From positions 1,684,587 to 1,748,586 of the forward strand of contig MU058868.1 in assembly GCA_013265495.1 (NCBI GenBank): a stretch of 64,000 nt of DNA. The letters are read 5' to 3'. Below the pieces are notes generated by a model. The model was not told the origin of the DNA. It searched no databases and worked only from the letters and a program-made list of their open reading frames with translations. This document shows, in pieces, positions 1-64,000 of the stretch. Positions within the stretch are counted from its first letter, which is position 1. Every line of letters starts with the position of its first letter. The stretch is from Vicugna vicugna. Taxonomy: Eukaryota. The position numbers were made by a program, and so were the translations under genes.

Positions 1-2534
1 GACATGTACAGAATGTGTATTTCTGAGCATGCTCAGCAGCTCTGTTGTTCTCACCGTATTAGCCCAGGCTGACTAGTGTCTTCAAAGCTTCCTTTGATCA
101 TTTGTCTTCTGCGGAACCAGTTACTTCACAAGTAGGAACACTTAGTTACTGACCATTAAATTCTGATAAAACTGCCTATTTGTTTTTGTGTATTTTAATC
201 TTCCTTACAGCTCTGCCAAGCTTTCCACCTTTTCTCCTCCCCAGGACAGAAATCCAACTCAAACCCTACTTAGTAAGCCACCCTCATGGAGTGAAACTCA
301 GGAAAAGTTCTGTTTCAGTAAAACCATAAATTTTGAAAGTCTTTGTTACTTCAGCAGAAATACAATTAGAAATAGTCAAGCAATTGAAGGAAAGTAGCAG
401 TATTGTGAATGAACAAAAATAGAGGAAGTGGCTGACACTGTCAGAGGATCAAGTCGAATTCTCCTTTTTGTCCTGCATGCAGTTGTCCTGGGCGTGGACC
501 TCAGGGCACGGGCATCAGCGTAGTGACTGCAGTGCGGGCCTCCTGGACTGCGGTGGTGGTTTGTTACGGTGTGAGGCACCGCACGTACGATTGCTTCTCC
601 AGGTTCCTCTCCTGAAACCTGAATTGTGGAATTTCTGCTTGAAAGCACTTGTTTAAGTGTATACCAGTTAATATTTGCTCCCTTGCCACTGACAATAGTG
701 AATGTTGCTTCAAATATATATATTTTTGAAGTGAGGATGAAAGCAACATTTTGTGAACCTAGTTAGTAATGGAGATGATTTTGCACTCCTTTCCACCATG
801 CATCCATTTAGCAGATGTTTCTTGAGGCCTGTTAGGTGCTCATTGGTTGGGGAGATACTGTGAGCTAGACGGAAGGCCCCAGTGTGCCGACCTGCCCTTG
901 TCTGGCATCCGCGTTGTGACTTCCCATGTGGCCGTTGATGGGTAAGCTTGGCTTTGAAATGAGTGGTCTTGGGACCGGGTCCTGATTTGGCCATTTATCT
1001 GTCTTGAGGCCTCAGGATCTTAGAATTCAGAGTCAGTCCTTCCTCTGCAAATCAGCAACTCTTGCAGAGTTGTTTGAGCCAGTCTGAGGGAAGTCTGTGT
1101 AGCTTATGGCGCTGTCCTTATAAAAGTCGTGCTTGGTCGCTCTTCTGGATCCCTTGCATTTTCCTCAGCTGGATTTGGGAAGTCTTTGGTGTGGAGTTGG
1201 GGAGTCAGGAAGATGATGCTTACGGCTCTATCCTGTTTTCTCATTTTCCCCCCCAGAGTGCTCTCTGATACATTGTCTCATTAGATTACGGAAACATTTT
1301 TACTTCATAGATGAAGACCTCATAAGTGTTGAAGTTATACACTGGAACGAGTGGGTCTGACCACTGGGACCTGACTCAGTGGCCTGTCCACTGCCCACTA
1401 CTGACCCTTGAACTGGAGAATGCTCTGGTCAGCGTAGGAAGACCACTTAGTGAGAAGCAATTAAGAGCGCAGTCTCTAAACCATAGTCTTAATTTCATAT
1501 TCTTGCTTCTCCACTTACGGGAGTGTGTTATTGTGAAGAACACACCGGAGGACTGTCTAAATACTGTGCTTGAAAGAAAAACAGCAGCAGGTATATAGCT
1601 ATGTAAAAACTTAATAAAACGTGGAAGACTGAGGCTGGCAACCTATTAGCAAACCATCATAAAGGAGAGAGCAAGCAGGAGGGCCTGCCCACATCACTCC
1701 TGCTGGAAGGAGCGTGTGAGTGGCAGCAAGGCCAGGAGGCCCTGCCTCGATTCAGTTTTCCTTTTTTTTTTCCCTTTCCTTTCTAACTTGCGCGTGCTGG
1801 GACACGTGGTGGTGAGAGGTGGTGTGAGGTATGGTTCAGAGCTCATCACCCTGGAACCAGGCGGCCTGAGTCTGACTCCAGCAACCCCACTAGACGGCTG
1901 AACGGCGTTGTGCCGCAGCTTCCTTATCAAGTGTAGGAAAAAAGGGGTTAATACACGTACAAATGAGGTTTAGATCAGTAGTTAGCGCTCCGTGAGCAGT
2001 ACTTTTTCTAAAGGGAACTTGGAGCAGTTTCATCTGAAAACATCTGGAGACACAGGAATAGACATGATCCGATCAGAGGCATTAAAGGCTTTCACTGTGC
2101 TCCGAGGCCCCAGGCGGGCGCACTCGGCTGGAAGCTGTGACAGGAACCTTGAGCAGAAGGTAGGTGTGTGTGTGGGTCCTTTCGGGAAAGTGGAGAAGCA
2201 GGCTAGTCACGTGGGCCGTGGGAGGTTGCAGCTCGTCGCGGTGTGTTCTGGTTTATTTGGGAGAGGGCTCCAGCGCTGGGTGCCTTTCTGTCACTAGCTG
2301 AGAGACTCCCCTTCCACTGAGTGGCGCAGTCCCCTTCCAGAGTTGTAGGTTCTGAGAGCCTGGAATGAATTTCTGGGCGAGCCTTCTTGTCTCCCCACCC
2401 ACGGTGCCGGACAGGGTGTGGACTGTCTGTGCAGCACTCTTCTCAGCCCTCTGCCTGCCCTTCGCCGTCAGCGCTGTCTCCTCCAAGCCTGTTTAAAATC
2501 TTGTCACTCTTTCCAGCTAAGGCTTTTTATTTTA

Positions 2535-2705
2535 GCCTGTTTTCTAGCTTTATTAAGGTATAATTGACAAAATTGTCCTATGTCAAAGTGTGCAAGGTGA
2601 TGATTTGGTATGTGTGTCATCGGGAAATAATCCCTCAAATCCAGTACTGAACACGTCGGTCCCTCACATGGCTGCCTTGCTCTGCTCTGTTCTGTTTTTG
2701 GTGAG
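2535..2705 (-). mobile_element. Old L1 (L1M-type) 3' end fragment
   Basis: tttattaaggtataattgacaaaattg...gtgatgatttggtatgtg resembles an antisense L1 3' end. Confidence 0.55.
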
Positions 2706-2883
2706 ACCGCTGTCTGTTTGAGGGTGTCCTGATGATGCTGTTTCTTTCTGGGTGCAAAGCTCATGAGCCCTCCCGGAGATGTTCATTCGCCAGGCGACTG
2801 CCACCTGCCCCAAGCCAGCCTGGAAGGCCCTGCATAGCTCTAAAAGCATCTCTTTTGTGAAGCTTTCCTGACAGCCTGTTCTG

Positions 2884-3325
2884 TTAGTGCCCTGGGGCTG
2901 CCACAGCCTGGGCGGCTGCAACAGCACAAGTTGATGGTCTGCGTTCGGAGACCAGAAGTGCGAGATCAGGGCTCAACAGGGCTGGTCCCTGAGTTGTGAG
3001 GGAGCCACTGGGCCAGGCCTGTCCCCCCGCTGCTGGTCTGCCGGCCATTTTAGGAGCCCCTTGGCTTGTCGATGCAGCACGTAAGCTGATCTCTGCCTCC
3101 GTCTTCACGTGGCAGTCCTCCTGTGTGTGTGNNNNNNNNNNNNNNNNNNNNNNNNNNNNNNNNNNNNNNNNNNNNNNNNNNNNNNNNNNNNNNNNNNNNN
3201 NNNNNNNNNNNNNNNNNNNNNNNNNNNNNNNNNNNNNNNNNNNNNNNNNNNNNNNNNNNNNNNNNNNNNNNNNNNNNNNNNNNNNNNNGCATGAATTTCA
3301 GAGGCACACAGTTCAGCCTGTATAC
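2884..3325 (+). mobile_element. MaLR (MLT1-type) solo LTR, interrupted by N gap
   Basis: ttagtgccctggggctgcc...ggagaccagaagtgcgagatcaggg...tctctgcctccgtcttcacgtggcagtc...gcacacagttcagcc. Confidence 0.7.
3132..3288. other. N gap (157 nt)
   Basis: Run of n inside a MaLR LTR. Confidence 0.99.
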
Positions 3326-4639
3326 CCTTCTCTCTGCTTTTTCTGCCTCCCTCTGGGCACTTTCCTCCTGCTCATGTGTAAGTAGATTTCTGTCATGGCA
3401 CCAGGAGTGTTTAATTACATCTGGGTAGCGTCTCCTCATTTTGTAATTGTTTTATCTCTGGTGCCTTGCATGTAATGTGGAAAGGAGCTCCGGTGGAGGT
3501 ACGTTAAGTACCAGGAGTTGGTAGAAATGAAGGAAGACGCTGCAGAGGGCACCTCTCCCCTTGCTCTCCTATTGACAGTTCCAGCAGCTGTCAGGAGTTG
3601 GGCGTAAGGTGGCCCAGGACACCAGCAGACGCTACCACTTTTATTACCACATGAGCATATTTGATGCCTCTTGGTTTATTTCCCATGGACTGGTAATTCA
3701 TTACCACCTGGCAGCCATTTTGCTTTCTGAGGTGTGTTTTAAGAGCACATAGAAGCTGACAAGACCCTCTGGATCTTCTAGCTTACGGTTTACCCAGAGA
3801 ATTTTGTTAATGGTCACTTTCTTGTTTCAGCTTTTGGTTTGAATGTTCCGTTTTTAGGGATTCAAAAGTAAGTCACGGGAATGGTTGGAATAGTTCGCAA
3901 AATGTCTGTGCCAGGAGGGAGATGCCAAGAAATAACTGACTCTGCCCCAGAGCTTCAGAGTTAGCTCATTAGATACGTTAGAGAAGCAAAAGTTTGTCTG
4001 TTCTCTGATCTGAGGTTTAGTTGCACGTCAGTGAGGATGAACCGCCTCAGGGCTGGAGTACCTTGGCTGCGAAAGGCACGTTTTTATTTCCAGAGTAAGT
4101 CACATGGTAGGCAGAGTGGTGTCTTCTGGGATGTTAGTAGAAGATTTGGGTGGTGAAGTCTTAAAATTTCCATTCACCCCAGTGTCAGTCTGAAGGCGTG
4201 TGCTGAGATGTGCTCACATGAAGGCAGTGGAGACCAGCGTACGTAAGGTCTGGAGGCACTGTTTTCTCGGAGCAAGGAAGATCCTGGAGTATTTCAGAGA
4301 CACAGAATAGAACTGTTTCGTGAACCCTGTTTTATCCTTCATCCAGCTTCCACAGTTGCCTCGTGGCTGGTCTTGTTTATTTGGGTAATGCATACTCTCT
4401 CCCTCAACCCTGTCTAAGTTTAGCCAACTCCAGATCCGTAAATACTTCTGTATGTATCTAATGCAAACATAATAATATTACACCTAAATTTTTTCACAAT
4501 AGTTCCTTAATGCCATCCAAGTCCAGTTAGTATTCAGATTTCTAATTGTCTCAAATGCCAGTCTTACATTTTTACGTTGTAATTTATTTGAGTCAGGATC
4601 CAGCTAAGGGCCTCCTGTCACCTGTCATGCTTTAATCAG

Positions 4640-4830
4640 GGGAATGAGTGACTTGATCTGACTTACATTTTGAAACTCTGACTTCTCTGTGGAAAATGGA
4701 TTGCTGTGGGGGTTGTTAGGAGACTGGGAGTAGAGAAATCATTTAGGAGACTGGTGGATGTCCAGGAGGTGAGTGGTACTTACCCAGATGAGAGCAGCAT
4801 GGGAGAGGCGGAGAGCGTGGATGAATGTGG
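4640..4830. mobile_element. L2 fragment
   Basis: tgatctgacttacattttgaa...ctgtggaaaatggattg...taggagactg...gtccagg is a typical L2 segment. Confidence 0.5.
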
Positions 4831-4976
4831 CCGCCACATGGGCGGGCAGGGCTCATCTGTCTCGGTTCTTTCAGACTTCTGGGTTCTGGAGGGGGTAGTG
4901 TTTGTTTATTTGAAAGTCTTGTCCCCGGAGGTTTCATTGATTTGGGTGGTGAAGTCTTAAAATTTTTACACAAGTT

Positions 4977-5206
4977 GGGGGTGGGGAGTGGGAAGGGATA
5001 GACTGGGATTTCAAAATTTAGAATAGATAAACAAGATTATACTGTACAGCACAGGGAAATATACGCAAGATCTTATGGTAGCTCACAGAGAAAAAATGTG
5101 GCAATGAATATATATATATGTTCATTTATAACTGAAAAATTGTGCTCGACGCTGGAATTTGACCCAACATTGTCAAATTATTATAAATCAATAAAAAATG
5201 TTAAAG
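4977..5206 (+). mobile_element. 5'-truncated young L1 3' end with 17-bp target-site duplication
   Basis: gggaagggatagactgggatttcaaa...caataaaaaatgttaaa; TSD aaatttttacaca(a/g)gtt at 4960-4976 and 5207-5223; TT|AAAA endonuclease site. Confidence 0.85.
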
Positions 5207-6434
5207 AAATTTTTACACAGGTTAAATTATAGTGGCTTTATGGAGTACTGGGCTGGAGGAACACTAGTCCACACTTGTCTTGAATGAGTTTATTCAACTT
5301 TAATACAGCTCATCTGCCATTGTATCATCTTGTCTGTGTGTGAATAAATGATAATACTGATAACTATATATAGTAGAATAGGAAATTTATAGCTTTTCAC
5401 TTAAACATTATAATCTTTTATGTATATTGTGTTGAAGAATCTTTGTAGTTTCATAATACTGTATTGAGCAGATCGTGTTACAACCATTCCTGTACCGTTG
5501 GACATTGATCTTTTTGAATTATTTTATTGTTTAATTACTCTAAGTACTGTTGCAGGAAATTTTCTTTGCGTCTGTAGTTTTCTATTTCTTTTTAAAAAAT
5601 TTGGATTAAATAACTTCTTTGTAGAGATTGTCACAGAAGTCTGCTGTCTTAACACACACTTGAAGACTACACCCGTGAAACCGTGGAGCCATAATTGGTG
5701 AAAACCCAGTGCAGGTTTTGTGCTTTGAAAGTAGAATTACGCTTACTGTTGGTTATTGGGCTCAGAATGTGTGTACTTTGACTTTAAGTTTATAGGCTTC
5801 CTTGTTGAGGGAATGGAATGCGTGCATATCTGGTCTTCAGCCTTTATCTTATCCCATTCACGGGCAATCTGTAGTAAAAAGAAAGCATTTCTGCCTTATC
5901 TTTAACATGTTGGTTTTACAAAGATTCTTTTCTTTCCGTCAGCTGTGGGAACCAGGAAGCAGCTGTAGTGCCTCTAAAATGCTCCCCTTTGTCCTTATTT
6001 ACTGATGAAAGTGGCTTAAAATTGGAACTCATTTAGTAATAGAGAAGTCGTGATACTGTGTATCCTTTTGTCTTTTTTGCTTTTTTGGAAACACTGAAGT
6101 GGAACATTTTTATCGTTGGCTCAGAATGGCCAGCTTCATTTACATCTAATGAAGAAACGTGTCACAGCCATTAGTGTTTCGTCCTTTGGGTCATTCTTTC
6201 AGAACAAACTAGGTTGAACAGATGAAACTACACATTTTCAGGGCTCTGTTCAGAGAAGAGGAAGTCAGGTGGCGGCTTGCTGACCCCGGGCTGCCTGTAG
6301 TCCTTGGCTGCTTTGTGCTGTCGTCTTTGTCAATCAGCTGTTGCTTATGTACTATCTTTAGATTTCAGGAAAGCAATGTCCAATTTGGTCTTTTCTTTAA
6401 ATTTTTTTCTTCTATTCATTCTTTGGCTATTAGT

Positions 6435-6570
6435 ACAGCAGAATATTTTTAAAAATTTAAAAATTGTACACAATTTTTCAAGGTTGCTTTCCATTTACAG
6501 TTATTATAAAATATTGGCTGCATTCCCCGTGTTGTACATACATCCTGAGCCCATCTTACGCCTGTGAGTT
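6435..6570 (-). mobile_element. L1 3' end fragment
   Basis: ccatttacagttattataaaatattggctgcattccccgtgttgtacatacatcc. Confidence 0.65.
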
Positions 6571-6602
6571 TGTACCTCCCTGTCCCCAATGGTTTTGATA
6601 AA

Positions 6603-6770
6603 CAAACTGTCCTTTAAAGCCTTGCTGTTCAAGTTGTGCTCCGAGTTCAGTGGCATTCGTATCACTTGGGAGCTCCTGAGACGTGAAGAATCTCAGGCCC
6701 CACCAGACCTACTGGATGTGAATTTGTCTTTTAACATGATTCCCAGGCAGTTCAAATGCACATTAAAAAG
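6603..6770. mobile_element. MER5-like hAT-Charlie DNA transposon fragment
   Basis: atcacttgggagctc...gaatctcaggccccaccagacctactggatgtgaatttg...ttaacatgattcccagg. Confidence 0.7.
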
Positions 6771-6924
6771 CTAACAGTGCCAGCCCCAGATTCCCAAGGT
6801 TGGGTCCTGCTGGTCAGGGCACCTTTGCGCCTGTGCCCTCAAGCCCGTCCCTTGGGGACATTGTTTCCCCTTGCTGCCTCTTCTGCTGCCGCCACCAACC
6901 GTCATCATTATCGTCATCATTTTT

Positions 6925-7040
6925 TGCAGTGTGGCTCAGAGGTTAAGAACAAAAGCTCTGCAGCCAGACGGCCTGTGTTAGAATCCCAGCCCTGTCGACT
7001 TCCATCTGAGTGACCTAAGTCCCCTGGTCTGTAACGTGAG
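6925..7040 (+). mobile_element. MIR SINE fragment
   Basis: gtggctcagaggttaagaac...gctctgcagccagacggcctg...gaatcccagccctg...gtgacctaag. Confidence 0.65.
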
Positions 7041-7159
7041 AAAGCCAGAGCAAGTGGACAAGCCGAGGAGGTGAGAGGACAGAGCGTACGTAAGGAGCCG
7101 TGTCTGGCATTCAGGTCTGGCTGCTGTCACTCGCCTTCCTCTGTCATGAACAGTATTTT

Positions 7160-7300
7160 AGTTACCTGCTGCAGCAGGACAAACCATCTCAGGACCTTGC
7201 AGCTTAAAGTAGTTATTTTATTCATAGTTCATGATTTTGCGGGTCAGGAGTTTAGGCAAGGCTCAGCTGGGCAGCTCTGCTCTGTGTGGCACCCACCAAG
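7160..7300 (+). mobile_element. MaLR (MLT1-type) LTR fragment
   Basis: gcagcttaaag...catgattttgcgggtcaggagtttaggcaaggctcagctgggcag. Confidence 0.6.
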
Positions 7301-7319
7301 GACGCTTGAAGACTTTCAG

Positions 7320-7990
7320 GCTTTTGATTATTTTAATTAAGTTCTATATTCTGGATGTAAATATCTTCTCAGATATATGATTTGCACATACTTTCTTCCA
7401 TTTTATGGGTTGTTTTTTTCACTTCCTTATTTATGTATTTTTTTTGATTCCACATATGAGCAATTTCATATGGTATTTTTCTTTCTTTTCCTGGCTTTCT
7501 TCACTTAGAATGACATTCTCCAGGAACATCCATGTTGCTGCAAATGGCATTGTTGGTTTTTATGGCTGAGTAGTATTCCACTGTATAAATCTACCACATC
7601 TTCTTTATCCAGGCCTCTGTCGATGGACATTTAGGCTGTTTCCATGTCTTGGCTATTGTAAATAGTGCTGCTATGAACGTTGGGGTGCAGGTGTCATTTT
7701 GAAGTAGGGTTCCTTCTGGACATGTGCCCAGGAGCGGGATTCCTGGGTCCTATGGTATTTCACTTCCTTACGTATCCTTTGAAGCACAAATGTTTTTACT
7801 TTTGAGGAAGTCCAGGTCATCTCTTTTTTTCTTGTTGCTGTCTTTTTGGGGTTATGCAAGACTTTGCCTAACCCAGGGTCTTGTGGATTTACTCCTTTAC
7901 TTTCTTCTAAGAATTTTATAGTTTATGCAGTTACATTTAGGTCTGTGTTCCATTTGGAATGAATTTTTGTATGTAGTGTAAGGGGCACCA
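7320..7990 (-). mobile_element. Old antisense L1 fragment with a younger L1 piece (7430-7757) nested inside
   Basis: Old L1 text breaks at 7429 and resumes at 7758; 13-bp TSD tttcacttcctta at 7417-7429 and 7758-7770. Confidence 0.8.
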
Positions 7991-7993
7991 CTT

Positions 7994-8424
7994 ACTTTTT
8001 TAGTTGCTGATTTAACCTTTTAAAAAAAACACACCTACTTTGCTTATCCTCTGTGGCTTGAGGAACTGTTGTTCACTCACTCGTCATTGAAACTCTGTCT
8101 GTGGCTTCTGAGACTCTTTCTCATCTTGCCTTTTGGTCCTTTCCTTCTTGTTCTTAATGTATTCAGATATTGTAATTTAGATACTGTTACATGATGGAAG
8201 CTGTTCTAACTTTTTTAGTTGCTGATTTAACCTTTTAAAAAAAAACACACCTACTTTGCTTATCCTCTGTGGCTTGAGGAACTGTTGTTCACTCACTCGT
8301 CATTGAAACTCTGTCTGTGGCTTCTGAGACTCTTTCTCATCTTGCCTTTTGGTCCTTTCCTTCTTGTTCTTAATGTATTCAGATATTGTAATTTAGATAC
8401 TGTTACATGATGGAAGCTGTTCTA
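7994..8424. repeat. Near-perfect tandem duplication, 215 + 216 bp
   Basis: 7994-8208 equals 8209-8424 except A8 versus A9 in one homopolymer. Confidence 0.95.
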
Positions 8425-9473
8425 GGTGCCTGTTCTGCCCTCCTCTTCTCAATTTGTATTCTGCTGCTGGCCAGTTTCCTCTCCTCTCCTGGCTTTAGCC
8501 AGCGTTTCTGTGCTAGTGAATTCCGGTCAACAACTCTGCCTTTCTCAGTGAGTCTGTCTCCCCTGCGAGACTGTTAGACTGTGAGTCCAGCTTCCCTAAA
8601 GTGAGGGCCACATCTAATTAATTTTGTGGCCAGCGGTGACTGACATACGATGCTCAGTAGATACCGTATATATGTTGTTAAAGCTGTCATTTAGTGTTTT
8701 ATAAAAGCAGAATAGAAATTGAACTATTTGTATGATTAGTAAAGGTGCTGTTTAGAGATTTAGTAGTTAAAAGATGAATATAATTTAGTGCATTTGAGCA
8801 TCATTTCAGATAAAAGACGGCAGTTAAAAAGAATGTAAATTAAGTAGCCATATTAGCAGATTTCTAAATTTGAGCCATTTGGGCATCTTTTGAGGTTATT
8901 TACAACCCAGGGCGTGGTGACATTTTCAGTACCTGCTGTTACTGTTCTTTGAACCAAACTGGTGGTGTTGATGGGGAACATTTCCCGTTTGTGTGAATAT
9001 AGATGTGTGAGCAGCTTCTGTCCTGTTGCTCAGCCTGGGGAATCCTGTGCAAAATCGCCACCAATACTTTTTGGGGAAAATAGCATAAATCAAATTTTTC
9101 CGGAAACGAACTCTGCTGCTGTTAGAAGACCCTGTCTGTGTGGGACACATGACGACTTTCGGCTCTCTGACGGTCAAAATTTTCCTAAGTTTGTCAGAGG
9201 AAATAGTAGCTTTGTGGGATTCTTCTGTTGTTGCTGAAGAAGAGCAAGGGCAGAACTGCCATGGCTGGTGGGAGGGTGGGAGATGGCTGGTCAGCCACAA
9301 AGAGGCCTCACACGTCATGGCTCTGGCCGATGGCCAGGGTCACTCAGGGCGTCCTTGGGCTGAAGATGGTATTTATCAGGCTGATGTGCTCATTGTGAAA
9401 GGCTGCTGGACATTGATTCAAAAACAATACTTTCTTTTATTTTGATTCTGTAGGAACCTAGAAAGATTGTGCA

Positions 9474-9668
9474 ATGAATGGTGATACTCGGGCTGCAGTG
9501 GTGACCTCACCACCCCCGACCACAGTCCCTCACAAGGAGAGGTATTTCGACAGAGTGGATGAGAACAATCCAGAATACTTGCGAGAGAGGAACATGGCCC
9601 CAGACCTTCGCCAGGACTTCAACATGATGGAGCAGAAGAAGAGGGTGTCCATGATTCTGCAGAGCCCC
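9474..9668 (+). CDS. ADD1: ADD1 first coding exon (exon 2; acceptor tag|G at 9454, ATG 9474)
   Basis: [10 protein letters not shown]...MILQSP, 195 nt, donor gtaaga. Confidence 0.97.
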
Positions 9669-12600
9669 GTAAGAGGAGCCTTTCTCTGACCGCGTGTCCT
9701 CCTCCTTCCCTCCTTCAGCCTGTCTGCTCTGCTGTGTGGTCACAGTCAGTTTTACTCACACAGCAAGTCAGCGCCAAGGGCTTGGAAAGGTTCATTAAGT
9801 TCGAGTTACCAGACACAATAAGTGGAAGTCTTCAGTGTCATAGAGGGCAGGAGGTGTCACTTTTCCTTTTTACCCTCACTGCTTCTCTGGAATCTTTAAA
9901 TGCTGGGACTGTTTAAAAATGACTGATTCCTCCTAAACGCCTGGCCTGGGGCTGGGCCCCTAGTAGGTCTAGACGGCACCCGGTCACGGGCGGCTTTCAC
10001 CGCGGTTGCGCGGCGTGCTGCGCCTCGGCCGCGCCCTGGGCCGGGCGGCGCTGCTCTCGGGCTCTCGCGCTGAGACTGCTGCCCCTGTGCACTTCACTCT
10101 CTTTCTTTTTAACCTGTTCTTGTTTCGTTTCCTGAATATTTTGGGGTGTCATTTGACAGATAATTCATTGAGCTTTTTAAAAATTTTAATTTATTTTTTA
10201 TTTTATACTTTTTTGGGGGGGTTATTTGTTTATTTTTAGAGGAGGTACTGGGGATTGAACCCAGGACCTTGTGTCTGCTAAGCACGCACTCTACCGCTGA
10301 GCTGCACCCTGCTCCGTGAATTTTTTTTAGTGGTAATCAATCCATCTCCAAGCAACTGGGGATTTAGCAGTAAACAAGACATACAAAGCTTTTTCGTTTG
10401 GTTATTATCATTCATCTATCGTTTTTCAATAATATAACTGACAGTAGAGTGCACGGGTCTCAAGCATACGGCTTGATGAGGTCTGACATGCAGGCAGCAC
10501 CCGTGTAGGCGCTCAGGTCGCCTCAGACTTGCGTTCTAGTCGAAGGGGATAAGCAGAGAGCAACAGACAGAAGCGAAGGGCAGGAAGCAGTCGGCTGGTT
10601 AAGTTGTGCCGGTGATTAGAACAGGCCTTTCTGAGTAAAGGAGTGACGGGAAGGAGCCGGGACTGGGGGAGACGCATTCTGGGCTGAGGGAGCTGCTCAT
10701 GTGAAATTCCCAGGCTAGGCATGAGCTTGAAAGAGTCGGAGGCAGCCGGGTGGTCTGAGCATAGGAAGCGAAAGGCAGGAAGGTGCAGCGAGGCTCGAGG
10801 GGCGGGGGAGCAGGTCCTGGGAGGCAGTGCGAGCTCAGCTGAGGAGCTTGTCTTACATCCAGAGTACAGTTGTCATTGGAGGGTTGCAGACGGGAATGGC
10901 CCGATTCAGTCTTTGAGTAGCTCATTCTGGTTTGGTGCAGAGGGAATATCATGTGGGGCAAGAGAGAACGCCGTCTCCCAGATGCGGTGATGGGAGCGTG
11001 GGCCAGAGTGGTGGTGGTGGAGGTGGGGAGAGGTAGACCCATCTGAGTTTGACTGTGAGGGTAGGGTGAGTAGGATTTGCTGATGGATGGGGAGGAAGAG
11101 GTGGGAGGAAATGAAGAATCAGAGCAACATGTGGACTTGGCTCAAGTATGTTTCCTGGTGAAAAGCAAACAGCAGTAAGTAAAAGTCACCTGGGATAGAG
11201 TGAAGTAGCAACTTACAGCAGCTAGTGTGCACCAACGCCACGCTCAGCACTGGGGTGTGGAGCTCCCGCCCGCAGTCGCTTAGAGCCCAGCAGCATCAGA
11301 GTGTTCCTGACGCAGGTGCATCCAGAGAAGGGCCACCAGTGAGAAGGCTGGCAGGACCCGGGGCCTTGCTGGGTAGGGCGTGCCTGGGCTGGCTTCTTGG
11401 TTCCGGGCACGTAGTGGTTCACCCACAGTGAGGGGTGGGCAGGCGCCCTGTGGACGCAGGTGCTATAGTTGGCGGACGTGAGAGGGAACCTGTGAGAGTT
11501 CTTCAGAGTGGCTCTGTTCTCGGGGATAGCACCTGGAGTCACTGCTGAGGACGGGCGCCGGGAGCAGCGTCAGAGGCTTGAGGAGAGAGAAGGCATGAAG
11601 GGGAGGTGAGGGAATGGGTCAGAGAAGTCGAGGGCGGTCTTGGGTTCGTGTGAAGGGTGCACTCAGGGCAGTGGCCCTGAACTTAACGTGAGGCAGCGCA
11701 GGAGTCTCTGCCTTTTCCCTACAGCCACTTCCAGCGGCATGAGTAGAAAGGGTGAGGAGCGAGCTTTATCCAGGACTGGGATTTTGCCGGATGAAATGGT
11801 AGAGCTGAAGTTGTGAGCCAGGGAACGGTGACAGTGTTAAACCAGGGGCCTAAGCTGAGTGAGGGGCCGGGACACAGGGAAGGTGAGGGATGATGACAGG
11901 GTCTTAGGATCACTGTGGGCTGAAGAAGGGTGCGCTGGACACTAGGAAGAGGTGTCTGCAGGGCACAACCTTGGCTCTGAGATTGAAGAGGGACGCAGTT
12001 ACTGGGAATGAGCAGGTCCCTGGGGCACAACCACGGAAACAGGAGGCCGAGGTGAGTTGGAAGACGGTCATTGGAGGAGAGGCGATCAGGAAGCTGAGAG
12101 GGGAGGGTATGGATGTTGGCCCACCCGGGATTAGGACCAGGCGAGTGCATGAGGTCATTGGCCAGTGACTGCTGGTTGGGGCCAGAGTCTGGGACCCAGG
12201 TGGACAGCCCTGGGCCTCACTGGCATTGCTGAGCTCGGCTCTGGACTGCGTGTGTGGGTCATCGGGGTTGCCGTTGGTACAGAGGCCCCTTGTAGTGTTG
12301 TTTTTCTCCTTCTGTGTTTTCCTTACTAAGTTTTAAGTTCATTAATGGCAAGGCCGTTTTTTCCGTCTATATGTCCTCAGTGCCTAGAACAGTGTCATTT
12401 AATTTTTCTTAGCCTTTCGTACTGTATGTGCACAGCATTCCATTGTAAGGTGAGTCAGTATATTTAATCAGTCCTCTGCTGTTTAAAGTGTAGACTGTTA
12501 CCTGTTTTCCCCTTTACTAGTGATGCTGGAATGAGCATCTAATGAATAAGTCTTTGAGCACATCTCTGATTAGTTCTTTAGAAAAGATTCCTGGGAATAG

Positions 12601-15600
12601 AAGGCCTGTTCAAATTCTTAAGTGTCTATATTGTTAAATCACTTTACAGAAAGGATGTGCCAGTTATGCGCCAAGTAGCGAAGTATGAGAGTATTCACTT
12701 GCCACTGGATGAAAACGGACTCAACAGTGGTCTCTGTGGCAGTTACCCCTGCCCTCCTGAGGGACAGAGAAGCAGCGCCTCATTGTTTTAATTCGCTTTT
12801 TGTTAGGCTTTCTGTGAAGAGCTGGAGTCGATGATACAGGAACAGTTTAAGAAGGGGAAGAATCCCACAGGCCTGCTGGCGTTACAGCAGATTGCGGACT
12901 TCATGACCGCGAACGTCCCGAACGTCTACCCGGCAGCTCCACAGGGAGGGATGGCTGCCTTAAACATGAGTGAGTAGCTCCTGGCTCTGTACGCTGACTG
13001 ACTGACATCAGGTGTTGGTTCCTGTTTCTCTGTCTTGCCTGTTCCGTGGATTTCTAGAACGTCTTGGCGGATGCTCACCAGTGTGGTGCTGCCATTACTG
13101 TCTAGGGGACACTGAGACTCACGTTTAACTTACGAGCTCAGACTTCCGTCTTGGAGTGGAATGGTAGTCAGTAGGTTTTCGTTTTTTTCACGTGGGTTCT
13201 AGTGATACATGAATCAGACAATAAAGAACAATGTAATGTATTTACTTGGATGTTGTCTTCCAATCAGAGATAAAGAGAACTTCATTTCAATAGTGCCACA
13301 CCAAAAAAGGAAAGGAAGAAAGAAATCTGACTGGTTTTAATTGTATCCAGTAGTTTGTTTCTTAAATATAAAATTTTTAATACAAATTTTAACCTTTGTT
13401 ATAAAATAGAACATATGCAGATGGCACTGAACAAGTGATATATAACTCAGGAATGGTTTTAAGGTGACGCCTTTATAACCGTCACCAGGCTGAGAGGGGA
13501 GGAGTTACAGTCGCTGCCCCTTGCCCGACCCCTCTCTCAGAGGAACCATCGTCTTGACTGGTGTGGTGTTGTGCCTTGCTTTTCTTTGTGGTTCTGTCAC
13601 CCAAGTGGTCATCCCTAAATATTATGCTTCCGTGTTTGTCTATTTTGCTTAATGTCTCTTAAGCATTTTTAAGGTTACAAGTTGCCCCTCCATTTCTTTT
13701 TCTCCTCTCTCTTTAAAGAAAATGGATTTGTTGACCTACAGAGTTTTCTAGTCTGGGTTCTGCTGGTTCCCTGTCCGTGGTGCTGACGTGGTCTTTTGTC
13801 TTTTGTGTTCGCAGTAGTTGGTAGTTGGCTCTAGAAGCTTGGCTGTGTTTGGGTTCAGGTTTCGGCAGGCCCTGCTTCGCGGGCGGCACTGCGCTTATAG
13901 TTCTCACAAAGGTGCGTTGGTCTCCTTGTTTCCCCTTGTGTTGTAGCAGCCGTCGCTGCTCAATGCCCAGGTCTCTCAACTCACTAAAGGTCCCAGGATG
14001 GTGCTATTTCAGTTGTTTCTCTTTGTTCTGTATTTATTAATTAGAATATTTCTGCAAAGAGAAGCTTCCTTGGGAAATGGGACGTGGCCAGAAAGGGGGC
14101 CGCCTCCTTCCCTGTCACTCAGCACGTGCTTGCTGTGAACCTGGTGCTAAACCATCTGCAGGTGACCTGCTTCTTGGTCAGAGCTGCACATGTAGCAGAG
14201 CGGCTGCCTCGCTGTGGTCTGCTGAGAAGCCCTCAACCCACACACGAAAGGAAACTTCCTGTCAGCCAACTCTTGGTTACCCGGTGGTGTGGTCTGTATG
14301 CAAAAGGTAGTTCTGTGTAACATGAGAAGTTGGTTTCCTGTCATCCTTCTAAAGTGACCAGTTACTGTAATTTTCTAGTATTATTTTGAACTCATCGATT
14401 TAAATAAATGTATTTAATTGTGTCAGAACGTTGCAGTTACCCTCTTTGGTGCTGCTCACGCTGTCCCATCTTTGACTGATGGGCGTCTGTCCGGGTTGAC
14501 TCCTGAGCCCAGTAGTCTTTGGTAGCGTTCAGGCCATCTCCTGTGAGGATCTGAAGTCAGCCGTTTCTCTGAGAAACCTTTGTTTCTTTTTGTGAGAAAT
14601 GAAATTTTAGTCTGGGTGCTAGGAGTGCTCATTGCTACTGACTAGTTAGTCTGTCTTTCCAGGCCTTTTTGTTGGACAGAACAAGAAATGCCTCTCACCT
14701 TATGATTTGTATACTGTACTGATAATCTAGGATTATAATTCAAATTGAGGTCCAGTTCTAAGAGGGTTTTACTTGACCTCTTCCATCCAACACTTAGGTC
14801 TTCCTTTCTTCTACAACAAGTATTCTTGTTCTCCAGGACGCCAAGAATAACAAGATTAGAACAGTACGCAATTACTCACTACTTTTTCCCACATAGCATG
14901 CACAATACCAATACTATACCAATAGCATGTTCTTCCTTCATGCTTTTACATAATTATATCCTGTGTTGTCAGAGCATATAACCATTACGTACTACGGCCT
15001 TCCCTTATAACGTTCGTGTAGTGTTATAATTACTAACTTAATTCTGTAAAAAATCTGTACTTAATGCTCACCACCGGCCTTGTACCATTGACCCCTAGTC
15101 AGTTTGGTTGTCTGAAGCTCCTTTTATAGTGGATTTCTCAGAAAACACTTGTGGAAGTGACTCTGAGCTCCTGCACCGTGGCCTTTGTATGTCGGGTGAA
15201 TTTGGTTTGCTGAGTTTGAGCATAAAGTCGTCAGCTCACATTTTCTTATTTTGTGTATCTTAAATACATGGTTCATGTTCTTCTGGCCCAAAGCTTTGTT
15301 ATTAGAATTTGAAGACAGTCTTTCCATTTAAGTTACTTAATCTCTTTTCCTGGATGCTCACACTGTTTTTCTCTTTCTTTAAAGCCAGCAGTTTTACTGG
15401 AATATGTCTTAGTGTCGGTCCTTCTGGGTTGATTTTCTCCGATGACAGGCCCTTCCAAATCTTACTTACTTTAGCAGTGTTTTCTTGAATTGGCTTTTAA
15501 TATGTATTCGGTTCCCTTGCTTCTGTTTCCTTCTTCTGGGATTCCTGTTACATGCGTGTTGGATTTTCTTTGCCTTCTTTAACTGCACTTTTTCCCAAAT

Positions 15601-18600
15601 CCATTGTATCATTTTCTTCATTTCTTTGTGATTTAAAAAGTTTTTCATTTCCCTTTCTTCTACTTTGAATTTAGTATTTTTACAATTATTTTTTCGTTTG
15701 TATCTGATTTCCTTTACATTCCAGCCCATGCTTCTGAATTTTTCTAATTATATTAACTTTTTTCATATTTTTTATTATTAGTACCTTCAACTTTCTTGAA
15801 ATACTAGGTTATAGTTTTCATTTGTTTTGTGGACATGTCTTTCTTGTGTGCTTCCATTGTCTGTAGGAATGTGATTCTGCCCTTTTTTCTTTAAATAATT
15901 TTTGTGTGGTACTTGATCATGATGTTTTTCTGTTCAGTTTTACCGGAAGTTAGTTTTCCTGGAGTAGTCTGGTCCGGAGTCCTGGCTCTAGAGCTCCCTC
16001 TTCTGTCGTTTTTGTGCAGTGCTAAAAATATGGCAGCTTGTTGAATGAGATTGGGTTATGTCCACCTCCCTGGCTTTTATCTGGACCTTTCCTCTCCTTC
16101 CCACTCCACCCCACTCCTCCCCTCCCCTCCCCTCCCCTTCCCCCCAGAGTCCTGTGCTACGCAGTTTAGGTTCTAATTTACACAGATTTCTTAGTGTGAG
16201 CCTTTGTGCTGAAAGACTGTTTCGGGTGGTTAGTTTAGAGAACTTTTAAGTGTTAAAATGTTGCAGAACTCCTCTTGGTATTGGCTGCTATTCTCAGTTT
16301 GGTCCTCTGAGTTCTTGTTGGTTCTTTCGGGAGTCTCAGGTTTGGCAGATGGTCCACGGTTTCCTTCTTCCTCCTGCACGGATGCTGAAACCACTCACTC
16401 TGTCTGTGTAAGCTCCCCCGCTATGTGTTCAGCTTCATGGGCCGACCTTGTTACCTAGTTCTGTTGCAGATGCATCCCTGGGTTTTCAGCTTTGCTACCC
16501 TGATTGCTCTAGTTACTTATTTTCTGCAGGGTTGGGATAGAGATTATTTAAGGAGATTCAAAAACTGTACTTCCACTGCCATCATCCTCTGAAAAATCTT
16601 CTAAAAAGCAATTTGAACAATTAAAGAGATGAGGGAGGACCCAAGATGGAGAAGTGAAGAGTGTCACAGCTCACCCTCTCCCACAACTACACCAAGAATT
16701 ACATCTACAAACCCACTGCATTGCACAGAACTCCTTCTGAGCTCTGGCAGAGTGTCTCTTGTTTCGAAATACAGGAGGATTCTCACGAAATCCGGTAAAC
16801 AACAAGTTTCTACTCTGTAGCACAGGAAACCATATTCAACGTCTTGTAGTAACTTATGGTGAAAGAGAACATGAAAAACGAATTCATGTACGTTCATGTA
16901 TGACTGAAGCACTGTGCTGCACACCAGAAATTGACACAACATTGTAAACTGACATATACTTCAATAAAAATGTATTTAAAAAAAGAAAGAAAAAATTAAA
17001 GAGCTAAAGTAGAGGATTTATATGCTGAATCAAGATTATACGTATGTGGTTCTTTGTATTTTCTCTGTACTTTTCTGTATGCGTGAGACAGTTCAGAGTT
17101 AAAAGTATCAAATCTAGCAATATATAGCAAGGGTAATTGTGTCGTGACCAGATAGGGTCATGCAGTCAAATACTTTGTTTCTTCCTCTCCAGTGTACACA
17201 TTTCTGTTTGTTTTCCTCCCTCTTGCCTCCTAGCGCTGGTCAGAATCCCTAGTACAACATCCAGTGCAAGTGCGAGGGTGTCCATCCCCGCATTGTTCCT
17301 GCTCTTGGCCATAAAACGTCTGTCTTTCATCATTGTGTTTGGTGGTAGTGGTAGGTTTTTTGTAGATGTCCCTCATCAAGTTGAGGTTATTCCCTTCTGT
17401 TCCTAATTTACTGAGAGCTTTTATCCTGAACGGATGTTGAGTTTTATGAAATGCTTTTCCTGCATGTTAAGATGATCCCATGGTTTTTCTTCTTTAGTTT
17501 GACAAGATTATAGTGATTGGTTTTTGAATTCTGAACCAACCTTGCATTTCTGAGGTTAAGCCCCTAAGTCATGAGGTGTTACTCTTTTTATATTTTGCTG
17601 GATTGTTTGCTAAAACTTTGTTAAGTGTTTGTAGTGTGTGTTCATGGAGGTTATTGGTCTGTTTTTTTTTGTACTGTCGTGTAGTGTAATGTCTGTGTGT
17701 GGTTTTGGTATCGGTAACGCTGGGCAGGTAGATGAGTTGGAAATTGTTCTGGAAGAACTTGTGTAGAGCTGGCACTACGTCTTCCTTGAATATGCAACAG
17801 AATTTACACTGAAGTCATCTGGGCCTGGGTTTTTTATGGGAATGTTTTTAGCTGCAGATTCAGCGAGTGGCAATGGGGCTGGTTAGGGTGTCTGTTTCTT
17901 CTGGAGTGAGCTCTGGTGACTGATGTCTTTCAAGGAAGTTGTCTGTTTCATCTAAGTTCAGGAGTCGCTGGCATGGATGTTCCTGCTACTCCGTTATTAC
18001 CCTTTTAGTGTCTCTGGGGTGTCAGTGCTATCCCTCTCTGCTTCTGGGCATGTTGGCCATTTCTTTCTTTAGTGCATTTTTATGATGAGTCTGGCGAGAG
18101 GTATATTCTATTTCATTATTTTATTTTGATGTTAATATTTTCAAGATTAAACCAGATTTTCTCTATTCTTCTGTTTGATTGCTGTTTTTATCTGTATAGT
18201 TTCTTCTTTCTTACTTTGGAACTTTGCTATTCCTCTTCTAGTCTCAGTAAGGTAGAAACCTAGATCATTTTTTAAAACCCTTCCTTCTAATACGTATTTA
18301 ATACTATAAATTCCCTTCCAGGTGTTGCTTTGAGCCACAGCTCACACATTTGCTGTCTTTTTGGTATTGATTTCTCACTTAATTATATTAACGTGCAGGA
18401 ACATGGTCTTTATGAAATAGTCTTTGATGTTTTGGAGAGTTACCTTATGACCCTTTATGGGATGATTAATATCTCAACCGTTATTTGATTTACATTTGAT
18501 AAGGAATATTAAATCTCTGAGCCTTGTTTTTCTTTATTTCAGGTCTCGGTATGGTGACTCCTGTGAATGACCTTAGAGGATCGGATTCTATTGCCTATGA

Positions 18601-21600
18601 CAAAGGGGAGAAGTTACTGCGGTGTAAACTGGCGGCCCTTTACCGACTAGCGGATCTCTTTGGATGGTCGCAGCTGATCTACAATCACATCACGGTGAGT
18701 ACTGAGGTGGCAGGAACTGGACGGCAAATGGGGCACCGTGTGTCTGGCACCACCGCCTCTTTCCGCTCAGGAGAAGGGGGAGTTTGGCTGAGCGGAAGCA
18801 GATCTTGGAACACCTTCCTTTTCACTCCTGACTGCAGCATGCAGTAATCTGAAAATCAGCCTGTTTGAATTAAAAACTGAGAGCAGTAGTTCTTTAAAAA
18901 CCTCCTTTCTTACGTGCTAACCTAATAAATGTGCTTACCAAATTATAGACAGTTCCTAAAATTCTCTTTATGCCTGAAAAGCCAAGAGTGAAAATGTTTT
19001 CTTTCTTACTCTGACCAAAGTCGTCTGTGTCTTATACTGATTTTGTTTCTTCAGCTAATCCAGTTTTCACTACTTTTGAGCATTATCAGGACCTCTGTTT
19101 TCTTTGGCTCATTCCTGCAATAAGCTTTACTCGGTATCTGCTTTAAATACTGACTGCTCTGTACCCAGCGTTGTGCTGATTCTGAGGTTATTTCACCAAA
19201 GGGGACGGGCCTTGCCTTGGTGGATCTTCCCTTCCGCGTCTCGGCCCACCAGCCCGCTTCCTCTCCCCGCGTTGCCCCGCTCGGGTTTCGTGGCCTGTCG
19301 TTTCAGTAGCCCTCTGCCAGTAAGGCATCGCTCCTCCCTGCACCTGAGCAGCCACATCCCGCTGCGGAGGGCTTCACAGCAGAGCCCACTGGCTCTCTCC
19401 GCAGAGTCACAGCCTGTCTCAGGTGGATCCCCAGGACCGCCTGGCCACTGTTGGACGCCTCTTACACGCTCACTGACGCTTCCCTGCTGCCTCTACTTTC
19501 TTGGAAACTGCTGACCCCCTCCTCCCGGCAGATGACCGTGTCATGTCACAGAGAGAAGGGGGCTCTTTACTGATGTCTGTACCCATTTTATACTCCCGCC
19601 ACCTCTTAGGTTGTCCTGCCTCTGCCTACAGGCCAGAGTTGGTTTCCTGGCTTGGGATTCCGTCCCCTCCCGCCTTTTTGGAGTCCTAATGCGTTGTCGT
19701 CTTTCTAGCTTTCGCCTCCCCTCCCCTCCTGTCCCCTCTCCTTTCTTGTAGAGGTGGCCTCTGTCTTTGCACTGCTTCCTTCCTTTGACTTAAAACTCGA
19801 TACAGTCTCTTTTTTTAAGTTAATTAATCTTACTGGTTATTTGAAAATATTAATACTGTGTCTGCTGATTGCAGCCAGTGCACCTTGCACAGGTGTCTGA
19901 AGAAGCCACGGCCCTGCTGGTGCTCTCAGCCCCCTGAGATGAGCAGCGTTAACAGCTGCTGAGATGGTTTTACTTTTTCTCATACTCAGCACACACGTGG
20001 GAGGTGCTTTTCACATGTGGACTCTTGACCAGCGATGCCTCGTTCAGCTCTGTTCTGGACTCCAAGGAAGGTTAACCCTCCGAGGTGGTGGTCTGGAGCC
20101 CACCTCTGTGGCAGTGCCCTGCCTTCTGCCGTGATGGGGATCTCTGCCAGAGACACCCAGTCAGGTGGAGTTGGCGTTCAGAGTGACCTTACGATCTGTG
20201 ACGTTAGAGTTCCTTCCTTGTACACACAGCAGAGGCATTAGACGGGGGAAGACACACAGAGCGCCCAGTGCTGGTCCAGCGGGGACGTGTCCTCCTCGCT
20301 TTCCATCTTACAGCGGTATTTTGCACTTTGTTCTTTTTGCTTCAGATTCAGGAAGTTGTACATTTTATGCTTTTTCCATTAAAATATGCGGATCTGTTAA
20401 GCTCACTCTTGGAAATATACGTTAAGGAAGTAAGTCAAAGAGAGAAACGTGATGTATAAATATATTGTAGCATTATGTATCATAATGAAAAAACTTGAGA
20501 GTCTTGATATCACATTCACATCCTGCATTTCTGGTGCTCCCGTGGAGACGCCCAGCTGGGGTGTGCGCCCTGAGGATGGCACCGGGGTGGTCCCTGCCGA
20601 CGTCTCAGCCCCACATGAGGACGATCCTAGCAGCAAGAAAGTTTTCTTTATTTCAATAAAGAACAGCAGAATACTGTAGACGGACTTTCTAGCCTGAGGA
20701 AGGTAGGAGGGTGTGTAGGCGGCAGCAGAGCAGCAGCACGTTCTTGCCCGCGGATTGAACAGGAGTGCTTTCTGAAAGCAAAAGCAAGTTGGAGGAGCTG
20801 AAAGAAGAATACCGAGAAATAGAAAACTCAGAGAAGACCAAAATCAAGAAGAAAATAAATCAAGAATATTGATTTCACAAAGCATGTGTGGCACTGGTTG
20901 TGCTGTAAGCTTTCCTGTGAGCATTTCAGCAAAAATTTGAGAAGATTTACTGTGCAGTCTTACACAGTGAGGCCCCAGTAGCAGCGAACAGCAGTTAGAG
21001 TCTAACGTTAGCTGCCAGTGTCTGTTTTCTGGTCTCGCCCTTCCCTGAAGAGGGGTGTTGGCTGCCCAGCCTGTGGAAGGTTTAAAAGGCAGTATGTCCC
21101 TATGAATACGAAAAGTTGTTGGTGGAGTAAAATCTGAAGCTGAAGAGGAAGAAGAAATGAAATGTTGCTCAGCTCATTAGTCACCAGGAAGTTATAAGTT
21201 AAAGCCACAGTGGATACCATTTCACAGACACCAGATTTTAATTTTAGAAAAGATGGTTGTGGAGGCATAGAACCGTCATAGGCTACCGGCAGGAGTGTGC
21301 ATTTAATTAGGCTCTTTGGAGAATAACTTGGCTTCACCGCCCAGTTTCTTGCCCTAAGGAGCTTGAATATGTGCACTAGGAGACAGGTGCAAAATGTCCA
21401 TAGCATTGCTTTTAAAAAAAACACTGAAAAATACATGCAGTATGATTCTAATTATATGATGTTTATAAACAGATAAAAGTTAAGCACTATGTTACTTAGG
21501 GATGAATATATGTAAGATAAAACTGTAAAGAAAAGAAAGAAAATGCTTAATGCATAACATGCAGGATAGTGGTTACGTCTGGGTTATTGCGAGGGAAGAA

Positions 21601-24600
21601 ACAGCTCCAGAAGAATGAGGTGTTTATTTTGTTTCTAAATCTGGTTGAAAGGTAAAAGGGTGTTTGATTTATTATTATACTTAAATTGTGCATATACCTT
21701 CTAAATACTTTCTACATGTATGTTTCAAAATAAAAACTAAAAACAAGGAAAAGTACTTGACATTTAATTTTCAGCTATTTTCAACCTTATTTTTCTTCAT
21801 CCTAGTCAGTAAATACACAGAGTAATTCTTTAAGTTTTGTTTTGACCCAGTTTGTGAATTGGGGAATTTTGTGTAGTTTTAATTTATATAATTAAAAAGT
21901 TCAGCTTACTTTTTAAATAAAAGAACTGGCTTTAGAAATAAAAATCCTGGCTAACTTACAATTAACGGGGAGAGGTTTGGGGGAAAGGTCGAAACACGTA
22001 TACTTTTGGAACAACTTGGGACGAGCAGAGACCTGGACAACGGGGACTTTCAGAGAATGGGCGTCACAGAAGTCGCCTTCCCGCGGCCACCGCGGTGGTA
22101 ACAGTCGGGAGACGCCATTTGTTGAGAACGTCATTGTGAACGTAAGCCCCTTTCATCCCCACTTTGTGGGTTAGGAGACCAGGAGCCTAGGGTCCCCAGA
22201 GCAGCACAGTCAGTTCTGGCAGAGCCAGGATTTTAACTCAGGTCTTCCGTGACTGTGGATCGAGTTACAGTGTGCTTTTGCGTGGAGATGGCTTGGAGGA
22301 GACAGAGCAGGGTCAGGTGTCTAAGAACTAAACTGGGGAGGGGGTGGTGCAGAGCCTGTTCTGTGCTGTACACTAGAGACAGATTTCTGCTTGTGTGAGA
22401 GAGCTTTTTTTCCCTGCAAAAAATAAAAATTTAAAATTTTGCAAAGGTAAAGACTTTAATTATATGCCTTTACAAGATAACCTTTCACAAAGACAACTCA
22501 GCTGTTGGATTTCACACCTAATGAGATAAAGCAACTACCCAGACTCGAAGGAGAAACGGGAAGCAGTGCAGTGACCGCTCGCAGCAATGACCAGACCACC
22601 CGCAGAGCCAGCAGGAAACCAGCAGACCTGAACTCCACCAGAACCTCGGGATCCCGTCAGCAGATTCAGGGGAGCTGCACAGCACCAAACCAACGTGCGG
22701 AATCTGTGGTATTTGCATTAGTTGCATTTCCAAACAACTGAAAGAGGAAGAAAACAGCCCCTTTATAATAGCATAAAAACAATAAACAAAGTAGGAATAA
22801 ATTTAACCAAGGATGCGAAAGATGTCTACACTGGAAGCTGCAGAACGTTAATAAAAAACTGAAGGCAGAAATAAAGGGAATCTGTGCTTGTGTCTCACAC
22901 CACTCACATCAGTTCATTCAAGAGAGATTAAAGGCCTCGTGTAAGACCTCGAACAGTAAACCTCCCGGAAGGAAGTATAGAGAAAGCTTGTCTGGACATC
23001 GATCTTGGAAGGGTTTTTGTTTCGTTTTCTGTGTGTGGGACCGTGTGTGACGCCTAAAGTGCAGACGGCAAGATCAGACGTAACCGGGAGGGACTCCGTC
23101 AGACAGAGCGGCTTCCGCTTCTGGCGGAGGAGAAGCAGCTGGCAAAATGAAAGGGATCCCATGTCAGATAAGGGGTTAACACTGAGATCGTATTTTTTAA
23201 AAAATACATTTCAGTGGCAGTTAATCAAATTATAATACGGGTAAGGAACTGAATGGGTATTTATTCAAAGGTTTACAAATGACCGATAGGCACGTGACAG
23301 GGAAATCGATGTTACAAATCATTGGGTAATTACAAATCAGAACCACGAGGAGATACCATCTCACACCTGAGAGAACGGCTTTTAACAAAGAGGTAAGAGC
23401 TAGCAAATGCTCGCCAGGAAAGGAGACTGCACTGTTGGCGGCGGTGTAAATCGATGCAGCCACTGTGACAAACAGGATGGAGGTTCCTCAGAAAATTAAA
23501 AGCAGAACTACCATACGAATCAGCAGTCTTGCTTCTGGGCATGTGTCTGAACAAAACAAAGCCACTATCCTGAACAATCACATCCACTTCATGGCCAGTG
23601 ACGCTTGTTTACAACAGCCAAGACCTGGAGACGGCAAGGTCTCTACCAAGATGAGTATAAAGGAGAAGCGATTTTATCGTTCACGCGTATGTGGACATCT
23701 CTGTGTGTGTAGATATACACACACACACAGATCAAGACATATATACACACAGTCAGCAGTTTACTATTCAACCATAAAAAAAACAGGGAAATTCTCCATT
23801 TGCAGCAACATGGATATCCCTTGAAGGCATTATGCCAAATGAAATAAGTCGGAGAAAGACAAATATTGCATGACCTCATTTATGTGTGGAATCCAAAGAA
23901 ACAAACACAAATAAATAAACTCATAACCCAAAAAGCCACATTTGTGGTTCCAGAGACAGGAGATGAGGGGTGTTACCTAGCCAGACTCGGGTCCGCTCCA
24001 CCAAGCGCAGCAGAGCCAGGGAAGGGCGCCTCTCGACGGTCAGGTCTCTCCAGCTTCTCCCTGTTCACTGCTGTGCCCCAGCACCCAGGGTGTCGCAGGC
24101 CTCAGCGGCTGTTTGCTGCGTGAAGAAGTGGGCAGGCCACGGGGGGACGTAGTGAGCGTCCCTGTCACTGCAGCTGTCCAGGCAGGCTCCGTGTGTGTTT
24201 CTCTCTGGGCCTCTGCAGAGGAAGTCACCCTGCTGGTTAGAAAGCTGGACTAAACACCATGAGGCCTTTTCAACAAACAGTGAATTCCACTTACCCAACT
24301 CTAGTTAGAATTCTTCTCCCAGTAGTGTTCCAACCTGATAGCTTTTGAAGTCTTTTAAGTTTATCTAAAAATCATCATAAAAAATCAGACTTAATTTTTG
24401 TGAGGGCAGGACCCTTGTCCCCGCTGTATGGCCAGTGTCCAGCCCAGCTCTGCCGTACGTGTCAGATCTGTCTTGAATGAAGTGTGGAGAGAAGAGTGTA
24501 CTGTGGAAGACAGAAACAAGCCAGGGGAGAGGGTGTGGTGTGCAGAGACTTTTATCAGGCAGTAAGGAAGGACTGTCTCTCGGTTGTCATGGTTAATGAT

Positions 24601-27600
24601 TATTCACTGTCTCACAGGGTTTGAGTACTTACAAGGAAACTGTCTTGACTTTTAGAAAGTAAGTTTTGACTTTCCATCACTACACACCTGAGGAGGAACT
24701 CCTTTTTGCACACGATACTGGTTTGGTAGCCACCAGACGGTTCTTCATCATAAATAATCTTATAAATTACTTTGAATGTGATCAGGACGCACTTTGTGTA
24801 CCTGATAGTTACTGCAACATCATGATAGGAAGGTTTAAATACCTCTTAGCTTTGTGACAGGCACTGAATTTAAGTGCATTCCTATGGAGCTCACTTAAGG
24901 CTCACAAAAAGTCCCATGAGTTTGTAACTGAAAGAGATGCAGATAACTGCAGTAGGATTTTGGAGCTGACTCAGTAATTCTCCCCGCAGACCAGAGTGAG
25001 CTCTGAGCAGGAACACTTCCTCATCGTACCGTTTGGACTTCTCTACAGTGAAGTGACTGCATCCAGTTTGGTAAGAATGTCCTTCTCTGCTTGGGCATCT
25101 GTGTGTGGGGGTCATATTAGGTAATTAAATACTATCTACTCCCACCAGACATACAAAACCCAAGAAAGAGGGGAGAGTCTGTGTTCTGTGTGATTAACTC
25201 GGGGGGAAACCTTTAAAATTAGTTGTAACGTTACTGGTTTAAGTAATTTCCAGGTAGGTTAACTTGAAATCCTCTTGAGATTTAGAAATGTTGCTCTCTT
25301 ATTCCAGGTTAAAATCAACCTACAAGGAGATGTGGTAGATCGTGGAAGCACCAACCTGGGGGTCAATCAGGCTGGCTTCACGCTGCATTCTGCAATTTAC
25401 GCTGCACGGCCGGACGTGAAGTGTGTTGTGCACATCCACACGCCGGCAGGGGCTGCGGTGAGTGCTGCCCTGGACGGGCTTCCGCGTGAAAGCTGTTCCC
25501 CGAGCCGCGCTTCACGCTTCCTCTGAATTGCTCTCTCTTGCTGCGACAAGTCCATAAGCCTCATTTTGTTGAATTAAAAAAAAAATTTTTTTTTGCTCAC
25601 CATGTTTGACTTTTTTAGAAGAATATATATGTTTTTAAGGAGCCCATTTACTATCTAATTTTGAAAAGCCTGTCGTAAGTCTGAAAATGTCCTTAAGGCT
25701 TAACAGTTAGAAAATAAAGTGACGGATGGAAGTCAGATTTTGGTGGGTTGAAGACTGTGGGGCGCAGAAGGAAAGCAGGGAGGTGGGAGACATGGCTTGG
25801 TGGGTGGAGGGTGCTCTGGGCTCAGGGAAGGGTTAGTGGGATGCGGGAGACTTGGGCATGCTTGATGGGCTTGGGGAGGGAGCCAGGCGTGCGACGGAGA
25901 GGTGGAGGCCTAGACACCAACCTGGCCAGCCTCCCCACAGCGGTCTGCCTGGGGGTGGCGGAACCCGGGCTGCGTCGTGGTTGGGGAGGGCAAGAGGCAG
26001 GCAGGGGGAGCAGGGCACGGACGGTGCGGCTGTGAGGGGGCTTGGCCTCCGAGCCCAGAGCTCGCCGGGGGCCTGCCGTGCTGGCCACCGAGCCGGGCCC
26101 TTCCGGTGCAGACAGGCCGCCCTGAGGCCAGGCCCTCGGTGCAGGTTTGTGGCAGCGGAACACTCTGGAACTGTCTAGAATCGCTTCTTACCACAGCTTG
26201 ATGCTTGAGTGACTGTCTGGCTTGTTTGGCAGATGACCTCGTTGATTAAGTAGTACTGAATTTTCATCTGTTTTGGCGTTTTAATGTCACAGATCTTGGG
26301 TGGTTTGGATGAATGTTAGGTCTGGTTTGTGTGTTTTGCTTGAAGCTGTGGTCCTTGATGTCAGCATCAGTGTTATTAGGTACATCATTCTCCAGGCGAT
26401 GTGATTTTTTCCCTAAAATAATGCGTGCTCTTCCAACCTCAGAGGAGTGTGCCCCCTTCCCGCCAAAAGAAATCCATGTATTTTAAAGAACCATTAGAGG
26501 TACCTTTGAGGATATGGTTACTACTGTTAGCTAGCATGTAATTTGTTTTAAAATTTATCAACATAACCTTTACTTTATAAGGAAATTTCTCCTTATGGAA
26601 AGGCTGATACTTGGAAAGGAATTAAATATGGTATCGCCTTTTCTGTGGTAGTGCCTTTTTAGGTTAGCTTTTCTGTATAGAATTGTTACATTTACACGTA
26701 TATTATTTGAATCTCTAGAGCCTGTTAGTCTAAATGGAAGACCTTTAAAATTAGCCTAGTCTGAAGTCAGTTTGGGGACTTAAGGAAGGCAGTGGGCTGC
26801 GTGGACACTTGAAGGTTTTGCTTAGGTAAGTGCAGAGAAATCGCACAGTGTGGTGGCCCTGCAGCTTTCAGGCATTTGCCTTTACCTGGTTTTCAGGTAC
26901 GTCCGTCTCACCTACAACCTCAGATGAAAAGTGAGCACAGACCTTGCCGCACTTCAGAGACGCCTCATTCAGAGGAAGCCTTTGTCCCTCCTCGCAGTCG
27001 GCCAGGGCTCATCTTACCATTAAATCCGAGCTCACCTGGCCTTCATGATCAGTGTGGGACAAATCCAGAAAGATGTGAAGTTTCTTTTGAGGCCCTCCTT
27101 GACAGTGTGGTGGCTTTGATTTTCAAATGTAGATTGATAGTGAGCCCAGAAGTGAGGTTTTTCTTGAGTTCATGGTTCATCTAGTTCTGAATAGAGAGCA
27201 GGTGAAGGACATTCCCTCTCATTTCTTCAAGGGGAGAACTCACTGTGTCACCGTGGGCGCGTAGCCCCTGACTCGTGGTCACCTGTGGTGTCCCTTTGCT
27301 CTCCAGGTCTCTGCGATGAAGTGCGGCCTCTTGCCAATCTCCCCGGAGGCACTTTCCCTTGGAGAAGTGGCTTATCATGATTATCACGGGATTCTGGTTG
27401 ATGAGGAAGAAAAGGTTTTAATTCAGAAAAATTTGGGGCCTAAAAGCAAGGTCAGTGAGCATCTAATGTGGTATTTACATTTGTGGAAGAAAGAAGGAGA
27501 ACGTGTGCGCTTGTTGCCTTGTTGCGTCTTGATGAAGGTCCACAGAGCCTTCACGTTTCCTCCTTCAGGTTCTCATTCTCCGGAACCACGGGCTGGTGTC

Positions 27601-30600
27601 CGCTGGCGAGAGTGTGGAGGAGGCCTTCTATTACATCCATAGCCTCGTGGTTGCGTGTGAGATCCAGGTGGGTGGTGGCCATCCCGCCCGCCTGTCGTGT
27701 GTGCAGGTGTGGGGGTCCTTGTCGCCTCTTGCTGCTTATTTTGCGGGAATGGCCTTTGAGCAGTCTCTCTGCCAGGAGTGAGCTCCTGCATCTGGAAAAT
27801 GCCACTTCACTGGTTTAAGCTGGCAGATGATCATGGGCTTTTCATTTCTCACTTTATTTTTCAAGTCCGTAAGTCACTCCCATTCGTGGAGCACTAGTGC
27901 GCAGTAGCCCTGGCGCCAGGGCCTCTGTGTACTAAGCTGGCGCACGGTGTTTCGCTTGACCCTCTCGGCACTCCTTTCAAACAAGTTGGCACAGAAAGGT
28001 AGAGACTCGCCACAGTCTCATCGCCGTGAGTGCTGCTGATGCCAGGGCTGCCCTACCCCAGGTTCATGCTCTCCTCACGGTCGCTCTGACCTGCGTCTGG
28101 TTGGTAATGCAGCCCCCAGTCTCCTTCATACGACCTTGAACAGTGCTCTGTTTTCCCATTTTTCCTCCAGGTATGAGTGGAGTGGCCAGTGTTTTTCATG
28201 CCAAAGAAAACCTGAAAATAACCTTGTGATTGGCCTACCAATATCCATCTTACATTTTTTATTCTTATACTCTGATGATTTCTTTTGAAACCTGCATTTC
28301 TTTTGCAGTGACCTCTCATAGTCCTCTGACCTGCTTGCTCAGTAAGGAATGCCAACTGTAGTGTTTGCTTGTTTTGGAAAAGGTTCGCACTCTGGCCAGT
28401 GCAGGAGGGCCAGACAACTTAGTCCTCCTGGATCCCGAGAAGTACAAAGCCAAGTCCCGCCCCGCCGGGTCCCCGGCCGCGGAGGGCAGCGGGTCAACTC
28501 CCCAGTGGCAGATTGGTGAGCAGGAGTTTGAAGCCCTCATGCGGATGCTCGATAATCTGGTAAGAATGTTGCCCCACTCGATGATGAAGCTTTCCTCCTG
28601 ACAGCACAAGCGTCCGTGTCTTTTTGGCGAGTGAAGTCGTCGTGTGAAACGGCCGCCTTCACGCAGCGTCCGGCGCTGTCCCCCTCAGAAGTCATGAGGC
28701 AGCGCCAGGCGGTTTAACCTCTGGTTAAACAGCGATTAAACAGAGGTGAGGGTTTCTTTTCTCCTGTTGTTCTTTAAAAGTAGCCTTGTTTGGACTGTGG
28801 GGACCAGCACAGAGAGCAGTCTGCTCTGCAGGGTGACGGGCTCCTCACGCGGCTGCTTCCGCTCAGTCCCCACCGCCTGCAGGCAGGCTGTCGAGCGGAG
28901 GCCTCCTGAGTCAGGCAGCCAGGTGTCTGCTTGCTTGTTTGGACGGTAAGTGCTAACTGTTGGGACCTGACTGCCGTGCTCCGGGGACTTTGCTGCCGCT
29001 TTCTGCCGGAAGCCCCCTCCTGCTCACGGGAGGCCATGGAGCCCAGCGGGGTGCAGGAGCCGTGACCGGGGGGCCTCCCCGGTGATGGGAGCGCCAGTAT
29101 AACACACGCAGGGTGTGGGCTGCCGGGCTGTGGTGAGGGCTTTCTTCTTCTGTGGGGATCAGGGAGGAGGCTTCGGGTAGAAGACGGCGCTGGCAGGCGG
29201 CCTCTGGAGTGGACAGAAGTGCGGCCGGCTGAGCCGGGAGCGGAAGGGACTGATGACACAGCAGTAGAGCCGGGCCCCTGCCTTCAGGTCCATCTCCGAT
29301 CTTAGCAGGTTCTTTACATATCACAACAAGGCCCTTCGGGGGCCTAAGGTCGAAGCAACCACGTCATAAGACAGCTGGCTCTGAAGCGGGGCCCTCTTGC
29401 TGCTGCAGGTGGAGCCCGAGAGAGCCCGTCCTGCCACCACGTGACGTCGGGGGTTCAGGAAGAGGCCCCGCTACGGGCGTGTGGGGCAGAGAGGCCTTCG
29501 GAAGGGCTGGTGTCCTCCCGTGTGGCCAGCTTCACATAAGAAAGTCCCAACTGTTGGGCCAGGCCACAGACGGGATGGCTGGCTTCTGGGGGCAGGAAGT
29601 GTAACTTTCCTGAAGATCTTGGGACAAAAAGAATGAATGGATCTGGGTCAGGTGTGCTAAGTGTCTTTGGGGGTTCTTCTCACTGAACTTCTTTGGACTT
29701 AGGAGAGTGTTGACTGCTGAAAGGGAGAGCTGGCTGTTAACTGAAGTGATAGTCACAGGAGTAGGTTTGGTCAGTGAGGGAGGAGTGAACAGAGAAAGCA
29801 GAGTCTTCCTTAACTTCTGAATTCATTTGTGCAGCAAAGATGGATTGCATTAGCTGATGGTCGGTTCTTGAGCCTGTGGCCAAGAATGGGACACAGGTCT
29901 TGCCCTCAGGGAATTCATGGTCTAGCCAGGGAAGTGGGCAGGCAGATCCCAGCTGGAGCCCAGCACGTGAGGTGCGTGTGCTGGCTGAGCGTGGTGAAGG
30001 CAGCCGGGGCGGGGCGGGCAGGAGCCAGACTGGTCGAGGGAACAGCGGGAGGAACAGAGCTCGCTGAGAAGACGGAAGAAGCGGCCTCGGGAAAGGCGTG
30101 CCTGCAGAAGGGGTGAGAGTGGGGAGGCGGTGGCCCAGGCGTCTGCGTCCGGAGTTGGAGGCCCTGAGGGCCTGGTGGGGCGAGGGCCACTGGGGTGGCC
30201 CGGTCTCACAGCCCTTCTCCTCTCCTCCGGCCGTTGCTTAGATGGTTCACTGCTGACACCTAGAAGTCTAGTGGGAATGGGAGGGAGGAGGACAAAGCAG
30301 GAACACCAGCTCGCCCCGTCCGTGCACTCAGCATGTTCTGGAAGGTGGAGAGAGACAGGCAGTGGCTGTCACTTGATAGGGAGGAAGACGGAACGACATG
30401 GTGGTAAGTGTGGTGTTCACGACAGCAGAGGCGCTCTACTCGGTGCCCTTAATGCGCGCTGATGGTCGTTTTTAGCGTTAGAAGGCCGTGCCGTTTACAG
30501 GAGGTTAACTGGGCGGCAATCAGTAATCATAGTCTGTGTTTTAATTTAGCATTCTCATCAGCTGTACGTGTTTGCCAGTAACTGAGCAGGGTAGAGAGTA

Positions 30601-33600
30601 CTGGAAGATTCTCACACCATGAGAAGCATTTCATTTTAACAGATACAGTCGGAAGAAATGCTAAGTTGTTTCCCAGTCAAGATACAATTCCACCTTTTCA
30701 AAGAGGGAGTGAATCTGTATTTTTGACTGTGAGCCATGTAGTAAATCTGAGGTCTGAGCAGTGCCTCTAGTTTTGGTTTGGCATATAAAGGGGAAGGTAA
30801 AGAAAAAACCTTACCTTCTCAGGATAAAATTCTGTGAAGTCCTGGGCGGTTTATCCTGAAGTCATGGAGATTGCTCAGGAGCCCCGTCTCTCTAAGCGAG
30901 AGGAAACTGGAGTTAATGAGGCCTGTGTTTTTCTGAAGACACGCCTTTTACAGCTGAGCCATCACTCTTCTCACCCTTCCGCGCAGCGCGCCCGTAGACG
31001 GAGGAGCTGCCGGCGCAGGCGTTTTCCTGTCTCCCTGAGGACAGTCACGTAATGGAGCAAAACAACAGCTCCGCTCAGGGACTGTCACCGCCCTTTTTTG
31101 AATGTATTAAAGGAGTGATTGCTGATGAAGGTGGCCCCCCAAAGAGGAGAATCACCCAGAGGGAAGAGCGTTCTCGAATAGAGAGGGACGTTTCTAAAGT
31201 ACTTCAGCGAGGGCCGTGCAGGCCGCGGACTCACCTCACAGGACAAACCCTGTGCCATCCTTTCACATCTCAGTTCTCTCATGTTCATTGCGAAGGTGCA
31301 GTGAGTGACCTGGTCCGGATACGAGTGCGGGTCAGGAGTCCTGGCTCAGCATGGCACTTGGCCCGGCTGGGTCCTCATCGGAAGGCTGTGCTGGTGGACA
31401 CCGCGCTCCCAGACCCTCAGTCGCAGGCGGAATTCAGGCTCTTAGGGCTCCGGGAGCCGCGGCAGCTTGCGCCCTGGGAGCCCGCGCGGCGGGAGGGTGC
31501 TCTCCGGAGGGCTCCTCGCCCTGTGGAACGTGTCCCCCCACCTCTGCTGAATCCTGCTGGTTTGAAGCAGGTCACGGGTCCTGCTCACTCCCTGGGAAGG
31601 CCTTTCCAGGAGGTGGGGACCTCGGGGCCCACTGTAGTGCCCGTGTGGGACAGCTTCCCATTGCCGAGCACGGGGGGCGATTGAGACGGCACCCGTACCT
31701 GGCCGCCTGGGGGATCAGCAGGCAGGCTGCTCGGCGCCGGGGGCCGGGTGCTGGCAAGGAGGCGTGAGTTCGTGGGGGACGTGTTTTAAAACATAGTAAA
31801 TGGTCATGAGACAGCGCTAAAGCTTAACTCGAATGTTACAACGTTCAAAGGTAAAGTGATTTTGCCAAGAACCAGCTGATCTTCCCTAAAGATTATCACT
31901 GTATTTAAACTGTGATTTAAAAGGTAGAAAAAAGAAGTATTAAGCAGGTTGATTAACGTCACTTGCACCGTGGCCAGCAGCAAGTAGACCCTGACTGTGC
32001 TTTTAAATTTTAGCTCAGTTGAGATACGTGTACGCAGAAGAGTGCACTGTTTAAGTGTTTACTTTATTAATTTTTAAGAACTGACACAGCAGCACCCAGA
32101 TCAAAAAACACCACCAGCTCTCAGAGCCCCTGCCCCGCCTTGAGTCTCTTGCCCCGTCCCAGGGGCGGCCCCGTCCTGCCTTCTGGCAGCAAAGACTGGT
32201 TTTGCTGCTTTTTGTACTTTTTATAAACGGAATCGTATTTGTGTTCTTGCACATTTGGTTCCTTGGGCTCCACACCCTGTTTGTGATTCACCCGAGTGTC
32301 GCGCCTCGTGGTGGAGAATCCGCTGCTGTGTGAATGCACCGCAGTTGCCCATTCTGCTGGCGACGGGCTTCTGGGTGTCCCCCACCTGGGGCTCTGGGCC
32401 GAGTGCTGCTGCCAGCATTCTGATTCCTGCCTCTTGGTGAACGTGCTTGCGTTTCTCTTGGGCATGCTTGTAGGAGTGGGGTTGCTGAACCATAGCTGTG
32501 CTTATATTCAGCTGTGGGAGACATCTCCACACAGTCCCCCAAAGTGAAGCTCTGTGTTGAGATCTGGAATACTGACTGTCTCTCGCTCTCTTTGGACCCT
32601 AGGGTTACAGAACTGGCTACCCATATCGATACCCTGCTCTGAGAGAGAAATCTAAAAAACACAGCGATGTGGAGGTCCCTGCGAGTGTCACGGGTTACCC
32701 CTTTGCTAGTGACGGTGACTCGGGCACTTGCTCGCCTCTCAGACACAGTTTTCAGAAGCAGCAACGAGAGAAGACAAGGTGGCTGAACTCTGGCCGGGGT
32801 GAGGATGCTTCTGAGGAAGGGCCGNNNNNNNNNNNNNNNNNNNNNNNNNNNNNNNNNNNNNNNNNNNNNNNNNNNNNNNNNNNNNNNNNNNNNNNNNNNN
32901 NNNNNNNNNNNNNNNNNNNNNNNNNNNNNNNNNNNNNNNNNNNNNNNNNNNNNNNNNNNNNNNNNNNNNNNNNNNNNNNNNNNNNNNNNNNNNNNNNNNN
33001 NNNNGCTTCGGAGGCTTTGGGACCCAGCCCACCTGGCCCAGGTTTAAAGCGAACCTCCCTCATTAACCTTCTTCAGCCTGAACCCAGATCCACTTTAGGC
33101 GTAGCTGTAATTCAAGTAATTCTCTCTGCTTGAAACTGCTTAAGATGCATTGTCCCTCCTCGGTAACTGAGCATCACCTAACTCCGCACACAGCACAAGT
33201 TCCCCGTAACTCACCTGTATTAACCTCAAAGTAGGAGCTGTCATTCAGTTCGAATTGTGTTAGAAGAATCTTTGAAAAAGGTAGTTGAATCGTAACCTGT
33301 TACTTTAATGCTGTAAATTCCAGCTGTTTCATTAAGTCATTAACCCAAGTCTGTTCTTTAAAGTCTTCAGTGTTTTCTTAAGCAGTTTTCCCTTGTGGCT
33401 CATGGGCGACTCCTCCTCGTACCCTGGTCCTTTCTCGTTAGCCTCCTTCCCTGCTTGCCGTCCCAAAGCCTCCGAATGCTCTCAGCCGGCTGCCTTCTGC
33501 ATGGACTGTTGCATGTGAGTAGTCGGCCGTGGTGGTGAGTCTTCTGACTCCTGCTGGGTGCGGCATGACCCAAGTGCAGCGCAGGCCCGCGACACACGCT

Positions 33601-36600
33601 GTGAGGGAGCTTCATGTCGGGAGTAGCGCTGTCCTGACAGATACTCCACTGCCCTGGGGCCCCCGCGTCCCTGCGCAGCCCTGGCCCTGGCCAGTCCACC
33701 GGCCCCTGCGTCAGAGCAGGAGAGGCCCTGGAGTGGAGTCTCCTGTGAGGAGGCTGAGGCCGGGTCGGACACGTCTCTGCATGACTAGTTCTGTAGGTGA
33801 AATCGGCTTTGAGGGCCTAAGAGAGGGGCACCAAGTAAGCCAGGTGGGCTTTCCTGCCGCCTTGTAACAGTCTTTTGCTTTGTAGATGTTTTTAAAAGAA
33901 AGAAGTTCTGTCTTCCCCAGGTGGTTCTGGTGTCTTCCTGATGCACAGTTGGGGAGAGAGCCTCTGTGCTCCTCGGGGAACGTGTCTCGAGGCCCAGGCT
34001 CTGCGTGAACATGGCGGGGCCCCGTCTCTCCTCCTCCCTGCTCCCTCCCACCCTTCTTCCCCCTCTCTCCCTCTTTTCTTTTTTCATTTCATTTGTTTAG
34101 TTTTTAATTTATTTTACTCGTTAAAGGGAGTGGGCCTAAAACCAACTTGCTGCTGACCGTGTGCGTACGCAGTGCTGAGTTCCTGTGATGGATTTCTCCA
34201 GAGTGTGTGCGCAGCAGCAGCTTTGAGCATTACTTACTGTTAGCTTGAAAACATTAGCTCACTGTAGGTATTTTAGTCACTGTGTACATTGAAGGGGAGA
34301 CCTTGTTCAGCTTTTAGATTTATTTCTTACTGTTCTGGAGTAAGACACATTCCATGCAGTGTTCCCAGGTTGGTATATTAATTTACAATAACTGTCGTTA
34401 AGTTCTCAAACGTGTTGAAGCTTCTAAGGTGGTTGCTTTGATGTTTTGACTAAAATCATGTTTACTGAGAAGCCGGAGCTATTCCTGCCTGGGAGGATAG
34501 CGGCAGTGAGTACCCGCGGCTCATGTCCATCCCACGCGGCCGCGCAGCGGCCCAGCATCCGACAGCCTCGCTGCTTTCTTGAAAGTCTCACATTTATGGC
34601 TATCTTACTGCCTCTGGAAAATATTCTGAAAGGCGTAACATTCGCTCTGTAAGATGGGCTCGTTTTAGTGTTCAGTGCCTATTCATGCCTGAAAAACTGA
34701 ATTTGATGAAAAATCGCATACTGGATTGGAGGTCCAAAAATAAACGCTGGAGTGCAGGCACGGTGCGCCGGTGATGCGCGCTGATCTCTGAAACAGCCTC
34801 CGGGGGGGCTCATGAGCGCTTCAAGTTTGTTTGGGACATTTTTGTGTCACTCCGAATTATTAAGTTATATAAAATATTTGACATCACCAAACTCCTCCAC
34901 CAGGCAGCTACTGTATAGTCTTCATACAGTAATTATCTTGGGTTGAAATAGCTACGCAAACAGTACGTTCTGGTGCTGCGCTGCATTTTAATGCAGACCT
35001 TTGGTGATGTCTGCTCGTGCCTCACCGCACAGAGTCTCCCCTCACCCGCAGCAGCATCACACCGCTTTTCATGACCTCATCATCTCATGCTTCCAGCCGG
35101 CTTTGGTGTCGATGACTCTCGGAGCGGTGAACCAACGTGCTCTGAAGGGTCCCCCGTGGCCAGTCTGAGGGGGTCACGGGGCGTAACCCATGTCGTGGCC
35201 TGGATTTCAGCTGGGCTTTCTGACTGGCGCATGCCAGTTGGTCACGACTCTGGCTTCCAGCATTACTGGTCTCCAGCCACCTCAGTGATGAGGCGCTGTG
35301 GGCGTTGGTTCACCCTCTGTGATGTTCAGTGCATGACCAGATGTGAGATAAGTTGGACAGACTGGATGCTGTGGTGTCACTTNNNNNNNNNNNNNNNNNN
35401 NNNNNNNNNNNNNNNNNNNNNNNNNNNNNNNNNNNNNNNNNNNNNNNNNNNNNNNNNNNNNNNNNNNNNNNNNNNNNNNNNNNNNNNNNNNNNNNNNNNN
35501 NNNNNNNNNNNNNNNNNNNNNNNNNNNNNNNNNNNNNNNNNNNNNNCCAGTGATGGGTGGACACTGCGGGAGGAGGCGGCCGGGTTGGGCGGGGGAGTGC
35601 TCGCTCTGAGAGGACTTCGGCTGCCACCACCGTGATGGCCGAGGTCCCCTCTGCGCCCTGCTTTGCTGTTGTGCTAACAAGGTGTGGTGTGGGAGCAGCG
35701 GGCGGTTTGGGCCCCATTCTTGAACTGGCACGCGCTCACGTAGCAGAGCAGAGTTGGCAGCCACAGAGCCTCTTCCCGGCAAGCACAGCCTGTGCCCCTG
35801 CCTTGCAGCATTCGTTGGAAGAGGTGTGAGTGTTTGGTGTGCTGGAGCACGAGGTCCACCAGTGTTCACGGTGGCACCTCAGATGGGCACACGGGGTGTT
35901 TCCTCTTGTGTCAGTGAGTTGGGTGAGGAACCTGTGCCTGCCCAGGCCCTCTAGGAGGTGCAGGGAGTCAGGAATGGGCCCTAAATCCGTCCCCTCAGAC
36001 TCAGGAGCTTACCAGGTGGGTTGGACCAGCGCCGTCAGGCAGGCGCAGGGTCACACAGGACCCGTTGGGGCGCTGGCGGGACAGAAGAGCGGCTTGTGTG
36101 TGACTGGGGCGGGCGCCTGCAGGGTGCGCCTTGCAGCTCAGCGAGCCTTCTCTGTGCTGTTGGTGTGTGTCTCCTTCTTGCCGTCCTCAGATTCGAGAGC
36201 AGAACTTGCAGGACATTAAGACGGCTGGCCCCCAGTCGCAGGTTTTGTGTGGTGTGGCGATGGACAGGAGCCTGGTCCAGGTGAGAGCTCAGAGCGTCTC
36301 TGGCCTTTGTGGGTGGTGGCTCTAATGACCGTTGGGAAAGAATGACAAGGTAAGTGTTCTAGGCAGCCGCTTACCTTTGTTAAAATCTTCATGGTGAGGA
36401 ATAACCCAGCCACTTTTCCTCGAGTTGGAGACCAGGCACACGCACGCCCACGGCCTCGCCCTCCCTCCGCCCGCTCCGCGGAACGCATGCCTGTGTGAGG
36501 GCGGCGCCCGCAGCGCCTGCTTGGGGCCCAGGCTCGTGGCTTTCGTGGTGTGTGGGTAAAGTGCTCGAGGCGGGTGGGCTCAGTGGACCTCGGCTCTTGT

Positions 36601-39600
36601 ACAACTGCTGTCCTCAGCGAAGTGCTGCTCGGGGAGGAGTGGTCGCAGAGGGTTCCTGTAAATGTGACGCACATTTACACGCGTTTCTGTGCAAGGGCTG
36701 CACCTCGTGGCACAGTGGAGGTGACTGCGTAAGTAGTTACCTCGGAAAGTCACGTTGCCACCGAGCGCTTTCAGCACCAGAGTAGGGGACTGCTGTTGCA
36801 TCGTTTGGGTTCGACCAGCCGTGCTCCCGGTTCTGGGTCCGTGTTTGCACGTGGCACCGCCATCCCCGCTGCGCTCGCTCCTGGGCTGTCTCCGCTGCAT
36901 GCTCTCAGCTGGCTCCATCCTGTGCTCTCATCGGTGTTTCAAAGCCGGGCCTGGTGGGCTCTGACGACTCAGTTTACTGTTGCAGGACGCGCCCCTCTCT
37001 GACTGTACGGAAACAATCGAAGGGCTCGAGCGTACAGAGCAGGCCTTTAGTCCCGCTAGAGCTCTCTCTTTTAGAAAGGTACACACTGCCCTGCCCCCCG
37101 CCACCGCCAGCACACCCTGCTCTTCCGCCTGCCCTGCCCCTCCTGTCTGCTCCCGCTCCGTACTGTCTTAGTTGCTGCAGGGCCTCTAAACGGACCTTTG
37201 AATTATTTGTGAGATTGTACAGAAGGTTCTGTTCTGCCTACTCTGTTCTTTAATGAAAACGTTTTGTATGGAATTTTTACGATTTTCAGCATTTGTGTGT
37301 TGTGCTGAGAAGTGGCTGGCCTTAGTGATGTGGTGCGTTTCTCAAGTTCCGCGTGTGATGGGTCAGTGCATGTCGGGGGGTTTTGGAAACGTGCCTTTTA
37401 CAATGTGAGGATCTCGAAGGCTCGCGTGGGTACACGGTGAGCAGTGTGGCGGTGCTCCCTGGAGAGTCTGCCTCTGCTTGCTCGGCCGTGACCAGGGATG
37501 TCACGAACATGGCAGCCAGAGTCTGTGTCATTTCAGAGGAATGGGAACAATACAGAACAGTTTGTGTCAGCCCTTGCTGATGAAATGTATTTTTACCTAA
37601 AAAAATAGAATCTTAGGTAATTGTTTAAAATGTTTCAAGGCGGGGAAAGACTTGGGAAAATTTGAAATCCCAGACTGAATTTCTCTAGCTGCACGTGTAC
37701 CTGACGTGCACAGCAGGTGGGACGTGCGTCCAGGATGACCTGCCAGGCAGAAGGAACCCCTCTGCGTGCTCAGGCTGCTGGGTGCAGAGCCTGGGGCCGC
37801 GCGGCTGAGGCCCCGTGTCCGTGGGAGGCCTCCAGGGTCCGCCCATCAGCCTGGGGCCATGCAGCTGAGGCCCTGTGTCCGTGGGGGCCTCTGGGGTCCG
37901 CCCCTCAGTGAGTTGCACCCCCAGCGAGGAGCGGGTCTGACCAGTGGTTCCGTGCGTCTGTCTGGCGTCCCCGCTGAGCAAGTTACTTTGCGTATTTATG
38001 TATTCATTCCGTGGGGCCCCTTTTTCCTTGTCCTTAGAATGTGCTTCCAGCGACCCTTCTTGGAGGAGCTTCTCGAGGAAGGGAGAAGATGTGTTCTCAC
38101 CCCACTCAGCCTGTTTTCGCGTTTGGTGCTCTGGACCGTGAGCTGTTGTGATCTGGTTGGTTCGTGACTCTTTACCTGGGGTGTGGGTGTGCGAGGAGTC
38201 CACGAGCCCAGGGGTGGGCCCAGGCTGGCTCACCGGCGTTGCTCTGCAGGCCCTTTGGCATCCTGCTGCTCCGGGTGGTTTCAGGCTGTTCTTGGGAGCT
38301 GGCAGGAGGGCCGCCTGGGAGCTGTACTGAAGGGTGCTCTGTGCCCAGCTCCTCGTCCCGCCACAGTGTGGCTTTTGCCCTGCCCGGCGGTGCGCAGGTC
38401 TGAGGTGTGACGCAGTCACGTGTGACTGCTTCGTGAGGTGTGTCTGCAGGAGCCCCGTGCCTGGCTGGGAAACGAGAGCCTGTGGGAGTGAAGTTCCGTG
38501 TCGCCCGTGTGGTCGGAGCAGCGTGCTGGCTGGGAGCGCTGTGTCCGGGGGAGTTAGCAGAGAGGGCTGCTTCCAGCTGGGAGGTGTGGGTGCCCCTGCA
38601 TGGAGCTCTGTTCCCGCTTCCCCCCTGCTCTCTTTCTGGTGCTCACATTGGCACCCTTGGTCTTTTCCCCACCGACTAAGCACATTTCATTTTTATGGCA
38701 AAAACGTGCTTTGGCTCCACTGACGCCCTTGGCTGGGGCCGTGTCCACATCCTTGGAGTGGACCCCGGAGTGCAGGTGGTGTTACGCCCGGAAGATGGCA
38801 CTGCTCACCAGGCACGCTGAATTCCTCCTCCACGAGCAAGAGGGACTAGGGCTGTTCACATTCTAAGCACGGCCCTCTCCCCGTTAGACGGGTGCGGCAC
38901 ACTTTCTTTGGGGGGACCTGAGGGGCAAGTGTCTGCGACTTGGGAAGTTGTTGCTTTTCTGGAGGAACTTTGGTTTCACCTCTCCCTCCTGGTGACGGCT
39001 GTCCACATAGGGCAGGGATGTCTTCTGATGGAGGAGGGGGCAGGGAGTCGCCAGCCACACCCGATGCTGCAGTTCCGGGAGGACACTGGGCCCAGCCAGA
39101 GGTGCTCTGACTTCAGCGTTGCACAGGCCAGCATGCGGCCTGAAGCAATTTTGGCTGCCTTCTGGACTTCACTGCAGGTGAATCGAGTTGTTAGAGCCCA
39201 GGGTGTGACAGTTTACACTGCAGGCTGTCCAGTGGAGGGAAGAGCTCTGTTGTCCTACTTGTGTAGCGCAAGGTTCCCTACTCCGTGTGTGCTGGCTGCT
39301 GTGTGGTGGAAACGTGAGGGGGCTTGGGGCTCGCCTTGTGGGGTTGCTTGGTGAACTCGGTGTTGAACACCTAGTATGTGTGTGGCCTAGCACCAAAAAT
39401 GTACATTCAAGTATGGGTAGGTTTTACTGATGAAAGCCTGATGCTCAGAGAGGTCAGGTCACCAGCCCAGGCTTGCACAGCTTCGGAGGTGGAGCTGTCG
39501 TCGCACACAGGCCGCATGGGTTCTGCTTGGAGCCTGTGGCGGGCCGGCCGAAGCGAGAGAAGCAGCGGGAGCCTCTCCGGGGAGCGCCGGTCCTCCCTGG

Positions 39601-42600
39601 TCCCTCGGCCTGGCTTGCTCCACAGTGCGCCTGTGTGCCTCTGCAGCTCCCACGTCTCTGTGTTTCCCTCCCTCCAGAATAACGGGGCTCTGTCCCCGGT
39701 TCTGCTCAGAGCTAGCCTTGCAGGCAGCTTGGCCAAGGGGTTTGGAGGAGGGGCCCCTGCCAGTGCAGGCAGGAACCAGCCACGCCAGGCCTCGAGGGCC
39801 AGGCGTCCTGGCAGACAGAGGGCCTGGCTTGTCCGCGGGGCATCTCTGTGGCAGTTGATTCTTGATATTTTATTTGGGTACAATTTTGAACATTTGATTT
39901 AACTGAATGTAAACATTTCCCTCAGACCTGGCATCACCGTCTACTTTACTGGCAGTGATACCAGGATGCAGGTGCACTTACCTCGCTGCCACGGGTCCTA
40001 GAGTGTCCCTGTGCCCCCGCGTCTTAGCCAAGGATTCGACCCTGTTGACTTGGGACCAGGCCTGCTCACCGAGGGGGCTCTCCTTGCACAGCTGCCTCGC
40101 GTCCCCAGGCTCTCTGAGCACAGGCTGCCGAGTCCAGCGCCTGCCTTTTCTCCCCTGGGGTCCGTGTTGCCACACAGCGACTGCCCGGCCCTGGCCCCCA
40201 GCCTCTGCCATGGGAGCAGTTGGCCGGTGGGCTGCGTTCCGCGGGGCTCGGCCTGGCTCTGTCTCTTGCACACATTGCTCGTGTGCCCTCTGCATCTGGT
40301 GTTCGCCTGATGGCGTGAGCGCCGATGGCCTGGCCTTGTGTCAAAACAGTTGTGGAATCTCCTGTTCTCTCGTTTTTGGAGTTCTCGTTGAGTAACGGGT
40401 GCGTGCTTGAGTCCTGGTTAACCTTCTCAGGAGGGAGCCCACCAGATGAGCTGTGGGGGGCTTAGCGCCTGCGGCTGCAGCCCATCTGCCGGCCTCAGGC
40501 CGTGCCGGGGCCTCCTCTGCTTTGCTGGTTTGCTTTTTTCTTTCAAAAAATTCTAGGTTTTCCAGATTCCTCAGACAAATGCTGCTGTTTGGGGACTTCT
40601 TTTTAAATCTATCGATGTTTTGGGCTAAGTTCCAGGATCTAGTCATAAACCAAACACAAAGTCAAAAGAACAGAACTTTTCTGTGCTCTTAGACTGTGAA
40701 CAAATCTCTGCACTCAGCTCAGTGTTGTGAATCGGGAGGAGGGTGATCGACTTACAGCCGTCCCTCCGGGAGGACGGAGCCCTCCCTGAGGTGCTCTGCG
40801 CACTCCCCCTGCACTTTGGTGCCTCTTTCTCTGAAACCCAAGGACTTCCCTGGGATTTCCTCTCCTGTTGCATTTGTTTCGTGGCACCAAAGTCGCGTTT
40901 CTCCCTCTTCCGTTGCCCAGGCTGCAGCTCAGCCCAAGCCTCAGGGCTGCCTTTCAGGGATGTCCGTGTGCTCCCCCGAAACTGCCCCGCCCGCCCCGCC
41001 TGCAGCCTGGCCTGGGAGGGGGAAGAGTCCTGGGGGCAGGGCTGCTGCAGGCTGACCGGTGTCCGTTTCTGCCCGCAGGGAGAGCTGGTGACAGCCTCCA
41101 AGGCCATCATCGAGAAGGAGTACCAGCCCCACGTCATCGTGAGCACCACGGGCCCCAACCCCTTCAACACGCTCACTGACCGCGAGCTGGAGGAGTACCG
41201 CAGGGAGGTGGAGCGGAAGCAGAAGGGCCCTGAAGGTGAGCATGCGCCCCCTGGGTCCCGGGCTCCGTGCTGCGAGCCTCCCCGTCCCGTGTGACTGGGC
41301 AGGTTGCCGGACAGAGAAAGACCAGAATGCCGTTCCATGCACATCTGATCTGCCCCCGGGCTAGTTCTGGAGGAATGAGAGGGTAGACACACCTGTAAAT
41401 GGTCTGCTTAGGGAAGGACACGCATGCAGTCAGACAGGGCGGGGGGTGGCCCTGCCCTGAGTGCCCCACCCTGAGTGCCCCACCAAAACGAGGCTGGGCC
41501 TGAAAGGCGCCCTGCCTGTCAGAAGCCGATGTGGGGACGGGGCGAGAAGGAAGCGGAGAAGGAGGACGCGGGCCTTGTGGCCCCGGCCACACTCATGGGC
41601 TCTCCACCGTCCGGGGGGTCCCAGCTGCGGAGGGCAGTGCTTGCTGCTCCTGCTGGACCGCGGTCTGTGTTGAGGGCTCAGGACGCCCACAGAAGAGCTC
41701 AGTGACCTGGGCTTGTTAGTGGGCAAGCGGCCTGAACATCACGTTGAAGGCACATTTGGCCTTTGACGTGTAGAATGTGTCTCTGTCACAGTTCACTGAG
41801 GAGAGGCCTCCTTTGATTCTCCTGGTCGCATTTGGAGCAGTTACGTTGTGCCAGACACCGTGCTCAATGCTGCACATGTGAGCGTTTCAGCGAGCTCTCA
41901 GGCAGCCCCGAGAGATGGGCCTGTTCCCCAGGAGCAGGGCCGCGCGTGGCAGGCCTGGTCTCAGTGGCGGTCGTGCTGGGGCTTTCTGGCAGGCTCTTCC
42001 CCGTGAGCTCCGAGGGCTCCCGGGCAGGGCTTGGTCACAGGCCTGCGGGCTCGGCTGCCGGGCGCTCACGGCCTTCCCCAGGCCCCGTGAAGAGCGAGGC
42101 CGACTGCTGGCGCAGGCTTTGTCTCTCTCGGTAGCTCACTCATGTAAGAGGTCTTGTGTTCATAAAATGTGTTTGGACTGTTTTACATCAAGGAAAATGA
42201 GTGGTTCTAAGAGCCAGAACCTCATGGAGCAGCTTGTTTCAAACGTGGTTTATTAAAGTAGATCCAAACGTTTTGAGAGCTCAGGAGAGACACCAGCCCC
42301 CCCCCCCCACCGCCTCTGACGGGAAGCGCAGCGGGTCTCGCTTGCCCTCCCTGAGCGCCCTGGGTTGGTTCCCGCAGAGGCCCCGCCGGGAGGCTTGTGC
42401 CATCATCCGCAGGGCCTCTCCCTCCTGGGAGTCAGTCTTCCCGGAATGAAGTCCCCGGTGTGTGGGACTGAAGTTCCCCTCTTGGGAACTGTGTACTGCT
42501 TCGAAGACAAGCTCTGGTTTGCCCCAATTTAACTTTTTTTTTAGTCTTGTTCTAGACCAACTAATGTGTTGCTCAGCTGCTGTTGAAATCTGAGTTGTGT

Positions 42601-45600
42601 AGAAAATGCGCCGTTGAGCTGTTTGTTCCTAAGTGTTACGTTGTCACTGCCTGTCACTTTCTGTTAGATACGTGTTAAAATTAAGACTCACGGCACATAG
42701 ATTCAGAGCGAGCCTGGTCTTCCGCTCACAGCAAGCTCTGTCTCCTGAACGGGGCATGCAGCCCCACAGAAAGCTTTGTCCTTGCCGTGGCCGTGATTAC
42801 CTGCCTTAGGTTAAGAACAAGGGGTGGTGCGTGGGCCTGAGCCGGCGGTCCTGTGGCCTGACCCCCCTGTGCACAGACACTTCCAGAGGCTAGGAAACCT
42901 GGAGTTCTTGTGTGTTTGGTTTTGTTTAAGTTAAACCACAAGACACAGGAGTTTCCTCTCCGTGTGAGGCTCCATCAGGAGGGACGTTACAGCAAGTGAG
43001 TGGAACTGGATGGGGACAGCTATGACCATGCTCTGTGACCGCATCGCTGTCAGCAGTGGGAGTGGCAGCCAGGGGCCAGGAGACCCCTGCCCAGCACTGG
43101 TGGCCCTCGGCGTGGGGGGGGGGAGGGCAGTCGTGTGCCGCGGGGAAAGCTTGGGCTGCCCGGCAGAGCTCAGCACCTCGGGTGAGAGGAAGAAAGCCTC
43201 TGGCTTTGGCTCCTCTTCCTGGTGGAAGGAATTTGCTCAGGCAGGACATGGGAAGGCCTTTGTTTACAGGCACTTGGCCTCAGGAAGGGGGCTGCAAGCT
43301 CAGGGACCTAGGAGGCTGGACTTGTTCAGAATTTGGAGCCGAATATTCCCAAGGTGCTAATATAAAAAGTTTACATGAGAGGAGGAGATTTGAGGACTTA
43401 GGGTTATTCTGTGCATCTTTCCATAAGTGAGGAGTAGATTTGGAACTTCGGGGTCTTCGTTCTTGCAGGTTTTCCTCTGGTTTATCAGCACATTTTACTT
43501 AAGAAAGTACAACTGCGCATTACAGTGGCCGAGTTTAAACTGTTGGTAGAAAACGCCCTGAATAAAACTTTTAACCACAGTCATGCTCATGTAACGTCCC
43601 TTGAGGTGGCGAGTAGGGCGAGGGTGCGTGGGACCCTGGGCTGCTTGCTCAGGTGGTAGGGCGGGGTCCTCACTGGAGGGCAGTAGAGGACAGATTGGGG
43701 TCGCTGGTCCCAGCATGCCGCAGAGGCTGCTCTGGCAGAGCCCGAGGTTCAGACCCACACCCCGTCATAGCCAGCTTCCTCATCCTCTTTCCAGTAGGAG
43801 TGAAAGGCTGCGGGAGTGGCTGTGAGCCCTCCCCGAGGGCCGGGGCAGGAGGGCTGTCTGGGCGGAGGGGCGGGGGGGAGGCCCTGTGTCTAAAGCTCTT
43901 CACCATCGTCTCACTTTCTGTTCATTTGCAGAGAGTCTGGACGAGACTGGAGAACAGAAAGAAAAGAGTCCTCCACAGCCCCCCGCCGCCCCCCACACAG
44001 CCCCCCACACCCCCCCCAGCACCCTGCTCCAGCTGGAGGAAGGTGAGCTCTCCGGGGGTGGGGGGCAGCGGTGTAGCTGCCCCGGGTGTGTGTGTGGGGG
44101 TGCACGGCCCTGTGGATCGGTGTCTCCAGGAGGCATGGACCTGCAGTTCTGTCGGGTTGGAGGAAAGCAATGGAGTGCGGCGGTAGCTGGCCTGACACTA
44201 ACACAGGGGTGTGCGCGACACGGAAACCGGCTCATCACAGGCTTCTGACGCGCCGGCCTCCGCTCCTGTTGGGTTCTGTCTGTCCTGGGTGACTTGCAGC
44301 AGAACAGGTTCCTTAGTGAGACTTCACGACAAGGTGGGAGGACAGACTGCAGACTGGAGCCCAGCTTCGTTTATGTCGATCCTGCCCACTGCTTGCACAT
44401 TTCTTAAATCTTACTGTGCTCAGATTAGCCCTGGAAGTGTCTTCCGTTGTGCCTGGGCCGCAGGACTGCGTTTGACTTGCCGTATTTATCAGTGATGGAG
44501 AGTGCTGGCCTCTGTCGGCCTCTCCGACCAGCCCCCTGTGTGTCTGGCGCGTGGCCTGCGTGTCTGTCCCTCGGCCTTGTGCACCATGCTCCCCGTGCCT
44601 GTCGGGGGCCTGTGGCTCACCTTCCGCCCCTGTGTCCACAAGAATGGCCCGGCCATTCTCCGTCTGTAACCCTGTGCTGTGACAGCGCATAGATTCTCTC
44701 CTGTGCTTTCTCTTCCTGTGGCTGCGTCACAAGCAGGAGGCGGAAGTGCTAAAGAGTACCTGTTACCATAGTAAGTACCGCCGCCGCCTGGCCTGTCGCT
44801 TAACCAGAGTCCCCTGTGCTTTGCCTCATTCTCTTGCTTCTTTGTTGCTTATTAAGTTTTGTTTTCTGTTCATTCAAAATTAAAACAAAAGCCCCCTTTT
44901 CTTGTACCCAGTCCCTCCATCGTGGGCAGTGGGCTTCTTGAAGGGGGTTGTGTCACCTGAGCCCCGCGGGGCAGCCTGCCCACAGCACCTCCTAGGCTGA
45001 GGCAGTGCTGCCCAGGGCACTCTGGGTCTCGGAAGTTCTGGAGGGACCACCTTGTCCTTCAGCCTTCGAGACGCGTGACTGCTCAGCGGGGAGGTTTTGC
45101 TGTATCAGATCAGACATAAGTCTAGACTAGGTTTGGACAGGCTGGGATTTTGCCAGCCTGCTGCATGTGGGTTGCATGTGTTTGGATCTTTGCGTTAAGC
45201 AGGGTGCTTAAGCTTAAACTGAGGAGGGTGGAAGGGTGGTGACATTTGGCTAAATGATATAGCCCCCCAAGTACCCTCTGCATGCTTGGCAGTGAATCCC
45301 AACTGCCTCCTGCCCCAGCTAACCAGCTGACCCCCAGAGCATCTAATTACCCCGGGCAGGAGGCAGCGGGCAGGGCGGGCCGGGCAGAGAAAGTCCTGGA
45401 GCCGCGTCCTGCAGCCGCTCCTCTCCCGCGCTCTGCTCAGCTCGCTCAGCTCGGCTCCCTGTCACCTCCGATGTTCGGCTAGATTTCTGGGTACTAGATG
45501 GTTTGGTGTTGCCTAACTACTCTGTGGCTTATAACTTTGCAGATAGTTTTAAAAAATCTACAAAACTGGTTTCCCCCAGGGTCAGTGTAGAAGTCAGCCA

Positions 45601-46533
45601 ACAGGCTGTTTCTTTAAAACAAGTGCTGTTTGGCCCTTTCACGTTTCCATGTTCAAATCGTTAAGACGGCTTGAATTTTTACCTTACAGTTCATCCCTCT
45701 TCCTTGGGGAATCCTCCAGCTCTCGCCTGATGTCGGTGCTCGGGGGTCTGGGAGCCGGGAGCGGACTCCTGGGCTCTCGCTGGCGGCTGAGGCTTCCCAT
45801 GGTTTTCTCCCTGGGGGAGACCAGGTGTTGTGGATGTAAACCTAGGCTTGATTTCAGGGCTACTGATATGTGTCCTGAAGGGTTCACGTGTTTAACGCAG
45901 GACATTGTTCCCCGCTTGCCGTGATCCCTGTCCGCGGTGGGGACCGGGGCCCTGTGACCAAGTCTGGTGTGTCAGCAGGCCGTCCATGAGAGGAGCTTAG
46001 AACTGCCCTGAGACTGATCTCTGTCTTGTCCTATGAGCTGTCTCCAGCCTTGGAGTAGAGCAGACCTTATTTAAAGTTTCTTATTCTTGCCTAGAGTCAC
46101 ACAGAGGCAGTTTCTGTGCAGGGCACTCGAGATGCCCCTCTGAGGTCTGGGCAGTTGCCCTTTAACCCCGTCTTTCCTGTCCCGCCTGCCAGACCCACCG
46201 CAGGAGCCAACTCCCAGAGACGACAGCGATGCCGCCACCTTCCAGCCGACCCTCCCCGACCTGTCCCCAGATGAGCCTTCGGAAGTGCTCGGCTTCCCGA
46301 CTTTGGAGGAGGAGGAGGAGGAGGAGGGGCTTTGTGAAGCTGGGGGCCCTCCAAGTCCCACCCGGTCCCCCACGGCCGCCAGCCCCGAGCCAGCCGCAGC
46401 CCTGGCCGCGGAGGAGGGGGCTGCTGTGGACCCCGGCAGCGATGGGTCTCCGGGCAAGTCCCCGTCCAAAAAGAAGAAGAAATTCCGCACCCCCTCCTTC
46501 CTGAAGAAGAGCAAGAAGAGGAGCGACTCCTGA
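9474..46533 (+). CDS. ADD1: Alpha-adducin, multi-exon CDS (span). Main isoform about 737 aa if the gap-hidden parts have human-like lengths
   Basis: Translated exons match recalled adducin ([15 protein letters not shown]...; aldolase-II-like head; C-terminal MARCKS-like [26 protein letters not shown]). All visible junctions are GT-AG with consistent phases. Confidence 0.98.
10175..10315 (-). mobile_element. tRNA-derived SINE, camelid-type
   Basis: Minus strand: gggtgcagctcagcggtagagtgcgtgcttagcagacacaaggtcctgggttcaatccccagtacctcc (A box and B box ggttcaatcc) plus A-rich tail. Confidence 0.8.
10600..12200. mobile_element. Degenerate L2 fragments
   Basis: Purine-rich L2-like segments (ggcctttctgagtaa, gtccaggactgggattttgcc, gagtgactgctggttgg); boundaries approximate. 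Confidence 0.5.
12807..12969 (+). CDS. ADD1: ADD1 exon 3
   Basis: [32 protein letters not shown]..., 163 nt, ttag| and |gtgagt. Confidence 0.96.
15200..16030 (-). mobile_element. Ancient antisense L1 fragment
   Basis: T-rich degenerate L1-like text (attcctgttacatgcgtgttggattttc...); boundaries approximate. Confidence 0.5.
16629..16993 (+). mobile_element. Internally deleted bipartite L1 element (L1 5' end fused to L1 3' end, A-rich tail, 10-bp TSD)
   Basis: gggaggacccaagatgg...tacatctaca...ctggcaga...aatccggta then aacaacaagtttctactctgtagcacagg...cttcaataaaa; TSD aattaaagag at 16619-16628 and 16994-17003. Confidence 0.75.
17280..18370 (-). mobile_element. Ancient antisense L1 ORF2 fragment
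   Basis: ttttttgtagatgtccctcatcaagttgagg...aaccaaccttgcatttctgagg...gaagtcatctgggcctggg. Confidence 0.7.
18543..18694 (+). CDS. ADD1: ADD1 exon 4
   Basis: [50 protein letters not shown], 152 nt, canonical sites. Confidence 0.96.
21400..21760 (+). mobile_element. Old L1 (L1MC/ME-type) 3' end
   Basis: catgcagtatgattctaattatatg...ggatagtggttacgtctggg...ttcaaaataaaaa. Confidence 0.55.
22600..23965 (+). mobile_element. Degenerate L1 ORF2/3'UTR fragments
   Basis: ggaataaatttaaccaagga; ggagataccatctcacac; ggaggttcctcagaaaattaaaagcagaactacc; catttgcagcaacatggat; gtggaatcc. Confidence 0.75.
24990..25070 (+). CDS. ADD1: ADD1 exon 5
   Basis: [27 protein letters not shown], 81 nt, cgcag| and |gtaaga. 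Confidence 0.96.
25308..25457 (+). CDS. ADD1: ADD1 exon 6
   Basis: [50 protein letters not shown], 150 nt. Confidence 0.96.
27307..27450 (+). CDS. ADD1: ADD1 exon 7
   Basis: [48 protein letters not shown], 144 nt. Confidence 0.96.
27569..27667 (+). CDS. ADD1: ADD1 exon 8
   Basis: [33 protein letters not shown], 99 nt. Confidence 0.96.
28383..28559 (+). CDS. ADD1: ADD1 exon 9
   Basis: [24 protein letters not shown]...[12 protein letters not shown], 177 nt, donor gtaaga. Confidence 0.95.
32000..32520 (-). mobile_element. Old L1 3' end, antisense
   Basis: cagttgagatacgtgtacgcagaagagtgcac...ctttttataaacggaatcgtatttgtg...gcagttgcccattctg. Confidence 0.6.
32603..32824 (+). CDS. ADD1: ADD1 exon 10, visible part (3' end runs into N gap; expected end near 32854, or near 32947 with the human-type 93-nt extension)
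   Basis: [29 protein letters not shown]...[15 protein letters not shown] then Ns; acceptor ccctag|. Confidence 0.93.
32825..33004. other. N gap (180 nt) covering the 3' end of ADD1 exon 10
   Basis: Run of n begins right after in-frame coding sequence. Confidence 0.99.
35383..35546. other. N gap (164 nt), probable location of ADD1 exon 11
   Basis: The expected ~102-nt exon (WTKEDG...EMRNK in human, recalled) is not found elsewhere between exons 10 and 12. Confidence 0.85.
36191..36280 (+). CDS. ADD1: ADD1 exon 12
   Basis: [30 protein letters not shown], 90 nt, ctcag| and |gtgaga. Confidence 0.95.
36986..37078 (+). CDS. ADD1: ADD1 alternative in-frame cassette exon (93 nt, 31 aa)
   Basis: [31 protein letters not shown], tgcag| and |gtacac, phase 0-0; resembles a recalled human alternative exon. 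Confidence 0.85.
37788..37906. repeat. Two-copy ~60-bp GC-rich tandem repeat
   Basis: agcctggggcc...gctgaggcc...gtgtccgtggg...gggtccgccc repeated at 37788 and 37848, imperfect. Confidence 0.85.
41079..41235 (+). CDS. ADD1: ADD1 exon (157 nt)
   Basis: [52 protein letters not shown], cgcag| and |gtgagc. Confidence 0.96.
43932..44042 (+). CDS. ADD1: ADD1 tail exon (111 nt)
   Basis: [37 protein letters not shown], tgcag| and |gtgagc, phase 1-1. Confidence 0.93.
44737..44770 (+). CDS. ADD1: ADD1 alternative 34-nt microexon giving C-terminus [11 protein letters not shown]
   Basis: aagcag|GAGGCGGAAGTGCTAAAGAGTACCTGTTACCATA|gtaagt; TA plus first A of last exon = TAA; matches recalled human short-isoform ending (GDGCAREYLLP). 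Confidence 0.88.
46193..46533 (+). CDS. ADD1: ADD1 terminal coding exon with MARCKS-related basic domain
   Basis: [31 protein letters not shown]...[24 protein letters not shown]; acceptor gccag|. Confidence 0.97.
46306..46326 (+). repeat. (GAG)7 coding microsatellite (poly-Glu) in ADD1 last exon
   Basis: Seven pure GAG codons. Confidence 0.95.
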
Positions 46534-47992
46534 AGGCCTGTCCCACCAAACTGATGCCACCACTGTCCCCGACCGCGTCCCCTGCTGTCTCCTTGTGTAG
46601 TGGAATGCGAGCCCCGCCCTCTGTGTAGCTAGTGACCCCCCACCCCCACGCAGAGCGGTGCTAACCCCATGTGCGCAGCGGCCCCCACCCTGGGCCCTCG
46701 GCCTCAGGTTCTGGGGGAGACTCTGTCTCCGCGTCCAGCTCCGGGTCCTGCCCCACAGGGACCAGCACGTCGGCCCAGCTCGGTCTGCTCCCCGGGGATG
46801 CACGCTCCCTGGGGCATCACGTCATGTTCTGGCTGGACCGGAGGAGGCCCTGACCTTGACCTCACTGCTCTCCTGCTGTGCAGTGACCGCTCCCCATGTC
46901 TGCTGCGCCTTCACCCCAAGGTCTCAGGTGACTGGATCAGACCACAGCTTCCTACTAGCACGTCTGCTCAGCGAGGCCCATGAAGCCTCGGTCCTGTGAG
47001 GGCCTCGCCCGCCAGCAGCGCAGCCTCTGAGGCGGCCTTTCCCGGGCGGGTTTGGGGTGAGCGGGCGCCCCCGGCAGCAGGCGGGCCTCTGCACCTAGGG
47101 CAACCGATGCGTGGTCTCAGTGGCTCCCGCGCCTTGCTCACTGGGGTCTCCAGAGCCCTGTCGTCTGGGTCCCGTCGTTGGGAAGGCGCGTCGGGAGGGA
47201 AGAGGCCTTTCCGACTCCCTCTCCAGCAGGCGCGCCGCTTGCCCTGCGTTCAGCGAGCGTGAATAGGCCTCTGCGCAGGCACGCTCCTCCCCCCCGGGGC
47301 CTGCGTCGGGCCGCCGGGCGCCGTGCACCTTGGGGAGGTCTCAGACCTGGGAGGGGAACTGCTCTTACCTTTGCTCCGCCTGAAGGGTGCCCTGGTCTTG
47401 ATGAAGGCAGCTCGAGGCAGGAGTTGGCCCTGGGGGCCCCACCTGATGTCCCGTGGTCACTGATGGAGCTCCCCCTCCGCCTCCAACACTCCACTCAGAT
47501 CCCTGGAAAACAGCGTGAAGCTGCCCAGTGGGAGCCAGTGGGTGGCCCGATGGCCACCTCGACAGTGCCCTGTTCCAGGAGCTGCCGGTGCCAGCCTGTC
47601 CCCCAGATGGGTCCCCTGGAGGGGCAGGGCCCCTTGGTGGACCTGGTACCAGATGTGGGCTCGGGTCCCATACCCTCGACACCCTCACAGGACCTGAGGC
47701 CGGCTGCATGGCACTGACCTCTGCTTCGAGCTCACTGGCGAGCAAGCCGCTTTCGTGTGTATCATTGCGTTGCCGAGATGGTGGTAAATTCTCCCCTCAC
47801 CCTGAACTCAGTTAACCACAGGCTCTTCCTTTTATCTCTGCCTCTGACCCCACATATGCAATGACTTTCATTTCATTTTTGTAGTTTACTTTAATCTTTG
47901 TATCACGACATGAAGTTCAGTTGTGTACACGGACACGGGCTTGGGAGGGCAGGTCCTGTGGCCTTTCTTCACTATACGATGTTTTACTCACA

Positions 47993-47998
47993 AATAAA
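47993..47998 (+). terminator. ADD1 polyadenylation signal AATAAA
   Basis: AATAAA about 1.46 kb after the stop, followed by a U/GU-rich tract at ~48035-48075. Confidence 0.8.
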
Positions 47999-48579
47999 AT
48001 TCTTTAAGCAGTCTCCTTGTCTAAACTTGGAGAGCAGTTTTGTGTTTTAATTTCCTTAATTTTCCTTTTTTGTTCCTTTAAAGTAGGACTTCCAGAAGTT
48101 TATCTCACATTCCAAAAAAAAGTCTCCATGTGTTTATTTCTTGGTCAAGTGCAATCTGTTGCTTCTGCCGAGGGCCCCTGACCCAGAGCCACCGCCCCAG
48201 CAAGTGCCCGCTGTCCCCAGGAAGTACAGGCATGGCCTGCGGGCACTCCCGGGTCCACAGTCTGAGCAGACGCTGGCAGGGCAGTGAAGTCGGGATCTGT
48301 GGTGGGACAGCCTGGCAAAGGGGGTCCCTCCTCCCCAGTCTGGCAGGGTGCGGGGCACACCCCCAGTACCACCTTACGAGTGCTGACCCTGCCAGTAGGG
48401 GCTCCTTCACCTGACTCTCACCCCAGCCCAGTGGAGGGGAGACAGGCTGTGGTCAGTGAAGCTATGAAAGCTGTTCAGCTCAAGCTGCTTCTGGTGCCTG
48501 GGGGTCTCCCAGGGCAGTGGGTGTGGTAGGCATGAGGCCTGTGCACGAGAGAAAGGCACTTGGTACAAAATATAGCTGC

Positions 48580-48585
48580 TTTATT
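48580..48585 (-). terminator. MFSD10 polyadenylation signal AATAAA (minus strand)
   Basis: tttatt on plus strand, about 225 nt past the MFSD10 stop. Confidence 0.8.
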
Positions 48586-48808
48586 TCGTCGTTCAGAGAC
48601 CTGGCCGACACCCTGTGGCACTGAGTAGAAAAGAGAAGTTGTAGTGTCTGCTCCTCTGGGTAGACAGGCCAGGTCCACGGGGCTCGTGGGCACCCTGGGG
48701 CTGCAGGTCCTGGGCCCGCCTGGGCTGGGCCCCGGGAGGGACGAGGCAGCGGAGCAGTCCTGGCCCAGACTTCCCACTTCCCAGCCTCAGCGTGGGGTCG
48801 CGGCTCAG

Positions 48809-48924
48809 CTACTCAGCCTTGCGTGTCTGTGCCGGGGGCCTCGGGTCCCACAGGAGGAAAAAGGGGAGCAGGAAGAGCCCCGCGCACACGGTGAAGCAGA
48901 CCCGGGCCCCAGCCAGCCAGTACA
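48809..48924 (-). CDS. MFSD10: MFSD10 coding exon 12 (TAG stop)
   Basis: VYWLAGARVCFTVCAGLFLLPFFLLWDPRPPAQTRKAE*, 116 nt. Confidence 0.93.
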
Positions 48925-51900
48925 CTGTGGGGAGACAGGCGATGATGGCCGCTGCGCCCAGCCTGATCACAAGTGCCCCAGGCCCCGACGTGGCAGGAGC
49001 GGACGCAGGAGGCTGAGGGGCGCTGGAAGGGTCTGCATGGCCTTCACCGGGGGCCAGCAGCCCCCGTGGCCTGGCCTGACCCCCCCCCCAGGGTGCACAG
49101 TGCTCCCCGAGTGCCGTCCGGTGGCCCTCACCTGAGGCGGCCACCATGGGCCCCAGTGCCCTGGCCAGGGCGCCCAGGCTCCGCAGCGTGCCCATGACTG
49201 TGCCCTTCTGCCCGGGTGAGCCTGCAGGAAGTGCGGGGAAGGCTGTCAGGTGCCCATCGGCCCGTCCCGCCCGGGTGGCCTGGGGCAAGGGAAGAGCCTC
49301 TCACCATAGCCGGCGACCACGGAGGACAGACAGGGCACCACGACAGCGGCGGCTGGTGGGGGGACATCAAGGAAGCGCCCATCAACCCAGAGGAGAGGCC
49401 GGCAGCCCATGACCTCACCCCTCCGGCCCCGGCAGGGCCACTCACCGAAGGAGTAGAGCAGCAGCCCCAGGCCTAGCACGGGCAGCGTGTGCCCCCAGCC
49501 GATGAGGAGGAAGGCAGGGAGGAGCAGCAGGATGGCCTGCAGGTGGCACAGCAGATCTCAGAACCAGCCCTGCTGCTTTGGCCAGTGCTCAGGACACCCT
49601 GCCCCCACGTCCAGGGGAGCCCCCGTACCCGCTTCACAGCTGCAACTTCCCTGCCAGGGCTGATCCGTCGGGCGTAGGCGCCCTGGATGGTGGCCATGGT
49701 GAGGCCGATGAAGAAAAACATCTTTCCCTGCTGTAGGCTGCGAGGGGGGAGCTGTCAGCGCCCCTGTTCTCATGCGCTGAGCCAAGCAGCCTGGGCGACA
49801 GCCTGCTGGTCACCCGCCAGCCCCAGGATCCTCGCTGGGCCCCGGGGGATGGGCCAAGGTGGGAGTCAGCCCTGAAGCGATCGGGCTGGGGGCCGCCAGG
49901 ATGGGGAGCCTGCAGGGCGTCACCAGGCGGGTCCCGGGAGGGGCCCCAGACTCCCACCTGCTGAACCGGAAGCGCTGGTGCACGAGGAAGCTCAGTGTGT
50001 ACTCCAGGCCCGAGAACAGGAAGAGGTAGAGGAAGTAGACCAGGCCCAGGCGGCGCAGGCTGCCCAGCCCTGGGGAGCAGCAGGGAGGGGCTGTCAGGGC
50101 CCCCGGGGCAGCCCTAGGGGGCCGCAGCCCCACCCTCTCGAGGGGGCCTGCTCCTTACTGACTCCAGTGGGCGGGTCTGGGCCACGAGCCACAGCGGAGA
50201 AGCGGAGCAGGGCCAGGGGGCTGAGCAGGTCAGCAGCAGCTTGGAACCCCAGAGTCATGGAGGGCGCCTGGAGAGGATAGAACTGAGGGCCCTGGCAGGA
50301 GCTGGCCGCGTCCCCAGGTTGGGCAGTGCAGGGATGGGCCTGACCTGAATCTCCCATCCACCTGCCATGCCTAGAGGGCAGAGGGTCTGGGGAGCCAGGC
50401 GCCCCAGGAGGCCCTGTGGTCCCAAGAGCCTCTGGACATCAGGAAAGGACAGCCCGGCCAGCCTGGCCCGTGGGGCTGGCACACACAGCCGGCACCCCTA
50501 CAGGCCCTGGAGCTGAGGCGAGCCTCTGCACCTTCAAGTCATGTCCTTCCGGCTCCCACCTTACCCGCTTCTCCAAGGGCAGAGTCTCCGGCAAGAAGCA
50601 GAAGATGAACAGCAGGTCAGAGATCGCGAAGAGCAGGGCCAACCAAGGTGCCGACTCCAAGGGCAGGGAGGCGCCGAGCATAGGGCCCAGCGTGAAGCCC
50701 AGAGAGAAGGCCACCCCGATGACTGCCTGGGGAGAAGGCTGCCTGAGCCAGGCAGGAAGACCCAGGCGCCCCTCCAGCCCTCGGCCCCCAGCGTGTGCAC
50801 TCACCATGCCCCGGCTACGGGCGGCAGGTGAGCCCAGGTCGGCGACAATGGCAGTAGAAAGGCTGACGTTCCCCTTGCTGATGCCCCCGATCACCCTGGA
50901 GGCCAGGAAGGCCGCAAAGCTCTTCGAGGCAGCCCACACGGCATACGAGGTGGCCAGGCCTGCCTGCCTCAGGGCAGGGGTCGAGGGCAGGTGCGGTCAC
51001 TTGAGGCCAGGAGGGGCCCACAGTGGGCCAGAGAGCCCAGGCAATACCCCTGGGACCCTGCCCTGTTCTGGGGCATGCAAGGACCCCTGTGTTCCCCGTG
51101 TCCCCGTGGCAGGAGCAGCTCTGATACAGCCTGGCTTAGCCACAGGAGCCACCGCCCCCTCAAACACCACCCCCAGGGGGAAGTGAGGGCCAACAAGGGA
51201 CCGTGAAGGGCCCACAGCTGCCCCCCCAGAGCACTGCGGGGCGGGGGGTGGGGTGGGAGGAGCCCCTACCCGTGGGCACCCGTACCAGAGATAGCAGCAT
51301 CACCGGGCGCCTTCCTAGGCAGTCAGAGACGGCCCCCGAGAGCGGTGCGGAGAGGAACTGCAGGACGGAGAAAACTGAGCCAATCAGACCTGGAAGAGAC
51401 AGAAGTCAGTCACCACAAGGGTCTGATCAGGCTGGGCCCCCCTGTATTCTCAGGCCATGGGCCTCCAGCTGAGGTGGCCCCAACAGTATGTGGACATCAC
51501 TTGGAAAGGTGGCAGACAGGCCTGGGAATGAGAAGATGTGGACCAGAGCCTGAGACTGACAGGCGCCCAGGGGCAGGAGGACGGCCAGGGCCAGGAAGAC
51601 AGTACCCTAGTGGGCCCACCATGTGGGCTCAGGGCCATACCTCCAAACAGGACGCTGTTGTATCTCTTCTCTGCGGGCATCCCGATGGCTGCAGCAAACC
51701 AGTCCACTCCTCGCTGCCATGAGCCATAGAGGGGATCCTGGGGGATGAGGAAGTGTGACGAGCTGGGGGGGGGGTCCCCGATAAGGCTTGGGGCAATCAT
51801 GGGGCAGTTATGGCACGGGGGCAAGGAGTGAAGGGGCATGGAGACTGGCGGAGGCTCACGTGGGACCGGCCATGGCTCTCCAGCAGCCCGGGCAGCAGGG

Positions 51901-52033
51901 GCAGCAGCAGAGTGAAGGCCAGGAGGTCCAGCAGAAGGCCGAGGAAGACTACGGTGACCACGCGGGTTTCGGATTCCGGCTGCTGGCGGATGGGTGGGCG
52001 CGGGGTGCAGCTGCCTCCGGCTCCCCAGCCCAT
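48809..52033 (-). CDS. MFSD10: Major facilitator superfamily domain-containing 10 (TETRAN), 12 coding exons, 1371 nt, 456 aa (span)
   Basis: MGWGAGGSCTPRPP...VVTVVFLGLLLDLLAFTLLLP...SDCLGRRPVML (MFS motif A)...LLWDPRPPAQTRKAE*; all introns GT-AG, phases close, no internal stop. Confidence 0.97.
49132..49221 (-). CDS. MFSD10: MFSD10 coding exon 11
   Basis: GSPGQKGTVMGTLRSLGALARALGPMVAAS, 90 nt. Confidence 0.93.
49305..49352 (-). CDS. MFSD10: MFSD10 coding exon 10
   Basis: AAAVVVPCLSSVVAGY, 48 nt. Confidence 0.92.
49446..49536 (-). CDS. MFSD10: MFSD10 coding exon 9
   Basis: AILLLLPAFLLIGWGHTLPVLGLGLLLYSF, 91 nt. Confidence 0.93.
49629..49737 (-). CDS. MFSD10: MFSD10 coding exon 8
   Basis: LQQGKMFFFIGLTMATIQGAYARRISPGREVAAVKR, 109 nt. 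Confidence 0.93.
49958..50069 (-). CDS. MFSD10: MFSD10 coding exon 7
   Basis: RLGSLRRLGLVYFLYLFLFSGLEYTLSFLVHQRFRFS, 112 nt. Confidence 0.93.
50159..50267 (-). CDS. MFSD10: MFSD10 coding exon 6
   Basis: APSMTLGFQAAADLLSPLALLRFSAVARGPDPPTGV, 109 nt, donor gtaagg. Confidence 0.92.
50565..50726 (-). CDS. MFSD10: MFSD10 coding exon 5
   Basis: AVIGVAFSLGFTLGPMLGASLP...FCFLPETLPLEKR, 162 nt. Confidence 0.94.
50805..50963 (-). CDS. MFSD10: MFSD10 coding exon 4
   Basis: AGLATSYAVWAASKSFAAFLASRVIGGISKGNVSLSTAIVADLGSPAARSRGM, 159 nt. Confidence 0.93.
50986..51155. repeat. Inverted repeat arm A (170 bp) in the intron between MFSD10 coding exons 3 and 4
   Basis: Reverse complement of 52216-52386; about 10 substitutions plus 1 indel by hand alignment. 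Confidence 0.95.
51286..51389 (-). CDS. MFSD10: MFSD10 coding exon 3
   Basis: GLIGSVFSVLQFLSAPLSGAVSDCLGRRPVMLLSL, 104 nt. Confidence 0.94.
51641..51737 (-). CDS. MFSD10: MFSD10 coding exon 2
   Basis: DPLYGSWQRGVDWFAAAIGMPAEKRYNSVLFG, 97 nt. Confidence 0.94.
51860..52033 (-). CDS. MFSD10: MFSD10 coding exon 1
   Basis: ATG in strong Kozak context (ATCATGG), 174 nt, donor gtgagc. Confidence 0.94.
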
Positions 52034-52215
52034 GATGGGGACCGCTCCGATCCCGCCTGGCTGAGCGTGTGGCGGGACTGCATGAGGGCACATTGCACGA
52101 GGGCACATCTGGGTGCCCCAGCGCCCACGCCCACCTACCATGGAGGGAAACAGTCTCCCACCTGCCGCCGTCTCCACCCTTCCCCCGACTGGCTTACAGC
52201 CAGCGCGCACCTAAA

Positions 52216-52386
52216 GCGGTGGCTCCTGTGGCTAAGCCAAGCTGTATCAGAGCTGCTCCTGCCAAGGGGACACTGGGAACATAAGGGGTCTTTGCATGCT
52301 CCAGAACAGGGCAGGGTCCCAGGGGTACTGCCTGGGCTTGCTGGCCCACTGTGGGCCCCTCCTGGCCTCAAATGACCGCACCTGCC
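52216..52386. repeat. Inverted repeat arm B (171 bp) upstream of the MFSD10 ATG exon
   Basis: Reverse complement of 50986-51155, sharp boundaries at both ends. Confidence 0.95.
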
Positions 52387-52399
52387 GGGGGAGCCGGTT

Positions 52400-53350
52400 A
52401 CCCAACACTGCGGTACTTCTGTGCGCCCTGCCCTCGGCTCTGGGCAGCAGATAACGCAGGCTGCGAAGGTTGTGCAAAGAAACCGCAGCTCCAGAGGCCA
52501 ACCGTCCAGGGGCCGGGGCGAAGCATCCCAGCCCCAGACACCTCCCCGCCGCCGCCCACGTCCCGGTGCGGAACGGCCTGGGAAACGGAGGCCCGCGCGC
52601 GGGGCGGGACCTGGGCGGGCGCAGGGACGGCCCCGCGCTCCGGAGAGCACGACCCCCGCCCACCCTGGACCGCACGCCCCGCCCCGACACCGCTCCGCAC
52701 CTGCGGTAGCCGCGCGCTCGGAACCAAAAGACAGAAAGACCGACAGACACAGGACGGACCTCCAAGCAGGATGGGCGCGCCGGCTCCGCCGCGCCCGGAA
52801 ACGAGCGGATCTGCCACGCCCAGTTGCGGGCGGGGCTTCAACATCCGGAAACGGGCACGACCCGACGCTTCCTCTTCCGGCCGCCGGGAGGGGCCCGAGC
52901 CGGACTCCGAGGCAGCTAGCTGCGTCCCGGCGGGGAGGGGTCCGAACGGAGGTTCCCGACAGGCCGGAGTCTCGTTTGTCCAGACTTTGCACCCGAGGGG
53001 GCGACGAGACCTGCCTGCTGAGGACCTCGGGCCGAGGGCTGTAGGGTGAGGTCCAGCCTGGCCGGACCCTCCACTCCCGCCGAGACGCACCACGGATTCG
53101 CGGGCTTGCCCGCACCTGCGTCTCGGCCGGACAGGCGGGTGAAGAGGAGCAGGTGCTCCCACCGGCCGCACTCGGGCCGGGGCCAGACCCCCGCACAGCT
53201 GGAGGAGCTCCGGGCTGCAGGACACCTGGCCTGCACCACCTCCCGCTCCTCTCCCGTCTCCCGAAACCCACGCCTCCAGCCGAGACGACCGGAGGCAAAC
53301 CGGGAAGGGCATCCCGGCAAGTGGAAGCGCCACGGTCCCCCCCCTTGTCG
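52400..53350. promoter_or_regulatory. CpG island, MFSD10 promoter (probably bidirectional)
   Basis: Very high CpG density; GC boxes (gggcgg) at ~52590-52620; ETS-type CCGGAA/CTTCC cores at ~52795, ~52845 and ~52867-52879; candidate minus-strand 5'UTR donor CAG|gtgcgg at 52701/52700. Confidence 0.8.
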
Positions 53351-54850
53351 ACTTGGCACTCGTACCCCCCTCTTTAAATTCCCAGATAAACATAATCGCA
53401 CTCACACTTCTAACATGCAGTTGTTCCACCTCTGACCCCAAAGAACACCTGTTAGCTCTTTCCCTAAAGAGGACACGTTCCTTCATCCAGGTTTGGGCGC
53501 CATTCAACTCTTCCCGCCGTTCACGCCCCCTTTAGACGCCGGAAACTGGCCTACTGGAGAGAAGCCTAAACACTTCTCACCTTAAATGGCAGGGGAGGGG
53601 CTGAGGGAAAGAAGAGCTGGATAACCTACATGCGTTTTCATATCGAAGTACTCAGGACAGCCCTCATTTCTACACCTAGCCAGGTGGTCACAGCTGGGTT
53701 TCATAACCACCTTCTTCCAGGACCCATTCTACACACACCTCCTGCAAGGAGTAGGAGGCTGGGCTGGATGGCCATCTACGTCCATACTAGAATCTCCAAG
53801 GGTTATGTCTGGAGAGGTCAGGGAGAGGCCCAGGGTGGGCAGAGGCAAGTATGCTCGGATGACACACGATCCAAAGCTGGGGCTTTGTGAGTTGGTGCTG
53901 GCACGCTCCTTTCTCACAGAGCTCAGTAGCAAGGCCTGGGCCCGAGAGCCCTGTGGCCTGGCGAATTAATGGAGCAACAGCTGCACGAGAGTTCATCCGT
54001 GGTCAAGCCTGTACAATGCTACCAGCAGGCCAGGGCTACACAGCGAGGAGCTGAAGCGGCCCGTCTGTGGAGCTGACCAGCGCCAGGGCTGCGGAGATTT
54101 GTGGGGCACACACCTGTCAAGAATCCTGGGGAGGCGGGTAGGATGCAAGTACCTGATCGAACGTGATCCCTTCATTGGTCCGTTTCAAACCCAAGGCAAC
54201 CTTGGCTGGAGCCCGGCCTGCCACCAGGGGGCGCTCTGGCCCTGTGTTCGCATTCTGAGCTCCAACACTGCTGGACCCTCCAAACTTGATTCCCCCCACC
54301 ACCCTGTTTGGGAGAGCCAGATTCCGGGCCTGGTCACCCTCTTGGTCACCTCCTCCTTGTCCAGTCTGGCTAGCCCTCAAATCTCCCCATGGTTGCGGCC
54401 ATGGCTTGTGACGTCAGCCACGTGACCCACAGTCACCTGGGGAATGAGGACCCAGTGTCTTGTCCTAGGAGACTGGGACGGGGCGTGGGGGCTGAGGGAC
54501 CCACCCTCCCCAGCCCCCTACTCAGGGACGTGGCCCTGTGCAAGGCCATGGCCCCAGGGCTGCACGGACGGGTGGGCAGCCAGCCTCCTTTGTCCTTGGG
54601 AAGCCTCCTGGTTAGAGCAGAGGAAAAGTTGGCACTTTGTTAACTTACAAGCTTAACCATAACCTCTGGGCCTTCCAGCTGAAAATTACTGTGGCCCAGA
54701 ACTGCCCCATGGGTCACTGTGGATGCCGCCCAGCCCCTCCGCCTTCCACAGCCACCACAGCATCAAATTAAGACAGAACTGGGACAAGGCCAATCATGGC
54801 AGCTAGGGTGCTGGGGTCATGGGCGAGTTCTAAACTGTCTGCAAACTCAT

Positions 54851-54874
54851 TTCATTTGTAAATGAAAATTTATG
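54851..54874 (-). terminator. Candidate non-canonical NOP14 polyA signals (CATAAA 54874-54869, AATGAA 54856-54851)
   Basis: No AATAAA or ATTAAA found on the minus strand 53400-55140; UGUA elements upstream and a GU-rich tract downstream. Confidence 0.45.
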
Positions 54875-55141
54875 TAAGTTAACACTCCAAATTCTACACA
54901 TGAAATTGTCCAGAGTCAACTGTGACTAACGGAGGTTTGTCTGGGCACGAAGAACAAAGGTCTTTACAGTGTATTCGCACACAGCTCTCACAGAGGCTGG
55001 GTCCTAATTCCCAAAGTGCAGCTCTTCAGGAGAGAGGTCTTAACAGGAACTGAAGCACAGGGAGAAACTCTCACTGCCCTTACAGCGTCCCTTACCACCT
55101 TCACTCCACGGAACCTCCTTGTCTAACTCATAAAACACGAC

Positions 55142-55241
55142 TTATTTTTTGAACTTCTTCCTTTTCAGAGCCTTCCATTCACCTTCTTGCGTAGCCAGGC
55201 TGTTAAAAAGCTGCTTCACTTTCCGCTTTCTTTCCGCATCC
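55142..55241 (-). CDS. NOP14: NOP14 last coding exon (TAA stop)
   Basis: DAERKRKVKQLFNSLATQEGEWKALKRKKFKK*. Confidence 0.95.
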
Positions 55242-58200
55242 CTTGGGAAAAAAAAGCCATTTTGGATTAGTTTTTGGAGGATGTCTTGCCTTTTTCGTGC
55301 CTGTGTCTGACCCAAGAGCGGTTCAGAAGCACGTGGAGCTGCAGTGACGGAAGCTGCCTGCCCCGCCCCAGCCCAGCCCCTGCGTCCAGGTCACGGAGGG
55401 GCCGGGCCCTCGCCCTGGCTCACAGCAGCCAGCCCAGCCCGGCGGCCCCTCACCGTTCCGTGATCTCCGAGAGCTGCATCCGAGCCAGGAACTGGTTGTC
55501 CCGGCGGATCTCCCGGACGGCCCCCCTGAACTCCCGCTTGTGCTTGTGGATGAGCCTCTTCCTCTCCTGCTCCTCCTTACTGCTCCCCTGCTTCCTCCCA
55601 AACTCCAGGCTGAAAGCGGAAAGCCTGCGTCAGGAGGCGGACATGGAGCCCAGGTCTGACCCAGAGCCGGCAGGGCCTCAGGTCAAGGCTGCCCAGGCCC
55701 ACGGCCCCGCTCCTGGGCCCCTCCCGGGACTGGGGAGCCCCGCTGTCCTCACACTCTGACCAGCCGGGGGGTGAACAGCTTCAGCGGCACCGGCTTGCTC
55801 TTCTCACAGACCAGCGGCCGGCAGAGCTGCGCCTGAGTTTCCATCTCCGTCAGTGCGCTCTGCCCCAGCTCCTGAAAGGCACACAAGCCCACGCTGACCG
55901 CCGGATGCTCCTCCCCGGGGCCGTGGCTGCCTGGGCTGCTGAACGGAGGAGCTGTGCTCACAGACAGCGGCTGTATGTCTGGCCGGATCGGCTCCCGTCT
56001 TCCTGCCTACAGGGGAGGGAACCTGCACGACTGGGAGGCCTGCACCCTCCTCACAGTGCCTGGCATGGCCGAAGTCCAACCCACGGAGGCACACACATTG
56101 GGGACCAAGCCCATTCATACACGTGGGAGCTTCCAGGCTTCCCTGAACACCACAGTGGGACCATCCTCAGAAAACCCGTGTGGCCTGAGAGGGATGCGGA
56201 GCCTGGAGCCGCTGTCCAGGCCCCAGAGGGCAGTGGGCGGGGGGAAGGGGCACCGAACTGCCGAACAGTGTTAACAACCTTCAAATAAAATTGCAGGTCC
56301 TAGCTCAGCTCAGCAGGACAGTGGCTTCTCGCTAGTTTTCCCACGACTCTAATGTTCCTTCCCACCGGTGTTCACGGTGTACACGTGCCGTCCTTGGTTT
56401 CAAGGGCTGGAATCTCAACGGCAGAAACGCACTCACCTGTCCCCCGCCCCCCCCGCCCCGTCACAGAAACGGCCGCGCTGGGCCAGGGCCTCACCTGCAG
56501 CTCCCGGGGGTGGCTGCCGTCGGCCAGGTGCTCCGTCAGGAGGGCTCTGAGGGGCCTCACGATGTCGTGGAAGGATGGCAGAGCGCCATACACGCGCACA
56601 CAGCGCTCCACCAGGGCCAGACACACGGCCAGGCAGGATAGTCTGCAGGGGCGAGAGGAAGGGCCACCTCGTCCTTTCCGCCACCAACAGAGCCAGTTGT
56701 CTTGGCAAGTGAAACCCTTCCACACGCCGCTCTGAAGCGCCCAGTGTGGGCCGCAGACACTGAGGTCAAGTATTGGCCGCGCGCAGCGTCGGCAGCAGCC
56801 AACGCCCGCAGTATTCGGAGCTAAAGAAAACACCGCGTTTCCCAGAGCAAGGATTGTAGAGCGGAAAGCAGGAACAACCTGGAAAGAGTGGCTCTGCTGT
56901 AGTTAGTCTTCTTTTAAAGAGGAGAAAATCGAAGTTTAATAACAGATGGGAGAGACCTAGGAGAACTGACTGACTTGCCACAATGGCCGAAGTCCTCATC
57001 TTAAATAAATCCCATTTCAGTTTTTAAATAATTAAAACCATCTGCAACACCAAGCAGGTGTATTTTGAAACTAACATACACCATTCTGGAGAAAAAAATG
57101 GCCATCAGGACTTGAACAGACATTACTCCGAAGAAGATTATGAATAAACACATGGAAAGATGCTCAACATCACTAAATGATCTGGGAAATGCAAATCAAA
57201 ACCAAAATCACACCCATGAGGATGGCTAACATCAAAAAAACAGAAAATACTAAGTGCTGACAAGGATGTGGAGAAACCAGAGCCCTTGTGCACTCCTAGT
57301 GGGAACGTAAAATGGTGCAGCCACGGAGGAAAACAGTATAGAGGTTCCTAAAAAAGAAGAGAGCTACTGTATGAGCCAGCAGTCCCACTTCCGGGTATGA
57401 ACACAACTGAAAGCAGGAACCAGAACAGACACTCGTACACCCACATCCACAGGAGCACTACCCAGAGTGACCAAAAAGTGGGNNNNNNNNNNNNNNNNNN
57501 NNNNNNNNNNNNNNNNNNNNNNNNNNNNNNNNNNNNNNNNNNNNNNNNNNNNNNNNNNNNNNNNNNNNNNNNNNNNNNNNNNNNNNNNNNNNNNNNNNNN
57601 NNNNNNNNNNNNNNNNNNNNNNNNNNNNNNNNNNNNNNNNNNNNNNNNNNNNTCCTGTATGATTCCACCCACGTGAGGTCCCGAGGAGTCAAGTCCACAT
57701 AGGCAGAAAGCAGACACTGCTTGCCGGGAGCTGGGGGAGGGTGGGGAATTGTGACAGAGTTTCCGTTTGGGAAGATGAGTGAGTTCTGGAGGTGGCTGGT
57801 GGTAATGGTTCCATAACAATGTGAATGCACTTAATGTCACCAAACCGTACATTTAAAATGGTTAAGATGGTAAGTTTTATATTATCTATATTTTAACACA
57901 ATAAAAAAATTTTCAAATAATTCATATTTTAAAAAATCAGAGAATGAAAGGACTTACAGGAAAAAGCCCCAGCCCTCTCCTCACCCTGCCACTTCTCCTA
58001 CAGACTGAAGCTGTGACCCCACAAAATTCCTGCGCTGGAACCTAAGCCCTAGCGTGATGGTCTGTGGAGGTGATCAGGCCTCCCAGCCCACGAACAGGGA
58101 TGTGTTTCCATCTACTTATGTCTTTGATCATTTCTTCCAGCAGTGTTTTGCAGTTTCGCTGTATAAGTCTTCTACCTCCCTGGTTCAGTTAATTCTTAAG

Positions 58201-61200
58201 TATTGCACTGCTTTTGACATGACTGTACATGGAGTTACTTCTGTGACTTCTCTTCTGACTGTTCACTGAGCGGAGACACAGCTGACTTGTGTGTGCTGAC
58301 TCCGCACCCCACTACTTTGCCGAATTCATTTTTTCAGAGTTCATAGCTTTTCTGTGGAATCACTGGGATTTTCTACACATCAGATCACATCATCTGCAAA
58401 CAGAGGTAAGGCTGGTGCACGTTCAGGTGCTGGGTCCTGGGTCATGTCTGGCTCCTGGCCTGGCCTCTGGGGTCTAGCCTGGCACCCAGGGGCCCAGGAG
58501 CCACGTCCCGGGAGCCCTGGGCCTGCACGTACCTGGTGTGGTTGGCTTCAGTCTTCGTCTGGGCTTTCGGTCCAGCTGCCCAGTGGAGGGAGAGGCGTCT
58601 CCTCTGCCATGTGGCCATGTCCTCCTTGTCAGAAACCACGAGCAGCTCTGAGTTCCTCCCAAGTGCTCTGAAAGGGTGCACCAGAGTGTAACCTGAATCC
58701 AAGTGGGACAGGGACAGAAACGGCCTCTGAGTGTTACCAGGCCCCTGGGGAGGCTCTCTGGGGTGAGGCCTCTGGAAGTTCATTTTCAACAAACATGCAT
58801 TTCCCGCGCAGAGGTGAGCGACGGCTTTAGCAGTGGTGTGCGACGGCTTTAGCAGTGGTGCTTGGGCCAGGTCCAAGAACAGACCAGGTCCTTGCCCGTG
58901 GAGGACACGAACAAACCAGACTGACTGCTGGGAAGAAACAACGGACAGAAAAACAGCAGAGGAGGGTGAGGGAGACCGGTTGGGGGCGCTGGGGGTGGAG
59001 CCAGGAAGCCAAGCTAACCAGGTCAGAGAAGGCCTGTTCCAGAGACCCGGGGCGGGGAGCAGGGCTTAACCCAGTCGTGAGGCAGAAGAGCCGTCGAGGT
59101 GCAGGGAGCGGCCTGTAGGGGAGGGCACAGGGCCTGGCGGGTCCAGGTGAGGCCACGTGGGCGGTGGCTGGGCAGAGGGAGGTGCAGGTGGGCAGCAGCC
59201 AGCTGCAACCCCCGCCCGCCCGACTCCAGCAGGCAGTGCGGCCCCTGCGGCTCCCTGCCCTGAGCTGCAGTCTCTTCTGATGGGTCTCCCTGGGGTGTGG
59301 CCAGCCTCTCCGGCGCCACCCCCACGGCTGGTGGAGAGGCGCAAGCTGCCTGAGGGTCAGGGGGAGAGCGACAGGCAGGGAAGCCTCCCCGAGGTTACGA
59401 GGGGAAAGCGAGGACGGGGCACAGGGCGTGCTGAGCGGAGGGGCCGCCAGACCCCAAAGGGCGCCCGCTGGGCATGTGCAGGTGCTCAGCACCACAGATG
59501 TGCTGCGAACGGGGACGTGGGCTTGTCCTTGAGACGCGACCTGCGATCAGGCCAGGAGAGGGACCCCACAGTCACGAAAGAGCGAGGGGACCAAGGGCAA
59601 GCAACCCCCGGGGACGAGGAGGGAGCGTCGGGGGTGTTGGGTCGTGGGGGGCGGCGGTGAGGACACCGCAGCTCATGGGGTGAACAGAGGCTATGGCTCT
59701 TTCTCAGAGAACTGCTGTTGATTCTCTCTCCTCCCCAAATTCGGGACGCTGCAGAAGCTGTACAGAGAAACGTGGCCAACCGGATGCACACTGTGAGCGG
59801 TGTGTGAGTTAAAAAGCTGTCGCCACACGCAAACAAGCAGAAAGGCAAATCTTACTGGTGTACTGTGTTTCTCCCCCATGTGCTACTTCAACACACAGTC
59901 AATATAAAAACCGAGGCGTTTTATGTATTTTTGGCAGTGAGACTTGCTACGTGGGGAAACTCTGCCCTTACTCGGTTCAGACTCTCCACACGCGGCTGTG
60001 ACCCTGATTTTCCAAAGTGCGGGCGTGGACGCAGCCACACAGAGGGGAAGGCTGCTGCTCCGCGTGACGGACTTCACGTGTTTTTGTCTTCTAACTTTCC
60101 CGTATTCCAAATTTTCTAGAGAATATGCACTACTTTTCAAAGATTTTAAATTCTGAACTACAACATATTTGAAAAAGCTCCGTCAAAACAACTCACCTTG
60201 GCTTTGCTTCTTCGGAGTCGCTATGTAGAGGATCCCGAGGAGAAAGTTAACGAGCTCGGGTATGAACCTCTGAGACAGAGACACGTAGTCCAGGAACACG
60301 CAGCACACGAACAGGCCCTTCAGCACGTCTCGCAGGGACAGGACGGGGCACTGTGGAGGACCAGGGCACGGCCCGGGAGGCTCAGTAGGGGAGAGTGTTG
60401 TGATCACAGGGCCCCCCTTTCGGAGTGGAACGATCATTACTGCAGGGCGTGTGCACCCCTCACACGCCCAATGGAGGCAAAAGGAACTATGGGGACCTTT
60501 TTAAGCCAAGAGGGGAACGGGGCCCCACATCAGACCTGATGCTTTCTGGGGTCACACCTTCTGCCCCTGGCCTGGGGCGGCCGAGCTCGGGAGCGCGGGG
60601 CGGGGCGGGGCGAGGCGAGGCCACTTCTGATCTCCCCACCCCCGCAGGAGAGCTGTTCTGCCGCCAGAGCCGGGGGTCGGTCCCGGGACGCCGGGGTGGG
60701 GGGTGCTGACGTACCTTGGTGAGCAGCTGGCTCATACACAGCAGCGCGGGGGTGACGACGGGGTGCCGGAAGTCCGAGGTTGGAAACAACATCCCAACGA
60801 TTTTCAAGTAAATGAGCTGGAAAGAAAGTCACCACACAGGTTAAAAAGGGAAAACAAAGGTGAAAACGGCGCCTTTTGAAAGGGCCCAAGAGCAAAATAG
60901 GTTTTGAAGCTCCTGAGGGAACACAGCCAAGTACGCAAGGACACCAGCTGTCATGTGTCTGGCGGCCAGATCAGGGCCCCCGAAGGTGCCCGTGCCCCCC
61001 TCACCTCCCCACGCGCTGGGCAGGGCCACCCTCACAGCACAAGGCCAACTCCTCCAGGACATGCGGTGTTTTAGAAAATAGAGACAGGACCGTGGGCCTG
61101 GCGGGGCTGACGAGCCCTTCCTGGCCAAGGTCACTTGCCAGCCAGGCACTCACTGCCCCCTCGGCCTTAGCCCAGGAGGCAGTAGCCCGAGCTTCTCGGG

Positions 61201-63664
61201 ACCAAACGCCACCAGCTCTGCTCTGGGAGAAGAACCCCTCCCCTCCATTCGACCCCACAAAGCGAGCGGGCAGAACAGCATGCACTTCGAGGTCCCGGGT
61301 CTCCCGAGCCCCAGGCTCCGCCCCACGTCCGGCCCCACAGAGCCGAGGCAGAGCTGCCCTGGGAGCGGCCGTGGCAGTGTCAGCAGGAGAGCCCGCTTCC
61401 GTCTGGGCAGGAGGGAGCTGCGTCCTCCCGAATAATGAAGCGTCACACTTCTCTCTACACTAGAAGCTGGGAGGGACCAGGGCTCCAACACCCCTGCCGG
61501 GTCCAGAGGTAGCAGCTCTCCTGACTACAGGGCAGCCAGGAGCCGCCCGGGGCAGCAGCCCTGCCACCCGCTGGTGCGGGGGCCCGGGGCCTGCGCTCCC
61601 TCACCTGTGGGACGGCACACCGCACTCACGCCTCCCAGGGCACCGTGAGGACGAGATTCAGCCTCATGTACCGGGCCTGCCTCTGAGCGTCCACAGCACG
61701 CGACTGCCCTTTCCCACCCAGACTTTTAAGAACATCCAGGAACGTTTTACGAGCAGAGAGGGAGCCCCTATCACTACAGACAGAAGTCTCTGGAACAGCC
61801 TTCCACGTGGCCCGAGGGAAAACCCTTCTGCCGGCCACTGGAGGCTGGAGGTGGACGACTGCACTAAACCAGCCCCCTCTCACCACGTCCAGGCCCGGGA
61901 AGGCCGCCCGGCCAGTGGACTCTACTGTCGCTTCCATCTCGTGCATGGCGTCTCGGAGGACGAACTTCATGGAGTCACTTGCAGAATCAGGAAACATCTG
62001 GCAGAGATTATATAAATGCCTGTTCATCAGAAACACCAGTCAGTCAGGGCTGAAGGTCTTCAGGTGACAAAAACAGAAAAAAACCCCAAACCTCCTACGT
62101 TGCCCACGTTCTGCGAAGTCACCTGCCGACTGAGCCAGTAAGAACTGGGTCACTGGAGGAACCCACTTTCCTGTCCTGGCAGCCGGCAGGCCCTCCAGTG
62201 GTGTTTTACAATAACCTATGCTCCCTTCTGCTGTTTCCCAAACCTCCGGTCATGACTTCTCGGGAGCAAAGGTGGCAGGAGCTGTATTTTCAATGATAAC
62301 AGCTCAGGAGGTACCCTCTGCACCAGAGGGGGCCACCAGGTCCAAGATGCTCTGCATGCGGACTCACTGGCCCCCCACCAAGCGCTCCTGGAGGCCGAGA
62401 GCCCCACTGGGCCACCCGCTCTCACTGACCCTCCTGACTCAGACCTCTGCCCGCTGCACTCCCTCCAGCCCACACGAGGCCGGAGCCGCCTGTCAGGGGT
62501 TCTGCTGCGGTGAGGGTGCTGTACACGGCCCAGGCCTGGGGCGGGGGTGGGGGGAGAGCGGGGCGACCACCAGATGCTGCCTGCGACGGGTTCCAAACCC
62601 CCCTCCCCCCGCCCCGGCAGAGCCTGAGGCTTCACTGGTGACGGAACAAGACAATTAGGCATCAGACACTATGAACACGGCTGAAGGGGCCCGACTGTCT
62701 CAGAGTCACTCTGCAGTTAAAAACACGTCCCATTTCTGTGGTGATGCAAGACGTGTGTTAACACGACTGAAGAGTGGGGTGTCGGCACTGAAGTCACCGC
62801 AGCCATGCCTGCTGTGGGCCTTGCTTCAAGGCCGACCTTAATAAATGCAGAATGTATTTTTACTAAACAGCATAAAGTCTGTTCAGCTCGGCCCCACCTT
62901 CTAGACAACCCACCAGCTTCACTTACACGACCAACTTGTCAATTATGCCGAGGCCTGGGGGGTCCTCTGTAGCCAAATCGCCAATGTATTCCAAAAGGAA
63001 GCCGAACAGCTTCTGCGTGGGAGCAGGGGTTGGAGAGAGTTCAGACCCAGGACTGAGCACACGAGGCGCTGCCCCCACGCCGCGACGGCAGGGCTGGGAC
63101 AGGAGCCACCGCACCTCGTGGGCAGAGGCCCGCGGTCACTCACGGGAGCAGCTAAGAGCTCAGGGTCTGGGCGTGCCCTTTAGGCAGCAGCCACAACACC
63201 CAAGTCTAGAACACACCCAGCATGGCGCCTTGTCCAGTGGCCAGCCAGCATTTACTCAGAGAGGACGAGGCCCCTATTTCCCCAGAAGTCTGGCTTTGCT
63301 GCTTGACGGCCGAGTGAGGTGAGCTCACAGGGAAACGAGGGAACAGAGCTGGCCGCCCGGGCCTGCTGTGGGCCTTGGAGTGATGGCCGTCAGGGCCTGG
63401 CTCTCTGCTCATCCCGCCCCCTAGGCGTGGGATCACGCCACGTGGTGGTGAGCGGGGGATGCACTTCGTCACGCCAGCTTTGGCGGTAGGCGCTCAGGCC
63501 GGCCCCCCCCGCACCCCCGTACACACTGCGTACTTCTAGCTTGGCTTTGTTTCCCACCGCGAGACTTGGGTGGCTGCATTTCTGAATTCTCTCCACAACC
63601 AGAAGCTGCTCTTCCACCGACTTTCCTGACAGTAAAGACTTCAGTTCCTCGTAGGATTCCGGAG
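55142..63664 (-). CDS. NOP14: Nucleolar protein 14, partial (last 10 exons, about 430 codons; 5' part lies beyond the window)
   Basis: PESYEELKSLL...FPTSDFRHPVVTPALL...KREFRGAVREIRRDNQFLAR...EGEWKALKRKKFKK*; GT-AG introns with consistent phases. Confidence 0.97.
55454..55609 (-). CDS. NOP14: NOP14 penultimate exon (156 nt)
   Basis: LEFGRKQGSSKEEQERKRLIHKHKREFRGAVREIRRDNQFLARMQLSEITE. Confidence 0.95.
55753..55871 (-). CDS. NOP14: NOP14 exon (119 nt)
   Basis: ELGQSALTEMETQAQLCRPLVCEKSKPVPLKLFTPRLVR. Confidence 0.94.
56495..56642 (-). CDS. NOP14: NOP14 exon (148 nt)
   Basis: LSCLAVCLALVERCVRVYGALPSFHDIVRPLRALLTEHLADGSHPRELQ. Confidence 0.94.
57085..57910 (+). mobile_element. L1 (L1MB-like) 3' region with N gap, in NOP14 intron
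   Basis: gaaagatgctcaacatcac...gacaaggatgtggagaaacc...tgtatgattccac...atggttaagatggtaagttttat...caataaaaaaa. Confidence 0.8.
57483..57652. other. N gap (170 nt)
   Basis: Run of n inside an L1. Confidence 0.99.
58005..58395. mobile_element. Short MaLR LTR fragment (~58005-58080) followed by an antisense L1 ORF2 fragment (~58085-58395)
   Basis: gtgaccccacaaaattcc...gtgatggtctgtggaggtg; gatgtgtttccatctac...catcatctgcaaacagag. Confidence 0.6.
58533..58692 (-). CDS. NOP14: NOP14 exon (160 nt)
   Basis: GYTLVHPFRALGRNSELLVVSDKEDMATWQRRRLSLHWAAGPKAQTKTEANHT. Confidence 0.94.
58818..58860. repeat. Perfect 21-bp tandem duplication (period 22)
   Basis: gcgacggctttagcagtggtg t gcgacggctttagcagtggtg. 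Confidence 0.95.
60197..60350 (-). CDS. NOP14: NOP14 exon (154 nt)
   Basis: CPVLSLRDVLKGLFVCCVFLDYVSLSQRFIPELVNFLLGILYIATPKKQSQ. Confidence 0.94.
60715..60816 (-). CDS. NOP14: NOP14 exon (102 nt)
   Basis: LIYLKIVGMLFPTSDFRHPVVTPALLCMSQLLTK. Confidence 0.94.
61884..62019 (-). CDS. NOP14: NOP14 exon (136 nt)
   Basis: HLYNLCQMFPDSASDSMKFVLRDAMHEMEATVESTGRAAFPGLDV. Confidence 0.94.
62927..63012 (-). CDS. NOP14: NOP14 exon (86 nt)
   Basis: KLFGFLLEYIGDLATEDPPGLGIIDKLV, donor gtaagt. Confidence 0.94.
63534..63664 (-). CDS. NOP14: NOP14 exon (131 nt)
   Basis: APESYEELKSLLSGKSVEEQLLVVERIQKCSHPSLAVGNKAKLE. Confidence 0.94.
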
Positions 63665-64000
63665 CTGTCAAAAACGCAAAATACACTCCGCACTTAACAC
63701 GTCAAACGGGAATCCTCACGTTCTGTAACAGAGATAAAAACTAAACATAAACTAAGTAACAGGATGTCTTCCACTTCACCCAAAGAGACAATCCAACGTA
63801 TTTTACGGAAACACTGATTTCACTTCCCACTGTAATCACCACAGATACTTCTCATGGCCAAGGTGAGGCCAGAGGGAATGGGGCTCCTGCTGGTGACTAC
63901 GTTTCCGAGACACCTCAAAGAAGAAGTGCCCGCCCACCGTCCCTCCATCAGGAATCTGCTTCAATACCCAACACGTGGGGAGCAGAGGGCACGGCGTGCT

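Follow-up and report, generated by a model that had tools for sequence, protein, structure and literature searches.

An inverted copy of an intron segment and its source bracket the start-codon exon and two further coding exons of camelid MFSD10

Two introns of the camelid MFSD10 gene carry the arms of an inverted repeat of about 171 nt, and one of the arms is a reverse-complement copy of the other. We regard this inverted intron copy as real and datable, and an effect on the use of the gene as no more than a possibility. On the evidence of the sequences, the repeat is most likely a neutrally decaying template-switch duplication that may yield circular RNA as a by-product. Positions given below refer to the window, the whole stretch of Vicugna vicugna DNA that was analysed (64,000 nt of contig MU058868.1).

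By BLASTN, 50986-51155 was paired with 52216-52386 in inverted orientation in a single alignment, with 160 of the 171 positions identical, 10 substitutions and 1 indel (E = 1e-72). This agrees with the original prediction of an about 93% inverted repeat differing by some 10 substitutions and 1 indel. A repeat finder reported two abutting inverted pairs, 50986-51088/52284-52386 (103 nt, 94%) and 51079-51155/52216-52292 (77 nt, 91%). The arm edges were as sharp as predicted, with flanks lacking homology beyond them (BLASTN), and the GC content across the repeat was 61-69%. MFSD10 is encoded on the minus strand. Arm A (50986..51155, minus strand), taken as the ancestral copy, takes up ~170 nt at the 3' end of the intron separating coding exons 3 and 4, except for the final 22 nt, and is the 3' arm in the pre-mRNA. 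Arm B (52216..52386, minus strand), taken as the camelid-specific reverse-complement copy, is located in intron 1 and is the 5' arm. The 15-nt palindrome GGCCCAC-A-GTGGGCC, predicted for each arm, was detected at 51015..51029 in arm A and, as its twin, at 52343-52357 in arm B; it is conserved only in part in the outgroups.

The 1060-nt spacer (51156..52215, minus strand) holds coding exons 1-3, corresponding to transcript exons 2-4 and including the ATG, together with their two introns. This content of the loop had been predicted, and was borne out by exon positions re-derived from the sequence itself and by tblastn of alpaca MFSD10. On the minus strand, the ATG exon of 197 nt (51860..52056; ATG at 52033, acceptor AG at 52058-52057, donor GT at 51859-51858), matching alpaca MFSD10 at 100% identity in tblastn, is followed by coding exon 2 of 97 nt (51641..51737) and coding exon 3 of 104 nt (51286..51389; donor GT at 51285-51284). 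Coding exon 4 of 159 nt (50805..50963; acceptor AG at 50965-50964, followed 4 nt on by another AG) lies beyond arm A. Its acceptor was measured 22 nt past the end of arm A, close to where it was expected, and arm A overlies, as also claimed, the region where the branch point of the preceding intron is to be expected. Introns of MFSD10 in this region are short, of about 120-700 nt.

Any pairing in RNA requires that both arms be transcribed together, as was pointed out at the outset. Mapping of alpaca isoforms X2 and X3 to the window located the 3' part of a 5' non-coding exon 1 at 52701..52844 (minus strand). The donor of isoform X3, CGCAG/GTGCGG at 52701/52700, is conserved in whale, hippopotamus and pig, and isoform X2 uses an alternative donor, GGAG/GTCCGT at 52760/52759. 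Both donors are within a CpG island at about 52400..53400 (observed/expected CpG 0.77-1.05), which precedes arm B as the gene is transcribed and is taken, from the sequence, to hold the MFSD10 promoter. Since the two donors are upstream of arm B, both arms should share one pre-mRNA, and co-transcription looks likely from the NCBI alpaca gene models and the conserved donor. A donor-like CAG/GTGCGG had also been noted within arm B. The site is indeed present as GGCAG/GTGCGG at 52376..52386 (minus strand), the transcript-5' end of arm B, and its 9-mer is the same as that of the true exon-1 donor; it was found in no gene model. As a real exon-1 donor it was rejected, because the model donors lie 314 and 373 nt further upstream and its GT is replaced by AT in dromedary (CAG/AT).

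The main annotated product of MFSD10 is still the normal 456-aa protein. The alpaca isoform X3 model skips the ATG exon alone, not all three bracketed exons. The share of words present in RNA runs was 0.25-0.29, slightly above the ~0.22 estimated for exon-only words; this value fits exons plus a small amount of retained intron, and is silent on the arms. A search via the N-terminal 178 aa detected no camelid transcript contigs.

The repeat was then compared across genomes. The same arms were found in L011, a second alpaca assembly that matches the window at 99.8% identity, and in dromedary the arms are located at 2633-2803 (arm B) and 3880-4050 of locus L001, being 95.9% identical to each other. 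Pig, hippopotamus and gray whale each carry a single copy in the position and orientation of arm A, with 80-89% identity, and so does a bat, with 79% identity; in all four the copy occupies the corresponding place in the intron that precedes coding exon 4. No self-inverted repeat was detected in the pig, hippopotamus, gray whale or bat locus. At the orthologous intron-1 site of whale, hippopotamus and pig, arm B is missing and a clean alignment gap is observed. Since the outgroups carry the arm-A sequence alone, arm B is a camelid-specific reverse-complement copy in intron 1. Seven alignment columns show a state common to all four camelid arms that whale, hippopotamus and pig lack; because these derived states are common to both arms, arm B was copied from the camelid arm A. 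Two further changes are specific to arm B and common to alpaca and dromedary, indicating that the copying predates their split. On these alignments the copy event is placed after the separation of camelids from pigs, hippopotamuses and whales and before the camel-llama split. The comparison of orthologous introns that was suggested initially has thus dated the duplication to the camelid stem, with single-copy outgroups. The intron segment around arm A showed 89% identity between alpaca and whale, an unusually high level like that of exons, and for this reason the copied piece may itself carry a function.

The junctions of arm B were examined on the intron-1 alignment. At the upstream junction, a 7-mer, CTCCCCC on the sense strand (52387..52393, minus strand), is found, and this 7-mer together with arm B stands in place of about 12 outgroup nucleotides (GCAGGCAGACCC in whale). 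The CTCCCCC could be filler, or else what remains of diverged original sequence. At this junction a possible GGCAGG overlap is interrupted by 7-8 extra bases (CTCCCCC), making microhomology at the switch point ambiguous; the downstream junction has a 1-nt overlap only. Neither a target-site duplication nor a poly-A tail was detected at either arm-B junction. Given that these marks are lacking and that there is no other copy nearby, the event has the look of template switching or repair, not of transposition. We propose that one mutation on the camelid stem lineage placed a reverse-complement copy of ~171 nt, taken from the 3' end of the intron ahead of coding exon 4, into intron 1 about 1.06 kb upstream, with about a dozen bases at the target being replaced. 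The route would have been replication template-switch-and-return or templated break repair instead of transposition. Its outcome would be a non-transposon reverse-complementary match (RCM) in two introns of one pre-mRNA, flanking transcript exons 2-4.

Complementary inverted segments in intron 1 and in the intron that precedes coding exon 4, separated by three exons, represent the arrangement of an RCM. RNA folding, which had been called for at the start, predicted full pairing of the arms. For the alpaca pre-mRNA the arms were paired end to end in both minimum-free-energy and centroid folds, and for dromedary 165 of the 171 arm positions were paired in the predicted fold, with duplex energies of -378 (alpaca) and -393 (dromedary) kcal/mol. 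Self-folding of the arms gave -63 and -82 kcal/mol, in contrast to -378 kcal/mol for the inter-arm duplex, indicating that the duplex is predicted to be more stable than competing local structure. The arms are located 159 nt from the would-be back-splice acceptor, that of the ATG exon downstream of the end of arm B, and 130 nt from the would-be donor, and a putative circle of the three bracketed exons would be 398 nt in length. If both arms coexist in the nascent transcript, a duplex of ~171 bp would be possible, and, judged from the known behaviour of such matches, it would favour back-splicing of this three-exon circle, exon skipping or ADAR editing.

Divergence between the arms was analysed with respect to selection on this duplex. 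Among 16 variable columns, 14 were single-lineage, 2 were fixed between the paralogues and none co-varied; compensatory changes, looked for as originally proposed, were thus not observed among these sites, which are few and give low power. The 7 transition differences in alpaca lead to G.U in 3 cases and to A.C in 4 cases in the transcribed strand, so wobble and mismatch are balanced. Arm divergence between alpaca and dromedary was 2.9-4.7%, and the locus average is 4.4%. These values suggest that the arms have drifted apart at about the neutral rate since their origin, and the evidence argues against selection on the duplex. As drift is at neutral rate, compensatory change is absent and the 456-aa protein is the main product, any effect on the RNA is most likely a low-level by-product and not a selected switch. 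Taken as a whole, an inverted copy of template-switch type made on the camelid stem, followed by neutral drift and with any RNA effect being most likely a low-level by-product, is the explanation in which we place good confidence.

Other readings of the repeat were weighed against this explanation. Inverted duplications are known to arise in some long-read and amplification methods, and one arm might thus be an assembly artefact such as a fold-back or chimeric join. Artefacts are near-identical, whereas the two arms differ at 11 positions; the repeat is present in two alpaca-type assemblies and one of dromedary, it is supported by contigs from over 20 independent DNA runs with three different organism labels, in which 0.93-0.96 of the words of 50900-52450 were found, and the two arm-B-specific changes are common to both genera. 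Misassembly was rejected on these grounds, and we give it a negligible chance. Part of the arm may weakly resemble the MIR 3' region. The arms could be considered as members of a dispersed repeat family (SINE, MIR-like or DNA-transposon fragment) that inserted twice, in opposite orientations, and most intronic RCMs in mammals are of such origin (PMC8516420). A word-7 BLASTN search with each arm, however, gave no third copy in the 64-kb window (the next best match was 14 nt), and an Rfam scan of 49000-55000 at E <= 1 gave no match, in line with the initial failure to recognise a repeat family. Furthermore, arm A is orthologous single-copy intron sequence in the four non-camelids (pig, hippopotamus, whale and bat), the seven camelid-specific derived states are common to arm B and the local arm A, and neither arm carries a target-site duplication or poly-A tail. 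An origin from dispersed repeats is largely refuted by the single-copy orthologues, the shared derived states and the lack of a third copy, and is considered highly improbable. A role at the DNA level appears very unlikely, whether the repeat were to extrude a cruciform, impede replication, allow exons 1-3 to invert or be kept similar by gene conversion between the arms. Arms of 170 bp with a 1-kb spacer are able to recombine, but alpaca and dromedary agree in spacer orientation and both have an intact gene, giving no sign of the exon 1-3 inversion that had been suggested, and such inversion would destroy MFSD10. At alignment columns 57 and 122, alpaca arm B keeps the outgroup state, and a derived state is common to the remaining three arms. 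This pattern is compatible with A-to-B conversion, and some gene conversion could have taken place between the arms in the camel lineage, or homoplasy could account for it. Since the two fixed paralogue differences lie between and beside the sites in question, conversion would have to have occurred in two separate tracts. Homoplasy is the simpler account, and a CpG is present at one of these two columns.

A further reading is a selected RNA switch, in which pairing of the arms loops out the ATG exon and two more exons, and a regulatory three-exon circRNA or a skipped non-coding mRNA tunes MFSD10 in camelids. Its geometry, with arms 159 and 130 nt from acceptor and donor, closely resembles that of repeats, engineered or natural, from which circRNAs form, the predicted duplex is long and very stable, and gene models put both arms in one transcript. 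Overlap of arm A with the branch-point region of the next intron also speaks for a switch. Both camelid lineages have retained the repeat, but its neutral-rate divergence is what simple retention for ~20 My also predicts, and neither compensatory substitutions nor an excess of wobble over mismatch was observed. The X3 model does skip the ATG exon, but not the three bracketed exons together, and annotations for seals, a pygmy sperm whale and bats likewise include isoforms that lack the early-exon motifs, the absence of the repeat being known for gray whale and for a different bat. MFSD10 is GC-rich (61-69%) with short introns, in contrast to the typical circRNA parental genes, which are GC-poor with long introns (PMC8516420), and intron 1 may be spliced out before arm A is transcribed. 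None of the papers in the collection searched linked MFSD10 to a circRNA, and a search on camel circRNA returned unrelated plant papers only. A selected switch is thus judged improbable. That the 171-bp duplex, born ~20-30 million years ago, yields a camelid-only 398-nt ATG-containing circRNA, a skipped transcript or heavily edited dsRNA at a level enough to lower linear output of this conserved, housekeeping-type transporter gene is considered unlikely as well, if somewhat less so.

To our knowledge, nearly all mammalian intron pairings that lead to circularisation are transposon pairs, which are hard to date or to compare with and without the pair. The MFSD10 pair derives from an intron of the gene itself, with both source and target identified, and its birth is bracketed by two speciation events; comparable species lacking only the second arm make it a clean test case. 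It poses the question whether, in a compact GC-rich gene whose short introns are spliced fast, a strong intron-intron duplex is enough to bring about back-splicing or skipping, and also that of the maximum size and reach of template-switch duplications. If circRNA formation or skipping does take place, MFSD10 would represent a datable natural before-and-after experiment on the birth of a circRNA from a non-transposon template switch, with pig, whale and hippopotamus as arm-less controls. If the RNA is unaffected, the repeat would be a neutral structural variant fixed in camelids.

Among known systems, the mouse Sry gene reportedly has long non-transposon inverted repeats flanking the exon that forms Sry circular RNA. 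MFSD10 resembles it as a lineage-specific non-transposon inverted duplication around start-codon-containing coding sequence within what is probably one transcript. The Sry arms extend over many kilobases and the circle is documented experimentally, whereas the MFSD10 arms are of 171 nt and the circle is predicted. More generally, circularised exons are flanked by inverted Alu/SINE pairs and by short repeats, the latter reportedly being sufficient in minigenes, and intronic RCMs are said to surround such exons. As in these cases, inverted complementary segments in two introns of what is probably one pre-mRNA, about 130-160 nt from the splice sites, are predicted to pair in MFSD10. Unlike them, the MFSD10 arms are not transposable elements, one being copied in inverted form from an intron of the gene itself, and the gene, compact and GC-rich, is the opposite of the usual 'circRNA niche'; its circle is a prediction. 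In C. elegans, RCMs are reported to promote both back-splicing and exon skipping (bioRxiv 10.1101/2021.02.28.433292).

With respect to its origin, arm B is the reverse complement of a stretch 1.06 kb away and has replaced about 12 outgroup bases. Catalogued four-point events in primates are reportedly short-range, involving tens of bases copied from close by. Against these, the MFSD10 event, with 171 nt taken from ~1.1 kb, seems longer and more distant and is nearer to FoSTeS/MMBIR scale. In the four-point model, the reverse complement of one fragment takes the place of another close to it (PMC5453318), and the MFSD10 copy is like such template-switch mutations (PMC5453318; PMC8794818) in being a one-step local reverse-complement replacement that is free of target-site duplication and leaves an inverted repeat foldable in RNA.

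By repeat search of the window, two abutting inverted pairs were detected, 50986-51088/52284-52386 (103 nt, 94%) and 51079-51155/52216-52292 (77 nt, 91%), and both were merged by BLASTN into a single alignment with 160/171 positions identical and one 1-base gap (E = 1e-72), bearing out in every detail the inverted repeat of the original prediction. The two arms, arm A (50986-51155) and arm B (52216-52386), differ by 10 substitutions (7 transitions and 3 transversions) and 1 indel, lose their similarity sharply on either side, and each carry the 15-nt palindrome GGCCCAC-A-GTGGGCC. No third copy of either arm was found in the 64-kb window by word-7 BLASTN, the next match being only 14 nt, and an Rfam scan of 49000-55000 gave zero matches. 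The strongest self-match of the window is a tandem direct repeat of a 219-nt unit at 7991-8424 (99% identity); a tandem pair of ~61-nt units lies at 37788-37908 (87% identity), and four N runs of 157-180 nt each are located at 3132-3288, 32825-33004, 35383-35546, and 57483-57652.

The minus-strand gene around the arms is MFSD10, its exons matching Vicugna pacos MFSD10 isoform X1 at 97-100% where the match is wholly intra-exonic, and dromedary MFSD10 more poorly. In the alpaca assembly GCA_048564905.1, a 7.7-kb stretch is 99.8% identical to the window, with the arms free of differences, pointing to alpaca or a very near relative as the origin of the window. From the window sequence and protein alignments, the ATG exon was located at 52056..51860 (197 nt; ATG at 52033), coding exon 2 at 51737..51641 (97 nt), coding exon 3 at 51389..51286 (104 nt), and coding exon 4 at 50963..50805 (159 nt), all on the minus strand. 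Arm A makes up most of the 322-nt intron preceding coding exon 4 and stops 22 nt short of the acceptor, in agreement with the proposed overlap with the branch point; the ATG-exon acceptor lies 159 nt downstream of the end of arm B. A CpG island extends from ~52400 to 53400. The 5' exon is defined by two NCBI alpaca models, isoform X2 with the splice 52760|52759 to 52056, and isoform X3 with the splice 52701|52700 to coding exon 2, by which the ATG exon is skipped; the donor of the latter, CGCAG|GTGCGG, is kept in whale, hippo, and pig. These donors place arm B within an intron and, judging from the gene models and this conservation, both arms should share one primary transcript, as the original prediction had presupposed.

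In isoform X3 (660 aa), an open frame of 262 codons (53486..52701) runs without a break through the CpG island and the 5' exon and is then joined to coding exon 2 (51737) without the ATG exon; this long frame may stem from the 3' end of NOP14 upstream, as read-through or as an artefact of the model. Two copies of a 15-nt unit, TGCACGAGGGCACAT, lie just 5' of the ATG-exon acceptor (52079-52108), and three at ~2910-2960 of the dromedary locus (L001); the N-terminally extended open frame of older alpaca and camel gene models begins within this repeat stretch. At coding exon 4, a tandem acceptor, CAG|GCAG|G, is present at 50960-50965. In the annotated protein, the exon starts at 50963, after the first AG; splicing at the other AG, 4 nt further on, would change the reading frame.

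For comparison across mammals, orthologues were collected stepwise: the exon ORF encoded in the window was searched against protein representatives, a full-length orthologue was searched next, and cluster members were then listed and genomic loci fetched with introns included. Both arms were found in alpaca (L011; arm-to-arm identity 93.6%, the same as in the window) and dromedary (L001; arm A 3880-4050, arm B 2633-2803; 95.9%). A single copy, invariably in arm-A position and arm-A orientation, was observed in pig (L002, 3838-3986; ~80-81% by BLAST), hippopotamus (L005, 3837-3998; ~81% by BLAST), gray whale (L006/L007; L007 3828-3998; ~88% by BLAST), and the bat Rhynchonycteris naso (L010, 2289-2458; 79%). 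Elephant (L008) gave no detectable match to arm A, and in mole (L009) the segment is missing from an intron of only ~100 nt. Arm B was absent from every one of these six non-camelid species, and no inverted repeat of the arm sequence was detected within any outgroup locus examined; the self-inverted matches in the mole and bat loci are short, weak, and unrelated to the arms. Alignment of intron 1 indicated a clean insertion in camelids only: whale carries GCAGGCAGACCC flanked by conserved sequence where camelids carry arm B, and the camelid order is CTCCCCC, the 171-nt arm, and the conserved TTTAGG flank. In this alignment, neither target-site duplication nor poly-A tail was found at the insertion. 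Seven columns of the alignment have one base in all four arms of the camelids and other states in whale, hippo, and pig, indicating that arm B was copied from arm A of the camelid lineage and not from elsewhere.

Two other sources of the structure, a dispersed repeat and a misassembly, are rejected because of this comparative evidence and broad support in DNA runs. Against a dispersed repeat stand the orthologous single-copy arm A, the seven shared camelid states, and the lack of insertion hallmarks. Against misassembly, alpaca and dromedary carry the same structure, and over 20 DNA runs, labelled with three organism names, contain a 0.93-0.96 share of the words sampled from 50900-52450. The premise of a non-repeat origin thus holds, with no further copy in the window and arm A alone in the outgroups; as judged from sequence comparison, a piece of intron was duplicated locally and in inverted orientation within one lineage.

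Two arm-B-specific changes (columns 105 and 131) are common to alpaca and dromedary, indicating that the copy is older than the camel-llama split. In the arm alignment, 7 changes are common to all camelid arms, 2 fall between duplication and this split over two lineages, and 14 after the split over four lineages; by these counts, the duplication-to-split interval is ~0.3 of the split-to-present interval. With published estimates of about 16-25 My for the split, the duplication dates roughly to ~20-32 My ago, with a very wide error as two substitutions stand behind the estimate. What can be placed firmly is that the event followed the divergence of camelids from pig, hippo, and whale and preceded the split of camels and llamas. 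At columns 57 and 122 (52339 and 52274 in arm B), alpaca arm B retains the outgroup base, and a derived base is common to the other three arms, arm A of alpaca and the two of dromedary. This pattern reflects either homoplasy, one of the two sites being a CpG, or past A-to-B gene conversion on the camel lineage.

For intron sequence, arm A shows unusually high conservation when the locus is aligned with MAFFT. Alpaca-whale identity is 89.3% with 3 gapped columns, on par with the exons beside it (88.5-90.7%), and is 70-77% with many gaps for the two segments lying wholly in introns from coding exon 1 to coding exon 3. The identity is 81% for hippo and 82% for pig, and the segment is still recognisable in bat. 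Splicing signals for the exon that follows may reside in arm A.

The original prediction had proposed that the arms could act in RNA, as an off-switch or in circRNA formation. In favour of a selected RNA role, in silico folding of the 1471-nt pre-mRNA segment paired the arms end to end in both MFE and centroid structures, with 165/171 arm positions paired in the dromedary fold. The predicted duplex energy (~-378 kcal/mol for alpaca, ~-393 kcal/mol for dromedary) is far beyond the arm self-folds, the longest unbroken Watson-Crick run measures 31 bp for alpaca and 56 bp for dromedary, and the arms lie 159 and 130 nt from the back-splice sites, spacings similar to those in known circRNA-forming arrangements. 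Against a selected role, 0 of 16 variable columns of the arm alignment co-vary within a species, and the 7 alpaca transitions, read on the transcribed strand, leave 3 G.U and 4 A.C, matching chance. Between alpaca and dromedary, arm A differs by 2.9% and arm B by 4.7%, the full 8.6-kb locus by 4.4%, and the donor-like GGCAG|GT with which arm B opens has become GGCAG|AT in dromedary. MFSD10 is GC-rich (61-69% across the repeat) with short introns, unlike typical circRNA parental genes, which are GC-poor, long, and long-introned (PMC8516420). In alpaca and both camels, several annotated transcripts encode the normal 456-aa protein. Isoforms without the motifs of at least one of coding exons 1-3 are annotated also in seals, pygmy sperm whale, and bats; gray whale and another bat are without the repeat, and such models are not creditable to it. 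A selected role of the predicted duplex would be possible but is disfavoured by the evolutionary pattern.

The best-supported reading of the event is a template-switch-type inverted duplication of MFSD10's own intron on the camelid stem, in which a short target stretch would have been swapped in one step for the reverse complement of a neighbouring stretch of the same locus. This duplication would have given strong intron-intron complementarity around the ATG exons, probably decaying neutrally. The outgroup intron-1 target holds GGCAGG, the first six arm bases, and 7-8 extra bases (CTCCCCC) separate the conserved flank from the arm, so that putative microhomology at the switch point is ambiguous. 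The main use of the structure is as a natural test case, a clean one since just arm B is missing in pig, whale, and hippo. Catalogued primate template switches are short-range; the MFSD10 event seems larger (171 nt) and farther-reaching (~1.1 kb), and FoSTeS/MMBIR-type switches or templated break repair are nearer to it in scale. Its likeness to the four-point template-switch model, which describes such reverse-complement replacement (PMC5453318), lies in one-step replacement without transposition hallmarks, and template switching has been proposed as a creator of RNA hairpins too (PMC8794818).
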